IMG/VR virus record: IMGVR_UViG_2778261498_000010
Span: 1-7,002 of that record
Length of the DNA: 7,002 bases
DNA from: a virus
Lineage: Duplodnaviria; Heunggongvirae; Uroviricota; Caudoviricetes
Strand: one strand, 5' to 3'
Shown: positions 1 through 7,002 of the stretch, one piece after another
Layout of the letters: every line of letters starts with the position of its first letter
How positions within the stretch are numbered: position 1 is the first letter of the stretch
Translations under genes and position numbers: made by a program
Notes under the pieces: model-generated
Told to the model about the DNA's origin: nothing
Seen by the model: the letters and a program-made list of their open reading frames with translations, nothing else
The model's database searches: none

Positions 1-465
1 ATGCGTTTCTGCCTTATTTTGATCACAGCACTGTTTCTGGCCGGGTGTAGCCACCATAAAGCACCGCCGCCAAATGCCAGACTTTCTGATTCGATTACCG
101 TTATTGCCGGTTTGAACGACCAGCTACAGAGCTGGCATGGCACGCCGTATCGTTATGGTGGCATGACGCGGCGCGGTGTGGACTGTTCGGGGTTTGTGGT
201 TGTGACGATGCGCGATCGTTTCGATTTGCAGCTGCCCCGAGAAACCAAAGAACAAGCCTCTATCGGCACGCAAATTGATAAAGACGAGTTGCTGCCTGGT
301 GACCTGGTCTTTTTCAAAACGGGCTCCGGACAAAATGGTTTGCATGTAGGTATTTACGATACCAACAACCAATTTATCCACGCCTCTACCAGCAAGGGAG
401 TGATGCGTTCCTCACTCGATAATGTTTATTGGCAGAAAAATTTCTGGCAGGCGAGACGAATCTAG
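1..465 (+). CDS. nlpC: NlpC/P60-family lipoprotein (predicted peptidoglycan endopeptidase)
   Basis: 154-codon ORF beginning at window base 1. N-terminal lipoprotein signal with lipobox LAGC. NlpC/P60 catalytic context DCSGF ... HVGIY ... IHAS. Recognised from memory as essentially E. coli NlpC. Promoter and RBS lie outside the window. Confidence 0.88.
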   Translation: MRFCLILITALFLAGCSHHKAPPPNARLSDSITVIAGLNDQLQSWHGTPYRYGGMTRRGVDCSGFVVVTMRDRFDLQLPRETKEQASIGTQIDKDELLPGDLVFFKTGSGQNGLHVGIYDTNNQFIHASTSKGVMRSSLDNVYWQKNFWQARRI

Positions 466-474
466 TATGTCGAA

Positions 475-507
475 AAATTGACGGCGATGATACATCGCCG
501 TCAATTT
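475..507. terminator. Perfect palindrome (15-bp arms, 3-nt spacer) just downstream of the nlpC stop; candidate intrinsic or bidirectional terminator, or protein-binding site
   Basis: Seen directly: aaattgacggcgatg-ata-catcgccgtcaattt. GC-rich stem core. Only a partial T-run follows on the plus strand (atttact); TTTTT follows on the minus strand. Confidence 0.4.
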
Positions 508-541
508 ACTCCAGAATACAGTAGTATTTTGCAGACAAAAA

Positions 542-578
542 TTCCGTAAATGGATTATTCGTTTATAATCAGGATAAT
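542..578 (+). promoter_or_regulatory. Candidate sigma70 promoter region for ydiV
   Basis: Consensus -10 hexamer TATAAT at 564-569 and a second -10-like GATAAT at 573-578 in an AT-rich intergenic region. No convincing -35. It would imply a 5' UTR of roughly 130 nt before the ydiV ATG at 712. Confidence 0.2.
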
Positions 579-711
579 CTAAAAAAAGGACCCCTGAAAA
601 AGTGGTTAACATGGAACAAATGAAAGTTACTCCTTCTGTAATTGTTATGTCTTATGGCCTCATCCCTTTTAGCCGGATACTGAAAAACATCCTTCGAGAG
701 GGACGGTTACC

Positions 712-1323
712 ATGAAGATTTTTTTGGAGAATCTTTATCATTCTGATTGCTATTTCCTGCCGATAAGAGATAACCAGCAAGACCTTGTCGGCGTTGAGTT
801 AATTACCCATTTCTCCAGTGAAGATGGTACGGTTCGTATACCGACGAGTCGGGTTATAGCGCAACTTACCGAGGAGCAACATTGGCAATTATTTTCTGAG
901 CAGTTGGAATTGCTAAAATCATGCCAACACTTTTTTATTCAACATAAACTCTTTGCCTGGCTTAATTTAACCCCGCAAGTGGCTACTTTATTATTAGACA
1001 GGGATAATTACGCGGGCGAACTATTAAAATATCCGTTTATTGAACTGTTGATTAATGAGAATTACCCGCATCTCGATGAAGGAAAAGATAATCGCGATCT
1101 TTTTTCCTTATCGCAAATGTATCCCCTTGTGTTAGGTAATTTGGGCGCAGGCAATAGCACAATGAAAGCGGTTTTTGATGGTCTTTTCACCCGCGTCATG
1201 CTGGATAAAAGTTTTATTCAGCAACAAATCACGCATCGCTCCTTCGAACCGTTTATTCGTGCGATCCAGGCGCAAATTTCCCCATGTTGCAATTGCATCA
1301 TCGCGGGGGGCATTGATATGTAA
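712..1323 (+). CDS. ydiV: EAL-like (degenerate) anti-FlhD4C2 factor YdiV; the ORF closes at 203 codons, apparently short at the C-terminus
   Basis: ORF with RBS-like GAGGGA 8 nt upstream of the ATG. Translation recognised as YdiV (degenerate EAL domain, IIAGGID in place of the usual AEGVET-type block). From memory the E. coli protein is ~237 aa, so ~34 C-terminal residues including the expected QG-containing end motif are missing from this frame. Synteny nlpC then ydiV is as in E. coli. Confidence 0.8.
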   Translation: MKIFLENLYHSDCYFLPIRDNQQDLVGVELITHFSSEDGTVRIPTSRVIAQLTEEQHWQLFSEQLELLKSCQHFFIQHKLFAWLNLTPQVATLLLDRDNYAGELLKYPFIELLINENYPHLDEGKDNRDLFSLSQMYPLVLGNLGAGNSTMKAVFDGLFTRVMLDKSFIQQQITHRSFEPFIRAIQAQISPCCNCIIAGGIDM

Positions 1324-1354
1324 CTTCGCGTTTTTTTCTGGGCTAATTGGCGCG

Positions 1355-1396
1355 CAATTCTGGGCGGAGAGAGCGCAACCAAAAAGCCCAGAATTG
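1355..1396. repeat. 11-bp perfect inverted repeat (caattctgggc / gcccagaattg) with 20-nt spacer; a third copy of the 8-mer ttctgggc lies at 1336-1343
   Basis: Seen directly. It sits in the interval between the end of the ydiV reading frame and the invertase stub. Confidence 0.5.
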
Positions 1397-1433
1397 GACG
1401 CTAAATTATTAGTCTCATACTGATGATTTACCC

Positions 1434-1529
1434 TCAAAAAATCAGCTCATATCCTGCACAGTTCAACGCATTGCGTTGTAAATCGGTGTTCTGGTCATTT
1501 GTTGATGCGCGTACATAGCCTATAAACAT
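1434..1529 (-). pseudogene. Serine invertase (Pin/Gin/Hin/Cin family) N-terminal stub: 31 codons then TGA
   Basis: Minus-strand translation from the ATG at 1529: MFIGYVRASTNDQNTDLQRNALNCAGYELIF*. It matches the extreme N-terminus of Din-family invertases, including the catalytic Ser context GYVRxSTxDQ. No downstream frame continues the family sequence. The ORF is below the six-frame track threshold, so it was found by hand. Confidence 0.8.
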
Positions 1530-1583
1530 GGTAGATCACCCTGACAAAAGCAGGAATGATGCCATTTGCTCGCTATTTCTGCC

Positions 1584-1609
1584 TTTTCATAAACGTTGGT
1601 TTGGGAGAA
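1584..1609. repeat. Right inversion crossover site (hix/gix-like, 26 bp)
   Basis: Read on the minus strand: TTCTCCCAAACC-AA-CGTTTATGAAAA. It matches the left site in 22 of 26 positions; the inner half-site and AA core are identical. It lies immediately upstream of the invertase stub start, as gixR lies before gin in Mu. Confidence 0.7.
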
Positions 1610-2095
1610 GGCTCTGCATTACCTGTTGGTGTCCCTGTTCCGTGGCCTTCAGCCACTCCGCCAACAGGCTGGCTGAAATGCAATGGTGCAGCTTTTTCTG
1701 CTGAAGAATACCCGGAACTGGCAAAAGTTTACCCGACAAATAAATTGCCTGATTTACGTGGTGAGTTTATTCGTGGCTGGGATGACGGGCGGGGGATTGA
1801 TACAGGTCGCTCTATTTTAAGTATTCAGGGGTATGCAACGGAGGATCATGCTCATGGATTACCGTCAAGATCCACGATTGTGACTGATGCAACGATTAAT
1901 TTCTATTTTGATGAAAGCTGGGTAAATAGTGGCACTGACATTATCAAAAGAGGAAACACAAACGATGCCGGATTACCAGCACCGGATTATGGAACCTTTA
2001 AAACATATAAACAATCAGTGGCTGGTTTAGGTGCCGCAGCCTCAGAAACGCGTCCGCGTAATATTGCATTTAACTATATCGTGAGGGCAGCCTGA
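1598..2095 (+). CDS. Alternative side tail fibre C-terminal cassette (S'v-type, tail-collar-like receptor-binding domain); promoterless, in the OFF orientation
   Basis: Coding begins in frame at the inner half of the right crossover site (NVGLGE). Tail-collar-like motif GWLKCNGAAF..YPEL...LPDLRGEFIRGWDDGRG. The six-frame track extends the ORF to 1556 (ATGATG), but those codons lie outside the invertible segment in the invertase promoter region and are probably not a real start. Stop overlaps the Tfa' start (TGATG). Confidence 0.75.
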   Translation, partial: GLGEGSALPVGVPVPWPSATPPTGWLKCNGAAFSAEEYPELAKVYPTNKLPDLRGEFIRGWDDGRGIDTGRSILSIQGYATEDHAHGLPSRSTIVTDATINFYFDESWVNSGTDIIKRGNTNDAGLPAPDYGTFKTYKQSVAGLGAAASETRPRNIAFNYIVRAA

Positions 2096-2697
2096 TGCAT
2101 AAAGCAATATTAAATAGTGAGCTCATTGCAACAAAGGCAGGGGATGTTACCGTTTATAACTATGATGGTGAAACACGGGAATATATTTCCACTTCAAATG
2201 AATATCTTGCCGTTGGTGTCGGCATTCCGGCATGTTCCTGTTTAGATGCCCCTGGCACACATAAGGCTGGTTATGCAATCTGCCGTTCTGCAGATTTTAA
2301 CTCATGGGAATATGTGCCAGACCATCGCGGTGAAACGGTCTATAGCACCAAAACAGGAGAATCAAAAGAAATCACCGCTCCGGGTGATTACCCTGAAAAT
2401 ACAACCACTATCGCCCCATTAACGCCATACGATAAATGGGATGGTGAGAAATGGGTGACCGATACTGAGGCACAGCATAGCGCCGCAGTAGATGCAGCAG
2501 AAGCACAGCGCCAGTCGCTGATTGATACTGCAATGGCTTCCATCAGTCTGATTCAACTGAAATTGCAGGCCGGACGTAAACTGACGCAGGCAGAAACAAC
2601 CCGGCTTAACGCTGTGCTGGATTACATTGACGCGGTGACGGCAACAGATACCAGCACCGCGCCGGATGTCATCTGGCCTGAACTGCCGGAGGCGTAG
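2095..2697 (+). CDS. Tail fibre assembly protein Tfa' (chaperone for the alternative cassette)
   Basis: 200-codon ORF whose start overlaps the cassette stop. C-terminus DTSTAPDVIWPELPEA is typical of the phage tail-fibre assembly (Tfa/U) family. Resembles e14 TfaE from memory. Confidence 0.85.
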   Translation: MHKAILNSELIATKAGDVTVYNYDGETREYISTSNEYLAVGVGIPACSCLDAPGTHKAGYAICRSADFNSWEYVPDHRGETVYSTKTGESKEITAPGDYPENTTTIAPLTPYDKWDGEKWVTDTEAQHSAAVDAAEAQRQSLIDTAMASISLIQLKLQAGRKLTQAETTRLNAVLDYIDAVTATDTSTAPDVIWPELPEA

Positions 2698-3109
2698 GCC
2701 ATTCAATATCTGGCGCACCGGAAGTATCGACCAGTTCCAGTGCGTCCAGGTAATCCAGCCACAAATTATATTGCGCCAGTTCGTCACCTTTCAGACGACC
2801 AATAGCCGCTTTACCAGGCCATTGTTTACTGTTCATATAATCGTTGGCCTGATTAATCAATTGCTGCTTCTCCAATTCGGCTGCAGCAATTTGTTCCTCA
2901 TGTGTTGGTGGTGGAATTTCAGACCATGCAGGAAAACCATTTTCTCCAGCGATACGGATTTTTCCTTTCGGCGGTAATCCGGAAAACTCAATATACACTT
3001 GCTCATCAACTTCAACAGCATCATCTGGCCATGAGTCAGCTTGAGTGTAATCCTCTTTCATCTCCAGCGGATAGAAAGAGTTTGTAGTCGCGGAATATAT
3101 GTAATTCAT
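2669..3109 (-). CDS. Tail fibre assembly protein Tfa (chaperone for the currently expressed fibre)
   Basis: 146-codon ORF with RBS GGAG 8 nt upstream of the ATG at 3109. N-terminus MNYIYSATTNSFYP and C-terminus DTSGAPDIEWPTPP are Tfa-family hallmarks. Its 3' end overlaps the convergent Tfa' by 29 bp. Confidence 0.85.
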   Translation of the reverse strand: MNYIYSATTNSFYPLEMKEDYTQADSWPDDAVEVDEQVYIEFSGLPPKGKIRIAGENGFPAWSEIPPPTHEEQIAAAELEKQQLINQANDYMNSKQWPGKAAIGRLKGDELAQYNLWLDYLDALELVDTSGAPDIEWPTPPAVQAR

Positions 3110-3130
3110 TTTTCACTCCATATAGCTAAA

Positions 3131-3775
3131 TTAACAGCCTAACGCTAAAAATGAAGCGCCGAGGCCAGGAGTACTGGCTCTGGATATAAATTTAACCGGG
3201 TCGGGACTAAAACCTGCACAGGCAATATAACCAACAGCCCCGCTATCTGGTGTGTAGTCTTGTGAGACCAAAACACGCAGACATCTGTTTGGAAATGCAA
3301 TCGGGAAATGGGTTACTACATCCTGTGCAATGCCTGGTGCGCCGATTGAGCCCCACTGAAGAATAAAACCTGATGGTAATTTTTGATATCCAGTACCTGA
3401 AACAGAAAGCGTGAAGCTACCCATATCAGGTATCTGATTCGCCCCTGTCCCTACATTCCTTTTAGCCGCTTCTCCCAAACCAAGGTTTTTGAGAGCCGTG
3501 TTCACCGTGCCATCCGATTTGATATCGCCAAACGGATTCTTGCGGCTTAACAGCAGCGCACGAAGCGCGGTAAGTAGCTGATCCGTTTTTTGGGGGTCAG
3601 GTTGAATATGTGCACTACCAAGAACATTAAGGAGTTCCTGCTGTAAATCACGGGTTGCCCCCTGCTGATTATTTAAATAATCAGCAGTTACGATGGTTCC
3701 TTCTATCCCCTGAGTGGGGTCACCATCATGAAACAATTGATCCGGTGTATTTATCGGGGGCATCAGATTTTGCAT
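3131..3775 (-). CDS. Side tail fibre protein (Stf): constant N-terminal ~98 residues plus currently fused variable C-terminal domain
   Basis: 214-codon ORF; the start ATG overlaps the upstream gp48 stop (TAATG). The left crossover site lies at codons ~94-102 (ALKNLGLGE). Size and position resemble e14 StfP. Followed by Tfa. Confidence 0.8.
3470..3495. repeat. Left inversion crossover site (hix/gix-like, 26 bp) inside the fibre gene
   Basis: Plus strand TTCTCCCAAACC-AA-GGTTTTTGAGAG. From memory this closely resembles hixL (TTCTTGAAAACCAAGGTTTTTGATAA) and gix. It is in inverted orientation relative to the site at 1584-1609. Confidence 0.7.
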
Positions 3776-4347
3776 TACTGCTCCTCCTTATATGTGAAAT
3801 GGCAATAAGTAAAAGCGGGTTTAAGGTCTTTAAATGTTTCTTCCAGTACAGGGGCACCAAAGGAAAGTAACGGTTCCCCGGCTGCAGATACTCCGGTTCT
3901 GAATCTGTAAGCTGGCGTTTTGCTTCCTGTGACATTAACCTGCCAAATCCATCGGGCATCTGTTATATAGAGACGATCACCACATCGGTTTACCCCCGTT
4001 CTGAATGGATGGAGTTCAGTAATTGTTATGGTGTACCCGAGGCTGACTGCAAGTTGTTTAAAATAAGGGATAGATAACCCACCAGTTGCAGCCATCTTTA
4101 TAAGAATATTTTCTCGGCGTTCCTGCTGTGTGGCACCATCGCGGGGTATTACTCCATACACTCGTTCCCAGTCAGACAGCGTCATGGATGCGTAAAATGG
4201 TGTGACAGATGCGAGCACTCGTGCAGCTGACGCTTTTACTTCATCCATAATGGCTGCTTCTGCGTTCAGTTCTGCTGAAATATATTTCCCGTTCGGGTCA
4301 TAGCTGACCGGTGGTAACATGGCACGAAATAAATCAACCGTATTCAT
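3775..4347 (-). CDS. gp48/YmfQ-like tail protein (DUF2313-type), upstream partner of the tail fibre
   Basis: 190-codon ORF between the baseplate J-like gene and the fibre gene, the position occupied by ymfQ in e14 and gp48 in Mu. GGAG-containing RBS. Family assignment from memory of YmfQ-like proteins. Confidence 0.7.
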
Positions 4348-4350
4348 GTA

Positions 4351-5430
4351 TTAACTCTCCCGGGGAAATGGCTGGATATCAATACTCCCCGGACGCAGCC
4401 ACTCCCATGTGGATTCATTGACAACTGCTTTTACATTATCTGACGGCATAATAATCCGCCGATCACTGACGCCAGAAATTAATGAAATCTGAGTTTCCAG
4501 TTGTGAAATAATTAATTCCTGCCCCGGTTCCAGTCGGTTCATAAAATCCGTGATAACTTCAGTTATCTGTGGTTTTATCTGTTCAACAGTAAGGCCACTG
4601 GTTTTTATTCTGACAACAAAATCAACGTTTTTTTTCGTTGGTGCCAGTACCATTGTATCCTTCGCCGTTACCGGGCGGACATCATTGATATGGGCCATCA
4701 CCGCGTTAATCAGCTCCTGTGACGGTAAATCATTTGCAGAAGTGATAACCACATCAACCGTACCGGGGCCACGACGTAACGGCTCCACGTATGCAGAGGT
4801 AACACCGTCAACTTCCAGCGCCCAGCGTTTGTAATCATATTTATTACCGCCAGCGGGCGGCCTGCGCAGAATATCCAGATAACGCGCCAGCAGGCCGGCG
4901 TCACTTTCCCTGTCCGTTCCGCCGGTCAGGGATTTAATCGTCACCGTGCTGTTGATGCCTTCCGGCGGGCTGACCAGCGTTGCCGTCTGCGTCGTGGATG
5001 CATTCGTCTGTGCACCCGTGGCGGTGCTTTTTACCGTCACCTCTGCGCTGCCTTCATCACCGATGGTGCAGTCTGCTGTGGTGGCCACGCTGACACCTTC
5101 ACCACGAATTTCCGCACCGGCTGGCAGCGTCTTACCGGGTGCGCCGGTAATCACTACCGGACCGGATGAGGCCGTTGCTTTTTTACGAAAAACATTGCGC
5201 GTACGACAGTGCAGCTCCAGATATTCAGGGTCAGCCGTGTCAGGAAACACCTGACGGAGGATCCATCCCTGATGCATATAAAGTCCGTCCGCCACGCCGG
5301 ATACGGCATTTGCACGAATGCGGTAATCGCTGTCAGCGCTGGTGTCGATGGTTTCTCCCGGCAGGGCGTTAGCGATATCACGTAGCTGGCGTTCTGTGTT
5401 TTCAGCAACGCCCGGAACAGGAAACGGCAT
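4351..5430 (-). CDS. Baseplate J-like protein (Mu gp47 / P2 gpJ family)
   Basis: 359-codon ORF with size, position and sequence character typical of baseplate J-like wedge proteins. Start overlaps the upstream gp46 stop (TAATG). Confidence 0.8.
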   Translation of the reverse strand: MPFPVPGVAENTERQLRDIANALPGETIDTSADSDYRIRANAVSGVADGLYMHQGWILRQVFPDTADPEYLELHCRTRNVFRKKATASSGPVVITGAPGKTLPAGAEIRGEGVSVATTADCTIGDEGSAEVTVKSTATGAQTNASTTQTATLVSPPEGINSTVTIKSLTGGTDRESDAGLLARYLDILRRPPAGGNKYDYKRWALEVDGVTSAYVEPLRRGPGTVDVVITSANDLPSQELINAVMAHINDVRPVTAKDTMVLAPTKKNVDFVVRIKTSGLTVEQIKPQITEVITDFMNRLEPGQELIISQLETQISLISGVSDRRIIMPSDNVKAVVNESTWEWLRPGSIDIQPFPRES

Positions 5431-5780
5431 TACATAATCCTCACAGGGTGTTCAAATGTCTGCGGTGTGCCCGCGTTATCCGTGACGGTGATTAACAGCA
5501 ACAGCCAGCCGCGCTGACCCGGTTTCGTGTCAACAGTAATGGATTTTGCCCGCCCGTCATTGAGCAGGGGCTGAAGTGCCTGGCTGGCATACTGCGCCGC
5601 CAGCCAGTGAACACGGGAAACGTCTTTTTCCCGCTTCAGCTCGTGCAGGCGTGACCCCAGCAACGCATCCGCCCAGTAACTGCCAAGCGGTGTCGCCAGT
5701 CGCAGATAAACCGCGTTATGGAGTGTGTAAATCCGGCGGCGTTCGTAGTCGCCGGTTGCAGGTGAAATCGTCTGGTCCAT
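5430..5780 (-). CDS. Mu gp46-like small baseplate protein
   Basis: 116-codon ORF between the V/gp45-like and J/gp47-like genes, the conserved position and size for gp46-family proteins. Confidence 0.65.
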   Translation of the reverse strand: MDQTISPATGDYERRRIYTLHNAVYLRLATPLGSYWADALLGSRLHELKREKDVSRVHWLAAQYASQALQPLLNDGRAKSITVDTKPGQRGWLLLLITVTDNAGTPQTFEHPVRIM

Positions 5781-5833
5781 GCCGCCAGTCTGGCAGCATG
5801 GACAGGTCAGAATCAGGTGAGGGTGTTCAGCAC

Positions 5834-6487
5834 TTAATTAACCGGCGTGTCAGACATGCCGTGTGGGGTCGGGTGTTTGTGCGTTCCGATTTTAACGCCA
5901 TTAATGGTGACGTCAACGGAGGTAATCACACCGCTTGTGTGGTTGATGTTGCCTTCAAAGGTGGCGGCGTATTCATTACCTCCACGGATGGCCATGCCAC
6001 CGTTGCCGGTGATTTTGCCTTCCACCGTCAGCCTGTTGCTGGCTGTCAGTAACGGTGTCGTGAATGCGGCGCTTTCCTCTGCCTCAACCTCATAGCGTTT
6101 GCATTTCACGCGATAAACATCACATTCATGCTCAATAACCCGCCCGCGCTTCAGTACGATTTTCGCGCCTTCATCGGTATACAGGGCCACCTCGCCGGGT
6201 TTCAGTTCCGTCAGGCGATATGCGCCGTGCTCGGTGGCCACGACGACGGTATGGGAGGTATTACCGTTCAGCGGAACAGCAATACCCATTGAACCGGGCG
6301 GCGGGGATGTGGTGAGGCCGTAATGCTGAAAATACTCCGCACCGTCCAGCTGTTCGCCTGCCAGCCCGTTCAGCTGGAGAAGCTGTACTTTGGTCGAACT
6401 GTCCACCGTACCGGTCACCACCCTGAATGCCTGGCGAACGGCGACCAGTGCCTGCTGTATGCGCTGATTAACCTTGTCCCACATCAT
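5834..6487 (-). CDS. Baseplate assembly protein V / Mu gp45-like (baseplate spike)
   Basis: 217-codon ORF. C-terminal ...GVKIGTHKHPTPHGMSDTPVN and central beta-rich region are typical of the gpV/gp45 spike family. Start ATGATG overlaps the gp44-like stop. Confidence 0.75.
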   Translation of the reverse strand: MMWDKVNQRIQQALVAVRQAFRVVTGTVDSSTKVQLLQLNGLAGEQLDGAEYFQHYGLTTSPPPGSMGIAVPLNGNTSHTVVVATEHGAYRLTELKPGEVALYTDEGAKIVLKRGRVIEHECDVYRVKCKRYEVEAEESAAFTTPLLTASNRLTVEGKITGNGGMAIRGGNEYAATFEGNINHTSGVITSVDVTINGVKIGTHKHPTPHGMSDTPVN

Positions 6488-7002
6488 TTCTCCCAGACCT
6501 TAACAATGGCGACCTCTTTTTTCTTTTTGCCCCTGCGGTGATGGCGTTTCTTCTCGCGCGGGAAGGCGTCAGGTATCCACACGCCGTCCTCCTTAAAGCG
6601 AAGCCGGGTTGTCTGCCCGTTCCGGCCTCCGCTGAACTCACGCCCCATCAGGAAAAAGATGGCATCAATGCCGTGGAGTTCGCTGACAATCCGCACCCGC
6701 TGACCGGGCTGCCACAGAACACCATCTGCCGTGCGATGACCTGCAACCAGTGCGACGATATCCAGCCCCGACAGGCGGGCATCACTCATCATTTTTTTTG
6801 CGCGCCAGCTCACCTGCTCCAGATTGCTGGTGTCGCCCTGGGTGATAATCTGCGGGCGGTAATAATCCACGGTGGGGTCGGTGGCCACGGCTTTCATGTT
6901 ATGAATGCCTGTCTGACCACTGTCCGTATTACCGCTGTCCTGCCCGGATAATGTGCGCACGCTGCCGTCCTCGTTCCAGATATCCAGCGGCACCACGGCC
7001 AC
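6484..7002 (-). CDS. gp44/gpD-like baseplate hub protein, C-terminal part only (5' end beyond the window)
   Basis: Open frame running to the window edge with no start inside the window. Its position immediately upstream of the V/gp45-like gene matches the Mu gp44 / P2 gpD slot. Assignment rests mainly on gene order. Confidence 0.55.
   Translation of the reverse strand: MAVVPLDIWNEDGSVRTLSGQDSGNTDSGQTGIHNMKAVATDPTVDYYRPQIITQGDTSNLEQVSWRAKKMMSDARLSGLDIVALVAGHRTADGVLWQPGQRVRIVSELHGIDAIFFLMGREFSGGRNGQTTRLRFKEDGVWIPDAFPREKKRHHRRGKKKKEVAIVKVWEK

Follow-up and report, generated by a model that had tools for sequence, protein, structure and literature searches.

Among the described transposable phages, Mu has an arrangement of end sites, L1-L3 and R1-R3, that resembles the motif layout of the prophage family treated in this study. 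Target duplications of 5 bp are generated by Mu and of 6 bp by phage B3 (PMC8705779). The host gene concerned here, ydiV, encodes an anti-FlhD4C2 factor, and crystal structures of YdiV and of YdiV-FlhD revealed a TIM-like barrel in modified form, made up of 10 helices and 8 strands, an interface with FlhD formed by α6-α8 (residues 155-192, with α8 comprising residues 176-192), and FlhD contacts by F155, F168, H175, E179, F181, R183 and Q188 (PMC3510510). Deletion of ydiV de-represses flagellar genes; in UPEC, it leads to more invasion, while intracellular survival fails via the YdiV-SlyD-Fur axis (PMC7515728).

In this study, a stretch of 7,002 nucleotides (in the following: the window) was analyzed, which is the terminal part of contig NLVE01000066.1 in the draft assembly GCA_002510335.1. 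The window opens with the host gene nlpC (1-465), followed on the plus strand by ydiV (712-1323) with an open reading frame of 203 amino acids ending in ...IIAGGIDM. The initial annotation had described a stop at codon 203 and, accordingly, an abnormal 3' end of ydiV. Both were confirmed, since the reference protein comprises 237 amino acids (IAI39 annotation; PDB 4ES4 and 3TLQ). Residues 1-202 are 100% identical to YdiV of E. coli IAI39 and are followed by a methionine and the stop, whereas the reference continues after residue 202 with TPEIMAQ..., i.e. TPEIMAQITPFDFHALQGCLWPAVPVNQITTLVQR. On the DNA level, positions 1-1318 align with nlpC-ydiV of IAI39 with 99.4% identity and 0 gaps, and 1318 is exactly the last base that can be aligned. 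When positions 1319-1700 were compared with the 3' end of the reference ydiV and the ydiV-selO spacer by sensitive blastn, nothing beyond random words of 7-9 nt was found.

The reading frame over the junction explains the observed end of the protein. The host contributes ...GGC ATT GAT A and the DNA from 1319 onwards TG TAA, so that codon 203 (ATG) consists of the host base A1318 and TG (1319-1320), and the stop codon TAA (1321-1323) lies entirely in foreign sequence; GAT ATG TAA is thus read as Asp202, Met and stop. In the frame of ydiV, the incoming end is thus read as TG-TAA, and translation yields YdiV(1-202) plus one methionine. With high confidence, we conclude that a Mu-like transposable prophage sits in ydiV between positions 1318 and 1319, directly after the first base of codon 203, and that the window contains the right end of this prophage. 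One of the two readings proposed initially, replacement of host DNA from about position 1318 by phage-end DNA, was therefore right to the base, with the host sequence ending at 1318 and a terminal TG starting at 1319.

The other reading proposed initially, a frameshift in which a slip of plus or minus one base in one of two homopolymers moves ydiV into the +2 frame ending at 1421-1423, did not hold. The coordinates on which it was built are correct: a G6 run is located at 1305-1310, a T7 run at 1331-1337, and the +2 frame stays open to the TGA at 1421-1423 (open reading frame 1175-1423). In favor of a frameshift, there is only the coincidence that this frame remains open for 35 codons, which equals the number of missing residues. 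However, colinearity with the reference ydiV is absent after 1318, with no pattern of an indel of one base in either direction, and the +2 peptide CNFAFFSGLIGAQFW... (in full CNFAFFSGLIGAQFWAERAQPKSPELDAKLLVSY) is unrelated to the C-terminus of YdiV, TPEIMAQITPFDFHALQG... Neither homopolymer is a lesion. The G6 run on the plus strand is native ydiV sequence encoding A-G-G and is the same in the intact gene of IAI39, while the T7 run is conserved phage-end sequence and, like all DNA beyond 1319, is 98-99% identical to prophage ends within other genes. The probability of a frameshift is thus practically nil, and a frameshift due to a homopolymer or to sequencing is ruled out as origin of the truncation. 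The ydiV allele is an ordinary insertion mutation of the classical Mu type in a new target gene.

The right end of the prophage (attR-type; 1319-1418) starts with the terminal 5'-TG at 1319-1320 and reads 5'-TGTAACTTCGCGTTTTTTTCTGGGC, with the longer stretch being TGTAACTTCGCGTTTTTTTCTGGGCTAATTGG... Within this end, the motif TTCTGGGC is present in three copies, compared to 0.21 copies expected, namely at 1336-1343 and 1358-1365 on the plus strand and at 1386-1393 on the minus strand. We read these copies as putative transposase-binding sites R1-R3. The T7 run adjoins R1 and overlaps its first two bases; it is kept in most relatives, with T6 in strain 210221272 and T5 in strain OkiPb01676. The left and right termini of the relatives both start with 5'-TG, and in both, nt 18-25 counted from the tip are occupied by TTCTGGGC. 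The right end has two further copies, one at nt 40 and one in inverted orientation at nt 68, and the left end has further copies at nt 92 and 143. The inverted repeats 1347-1365/1386-1404 (and 1321-1350/1379-1408) correspond to the second and third TTCTGGGC motifs, which face in opposite directions; these repeats inside the phage end are neither a terminator nor an RNA hairpin. For annotation purposes, positions 1319-1436 should be treated as the end of a transposable phage and not as coding sequence.

The same terminus, beginning with the same T, was found beside unrelated host DNA in other strains. The host contexts are a ynfE-like molybdopterin oxidoreductase gene in strain 47-1826, an IS4 transposase gene in strain 210221272, eutC in strain E2348/69, the melR-melA spacer in strain tcmA_3, the yeiP-yeiQ spacer in strain 20KM0223N and mhpT in strain CFS3292; a gene for an ABC protein is a further site. 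TG is located at the exact boundary in the window (1319-1320) and at seven other loci with differing flanks. The element therefore occurs at many unrelated chromosomal sites, ydiV among them, without specificity for an attB. In total, the terminal 100 bp were detected in 19 of 5,426 complete E. coli genomes, with one copy each and with matches starting at nt 1 or 2 of the query. No isolated phage in the phage collection carries these 100 bp, since matches there begin only at the gin stump described below, and the right-end 25-mer gave 0 matches among species-representative genomes.

These data also bear on the alternative that a tyrosine or serine integrase inserted the prophage site-specifically, using ydiV as attB, a route suggested by the many E. 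coli prophages that enter the 3' ends of genes. Such a route would require recurrent occupancy of ydiV, which was found in 0 of the 5,426 complete genomes, whereas the same end was found at at least six unrelated sites. Moreover, the 3' end of ydiV is not regenerated, unlike what is usual for integrative phages, and the full-length relatives carry Mu-type transposase genes and no integrase. An integrase-mediated event is therefore extremely improbable, and transposition of a Mu-like element remains our reading of the locus.

While the ydiV part is matched in 5,422 of the 5,426 complete E. coli genomes, the junction between ydiV and the phage is present in none of them, and a large protein-position index contained the ydiV-insertion allele on two contigs only. 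The allele is thus rare and probably confined to this strain. An assembly chimera, in which a ydiV read was wrongly joined to a phage contig, might be considered for a contig that comes from a short-read draft and ends within the phage. However, the junction is present in two independently built assemblies, i.e. those of NCBI and Logan (SRR3987537), and the join lies exactly on the conserved TG terminus of all other insertions, which a random chimera would not be expected to hit. We regard a chimera as very improbable and the insertion into ydiV as genuine.

To characterize the complete element, five full-length relatives were considered. In each case, an element of about 35.7 kb splits the target in two. 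The gene order starts with a repressor (Pfam Phage_CI_repr, CI-repressor HTH) and a small HTH protein, continues with a transposase of 680 amino acids, a MuB-like AAA_22/TniB ATPase, Mor and lysis genes, and ends with Mu-type head and tail genes followed by the tail-fiber cassette adjoining the right end. The transposase of the E2348/69 prophage matches Mu-transpos_C (60.7 bits) and HTH_Tnp_Mu_1, the Mu DNA-binding domain (42.4 bits), both above the Pfam cut-off. The closest transposase of a sequenced phage is 49% identical, and the 25 best transposase matches did not include bacteriophage Mu. The window itself contributes, on the minus strand, genes for a gp48-like baseplate protein (3775-4347; Pfam Phage_Mu_Gp48), a baseplate J/gp47-like protein (4351-5430; Pfam Baseplate_J), a gp46-like baseplate protein (5430-5780; Pfam GP46), a gp45-like baseplate protein (5834-6487; Pfam Phage_Mu_Gp45) and a baseplate protein at the gp44 position (6484-7002), which is cut by the contig end. 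These baseplate genes show 95-96% identity to those of the Mu-like prophages of E2348/69 and others. The prophage in the window is a member of a little-described family of Mu-like prophages of E. coli; literature searches for the Mu-like prophage of E2348/69 or for an allele of the type ydiV::Mu returned nothing relevant.

Target duplications of 4 bp (CACT, GAGA, TCAG, CAAA and GAAT) flank all five related insertions. The duplication CACT in eutC (6932-6935 and 42672-42675 of the E2348/69 locus extract) was checked against the intact eutC gene. Duplications of 5 bp or 6 bp with shifted element boundaries were also tried but could not be reconciled with any of the five insertions, for which 4 bp with TG/CA ends is the sole consistent reading. 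As all five relatives show 4-bp duplications, GATA (1315-1318), with which the host DNA in the window ends, is predicted to be one copy of the target-site duplication, with the other copy at the left junction of this strain. The left end of the phage would read TGTGGGGTAGTG[A/T]TCAATTCTGGGCGG, and the left junction in this strain would read ...CTACCCCACA-(GATA)-CGCCAGAAATAATGGC. For a simple insertion, a left junction of the form ...CCGCCCAGAATTGA[T/A]CACTACCCCACA-GATA-CGCCAGAAATAATGGCACAG followed by selO is expected. A search for the predicted left junction as CTACCCCACA-N0-3-GATACGCCAGAAAT gave 0 matches among species-representative genomes.

The mechanism that we propose for this locus is DDE transposition, for which the MuA-type transposase and the MuB-type ATPase would be encoded at the far end of the prophage, outside the window. 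The remaining 35 codons of ydiV would be located about 36 kb away, past the left end of the phage, and would be preceded by the duplicated GATA. Reading inward from the junction, the window shows the terminal TG, the three putative transposase-binding repeats, a dead gin gene, the invertible tail-fiber cassette and the Mu-type baseplate genes.

A variant of this scheme is an insertion followed by a secondary rearrangement, in which the distal part of ydiV, perhaps together with selO (ydiU), is no longer located past the other phage end, having been deleted or moved either by intramolecular transposition of the Mu type or by recombination of two prophage copies related to each other. The Logan contig of SRR3987537 reaches 30 nt into the phage and ends at window position 1348, with the last 31-mer that still contains a host base. 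As Logan graphs are built with k=31 (PMC12424806), the stop at 1348 means that the next 31-mer, consisting of phage sequence only, is probably preceded by more than one sequence in the reads. The break hints at a second phage copy or at active transposition, and a phage end with more than one neighbor in the reads would suit a rearrangement, as would the break of the NCBI contig inside the baseplate genes at 7002 and the existence of a hybrid prophage with the same end elsewhere (OkiPb01676). On the other hand, all 19 complete genomes with the right end carry a single copy, and a simple insertion is by far the likeliest outcome because simple insertions, with both target halves and the 4-bp duplication, were found in all five full-length relatives examined. 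A secondary rearrangement is accordingly considered unlikely.

The hybrid in strain OkiPb01676 (NZ_AP042480.1, 483-580 of the locus extract) contains a copy of this right end that has degenerated, with the T5 run and a mutated third TTCTGGGC motif. This copy caps a non-Mu lambdoid prophage with integrase, excisionase and RecE/Bet. It appears to be a recombinant relic, which was probably formed via the shared invertible tail-fiber cassette. As this example places the end on a lambdoid prophage, the right end alone is no proof of a complete Mu-like prophage behind it.

Adjacent to the right end, a vestigial gin/pin-type DNA invertase gene is located on the minus strand (1419-1529). Its open reading frame (1529-1434) encodes MFIGYVRASTNDQNTDLQRNALNCAGYELIF followed by a stop codon, i.e. 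the first 31 Gin/Pin-type codons, and no functional serine invertase gene is present beside the segment. The stump matches the Resolvase N-terminal domain with E=4e-4, below the cut-off owing to the short fragment. DNA homology to the invertase genes of P2-like phages begins at nt 101 of the query, i.e. it stops at about position 1419. The prophage tip lies only about 110 bp beyond the gin stump, and this space holds no com/mom-like region; the prophage family has lost gin and whatever came after gin. In most RefSeq records, the stump appears as a pseudogene of 93 nt labeled 'hypothetical protein', which looks like an annotation artifact.

Further inward, inverted repeats at 1587-1610 and 3469-3492, with arms of 24 nt that are 92% complementary, enclose a G-segment-like invertible tail-fiber cassette (1587-3492). 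On the plus strand, it contains a silent alternative C-terminal part of the tail fiber with a Collar domain (1556-2095) and the corresponding assembly chaperone (2095-2697). In the expressed orientation, the minus strand encodes a tail-fiber assembly protein (2669-3109) and the tail fiber with a Gp53-like C-terminal domain (3131-3775). Between the prophages of E2348/69 and tcmA_3, the cassette is flipped (nt 273-2193 from the right terminus, 99.7% identity). Since both prophages carry the gin stump only, the inversion must be catalyzed in trans by the invertase of another element. At the tail-fiber position of the flipped cassette in tcmA_3, RefSeq lists 'integrase' pseudogene fragments (39936-40157 and 41597-42058 of the locus extract); these appear to be tail-fiber fragments, and the label looks like an annotation artifact.

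Combining these observations, we tentatively propose that the Mu-like prophages of the E2348/69 type, including that in the window, represent a distinct lineage, a proposal to which we give somewhat less than an even chance. Such a lineage would use a 4-bp stagger (5 in Mu, 6 in B3), would have lost its own invertase and would have its cassette flipped in trans by the invertases of co-resident prophages. In the strain studied here, the element may have more than one sequence context, either because a second copy exists or because transposition is still going on, so that the insertion into ydiV may be recent.

With respect to the function of YdiV, all FlhD-contact residues from F155 to Q188 are kept in the truncated protein, and the EAL-like barrel lacks its final 35 residues, all of them past the strand that follows α8. 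In the window protein, the match to the EAL profile covers positions 15-212 of 236, compared to 15-232 in the full-length protein. The match thus lacks profile positions 213-232, and its score drops from 34.2 bits to 21.8 bits, below the cut-off of 31.3. As C-terminal elements of the barrel are gone, a folding defect and hence a loss of function are likely from the sequence. The truncated YdiV would probably be unstable or inactive, making the allele a ydiV null or hypomorph; the product YdiV(1-202) plus methionine could also, less likely, still be active. Loss of YdiV would relieve the YdiV-dependent inhibition of FlhD4C2 and would disable the YdiV-SlyD-Fur iron response. The effect on motility control that the initial annotation had expected from an altered YdiV thus appears plausible.

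For genome annotation, ydiV in this strain is a genuine insertion pseudogene, and no frameshift 'repair' is warranted. The strain provides a natural isolate in which a regulator of motility and iron response was hit by a 'mutator' phage, and Mu-like prophages still make regulatory mutations in wild E. coli. The finding itself is explained and ordinary, and its interest lies mostly in what was observed in passing on the phage family and less in ydiV. If confirmed, the 4-bp duplications and a fiber cassette that is invertible in the absence of gin would be of interest to specialists on transposition and phages.

Compared with Mu and D108, the prophage family shares quasi-random insertion into host genes, 5'-TG...CA-3' termini, and three repeated, putatively transposase-binding motifs per end, with the terminal site equidistant from both tips and with left-end sites spread out and right-end sites clustered. 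The relatives also share the MuA-type transposase (Mu-transpos_C, Mu DNA-binding domain), the MuB-type ATPase and Mor, and the right end of the family is likewise located beside an invertible, G-like tail-fiber segment. In contrast to Mu and D108, the duplication comprises 4 bp in five of five relatives instead of the 5 bp of Mu (PMC8705779), gin is a wreck of 31 codons without a com/mom region, no record in the phage collection is related to the end sequences, and the repressor of the relatives matches Pfam Phage_CI_repr. The Pseudomonas transposable phages of the B3 type likewise have TG/CA ends, random insertion and a DDE transposase, but generate 6-bp duplications (PMC8705779); among the P. 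aeruginosa transposable phages listed, transposase identity was only about 31%. In comparison with engineered or natural ydiV null alleles (ΔydiV in Salmonella and UPEC), loss of the anti-FlhD4C2 activity and of the YdiV-SlyD-Fur control would be expected here as well (PMC3510510, PMC7515728), although the present allele still encodes 202 of 237 residues, among them the complete FlhD interface. The Mu-like prophage in eutC of EPEC E2348/69 (NC_011601.1, ~2,715,935-2,751,670) shows 99% identity over the right-end 100 bp and about 96% in the baseplate region, and has the same gin stump, an invertible cassette and a split host gene in common with the prophage in the window, while the two differ in their target (eutC versus ydiV) and in the content and orientation of the tail-fiber cassette.

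Follow-up and report, generated by a model that had tools for sequence, protein, structure and literature searches.

The stretch of DNA analysed here (the window, 7002 nt) comprises the last 7002 nt of draft contig NLVE01000066.1 (GCA_002510335.1), which ends inside a prophage and carries one junction only. Its host part begins with nlpC and extends into the 5' part of ydiV; beyond this lie a cluster of short repeats, the N-terminal stub of a serine DNA invertase, an invertible tail-fibre segment and a series of baseplate genes (Table 1). The ydiV ORF enters the prophage DNA and reaches a stop codon at 1321-1323, giving the protein the end ...IAGGID-M-stop. In comparisons with more than 5000 E. 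coli genomes, similarity to ydiV ends at 1318; at the junction, intact ydiV continues from ...GGCATTGATA into CGCCAGAAAT, and the window continues from ...GGCATTGATA into TGTAACTTCGCG. This insertion in ydiV was found in none of 5426 complete E. coli genomes, and the exact truncated YdiV protein is present in only two assemblies of a large protein index.

Table 1 Features of the window, with positions counted from its first letter
Feature	Position	Strand	Basis and remarks
nlpC	1-465		Opens the window
ydiV, 5' part (anti-FlhDC factor)	712-1318	+	Cut after codon 202; ORF and alignment with intact ydiV
GATA, presumed host target tetranucleotide	1315-1318		Adjoins the prophage tip; assigned from the 4-bp duplications in seven of seven relatives
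Terminal TG (CA-3' on the minus strand)	1319-1320		Presumed cleavage and strand-transfer point; flank similarity is lost here in all independent insertions
R1, terminal putative transposase-binding site	1322-1345	+	Half-site TCGCG at 1326-1330, 5-nt spacer, core TTCTGGGC at 1336-1343
R2, putative site, direct, 22 bp from R1	1344-1367	+	Half-site TGGCG at 1348-1352, core TTCTGGGC at 1358-1365
R2-R3 spacer, loop of the apparent hairpin	1368-1383		Variable; least conserved stretch within the end
R3, putative site, inverted	1384-1407	-	Core GCCCAGAA at 1386-1393, half-site CGCTA at 1399-1403 (TAGCG on the minus strand)
Serine DNA invertase (Gin/Pin type), N-terminal stub	1434-1529	-	MFIGYVRASTNDQNTDLQRNALNCAGYELIF-stop; Pfam Resolvase, E 4.6e-4
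Inversion crossover sites	1587-1610 / 3469-3492		24 nt, 92% complementary; bound the invertible tail-fibre segment
Prophage body in the window	1556-7002		Invertible tail-fibre genes with assembly genes; baseplate genes follow on the minus strand

The repeats singled out in a preliminary description of this DNA could be read directly in the sequence. A perfect 11-bp inverted repeat (caattctgggc at 1355-1365 and gcccagaattg at 1386-1396) with a 20-nt spacer, together with a third copy of ttctgggc at 1336-1343, lies between the end of the ydiV frame (1323) and the invertase stub, which runs on the minus strand from 1529 down to 1434. That description was also right that this is not a classical intrinsic terminator, there being no T-run terminator downstream of the repeats. 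The octamer TTCTGGGC occurs three times in the window when both strands are counted, all three copies falling within the 58 bp from 1336 to 1393, against an expectation of 0.21; none of 200 dinucleotide shuffles reached three copies. The copies at 1336 and 1358 are direct, and were recovered by a repeat search as a pair with a spacing of 22, while that at 1386 is inverted. When mismatches were allowed, the inverted pair grew to 19 nt (1347-1365 and 1386-1404, 84%). Presence of the repeat in intact ydiV, which that description had named as grounds for refutation, was checked against the intact gene, which does not contain it.

On the inward side, DNA similarity to intact invertase genes reaches ~1414 (matches start at 1414-1424), and the stub consists of 31 codons with a frameshift. 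We considered whether 1319-1410 might itself be diverged invertase coding sequence, and rejected this because similarity to invertases begins only at ~1414 and because the stretch is also present in family members that have no invertase. The sole recombination scar lies at ~1408-1414, where the end abuts the stub, inward of R3. The invertase in cis is a stub while the crossover repeats are intact, and any inversion of the tail-fibre segment that still takes place would depend on an invertase acting in trans. The first ORF of the invertible segment encodes 179 amino acids here, and 169, 132 and 124 in the related prophages of strains E2348/69, TUM1881 and CFS3292, respectively. The baseplate genes that follow are Mu gp48-, gp47-, gp46-, gp45- and gp44-like (Pfam Phage_Mu_Gp48, Baseplate_J, GP46 and Phage_Mu_Gp45), and the same gene order is found in the complete relatives described below. 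The break of the NCBI contig at 7002 falls inside the gp44-like gene, and one assembly of the ydiV insertion (Logan contig SRR3987537_149) breaks 25 nt past the ydiV stop, inside R1/R2; these contig breaks hint that related prophage DNA is present in this genome in more than one copy.

The DNA next to the ydiV junction recurs elsewhere in E. coli. The 237 bp at 1319-1555 are found at ~98% identity in ~20 complete E. coli genomes, beside different host genes, and the outermost 94 bp (1319-1412) in 126 of the 5426 complete genomes (~2%). Among the matches listed, this 94-bp end starts at query position 1 or 2, that is, at the TG at 1319, and its host neighbours include eutC, scpC, mhpT, hyfB, aslB, fliH, rhsC and an M24 peptidase gene. 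When 11 insertions were aligned, their outer flanks were unrelated and similarity began exactly at TGTAACTTCGCG (TGTAAC). Inward of ~1408 the neighbours vary as well, and may be the invertase stub, a tail-fibre gene, or DUF4376 or DUF1353 genes. Because the DNA inward of ~1408 differs in this way, 1319-~1408 can be taken as a conserved terminal module that is common to prophages with different tail-fibre cassettes.

A search of deposited phage genomes for this end did not find it, and returned matches to the invertase only. O157 strains were absent among the matches listed, and the Sakai prophage Sp18 probably belongs to another lineage. When GTDB representative genomes were searched for the layout TTCTGGGC-N14-TTCTGGGC-N16-24-GCCCAGAA, a single match was obtained in an unrelated metagenome-assembled genome (Candidatus Eisenbacteria, DATGVE010000037.1); its flanks are unlike the E. 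coli prophage end, and the match may have arisen by chance, the DNA being GC-rich, or by convergence on the same layout.

Complete prophages of ~35.7 kb that carry this module at their end and interrupt a host gene were found in E2348/69, TUM1881, CFS3292, UMNF18 and strain 47258. Their genes are arranged in the order CI-type repressor, Ner-like HTH protein, 680-aa transposase, AAA ATPase, Mor and lysis genes, followed by terminase, Mu gpT head protein, sheath, tape measure, gp44-48 baseplate proteins and tail fibres. The genes for the transposase and its ATPase partner lie beside the left end. The transposase matches Pfam Mu-transpos_C, HTH_Tnp_Mu_1 and rve, and the ATPase AAA_22. Against MuA it could be aligned only over the catalytic core (phmmer E ~5e-4 on the core); in an hhalign comparison with 26% identity over 121 aligned columns, D308 and D374 aligned with MuA residues 269 and 336, the catalytic aspartates D269 and D336 of that enzyme. 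The nearest transposase in deposited phages, that of Pseudomonas phage VW-6B, is 49% identical, and Pseudomonas Mu-like transposases such as that of H70 are, among the matches listed, only ~31% identical. This prophage lineage is a Mu-like transposable one, without a representative among the deposited phage genomes searched.

The complete prophages made it possible to compare both of their ends. The right end, which finishes in GTTACA, carries TTCTGGGC at nt 18-25 and 40-47 from the tip in direct and at nt 68-75 in inverted orientation; in the left end, which starts with TGTGGGGTAGTG (TGTGGGG), three direct copies occupy nt 18-25, 92-99 and 143-150, so that the core of R1 lies at the same distance from its tip as that of L1. 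The six copies align as bipartite sites of ~22 bp, in which T-N-G-Y-G is followed by 5 nt and TTCTGGGC; the spacer of L2 is shorter. Because R3 is inverted, R2 and R3 face each other and together make up the 11-bp inverted repeat of the window. Scanning with a weight matrix derived from these six, circular for the six but informative elsewhere, yielded no further site in either the 39-kb locus or the window; the plain octamer TTCTGGGC has one extra copy inside the prophage of the 39-kb locus. Across 12 divergent right ends, in which R1 is conserved, conservation is 96-100% in the terminus, half-sites and cores (85% in the R2 half-site), 78-95% in the spacers and 69% in the DNA inward of R3; among family members with different tail modules, similarity stops just inward of R3.

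Left ends were detectable in 60 genomes as against right ends in 126, and this excess of right ends implies that some copies are fossils. In E. coli OkiPb01676, near pphA, the 94-bp end and the invertase stub are fused to a lambdoid prophage of the integrase type, not Mu-like; R1 is two T's short there and the R3 core reads AACCAGAA, and this copy gives the impression of an orphan end in decay that has travelled with a tail-fibre cassette. In E. coli F163, one copy in the phn operon has neither the terminal A nor a target duplication and lies between phnJ and a truncated ABC ATPase gene, which suggests a deletion beside the prophage end.

All seven clean insertions are flanked by a 4-bp duplication of host sequence (CACT, TATC, ATTC, CTGA, CATC, GATG and CCCT). 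That of TATC was confirmed against intact scpC, the constant terminal T...A is excluded from the duplication in six of the seven, and the duplication in E2348/69 fits 5 bp as well. A 2021 survey of transposable prophages puts the duplication at 5 bp in Mu and 6 bp in B3 and takes "5/6 bp" as the recognisable scar (PMC8705779). We found no report of a 4-bp duplication for a transposable phage in the literature searched, the coverage of which was incomplete, and published work on SfMu and on Yersinia Mu-like phages gave nothing on ends or target duplications. From the duplicated sequences, the stagger in this E. coli lineage appears to be 4 bp. By the same pattern, GATA at 1315-1318 is predicted to occur again at the left junction as a 4-bp target duplication; the second copy is not visible because the contig ends at 7002. 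On the + strand of the window, the other junction is predicted to read ...CTACCCCACA GATA CGCCAGAAATAATGG, ~35.7 kb away. A search of IMG/VR for the predicted junction, as ACTACCCCACA followed by GATA and CGCCAG, did not find it.

Two of the complete prophages, in UMNF18 and strain 47258, are separate insertions in which all six sites read TTCTGGAC instead of TTCTGGGC, L2 being TTCTGGAT. The changed sites include the three direct repeats of the left end, for which there is no possible hairpin partner. Compared with the enzymes of TTCTGGGC-type prophages, the transposases of these two elements share substitutions only at residues 137-188 (T137S, K139T, V149I, M151Q, D156E, D181Q, S182E and V188L); outside this block their background is mosaic, that of UMNF18 resembling E2348/69 (97% identity) and that of 47258 resembling TUM1881. 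The joint change of sites and transposase block is the signature expected if the transposase reads the sites, here in two variant elements that possibly go back to one shared ancestral change. Residues 137-188 lie N-terminal to the catalytic core, which begins at ~279-300, and the end-binding domain of MuA occupies an equivalent position N-terminal to its own core. Pfam gives no match for residues 91-300 of the transposase, so it is by position only that 137-188 would be assigned to an end-binding domain. We regard this block as a candidate specificity-determining segment.

Taken together, these comparisons make it very probable that a Mu-like transposable prophage inserted in ydiV has its right end (attR) at 1319-~1408, with three putative transposase sites in it. 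By analogy with Mu, we infer that transposase would bind at R1-R3. Monomers of the MuA-family DDE transposase would occupy R1-R3 at this end and L1-L3 at the other; the transposase would bring both ends together in a transpososome and nick the DNA just past the terminal CA (the other strand of the TG at 1319-1320). The 3' ends would then be joined to staggered positions of the target, with a stagger of seemingly 4 bp, and repair would copy the staggered bases to yield the target duplication, which is itself observed in the relatives. In the window, transposition would have split ydiV after codon 202, with GATA as the predicted duplicated target.

The repeats could instead be an element at a deletion breakpoint, as had been proposed, whether the trace of an illegitimate recombination or deletion event or a small repeat element in its own right (MITE or IS fragment) caught between ydiV and the remains of a decayed prophage. 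That the adjacent invertase is reduced to a 31-codon stub does point to some recombination nearby, and an orphan copy of the end sits on an unrelated lambdoid prophage, yet at every locus examined the ~90 bp are joined inward to DNA of a phage tail-fibre region and end outward at the same TG, and in complete prophages with transposition genes and target duplications they pair with a left end that has the same motif. With the recombination scar located inward of R3 and not at the repeats, and with a ydiV junction that is a transposition insertion point of a form common to at least 15 other insertions, this origin is exceedingly improbable. The further suggestion that the repeats are a relic of a phage end or attachment site was correct in placing them at a phage end, since they sit at the extreme end of the prophage; they are neither a relic nor an integrase-type attachment site, as the insertion sites vary, the complete relatives have no integrase, and the sole serine recombinase nearby is the invertase stub of the tail-fibre segment.

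An RNA structure had also been proposed, and a functional RNA or DNA hairpin might act as a terminator or insulator against read-through between ydiV and the prophage, or as a regulatory RNA. The predicted fold of 1319-1420 as minus-strand RNA has an energy of -38.9 kcal/mol (z = -5.45 against shuffles), and UMNF18 has one two-sided pair change, from G-C to A-U; strong folding, however, follows automatically from inverted copies of one site, and the lone compensatory change is also present in R1 and in the three left-end direct repeats, which have no partner. Independent support was lacking: Rfam gave no match beyond a sub-threshold chance hit, a terminator search gave only a trivial 5-bp stem within chance, no promoter was found, and RNA covariation was no better than in shuffles, 98 of 500 of which reached the observed value. 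The pairing is, moreover, disrupted in both 08-00022 and OkiPb01676, GB089 has only a G-U wobble in its place, and we consider a hairpin function just as improbable as a recombination scar. The sites could also be genuine phage-end sites that serve another protein, such as the prophage repressor, a packaging (pac) protein or a host factor, and sites for pac proteins and host factors can indeed occur at phage ends. Against this, the motif is present at both ends with its terminal copy equidistant from the tips, as expected for an enzyme that cuts both tips; it co-varies with a transposase segment N-terminal to the catalytic core; and the weight matrix places no site near the repressor and early-promoter region or elsewhere inside the prophage. 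Recognition by another protein therefore seems very unlikely, and sites for the transposase at a prophage right end remain the preferred reading.

A transposable-prophage right end is a textbook kind of feature, exemplified by Mu attR with its sites R1-R3, from which this lineage differs in site sequence, spacings and target duplication. In both systems the end is the tip of a transposable prophage of ~36 kb with TG...CA termini and three sites at each end. Their terminal sites lie equally far from the two tips, R2 repeats R1 in the same orientation at a distance of exactly 22 bp, R3 points the other way, and a long spacer sets L1 apart from L2 and L3. The order of repressor, ner, transposase and ATPase, then Mor, then head, tail and baseplate genes and an invertible tail-fibre segment is likewise shared. 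A regular-expression search of the Mu ends places the half-site CGAAA(A/G) at 22-27, 127-132 and 167-172 in the left end; in the right end it occurs at 22-27 and 44-49, in inverted orientation at 56-61, and once more in direct orientation at 13-18, inside R1. Unlike in Mu, the core of each site here is TTCTGGGC and unrelated to CGAAA(A/G), and nothing is shared between the ends of the two systems beyond the terminal TG. The gap between R2 and R3 is 20 nt here and 6 in Mu, L1 and L2 are spaced by 74 and L2 and L3 by 51 compared with 105 and 40, the target duplication is 4 bp compared with 5, and com/mom and a complete gin are missing from the DNA that separates the tail genes from the end in this lineage.

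Similar ends are found in other transposable elements. Tn7 also has several ~22-bp sites, bound by the DDE transposase TnsB and distributed asymmetrically between its ends, as well as an AAA+ partner that selects the target; it is a transposon and not a phage, has a 5-bp duplication, and differs in its site sequences and proteins. The Pseudomonas phages of the B3/D3112 type and other Mu-like prophages have TG-CA termini, many insertion sites, a short duplication and repeated transposase sites in the terminal ~200 bp (PMC8705779). The E. coli lineage resembles them in its TG-CA termini, varied insertion sites, short duplication and repeated putative sites, and differs from B3 in having a duplication of 4 instead of 6 bp.

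A more novel reading is that the prophages form a distinct and as yet uncharacterised branch of transposable phages, whose MuA-family transposase would recognise a different bipartite site (TNGYG-N5-TTCTGGGC) and cut with a 4-bp stagger; we give this proposal an even chance. If it holds, the natural variants TTCTGGGC and TTCTGGAC, each with its own version of residues 137-188, would mark the specificity segment and provide two orthogonal transposase/end systems.

The striking perfect inverted repeat beside ydiV can thus be explained without invoking a new element, and the comparisons describe how the ends are built in an E. coli Mu-like lineage not contained in the deposited phage genomes searched. 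The natural co-variation of sites and transposase could be used to map or re-engineer end recognition. For the host, the prophage boundary can be placed exactly between positions 1318 and 1319, and ydiV, which encodes an anti-FlhDC motility regulator of flagellar synthesis, would have been inactivated by transposition and not by deletion.

Follow-up and report, generated by a model that had tools for sequence, protein, structure and literature searches.

A truncated invertase gene with a predicted Fis enhancer beside an invertible tail-fibre segment in a Mu-like prophage lineage

The Din-family recombinases Gin, Cin, Pin and Hin act on one another's sites and enhancers, as classical genetics established. 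In phage Mu, which carries the G segment and Gin, the genes run in the order baseplate gp45-48, fibre S, chaperone U, inverted U' and S', invertase and right end, with one crossover site within the fibre gene and the other a short way upstream of the start of the invertase gene. Mu's Gin is full length and is followed by com and mom. The P segment of e14, a defective lambdoid element at a fixed site, is served by a working pinE but can also be inverted in trans, at the repeat TTGGTTTGGGAGAAGG, by PinQ of the Qin prophage (PMC12529663), a recent natural case of trans-complementation. In Salmonella, Hin controls a promoter and not a fibre gene fusion. The hin enhancer is embedded in coding sequence near the 5' end of the invertase gene, with hixL, the nearer crossover site, about 100 bp away. 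It is 65 bp long, has 15-bp Fis cores at both ends and carries ATTTA and TAATG between the cores (PMC3798978).

We analyzed a stretch of 7,002 nucleotides (the window), which forms the last 7,002 bases of the draft contig NLVE01000066.1 (GCA_002510335.1); this contig ends inside a prophage. The window follows the Mu gene order, its crossover sites are placed as in Mu, and its host element is likewise a phage that transposes and encodes A and B proteins of the Mu type. However, where Mu has a full-length Gin followed by com and mom, the window has ~110 nt of invertase gene and neither com nor mom before the end. The ends also lack detectable attR similarity. What remains of the invertase gene is a 31-codon stub. 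Compared to e14, window positions 1437-2773 are 96.3% identical to the K-12 pinE-stfE-tfaE-tfaP region and the repeat TTGGTTTGGGAGAAGG is identical. As in e14, the segment would be flipped by the recombinase of another prophage, but this help is optional for e14 and would be obligatory here; moreover, the stub-bearing element is a mobile Mu-like phage. Compared to hin, the same layout of two end Fis cores with A/T tracts between them is predicted at the homologous codons of the stub. The hin enhancer also codes for a live gene, whereas in the stub the coding role is gone and only a cis role is possible. Finally, classical cross-complementation among Din recombinases was a laboratory complementation of mutants, while here a natural, spreading lineage appears permanently dependent on it.

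The left part of the window is host DNA. Positions 1-1318 are colinear with the nlpC-rflP (ydiV) region of K-12 (97.5% identity), and the alignment ends exactly at 1318. On the plus strand, this part carries nlpC (1-465), an NlpC/P60 lipoprotein gene that matches Pfam NLPC_P60 (E = 1e-34) and is colinear with K-12 nlpC, and rflP/ydiV (712-1323), which encodes an anti-FlhDC factor and which, by K-12 alignment, is truncated by the prophage. Past 1318, K-12 continues with unrelated sequence: the break falls inside rflP codon 203 and prophage DNA starts at 1319. The rflP product is 203 aa long versus 237 aa in K-12, with its last codon and stop supplied by prophage DNA. In place of the 35 C-terminal residues there is one Met followed by a stop, a truncation that might alter flagellar regulation in this strain. 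An independent Logan assembly (run SRR3987537) matched the window up to 1348, confirming the host/prophage junction. That assembly breaks at 1348, 30 bp into the Mu-like end, and the end sequence could be repeated elsewhere in that genome. The rflP/prophage junction was found in none of 5,426 complete E. coli genomes, and a scan of the GTDB species-representative genomes returned nothing for this junction or for the joint between the stub and the end.

The stub occupies 1434-1529 on the minus strand (ORF 1529..1434) and reads MFIGYVRASTNDQNTDLQRNALNCAGYELIF, then TGA; it was assigned by ORF translation, gene alignments, Pfam and 15 relative loci. It matches Pfam Resolvase over profile positions 2-28 of 145 (E = 4.6e-4), a match that stays below the gathering score owing to the very short ORF. 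Window 1437-2100 shows 94-98% DNA identity to annotated pinE/recombinase 5' ends and the neighbouring segment, and Mu gixR plus the gin 5' end align with the stub region without gaps at 68% identity. A first-pass annotation, made from the sequence alone, had read a Pin/Gin-type N-terminus on this strand from 1529, and the translation and alignments agree with it. The N-terminal motif GYxRVSTxDQ appears in the stub as MFIGYVRASTNDQ, with V8 changed to A; it includes the catalytic serine, which is not enough for activity. Compared to a full-length Din-family ORF (about 180-200 aa, with a complete catalytic domain, helix E and a C-terminal helix-turn-helix), only 31 of about 190 codons are left; the stub therefore lacks the greater part of the catalytic domain as well as helix E and the whole DNA-binding domain. 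The invertase gene is dead.

We aligned the stub with two intact invertase genes of P2-like prophages and with Mu gin. The TGA results from a +1 T at 1436-1441, where the stub has the run TTTTTT (ATTTTTTGA) versus TTTTT in the intact genes (ATTTTTGAG). Past the TGA, invertase homology runs ~15 nt further (GAGGGTAAATCATCAG), to about window 1420, and repair of the frame gives only 6 more codons before the homology stops. The same annotation had found no downstream frame that continues the invertase, and indeed we detected no continuation past the joint in any frame of the window. A programmed frameshift rescuing the stub ORF was considered and rejected because homology stops 6 codons after the repaired frame.

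The joint between invertase and Mu-like end lies at about 1414-1419. By alignment to intact genes, invertase homology runs out in the region 1415-1433 (minus strand), whose final ~15 nt of homologous DNA follow the stop and are out of frame; matches to intact invertase genes begin at window 1419, 1424 or 1437. The first-pass annotation had the gene cut where phage-type sequence meets host-type sequence. This is not where it ends: the stop comes from the added T, homology reaches ~1420, host DNA ends at 1318 and 1319-1414 belongs to the phage. The joint sets the 5' end of an invertase gene against the prophage's own Mu-like right end, and a whole lineage of mobile phages has inherited it.

We read 1319-1414 as the probable transposase-binding right end of a Mu-like transposable prophage, based on insertion diversity, invertase-less relatives and repeats. 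It begins with TG (TGTAACTTCGCG...) and adjoins a different host gene in each genome examined. It contains (A/T)TTCTGGGC motifs at 1335-1343 and 1357-1365 and, inverted, at 1386-1396, and its 12-mer AATTCTGGGCGG recurs at the left end of the E2348/69 and 20KM0223N prophages. These repeat motifs are presumed transposase-binding sites. In Z1323CEC0011 and AVS0151, the ~96-bp end adjoins unrelated tail genes without any invertase remnant, and homology to the window ends at 1414 and 1413, respectively. Alignment of the right end (~120 bp) to Mu attR gave no meaningful similarity; the assignment therefore rests on insertion-site diversity and on the repeats common with the left end.

Relatives that have the Mu-like end and the baseplate genes but no invertible segment also exist. 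In AVS0151, homology to the fibre of the window begins inside the crossover-site repeat (window 3477), which suggests that fibre modules may be swapped at or near this repeat. In INPHARED, we found no close isolated phage: the baseplate region had only two ~68% matches over about 240 bp, and the Mu-like end only two partial matches at 80-83%. The first ~85 bp of the end are 80-83% identical to OQ243220.1 (phiSTEC1575-Stx2k, 44660-44743) and KU052038.1 (SerU-LTIIb, 8889-8970); the SerU-LTIIb match sits under a 'side tail fiber' annotation.

A repeat search located the two crossover sites of the segment. The site beside the stub (gix/pix-like) spans 1585-1610 with core TT at 1596-1597, and the second, found also by simulated flip, lies within the fibre gene at 3469-3494 with core AA at 3482-3483. 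The 24 nt at 1587-1610 are 92% complementary to 3469-3492, and the core dinucleotides are inverted (TT versus AA). Positions 1596-1611 are the published inverted repeat of the e14 P segment, TTGGTTTGGGAGAAGG (PMC12529663). Both sites had been described as intact from the sequence alone, and the complementarity, inverted cores and identity to the e14 repeat bear this out.

The segment between these sites encodes two alternative fibre ends. In the present orientation, the minus strand carries a 214-aa tail fibre (3131-3775; Pfam Gp53-like_C and translation), with a constant part at 3484-3775 and a variable part at 3131-3481, and an expressed tail-fibre assembly gene of 146 aa (2669-3109; Pfam Caudo_TAP, E = 1.5e-37). 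The plus strand carries a silent alternative C-terminal part with a tail collar domain (1598-2095; Pfam Collar, E = 4e-15) and a silent TfaE-like assembly gene of 200 aa (2095-2697; Pfam Caudo_TAP, E = 5.5e-33). Each variable fibre part is thus followed by its own Caudo_TAP chaperone. A simulated flip fused the constant N-terminus (about 101 aa) in frame to the collar part and gave a product of 267 aa versus 214 aa now; both orientations are in frame and yield alternative products. The rest of the window (3775-7002, minus strand) contains Mu-type baseplate genes, recognized by Pfam Phage_Mu_Gp48, contig Pfam labels and identity to E2348/69: gp48-like (4347..3775), gp47/J (5430..4351), gp46/W (5780..5430), gp45/V (6487..5834) and a gp44-like gene cut by the contig end. 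In E2348/69, which has a complete Mu-like prophage, the baseplate region matches that of the window at 95% identity.

We then considered the Fis-dependent recombinational enhancer, which the first-pass annotation had suspected to be partly or wholly lost. By positional homology and hin geometry, a complete enhancer is predicted at 1445-1508. The proximal Fis-like core (GCATCAACAAATGAC) lies at gene nt 22-36 (window 1494-1508) and the distal one (GTGCAGGATATGAGC) at gene nt 71-85 (window 1445-1459); both are G...C 15-mers. Between them, the stub has the A/T tracts ATTTA (nt 47-51) and CAATG (nt 57-61). The centre of the proximal core is 95 bp from the crossover core. In alignments of Mu gin with Pin-type genes, the enhancer blocks were the best-conserved stretches. 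The proximal core agrees with the loose Fis consensus in its A/T content and its outer G/C, but not beyond these. A Din-type enhancer was defined as two Fis sites about 48 bp apart in cis, and the assignment draws on positional homology and on a geometry published for hin, which is a different sequence. On these grounds, the whole ~64-bp enhancer is predicted to lie within the 93-nt stub (gene nt 22-85, codons 8-29), and the suspected loss is not borne out. The annotation had proposed aligning the 5' region with gin, pin and hin. Alignment with gin and Pin-type genes predicts that both Fis-like cores are kept; for hin, the comparison was made through published geometry. As all stubs derive from one joint, the enhancer could have been kept through the chance position of a deletion endpoint and not through selection.

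We searched complete genomes for the end together with the stub (window 1310-1445, at least 80% coverage) and found it in 20 of the 5,426 complete genomes of E. coli. All 15 of the E. coli loci that we fetched have this 31-codon ORF, ended by the identical stop. Together with the window and GCA_013048125.1, these 15 loci represent 13 distinct insertion sites: eutC, scpC, hyfB, mhpT, near melA, an RHS region, yeiP-yeiQ, near pta, near sstT, a molybdopterin oxidoreductase gene, near pphA, rflP/ydiV and near an arc-type operon. The GCA_013048125.1 copy (AATPJR010000028.1, locus 2774-8457) differs from window 1319-7002 by 3 mismatches in 5,684 bp (99.95% identity) and has the same stub and the same segment orientation. 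It lies at another chromosomal site, beside an arginine deiminase/carbamate kinase/ornithine carbamoyltransferase cluster. Similarly, the tcmA_3/E423 and GF75/MEI148-20EC prophage pairs are each 99.97% identical at different sites. With near-identical copies at different sites, the stub-bearing phage has moved recently and is not a decaying remnant.

Complete relatives of the prophage, 95% identical over the window's backbone, show what lies outside the window. The E2348/69 and 20KM0223N prophages encode a Mu-type transposase A and a B-type AAA ATPase, and they are complete Mu-like elements that also have a repressor, a Ner-like protein, Mor, and head and tail genes. The elements occupy many unrelated sites and have TG...CA termini; the right end is always TGTAAC and the left end TGTGGGG. 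In the two prophages checked, the flanking target duplications look 4 bp long (AGTG in E2348/69, TCAG in 20KM0223N) versus 5 bp in Mu. SfMu was considered as a member of the family and rejected: its gin and mom are both intact, and it is a genuine relative of Mu.

Some stub prophages depart from the common form. OkiPb01676 has the same joint on a different tail module; its stub is 88.5% identical to that of the window and is nearer to live invertases (L2, V8, C27). Given this divergence, the joint is either old or has been overwritten by gene conversion. In 160-11H1 (fetched locus 3741-4879), the segment is decayed, with frameshifted chaperone fragments on one strand. In 47-1826 (fetched locus 3739-6386), the segment is longer, with crossover sites about 2.3 kb apart and an extra tail-protein gene, and is possibly a multi-cassette variant.

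We wondered whether the switch still flips, since the first-pass annotation had held it to be probably frozen. In 20KM0223N and MEI148-20EC, the prophage occupies one and the same yeiP-yeiQ site, and the two were compared over 7,127 bp. The flanks are 100% identical. The 1,874-bp segment is 100% identical as well, yet lies in opposite orientation in the two strains, and the aligned blocks overlap by 15 bp at the crossover sites; this is an exact inversion in otherwise identical stub-bearing prophages. The segments of E2348/69 and tcmA_3 are 99.7% identical and in opposite orientations. Over 12 insertion contexts, orientations split 6:6, scored by whether the TfaE-like gene lies beside the stub or on the far side, and two segment types are near-identical (99.7-100%) in both orientations. 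The four E2348/69-derived assemblies have one orientation throughout and are uninformative; flipping is thus not evident in every case. For the window's own segment, we found no copy in the other orientation among close relatives, GCA_013048125.1 included; its segment type is inverted in TUM1881 only at 92-93% identity and over part of the length. Contrary to the annotation, stub prophages exist in both orientations, and by these comparisons the switch is not frozen in the stub-bearing lineage.

The source of a recombinase can be sought in the same genomes. A P2-like prophage of 20KM0223N encodes an intact invertase of 197 aa, and its crossover site is essentially identical to that of the Mu-like prophage. 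MEI148-20EC also has an intact invertase, and the P2-like prophage's own segment is flipped between the two genomes. In E. coli, counting matches that cover at least 80% of the query and include the invertase 5' end, 339 genomes have an invertase-linked copy of the window's segment in one orientation and 167 genomes have one in the opposite orientation. Such copies being common, a helper invertase is likely in any given strain, presumably including the window's own host. The annotation had offered flipping by an invertase supplied in trans as its alternative, and the comparative data favour it, with intact invertases in both flipped genomes. The segment is best read as competent in cis and dependent on a trans invertase; catalysis in trans on intact cis elements would be the simplest account.

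The stub might instead be inert and the segment locked in this genome, with no compatible invertase available. The stub cannot encode a recombinase, and the shared orientation of the GCA_013048125.1 copy and the single orientation of the four E2348/69-derived assemblies would fit a locked segment. However, stub-bearing relatives flip and are evenly split over insertion contexts, the cis elements are all intact (the crossover sites, and the enhancer as predicted), and the abundance of invertase-linked copies makes a helper likely in any strain. We regard a locked segment as unlikely. Alternatively, opposite orientations could arise from RecA-dependent recombination, either between the inverted repeats or by cassette swaps via the stub and the constant fibre arms. 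Cassette content does vary on near-identical backbones, with at least three segment types. PCP06173 has an invertase-linked segment to which that of the window is 99% identical, while the window's backbone is 95% identical to that of E2348/69; cassette exchange between prophages has therefore happened. Yet in the 20KM0223N/MEI148-20EC pair, where the segment and both flanks show 100% identity, the breakpoints lie within the 15-bp overlap at the crossover sites, which is the product expected of conservative site-specific inversion. Both genomes have an intact invertase with the same crossover site. RecA acts very poorly on inverted repeats of 15-26 bp. General recombination is thus a quite improbable source of the opposite orientations.

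The annotation had also named a condition that would overturn its reading: a stub that proves to be an assembly artefact. In the form considered here, errors of assembly or of sequencing would have shortened a full-length invertase gene. The window does come from a draft assembly with a contig end inside the prophage, and the stop depends on the length of a homopolymer. However, correcting the T-run adds only 6 codons before the joint, and the same joint is found in the 20 complete genomes, which come from many laboratories, and in a second draft genome. NCBI annotation records a partial gene in the relatives. The stub lies >5 kb inside contig NLVE01000066.1, the host/prophage junction is present in the Logan assembly, and the stub is identical in the 15 loci. 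An artefact is scarcely credible.

Overall, we think it likely that the stub is an inherited relic of a Pin/Gin-type invertase gene whose cis elements were kept and whose segment is flipped in trans. The relic sits at the right end of a Mu-like phage, a copy of which inserted in rflP/ydiV. A single ancestral event would have joined the invertase gene, after roughly its first 110 nt, to the ~96-bp transposase-binding end, with loss of the rest, and a +1 frameshift now closes the ORF at codon 31. The remaining cis set comprises two inverted crossover sites with matching cores and the predicted ~64-bp Fis enhancer (codons 8-29), kept at its native distance of ~95 bp from the nearer crossover site. 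We infer that this enhancer functions and that the catalyst acts in trans: the 1.9-kb segment, unable to flip itself, would be flipped by a compatible invertase of a co-resident prophage (e14, Qin or P2-like). In each orientation, the constant fibre N-terminus would receive a different C-terminal receptor-binding part along with its own chaperone.

A broader reading is that a spreading Mu-like lineage without an invertase or mom of its own keeps the cis half of the switch, uses the invertases of unrelated co-resident prophages to vary its tail fibres and retains the stub as regulatory DNA and not as a pseudogene in decay. We hold this more tentatively, as a plausible reading that falls somewhat short of likely. 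The stub is perhaps also a homology arm for the capture of fibre cassettes. Din invertases, the Fis enhancer and trans-complementation are well known, and the advance is modest; in the literature searched, we found no description of mobile phages that, as a lineage, have kept the cis half alone and carry the enhancer in a dead stub.

In RefSeq, the fibre ORFs of several relatives are named 'integrase' and the stub 'hypothetical protein, incomplete'. These automatic names look misleading, and because of them the system is invisible in current annotations. A short 'partial recombinase' pseudogene near tail genes need not signal a dead switch; in the present case, it may be the enhancer itself. 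If the proposed explanation is true, this would be a natural case of one prophage needing the recombinase of another for host-range variation, and interactions within prophage communities would be directly testable.

Follow-up and report, generated by a model that had tools for sequence, protein, structure and literature searches.

The region at positions 1584-3495 of the window (the whole stretch of phage DNA that was analysed, 7,002 nucleotides long) is very probably a P segment of the e14 type, that is, a Din-family tail-fibre switch, which is located at the right terminus of a Mu-like prophage inserted in ydiV, is complete in cis, and relies on the supply of an invertase in trans. Its crossover sites, reading frames and cassettes were characterised in the window, and inversion was examined in related prophages.

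Crossover sites and fibre isoforms

The preliminary description had proposed two 26-bp sites in inverted orientation, related to the crossover sites of the Din family. Both were found at exactly the proposed positions and were aligned with the pixL and pixR reference sequences taken from Table 3 of PMC3241671.

1584..1609, minus strand: pixR-type crossover site, TTCTCCCAAACC-AA-CGTTTATGAAAA, core at 1596-1597; 26 of 26 positions agree with published pixR
3470..3495, plus strand: pixL-type crossover site, TTCTCCCAAACC-AA-GGTTTTTGAGAG, core at 3482-3483; 25 of 26 positions agree with published pixL

Each site is an imperfect dyad of 12-bp half-sites flanking a 2-bp core, and the core dinucleotide is AA in both when read in site orientation. 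As had been claimed, the sites have the inner half and the core in common and differ in their outer halves, being identical at 22 of 26 positions overall. The single difference between the right site and pixL is a C to T change at position 21, by which the start of the outer half of this site now resembles hixL. A repeat search returned an inverted repeat of 24 nt at these sites (92% complementary, 1858 nt apart), and the segment between the two cores is 1884 bp long. The 14-nt sequence comprising the inner half and the core occurred exactly twice in the window with no mismatches, compared with a chance expectation of 0.05 matches; two matches were obtained in none of 200 shuffles.

The fibre gene, the two cassettes and the accompanying open reading frames (ORFs) are arranged around these sites as follows.

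3484..3775, minus strand: fibre N-terminus that stays constant, codons 1-98; not part of the invertible segment
3131..3481, minus strand: variable C-terminal cassette now expressed, 116 codons; Pfam Gp53-like_C PF21882 (1.6e-14)
2669..3109, minus strand: Tfa chaperone of the currently expressed cassette, 146 aa; Pfam Caudo_TAP (1.5e-37)
1598..2092, plus strand: alternative receptor-binding cassette with a tail-collar domain, 165 codons; Pfam Collar PF07484 (E=4.6e-15)
2095..2697, plus strand: Tfa' chaperone of the collar cassette, TfaE-like, 200 aa; Pfam Caudo_TAP (5.5e-33); close to e14 tfaE
1556..2095, plus strand: StfE-type ORF, 179 aa; its own ATG, with AGGA upstream, opens a 14-codon leader that runs into the silent cassette at the crossover site

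A codon-by-codon check showed that the 214-aa fibre ORF (3775 to 3131) reads N97-L-G-L-G-E102 at the right site and that the ORF at 1556-2095 reads N13-V-G-L-G-E18 at the left site. The core, read as TT, supplies codon positions 2 and 3 of L98 (3483-3482) and of V14 (1596-1597). When the inversion was performed in silico, the fibre gene remained an open ORF of 263 aa. Exchange at the 2-bp core therefore preserves the frame, as had been proposed, and the sizes given earlier (98 constant codons, cassettes of 116 and 165 codons, and fibres of 214 and 263 aa) all hold. Alignment to known crossover sites and the frame of both cassettes were the two points named beforehand as able to overturn the proposal; the sites aligned, and both cassettes were in frame.

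Residues 44-110 of the fibre matched residues 47-118 of the Mu tail fibre S (5yvq, 8ju3; E about 0.004), and in related genomes identity in the constant part ends at the crossover site. The 116-codon cassette matched the sequences of R-type pyocin fibres (6ct8, 6cxb), a putative tail fibre (4mtm) and a short tail fibre (9zd7) in the PDB. The 165-codon cassette, in which the predicted tail-collar domain was borne out by the Pfam match, was similar to the tip of T4 gp37 (2xgf, 1e-17), a short tail fibre (9cuy, 7.5e-18) and T4 gp12. Judging from these matches, the two alternative C-termini are members of different receptor-binding families, Gp53-like_C and Collar, each with its own chaperone. The Tfa and Tfa' genes are convergent, and the 3' end of Tfa overlaps Tfa' by 29 bp. 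A constant N-terminus, two convergent chaperone genes and two C-terminus families conform to the Sc-Sv, U, U', S'v logic of Mu G and e14 P that had been suggested for this locus. A serine invertase acting on the two pix sites would cleave both AA/TT cores (1596-1597; 3482-3483) and turn the intervening 1884 bp around, by which the Gp53-like C-terminus and the 146-aa Tfa would be exchanged for the tail-collar C-terminus and the 200-aa Tfa'. The new C-terminus would be joined to the 98-codon constant part, converting the 214-aa fibre into the 263-aa fibre.

The invertase remnant

Beside the left site lies the remnant of an invertase gene.

1420..1529, minus strand: 5' stump of a pin/gin-type serine invertase gene, identified by its translation and by alignments to e14 pinE, Mu gin and P2-like pin
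1445..1508, minus strand: putative Fis-dependent recombinational enhancer, assigned by position and homology

The stump consists of 31 in-frame codons (MFIGYVRASTNDQNTDLQRNALNCAGYELIF) followed by a 1-nt frameshift and a stop, and its homology to intact invertase genes (555-594 nt) covers about 107-110 nt. No other recombinase ORF was found in the window from the ORF list or by a Pfam search. The invertase gene is thus absent, a point that the preliminary description had passed over, and the switch is therefore unable to flip by itself.

The stump holds only two 15-mers of the form G-N13-C, GCATCAACAAATGAC (1494-1508) and GTGCAGGATATGAGC (1445-1459), whose centres are separated by 49 bp and lie at distances of 95.5 and 144.5 bp from the core of pixR. 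An alignment of the stretch that they delimit with the 5' ends of e14 pinE and Mu gin contained no gaps. In the Hin system, the enhancer measures 65 bp, carries a Fis site at either end, and lies on the hin gene about 99-100 bp from hixL (PMC3798978; PMC9368917). The stump thus appears to cover the position of a Hin-type Fis enhancer at its native distance from pixR, and a putative enhancer function is assigned to it. Fis sites of pin and mapped coordinates of the gin and pin enhancers were not found in the literature searched, and the assignment is therefore based on the figures for Hin and on homology.

Inversion in related prophages and probable supply of the invertase in trans

In the Mu-like lineage that bears the stump, three cassette pairs were seen in both orientations. 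For two of the three, the isolates compared have the prophage at the same insertion site, with 99.9-100% identity across the segment. The loci L012 and L013, at one insertion site, show 100% identity in their flanks (4792 and 2486 bp), whereas the 1874-bp middle is 100% identical as the reverse complement, with the breakpoints within the 15-nt inner repeats. L022 and L023, also at one site, differ by an inversion like that of the former pair. In addition, the segment of the enteropathogenic E. coli (EPEC) strain E2348/69 is inverted relative to those of L009 and L019. The exact cassette pair of the window was present in only one other member of the Mu-like lineage, L004, in the same orientation as in the window.

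Phase variation at NC_011601.1 2749478-2751398 ('Mu') is reported in PMC4272514 (Goldberg 2014), where it was validated by PCR and the forward orientation accounted for 60+/-8% in four single-colony cultures. After conversion, the coordinates given there fall on the pair of pix sites in the E2348/69 homologue, where the stump is all that is left of the invertase gene. The lack of an invertase in the EPEC 'Mu' prophage is not mentioned in the main-text passages or supplement of PMC4272514 that were searched. Since a homologue with only the stump varies in phase, we read the switch as complete in cis and the invertase as supplied in trans.

These observations bear on whether the repeats are recombination sites at all. 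A conserved N-x-G-L-G-E coding motif of two fibre genes would also place both sites in coding sequence and give them the same peptide. However, the agreement with the pix sites (26/26 and 25/26) includes the non-coding-equivalent outer half by the pin stump, the natural isomers break exactly within the repeats, and the chance expectation of the repeat is, as noted, 0.05. The site match, the isomer breakpoints and the phase variation of E2348/69 together refute the view that the repeats are a coding motif only, to which we assign next to no probability.

The same data weigh against a locked fossil, in which the sites and cassettes are intact, the segment never inverts in this strain, and the collar cassette with Tfa' is silent baggage. 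Such a state would fit the reduction of pin to about 110 nt, the shared orientation of the window and L004, and the K-12 pinE mutant that is stuck in one orientation. It is nevertheless rather unlikely, because relatives with an identical stump occur in both orientations at one insertion site with DNA that is 99.9-100% identical, because the E2348/69 homologue flips about 60:40 in single-colony cultures, and because both cassettes and both Tfa ORFs of the window are intact.

A switch driven in trans would invert only in a cell that also produces another Din-family invertase, for example from a co-resident P2-like or e14-like prophage. There is a precedent for a P segment flipped by the invertase of another prophage, since PinQ of the Qin prophage inverts the P segment of e14 (Kirigo et al. 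2025, PMC12529663); e14 retains its own pinE, whereas here supply in trans would be the sole source. On the other hand, the P segment is locked in a K-12 pinE deletion mutant (PMC12529663), which indicates that chromosomal PinQ in trans is not always enough, although the pinE deletion may also have removed the enhancer. Potential donors are at hand: E. coli MEI148-20EC harbours an orphan switch alongside a P2-like prophage whose 197-aa invertase is intact, candidate invertase genes of E2348/69 are located in its two phase-variable P2-like prophages, and pinE-like genes with a coverage of at least 80% were detected in 1179 of 5426 E. coli genomes. The identity of the donor and the flipping of the segment in this particular strain are inferred.

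The carrier prophage, its relatives and the meaning of an orphan switch

The DNA on either side of the segment identifies the carrier.

1319..1419, no strand assigned: right terminus of a Mu-like transposable prophage, starting 5'-TGTAACTTCGCG; ydiV homology ends at 1318
3775..6487, minus strand: Mu-type baseplate genes upstream of the fibre gene (Pfam Phage_Mu_Gp48, Baseplate_J, GP46 and Phage_Mu_Gp45), comprising the next four
3775-4347, minus strand: gp48/YmfQ; Pfam Phage_Mu_Gp48
4351-5430, minus strand: gp47; Pfam Baseplate_J
5430-5780, minus strand: gp46; Pfam GP46
5834-6487, minus strand: gp45; Pfam Phage_Mu_Gp45

The roughly 100 bp between the pin stump and ydiV are the right end of the prophage. 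The terminus contains the motif TTCTGGGC twice in direct orientation (1337 and 1358) and once inverted (1386-1393). The motif is also present at the left end of the E2348/69 homologue, and its copies are possibly transposase-binding repeats. The same stump and end were found next to different host DNA at 16 loci representing 14 insertion sites, several of them within genes, and the distance from the prophage end to the core was constant across the 16 loci at 277 nt (275 in L016). The E2348/69 homologue is a complete prophage that carries a Mu-type transposase, an annotated AAA ATPase downstream, Mor and a Mu-like head gene, and splits eutC. The prophage ends are TG...CA, as seen in this homologue; the window itself covers the right end only. 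For Mu, a target duplication of 5 bp is expected. The duplication at eutC in E2348/69 is ambiguous, being readable as CACT (4 bp) or, if one mismatch is allowed, as 5 bp; a 5-bp duplication was not confirmed there, and only CACT is clearly doubled. Alignment of the terminus with the right end of Mu gave no similarity past the TG start, and it is thus the gene content, not the end sequence, that makes the element Mu-like. The ydiV junction was present in none of the complete E. coli genomes searched. In the phage collection, neither the baseplate module nor the end module had a close relative; only the cassettes were matched, in P2-like phages. An ancestor of the lineage with an intact pin was likewise not found; H143 carries this stump too, and the relative H146 lacks an invertible segment. 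Given the full gene set of E2348/69 and the 14 insertion sites, the lineage looks complete and mobile.

This bears on what the switch produces. In e14, chimeric products made of the leader and a cassette have been reported, and inversion of P in K-12 makes StfE2, which blocks T2 adsorption (PMC12529663). The relevant output here could likewise be short 'headless' proteins of a leader and a cassette, which serve the host as anti-phage receptor blockers like StfE2 and do not determine host range. The ORF at 1556-2095, with its own ATG and the AGGA upstream, would suit such a product, and the leader region aligns with the stfE region of e14. However, a promoter scan revealed no convincing promoter for the leader ORF, the expressed cassette is unlike e14 StfP, and the lineage, unlike e14, looks complete and mobile, for which reason a role of the fibre in virion host range is the simpler reading. 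Headless proteins are an improbable main output, and they would in any case be compatible with a switch of fibre tips driven in trans.

The closest known systems include the P segment of e14 in E. coli K-12 (pinE, pixL/pixR, stfP-tfaP / tfaE-stfE). In addition to the crossover sites (26/26 and 25/26), the two have in common the gene order, the 29-bp overlap, which in e14 is between tfaP and tfaE, the leader ORF beside pin, and a short fibre (about 210 aa) after the YmfQ/gp48 gene; about 1.4 kb covering the pin stump, pixR, the Collar cassette and tfaE are 94.7% identical. They differ in that pin is cut to about 110 nt in the window, the Gp53-like_C cassette and the 146-aa Tfa are unrelated to StfP and TfaP, and the segment is 1884 bp long compared with 1797 bp in e14. 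Moreover, e14 is a lambdoid remnant, whereas the carrier here is a Mu-like transposable prophage.

The locus of the EPEC E2348/69 'Mu' prophage, listed in Table S1 of Goldberg et al. 2014 (PMC4272514), belongs to the same lineage and has the same right end, pin stump, constant fibre part and baseplate genes, but a different cassette pair, and it is inserted in eutC instead of ydiV. The Mu G segment with gin occupies the same place, directly after the gp47/gp48 baseplate genes in the right-end region of a transposable phage, and shares the Sc-Sv-U / U'-S'v logic, with a constant part (that of Mu S) homologous to that of the window. The distance from the site centre to the start of the invertase gene is about 67 bp in both, and the 5' sequence of the invertase gene is conserved. 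In Mu, however, gin is intact and followed by com and mom, the core is GA, the segment is 3 kb and the fibres are long, whereas the window has no intact invertase, an AA core and a segment of 1884 bp. The terminal sequences are unrelated except for the TG start. In P2-like prophages with an intact invertase (for example, those of E. coli ABWA45 and MEI148-20EC), the segment of the window is matched over its whole length between the sites, at 99.4-99.8% identity. Unlike in the window, the constant part of these P segments is the N-terminus of a long P2 H-type fibre, and an intact 197-aa invertase adjoins the Gp53-like cassette. In view of this identity, P segments may be traded with P2-like prophages. 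The balance of the evidence leans slightly toward a still-mobile lineage of E. coli Mu-like phages that is permanently without an invertase, keeps precisely the cis-acting parts (both pix sites and the putative Fis enhancer in the stump of about 110 nt next to the phage end), changes host range with invertases borrowed from co-resident P2-like or e14-like prophages, and trades P segments with them.

A tail-fibre tip switch of the e14 P-segment type is a well-known kind of phage DNA inversion, and since such a switch is textbook biology, the find itself alters little. What deserves notice is that a widespread, apparently mobile prophage lineage retains a working switch without a recombinase. 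One prophage would then control the phase variation of another, and, if this is true, the bet-hedging of the phage hinges on the other prophages of its host. Loci of this kind will escape annotation pipelines that seek a recombinase beside inverted repeats, or will be labelled as dead by them. YdiV is an anti-FlhDC factor, and the insertion truncates ydiV, so that the regulation of motility in the source strain may change. The locus also offers a natural system for asking what length of the invertase 5' end is required in cis and whether unrelated prophages trade P-segment cassettes through shared pix sites.

Crossover sites and fibre cassettes

The ORF listing and Pfam searches gave the following layout; homology of the ydiV gene to other E. 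coli ydiV genes stops at 1318.

1-465, nlpC
712-1323, ydiV, interrupted and cut to 203 aa
between ydiV and the invertase remnant, about 100 bp of foreign DNA
right of this stretch, short remnant of an invertase gene
1556-2095, plus strand, ORF with a collar domain
2095-2697, plus strand, Caudo_TAP tail-fibre assembly gene, convergent with 2669-3109
2669-3109, minus strand, Caudo_TAP tail-fibre assembly gene, convergent with 2095-2697
3775-3131, minus strand, fibre gene, 214 aa, with a Gp53-like_C C-terminus
right of the fibre gene, minus strand, Mu-type baseplate genes gp48/YmfQ, gp47, gp46 and gp45

At 475-507, just 3' of nlpC, a 15-bp stem free of mismatches closes a 3-nt loop; this hairpin is probably the terminator of that gene.

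The two 26-bp sequences at 1584-1609 and 3470-3495, proposed in the preliminary description as crossover sites of a fibre switch, were present letter for letter and formed the second-longest inverted repeat of the window in a repeat search. Their 14-nt inner half plus core occurred twice in the window with no mismatch (0.05 expected), and none of 200 shuffles reached two occurrences. Alignment with the Din-family crossover sites tabulated in Table 3 of PMC3241671 bore out the proposed kinship: the left site matched pixR at 26 of 26 positions and the right site matched pixL at 25 of 26, the single C-to-T difference making its outer half begin like that of hixL. Codon-by-codon mapping placed the TT/AA core at positions 2-3 of both fibre codon L98 (3483-3482) and codon V14 of the 1556 ORF (1596-1597). 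The frame is therefore kept on core exchange, as had been predicted, and the gene inverted in silico was an open ORF of 263 aa; all figures of the preliminary description agreed with the mapping and the in-silico inversion.

The two cassettes had also been described as different, and both Pfam families and PDB sequence matches separated them. The expressed C-terminus (Gp53-like_C) resembled the R-type pyocin fibres 6ct8 and 6cxb, the putative tail fibre 4mtm and the short tail fibre 9zd7, whereas the silent one (Collar) matched collar domains of short fibres and the T4 gp37 tip (2xgf, 1e-17). In the constant part, residues 44-110 matched residues 47-118 of Mu tail fibre S (5yvq). One member of the lineage, E. 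coli 47-1826 (L021, 4778-7090), has a longer segment of 2312 bp in which the sites enclose an additional 'phage tail protein' ORF; it may be a three-cassette variant. In RefSeq annotation, the tail-fibre gene or its fragments are labelled 'integrase' in several genomes (among L009, L011, L013, L018, L019 and L022), and the pin stump carries a partial 'hypothetical protein' label; both labels are erroneous and conceal the switch.

A Mu-like prophage lineage with a truncated invertase gene

Translation of the minus strand from 1529 gave MFIGYVRASTNDQNTDLQRNALNCAGYELIF, then a stop. Alignments with e14 pinE, Mu gin and intact 197-aa P2-like invertases showed homology over no more than the 5'-most 93-110 nt, interrupted by a 1-nt frameshift. 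No further recombinase gene was found within the window by ORF listing and Pfam. Because the invertase is only a stump and no other recombinase is encoded, the window switch alone cannot flip.

The exact fibre protein was present on two NCBI assemblies. One (L005), in which gene order and coordinates mirror those of the window, appears to be its source. The other (L004) carries the same prophage, 99.9% identical over 3.7 kb, at another insertion site, with the same stump and ~100-bp stretch and different host DNA immediately after ...CGCGAAGTTACA. A sequence search found 1319-1440 full length in 26 complete E. coli genomes, and at the 16 loci examined the end adjoined 14 different host sequences, several within genes (mhpT, scpC, hyfB, eutC and others). 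The copy in EPEC E2348/69 (L007) is a complete 35.7-kb prophage splitting eutC, with repressor, Mu-type transposase, AAA ATPase, Mor, lysis, head and tail genes. These findings indicate that the window holds the right terminus of a transposable, Mu-like prophage. The terminus (window 1319-1419; L007 3936-4100 and 39560-39671) begins TGTAAC. It has three TTCTGGGC repeats at the right end, one of them inverted relative to the other two, and the left end of the E2348/69 copy has three, all direct; the motif TTCTGGGC(GG) occurs at both ends of the latter prophage. These repeats may be transposase-binding sites. The eutC target duplication was ambiguous, being either CACT alone or CACT plus one more base.

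In the window the end is inserted within ydiV (junction 1318/1319), a junction absent from all complete E. coli genomes of the collection searched. The product of ydiV is the anti-FlhDC factor, and the insertion may have altered flagellar regulation in the source strain. Position 7002 coincides with the end of contig NLVE01000066.1, the apparent source; an assembly break thus cuts the prophage, and its remainder, with the left end and the rest of ydiV, falls outside the window. A related stretch in E. coli SCAID WND1-2021 (L017, 4501-7081) shares the phage end (a match at 95 of 122 nt) and the baseplate genes and has a different, single tail-fibre gene; neither a pin stump nor a Tfa gene is annotated within it.

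The phage end and the pixR core lay 277 nt apart in all but one of the 16 loci; in L016 the spacing was 275 nt. Because of this constancy, the pin truncation is a property of the phage lineage and not an accident at the window's locus. Din invertases require a Fis-bound enhancer in cis. That of Hin is 65 bp long with a Fis site at each end, lying ~99-100 bp from hixL on the hin gene (PMC3798978, PMC9368917). The stump aligned gap-free with gin and pinE at their 5' ends and contained only two G-N13-C 15-mers, 95.5 and 144.5 bp from the core, with pin homology running ~25 nt past the distal one. Thus, the deletion took the enzyme and spared the position of a putative enhancer, together with the ~100-bp phage end on its other side.

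Inversion in vivo and possible sources of invertase

In strains 20KM0223N and MEI148-20EC the prophage occupies one and the same insertion site beside yeiP. The flanking DNA was 100% identical over 4792 and 2486 bp, whereas the 1874-bp middle was 100% identical only as its reverse complement, the alignments overlapping by the 15-nt inner repeats of both sites. GPEC349-628 and GPEC1176 differed by a like inversion at another common insertion site, and the E2348/69 segment was inverted relative to tcmA_3 and E423 (99.7-99.8% identity). According to Goldberg et al. 2014 (PMC4272514), sequencing of four single-colony E2348/69 cultures revealed an inversion at NC_011601.1 2749478-2751398 in a 'Mu' prophage, 60±8% forward, and every reported locus was validated by PCR. 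Converted to record coordinates, the L007 pix sites lie at 2749471 and 2751380; this inversion therefore spans both pix sites of the stump-bearing prophage. The word 'Invertase' is absent from the supplement of that paper, and the passages of its text that were covered hold no remark on the absence of an invertase from this prophage. The natural isomers and the E2348/69 inversion together indicate that the orphan switch of this lineage flips efficiently in vivo; flipping is likely in the window's own strain.

An invertase from another prophage would act in trans on the orphan switch. MEI148-20EC harbors, besides its orphan switch, a P2-like prophage whose invertase is intact. Plasterk et al. 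reportedly found in 1983 that the invertases Gin, Cin, Pin and Hin can substitute for each other. The K-12 e14 P segment is inverted by PinQ, encoded by the Qin prophage (PMC12529663), and two P2-like prophages of E2348/69 contain phase-variable loci (PMC4272514). Candidate donors are common: pinE-like genes at a coverage of at least 80% were present in 1179 of 5426 complete E. coli genomes.

Relationship to e14, Mu and P2-like elements

The K-12 e14 element, whose P segment is reported to be invertible (PMC4272514, PMC12529663), was 94.7% identical to the window over 1.4 kb running from the 5' end of the invertase gene across pixR and the collar cassette into tfaE, and 91% identical in a second stretch over pixL and the adjacent constant region. 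The window's expressed cassette and Tfa bear no relation to e14 stfP/tfaP. The pix-site match, this alignment and the 29-bp tfa/tfa overlap common to both therefore identify the switch, at the level of sequence, as a P segment of the e14 type. It occupies the position of the Mu G segment, and the site centre lies 67 bp from the invertase start codon in both the window and Mu. The terminal repeats are unlike Mu attR. By mechanism and sequence, the switch belongs to the pix/Pin branch of the Din family and to the Mu G/e14 P class of fibre switches, the adjacent invertase gene being the sole defining feature that it lacks.

The whole invertible segment (1593-3492) was 99.4-99.8% identical to those of two P2-like prophages (L014, 5001-6900; L015, 4998-6897), which differ in having an intact invertase, and other cassette pairs were found in the window's Mu-like relatives. 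These comparisons suggest modular exchange of entire P segments among unrelated prophages. The P segment of E. coli PCP06173 (L002, 3971-6668), which shares 99.2% identity with that of the window, has invertase sequence on both flanks (a 123-nt partial copy left, full pinE right), two sites of the pixR type and no adjoining constant fibre part.

Since this class of switch is long known and the EPEC homologue of the same lineage has already been shown to phase-vary, the kind of system is not new. The observation in the preliminary description is confirmed and its Mu G/e14 P reading supported. The only mildly new point, of which the portion of the literature on these switches that was covered makes no mention, is the lineage-wide loss of the invertase with all cis elements kept, the presumed enhancer included. 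The reading thus needs one amendment: the evidence supports an orphan switch that depends on an invertase supplied in trans.

Follow-up and report, generated by a model that had tools for sequence, protein, structure and literature searches.

Positions 1319-7002 of the window, by which we mean the whole 7,002-nucleotide stretch of DNA analysed, most probably belong to a transposable, Mu-like myovirus prophage, of which they are the 5.7 kb at the right-hand (S) end, and which entered ydiV/rflP by DDE transposition. A joint probability of about 0.85 is assigned to this explanation as a whole. The element is ordinary in kind, with one modest twist: its host-range switch is an orphan that has lost its own invertase gene. 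The alignment with E. coli K-12 runs at 97.5% identity over 1-1318 and stops exactly at 1318, so that the host/phage junction lies at 1318|1319. The ydiV/rflP gene is cut after residue 202 of 237 (K-12 RflP has 237 aa), and its last codon (Met) and its stop are supplied by phage DNA. The location of the element next to ydiV and not at icd, as pointed out in the first-pass annotation, was reproduced by this host match.

The element reached ydiV by transposition and not by site-specific integration. In other E. coli genomes, the phage end TGTAACTTCGCG... adjoins at least ten different host loci. The terminus TGTAAC... was found joined to ydiV, eutC, ynfE, scpC, the pta region, the hokB region, yeiP, melA, hyfB and an arc locus. 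The right end opens with 5'-TG and contains three GCCCAGAA repeats (1336-1343, 1358-1365 and 1386-1393), against 0.29 expected in the window, which has no others. In complete relatives, this motif stands 18-25 nt from both termini. The repeats are putative transposase-binding sites. Five relatives each carry a 4-bp target duplication, in contrast to the 5 bp of Mu. The second GATA copy is predicted to sit at the left junction, outside the window. All features are collected in Table 1. The first-pass finding had made no mention of where the prophage ends (1319), of either crossover site or of the shortening of the invertase to 31 codons.

Table 1. Features of the window with their coordinates, strand and basis of assignment.
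Feature	Position	Strand	Basis
ydiV/rflP (anti-FlhDC factor), insertion target	712..1323	+	K-12 alignment
Predicted 4-bp target-site duplication copy GATA	1315..1318		Predicted from five relatives
Right end (attR-like) of Mu-like prophage	1319..1436	+	End common to different host DNA in other genomes
Serine-invertase stub, 31 codons + stop, MFIGYVRASTNDQNTDLQRNALNCAGYELIF*	1434..1529	-	Translation
Predicted Fis-dependent recombinational enhancer	1445..1507	-	Motif scan
Stf', silent alternative fibre C-terminus (collar domain)	1556..2095	+	Pfam Collar E=5e-15
Invertase-proximal 26-bp crossover site, TTCTCCCAAACC AA CGTTTATGAAAA	1584..1609	-	Inverted-site comparison
Invertible fibre segment of 1,886 bp, counterpart of Mu G and e14 P	1597..3482		Two inverted sites bound it
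Tfa', chaperone cognate to Stf'	2095..2697	+	Pfam Caudo_TAP E=6e-33
Tfa, tail-fibre assembly chaperone for expressed fibre	2669..3109	-	Pfam Caudo_TAP E=1.5e-37
Stf, expressed tail fibre, 214 aa	3131..3775	-	Pfam Gp53-like_C E=2e-14
Stf variable gp53-like part, Sv	3131-3482	-	Crossover position
Crossover site inside stf, TTCTCCCAAACC AA GGTTTTTGAGAG	3470..3495	+	Inverted-site comparison
Stf constant part, Sc, codons 1 to ~98	3483-3775	-	Crossover position
gp48/YmfQ-like baseplate wedge protein	3775..4347	-	Pfam Phage_Mu_Gp48 E=1e-29
gp47/J-like baseplate wedge protein	4351..5430	-	Pfam Baseplate_J E=1.5e-67
gp46-like baseplate protein	5430..5780	-	Pfam GP46 E=6e-18
gp45/V-like baseplate spike protein	5834..6487	-	Pfam Phage_Mu_Gp45 E=9e-24; weaker Phage_spike match
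gp44/P-like baseplate hub protein, C-terminal 172 codons	6484..7002	-	Pfam NMB1110-like_C / GpP 4th domain E=1e-32; NMB1110_3rd

The late operon lies on the minus strand and is translationally coupled in the order gp44-, gp45-, gp46-, gp47- and gp48-like, then Stf and Tfa. This order and the coupling had been described correctly beforehand, and the profile search proposed with them assigned every ORF to its predicted Pfam family. The overlaps and the short gap were likewise located where they had been placed on the minus strand: ATGA at 6484-6487 (gp44 stop/gp45 start), TAATG at 5428-5432 (gp46/gp47) and at 3773-3777 (gp48/Stf), and 3 nt (TAC) at 4348-4350 between gp47 and gp48. The gp45 gene begins with ATGATG, and the second ATG is the RefSeq start in relatives (216 aa). 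If it is used, the gp44/gp45 overlap is therefore 1 nt instead of 4. The gap between gp45 and gp46 is 53 nt (5781-5833). The gp47-like protein shares 33% identity with Mu gp47; the gp48-like protein shares 27% with Mu gp48 and 26% with YmfQ. The gp44-like gene, which encodes 403 aa at full length in relatives, runs off the contig end at 7002. Since the window ends there, the apparent GTG start of this ORF at 7002 is an artefact.

Complete relatives such as the prophage of EPEC E2348/69 are about 35.7 kb long. In this and other relatives there are repressor, ner-like, MuA-like transposase, AAA ATPase (MuB), Mor and lysis genes as well as terminase, portal, head, sheath and tape-measure genes. 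The first-pass annotation had left the extent of the element undecided among a full prophage, a decaying remnant and a tail-only structure. Of these, the full prophage is favoured by the relatives, and this particular copy is probably complete. That only 5.7 kb is visible before the contig stops inside gp44, and that gin and mom functions are absent, would suit either of the other two, a remnant in decay or a tail-only structure like a tailocin. This is improbable, however, as all nine ORFs of the window are intact with lengths equal to those in complete relatives, and 1319-7002 recurs with 99.95% identity at a different locus of a further genome, where intact and contiguous tape-measure, sheath and head genes lie upstream. 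In addition, head, terminase and transposase genes occur in every complete relative examined, and the contigs break at the phage or within it, which fits repeated sequence and not deletion. For the lineage, the tail-only option was rejected on these same genes of the complete relatives.

The fibre segment is bounded by two 26-bp inverted sites of the pix/gix type. The repeat TTGGTTTGGGAGAAGG, reported for the e14 P segment (PMC12529663), is present in the site at 1584-1609. The other crossover core falls in stf codon 98, within the motif NLGLGE. The N-terminus of Stf is 32% identical to that of Mu S, the expressed fibre is 37% identical to e14 StfP, and over aa 55-146 Tfa matches e14 TfaP at 63% identity. 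On the silent side, Stf', whose ORF has its own short head, shares 96.6% identity with e14 StfE, and Tfa' shares 98% with TfaE. These values uphold the earlier remark that the fibre and switch portion resembles the e14 P region. The orientation of the segment determines the receptor-binding C-terminus of the fibre. In the present orientation, Sc (aa 1-98) is fused to the gp53-like tip. After inversion, Sc would be in frame with the StfE-like collar tip, with the TfaE-like chaperone as partner. An in-silico flip of the segment gave an in-frame fibre of 264 aa.

Window 1437-2846 matches the DNA of e14 pinE-5'/stfE/tfaE/tfaP-3' at 94.7% identity, and 3461-3583 matches e14 DNA at 91%. With crossover repeats identical to those of e14, this could point to an e14-type (lambdoid, integrase-dependent) element or to a recent fusion hybrid of Mu-like and e14 parts. 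Such an origin is extremely unlikely, however. The likeness is limited to an exchangeable cassette that is also common to P2-like phages. The element is not at icd and has no integrase, its junction is a transposon end common to copies at many loci, its baseplate proteins share no more than 26-31% identity with JayE and YmfQ, and its expressed fibre differs from StfP to the extent given above. The junction and the relatives already contradict this reading. The earlier description of a Mu baseplate joined to an e14 cassette is misleading; there is no chimera, because the baseplate genes, the S-U / U'-S' invertible segment and the invertase are the native right end of Mu. The upstream baseplate genes, which had been set against e14, do not separate the two, since e14 also has jayE and ymfQ upstream of its P region.

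The invertase gene of the Mu-like prophage is cut after codon 31 and adjoins the 118-bp transposon end. DNA homology to e14 pinE ends at 1437, 160 bp from the crossover core. The stub matches PinE aa 1-31 at 90% identity and Gin at 81%, and its translation rules out an invertase function. The same 93-bp remnant is an annotated pseudogene in all relatives examined, the end-plus-stub junction is present in 20 of 5,426 complete E. coli genomes, and the annotation of the E2348/69 prophage contains no recombinase gene at all. A motif scan of the stub gave two candidate Fis sites (1493-1507 and 1445-1459) at a distance of 48 bp from each other and with an ATTTA...CAATG spacer. Their distances from the crossover core are 96.5 and 144.5 bp, in the window as in Mu gin and e14 pinE. 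The proximal candidate scores weakly, as its first base is C and not G, and that it is conserved in coding sequence which is itself homologous carries no independent weight. The Hin enhancer is 65 bp long, about 100 bp from hixL, with an ATTTA/TAATG spacer (PMC3798978), and the geometry of the candidate sites in the stub matches it. We infer that the stub may have been retained because of the predicted cis-acting Fis enhancer inside it.

We lean towards a segment that still flips in trans through Pin/Gin-family invertases of other resident prophages. When E2348/69 was compared with tcmA_3 and E423, the flanks were 99.5-99.7% identical and collinear, while a 1,921-bp homologous segment, 99.6-99.7% identical, was inverted exactly at the sites, and both orientations gave intact fibres. 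An inversion between relatives so nearly identical (99.6%) therefore suggests that the segment probably flips with invertases supplied in trans. In TUM1881, a cassette of the window's type lies the other way round. A precedent for trans action is PinQ from the Qin prophage, which inverts the e14 P segment (PMC12529663). The window assembly itself crosses both crossover sites in one orientation only. In principle, RecA recombination at short inverted repeats or cassette replacement could also produce differences in orientation.

On the other hand, the segment might be a frozen fossil without inversion since the invertase was lost. Its variety in orientation and content would then stem from inversion before the truncation, from RecA acting at the inverted repeats of 19-26 bp, or from homologous recombination in which e14-like or P2-like prophages replaced the cassette. 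No invertase is present in cis, and cassette contents have been exchanged: the silent half is 94.7% identical to e14, the baseplate proteins only 26-31%, and the same whole cassette is found at 99% identity in non-Mu contexts. Megablast of tcmA_3 gave no second pinE-like sequence (a single place); a more distant invertase would be needed there, or the flip took place in an earlier host. Nevertheless, a fossil is doubtful. The truncation point is identical in all lineage members examined, so the truncation is older than their divergence, yet the 99.6%-identical prophages differ by a clean inversion with breakpoints inside the crossover sites and both products in frame. Both 26-bp sites and the stub with its predicted enhancer are conserved, and heterologous Pin recombinases invert such segments in trans (PMC12529663).

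With the Hin/Gin/Cin/Pin invertasome (serine invertase, Fis and enhancer), the element shares two 26-bp sites with an AA/TT core and a predicted enhancer of 63 bp that lies about 90-150 bp from the site and contains two Fis-like sites at 48-bp spacing. The catalytic protein, however, is not encoded by the element, and the cis parts alone remain. The Mu right end agrees in gene order and families (gp44-gp49, U, U', S'), in a fibre constant part with alternative variable parts on an invertible segment between 26-bp inverted sites, in the 67-bp spacing from site to invertase ATG, and in TG...CA ends and transposition into many loci. It differs in that its proteins are only 25-36% identical to those of the element, whose invertase is down to 31 codons, which lacks com/mom, whose much shorter fibre (214 aa) has its crossover at codon 98 instead of about 170, and whose relatives have the shorter target duplication. 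Mu, P1 and e14 have their own invertase, whereas the element's lineage has none. The e14 P region of E. coli K-12 (stfP-tfaP-tfaE-stfE-pinE) has identical crossover repeats, stfE/tfaE 94.7% identical in DNA, the short-fibre architecture, the 29-bp convergent overlap of the two tfa genes, and J-like (jayE) and gp48-like (ymfQ) genes directly upstream. In contrast, e14 lies at icd, has int/xis and has kept pinE intact, its baseplate remnants reach only 26-31% identity with the element's proteins, and the element's expressed tip is another gp53-like variant (37% to StfP). Sp18 of O157:H7 Sakai is also a transposable Mu-like E. coli prophage of equal overall order, but it belongs to another lineage (25-36% aa identity), its DNA invertase is intact and it has retained a mom-like gene. 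By gp47, the closest isolated phages are Mu-like phages of the SuMu/FluMu type, yet they are still distant: identities are 49.6% for Klebsiella phage ST405-OXA48phi1.1, 43.8% for Mannheimia vB_MhM_3927AP2 and 42.3% for Haemophilus SuMu, and the baseplate region has no DNA-level match among isolated phages in the collection searched. The prophage of EPEC E2348/69 in eutC belongs to the same lineage as the element, together with those of tcmA_3, E423, TUM1881, 47-1826, 2824 and others. They share 95-99% DNA identity from Sc to gp44, an identical right end and the 31-codon stub, and they differ in insertion sites and in fibre cassettes and/or orientation.

Positions 1-1318 of the window are 97.5% identical to the nlpC-rflP region of K-12, and the alignment ends exactly at 1318. 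The junction between 1318 and 1319 falls inside codon 203 of the 237-codon ydiV/rflP. The placement of the element off icd, made in the first-pass annotation, was therefore confirmed, with ydiV as the site. The phage right end begins with 5'-TG, and the TGTAACTTCGCG end abuts at least 10 different loci across E. coli genomes. The sequence from 1319 onwards (TGTAACTTCGCGTTTTTTTCTGGGC...) is joined elsewhere to unrelated host DNA, namely eutC in E2348/69, ynfE in 47-1826 and scpC in TUM1881. Further host loci at the same phage end are a site downstream of pta, one near hokB, and yeiP, melA, hyfB and an arc locus. The ydiV insertion itself was found in none of 5,426 complete genomes. The motif GCCCAGAA occurs three times in the terminal 118 bp, each time less than 75 bp from the end, against 0.29 occurrences expected in the whole window. 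In the complete relatives, the termini read TG...CA and the motif lies 18-25 nt from both ends. The repeats are putative transposase-binding motifs. The conserved terminus, the many unrelated loci and the end motifs together indicate a transposable phage rather than site-specific integration, and transposition leaves no puzzle in the non-e14 locus. While e14 resides at icd with intE/xisE, the present element lies in ydiV with a transposon end and no integrase. For annotation, the apparent e14/Mu hybrid is explained as the S-end of a transposable prophage. The insertion disrupts ydiV/rflP, which encodes an anti-FlhDC factor regulating flagellar gene expression; its last 35 codons are lost, and a final Met and the stop codon are supplied by the phage end.

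A 4-bp target duplication was found in each of five complete relatives (E2348/69, TUM1881, tcmA_3, 2824 and 47-1826), the sequences being AGTG, GATA, TCTC, GATG and CAAA. The length of 4 bp was confirmed in two of the five by the intact K-12 targets, eutC and scpC. A 5-bp duplication with shifted ends was considered and rejected, because TUM1881, 2824 and 47-1826 permit only 4 bp. The duplication is 5 bp in Mu and 6 bp in B3, and "5/6 bp" serves as a recognition feature (PMC8705779). In contrast to both phages, the lineage of the window phage, judged from these relatives, duplicates 4 bp. This consistent scar is a small and concrete departure from the 5/6-bp hallmark of transposable prophages, so that end-finding pipelines expecting 5/6 bp could miss it. 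For the window insertion, at which a single junction is visible, the predicted duplication is GATA at 1315-1318. Its far junction is expected to read ...GCCCAGAATTGA(A/T)CACTACCCCACA, GATA, CGGCAGAAAT... (3' part of ydiV), followed by selO.

The family assignments made at first pass were all backed by Pfam profiles with strong E-values, and the tight coupling of the genes was reproduced to the nucleotide.

Features of the window and the evidence for each
Feature	Position	Strand	Basis or sequence
nlpC	1-465	+	ORF call
ydiV/rflP	712-1323	+	ORF call
Collar	1556-2095	+	Pfam
Crossover site, invertase-proximal	1584-1609	-	26 bp, TTCTCCCAAACC-AA-CGTTTATGAAAA
Caudo_TAP	2095-2697	+	Pfam
Caudo_TAP	2669-3109	-	Pfam
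Gp53-like_C fibre	3131-3775	-	Pfam
Crossover site in stf	3470-3495	+	26 bp, TTCTCCCAAACC-AA-GGTTTTTGAGAG
Phage_Mu_Gp48	3775-4347	-	Pfam
Baseplate_J	4351-5430	-	Pfam
GP46	5430-5780	-	Pfam
Phage_Mu_Gp45	5834-6487	-	Pfam
gp44/GpP-like C-terminal domains	6484-7002	-	Pfam

On the minus strand, the junctions are ATGA at 6484-6487, TAATG at 5428-5432 and 3773-3777, and a 3-nt spacer, TAC, at 4348-4350. The start of gp45 reads ATGATG, so that its overlap with gp44 is 4 nt or 1 nt depending on the ATG taken; in relatives, RefSeq takes the second. The genes gp45 and gp46 lie 53 nt apart. By comparison of the Pfam calls with the Mu annotation, the window matches the Mu-type late order N-P(gp44)-gp45-gp46-gp47-gp48-S-U, and genes for DNA circularisation, tape measure and sheath are present upstream in relatives. 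The late operon encodes baseplate hub, spike and wedges together with fibre and chaperone in translationally coupled form. Its late transcription probably starts at a promoter of the Mor/C type that lies beyond the window. The Rfam scan of the whole window gave no family above threshold. No promoter is claimed, because the sigma-70 scan of 1300-3900 returned fewer sites than shuffled sequence. The G+C content is 0.57 over 5430-7002 (gp46-gp44), 0.53 over 4350-5430 and 0.46 over 3483-4347, and that of the fibre region is also 46%. The drop across gp47/gp48 suggests a recombination (mosaic) joint between the baseplate module and a gp48-fibre module.

The window ends where contig NLVE01000066.1 of GCA_002510335.1 ends, and the first-pass annotation had left the extent open among a full prophage, a decaying remnant and a tail-only structure. 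The E2348/69 prophage is about 35.7 kb long. From its left end it carries repressor-like, ner-like and MuA-like transposase genes, an AAA ATPase, Mor, holins and lysozyme, and onward terminase, portal, protease, major head, sheath, tape measure and DNA-circularisation protein, followed by the window genes. The same left end was found in four further relatives, and a MuA-like transposase and a MuB-like ATPase stand beside the repressor/ner region in all complete relatives examined. One copy of 1319-7002 is 99.95% identical (3 mismatches in 5,684 bp) and lies in GCA_013048125.1 (AATPJR010000028.1, 9486-15169) at a different locus, near arginine-deiminase genes. Such close identity at two loci implies that this exact phage was mobile very recently. 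Upstream of that copy are an intact gp44, gpN and tape-measure, sheath and head genes. The idea of a tail-only element (tailocin) was rejected at the level of the lineage, because relatives including the 99.95% copy have head genes upstream. The first option is backed by the same relatives, from which we judge that the window copy is probably a full prophage. As right ends of Mu-like prophages go, this one is ordinary, and public genomes have contained its lineage ever since the sequencing of E2348/69.

The junction of the invertase stub (see below) with the phage end was present in 20 of 5,426 complete genomes and on three IMG/VR contigs, which brought no further information; an exact search of one genome per species (GTDB representatives) gave no match. 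Megablast of 1319-7002 against isolated phages left the baseplate unmatched and recovered the fibre cassette only, in P2-like and other phages. Sp18 of Sakai was rejected as the parent lineage, with a protein identity of 25-36% and an intact invertase; it is a different lineage with a layout closer to Mu and a mom-like gene. Three independent draft assemblies break at or within the phage, at window position 7002 (gp44), at about 1348 (terminus) and near 3462 (crossover site). The breaks fit repeated copies or mixed orientations in the samples. A Logan contig from SRR3987537 covers about 25 bp of the phage end and then stops.

Resemblance to the e14 P region had been noted at first pass. It is real for the exchangeable cassette, since window 1437-2846 is 94.7% identical in DNA to e14 pinE-5'/stfE/tfaE/tfaP-3', with Stf' 96.6% identical to StfE and Tfa' 98% to TfaE. 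It is confined to that cassette: for the baseplate proteins, identity is only 26-31% with JayE/YmfQ of e14 and 25-36% with their Mu counterparts. Against the e14 order stfP-tfaP-tfaE-stfE-pinE, the expressed half shows only 37-63% protein identity (37% between the expressed tip and StfP), and pinE is cut short. Copies 99% identical to this cassette are found in P2-like phages and in non-Mu contexts. PCP06173 carries at 7539-10236 a 99.2% identical fibre cassette as an orphan without baseplate genes, with an intact pinE on one side and a 41-codon recombinase stub on the other. The latter is a second, independent stub keeping the 5' end of an invertase.

A 24-nt inverted repeat with 92% complementarity (1587-1610 and 3469-3492) marks the two crossover sites, and the repeats reported as bounds of the e14 P segment occur in both of them (PMC12529663). 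The site in stf falls at codon 98, inside an NLGLGE motif. Inversion of 1597-3482 in silico yielded a 264-aa fibre in which Sc, the constant N-terminal part, continues in frame into the collar-type tip. The two Caudo_TAP chaperone genes point in opposite orientations. The fibre region is laid out as a switch of the G-segment type, with the Mu arrangement Sc | Sv-U / U'-Sv' | gin, and in Mu and the window alike the crossover core and the invertase ATG are 67 bp apart. The choice of fibre tip would be set by the orientation of the segment. In 47-1826 (20239-22613), three crossover-type sites (20274, 20713 and 22588) accompany two tandem silent tips, a multi-site form of the switch that resembles a shufflon. 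The silent fibre tip, Stf', opens with an ATG of its own, and a 14-codon head (MMPFARYFCLFINV) at 1556-1597 precedes the crossover; e14 stfE is built in the same way. The equivalent chimeric product of e14, StfE2, was reported to block T2 adsorption (PMC12529663). By analogy, and speculatively, the invertase-proximal StfE-like ORF might be a prophage-expressed blocker of adsorption by other phages.

An intact adjacent serine invertase gene is absent from the window. An ATG at 1529 on the minus strand opens MFIGYVRASTNDQNTDLQRNALNCAGYELIF, which ends after 31 codons at a stop. Over its 31 residues, the stub shares 90% identity with the start of PinE and 81% with that of Gin. The pinE DNA homology ends at 1437, with the transposon end directly after it, and the same 93-bp remnant was found in every relative examined. 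Apart from it, the annotation of the complete E2348/69 prophage contains no recombinase. In this family of invertases, the enhancer lies within the 5' coding region of the gene itself (Kahmann 1985; Johnson & Simon 1985; Huber 1985). DNA invertases require a Fis-bound enhancer in cis (PMC4513852). The Hin enhancer is 65 bp long, with a Fis site at each end and a spacer containing ATTTA and TAATG, and lies about 100 bp from hixL (PMC3798978). With this geometry as reference, a simple Fis-motif scan placed candidate 15-mers at 1493-1507 and 1445-1459, with GATTTACAACGCAATG between them; the proximal one is a weak match. Measured from the crossover core, they lie at 96.5 and 144.5 bp, exactly 48 bp apart. 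Candidate sites stand at equal positions in Mu gin and e14 pinE, a conservation that is not independent support because the coding DNA is homologous. At 160 bp from the core, a little past the distal candidate site, the homology of the stub runs out. Since it reaches beyond that site, the stub appears to retain the complete predicted Fis enhancer.

The orientation of the segment differs among natural relatives. Between E2348/69 on the one hand and tcmA_3 and E423 on the other, the flanks are collinear and 99.5-99.7% identical, and the 1,921-bp segment is 99.6-99.7% identical and inverted, with breakpoints inside both sites. An intact fibre is encoded in either orientation. What looked like a frameshift in tcmA_3 and E423, in their flipped fibre, was rejected, since the ORF is intact and the RefSeq "integrase" and partial rows are mis-annotations. 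In the RefSeq annotation of relatives, tcmA_3 among them, PGAP calls fibre pieces "integrase" or partial pseudogenes, although the fused fibre ORF is intact at 253 aa. TUM1881 and 2824 carry the cassette type of the window in the opposite orientation. Because one truncation point is common to all members, the simplest reading is that inversion took place after loss of the invertase and was thus catalysed in trans. Two lines of prior knowledge speak for this possibility. Gin, Cin, Pin and Hin are interchangeable. The P segment of e14 can be inverted by PinQ, an invertase from another prophage, Qin (PMC12529663). Inversion would then be carried out by a resident Pin-family invertase, with Fis acting on the retained enhancer. 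A bolder reading, put at a probability of 0.45, is a non-autonomous host-range switch: the lineage would have shed its invertase and kept just the cis elements that inversion needs, two pix sites and the Fis enhancer in the 31-codon stub, and its fibre choice would be flipped by the invertases of other prophages in the same cell, in a phage whose transposase duplicates 4 bp.

Such a switch would be a natural case of host range depending on recombinases from other prophages, and would join the recent findings that Pin enzymes act across prophages (PMC12529663). It suggests that the choice of fibre depends on the resident prophage community. The general picture of Mu-like phage function is unchanged. 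A limited literature search found no published description of an invertase-less switch or of a 4-bp duplication. Both the switch, which lacks an invertase yet apparently still flips, and the 4-bp duplication depart only modestly from known systems. Like a non-autonomous transposon, the switch of this lineage would be reliant on a helper.
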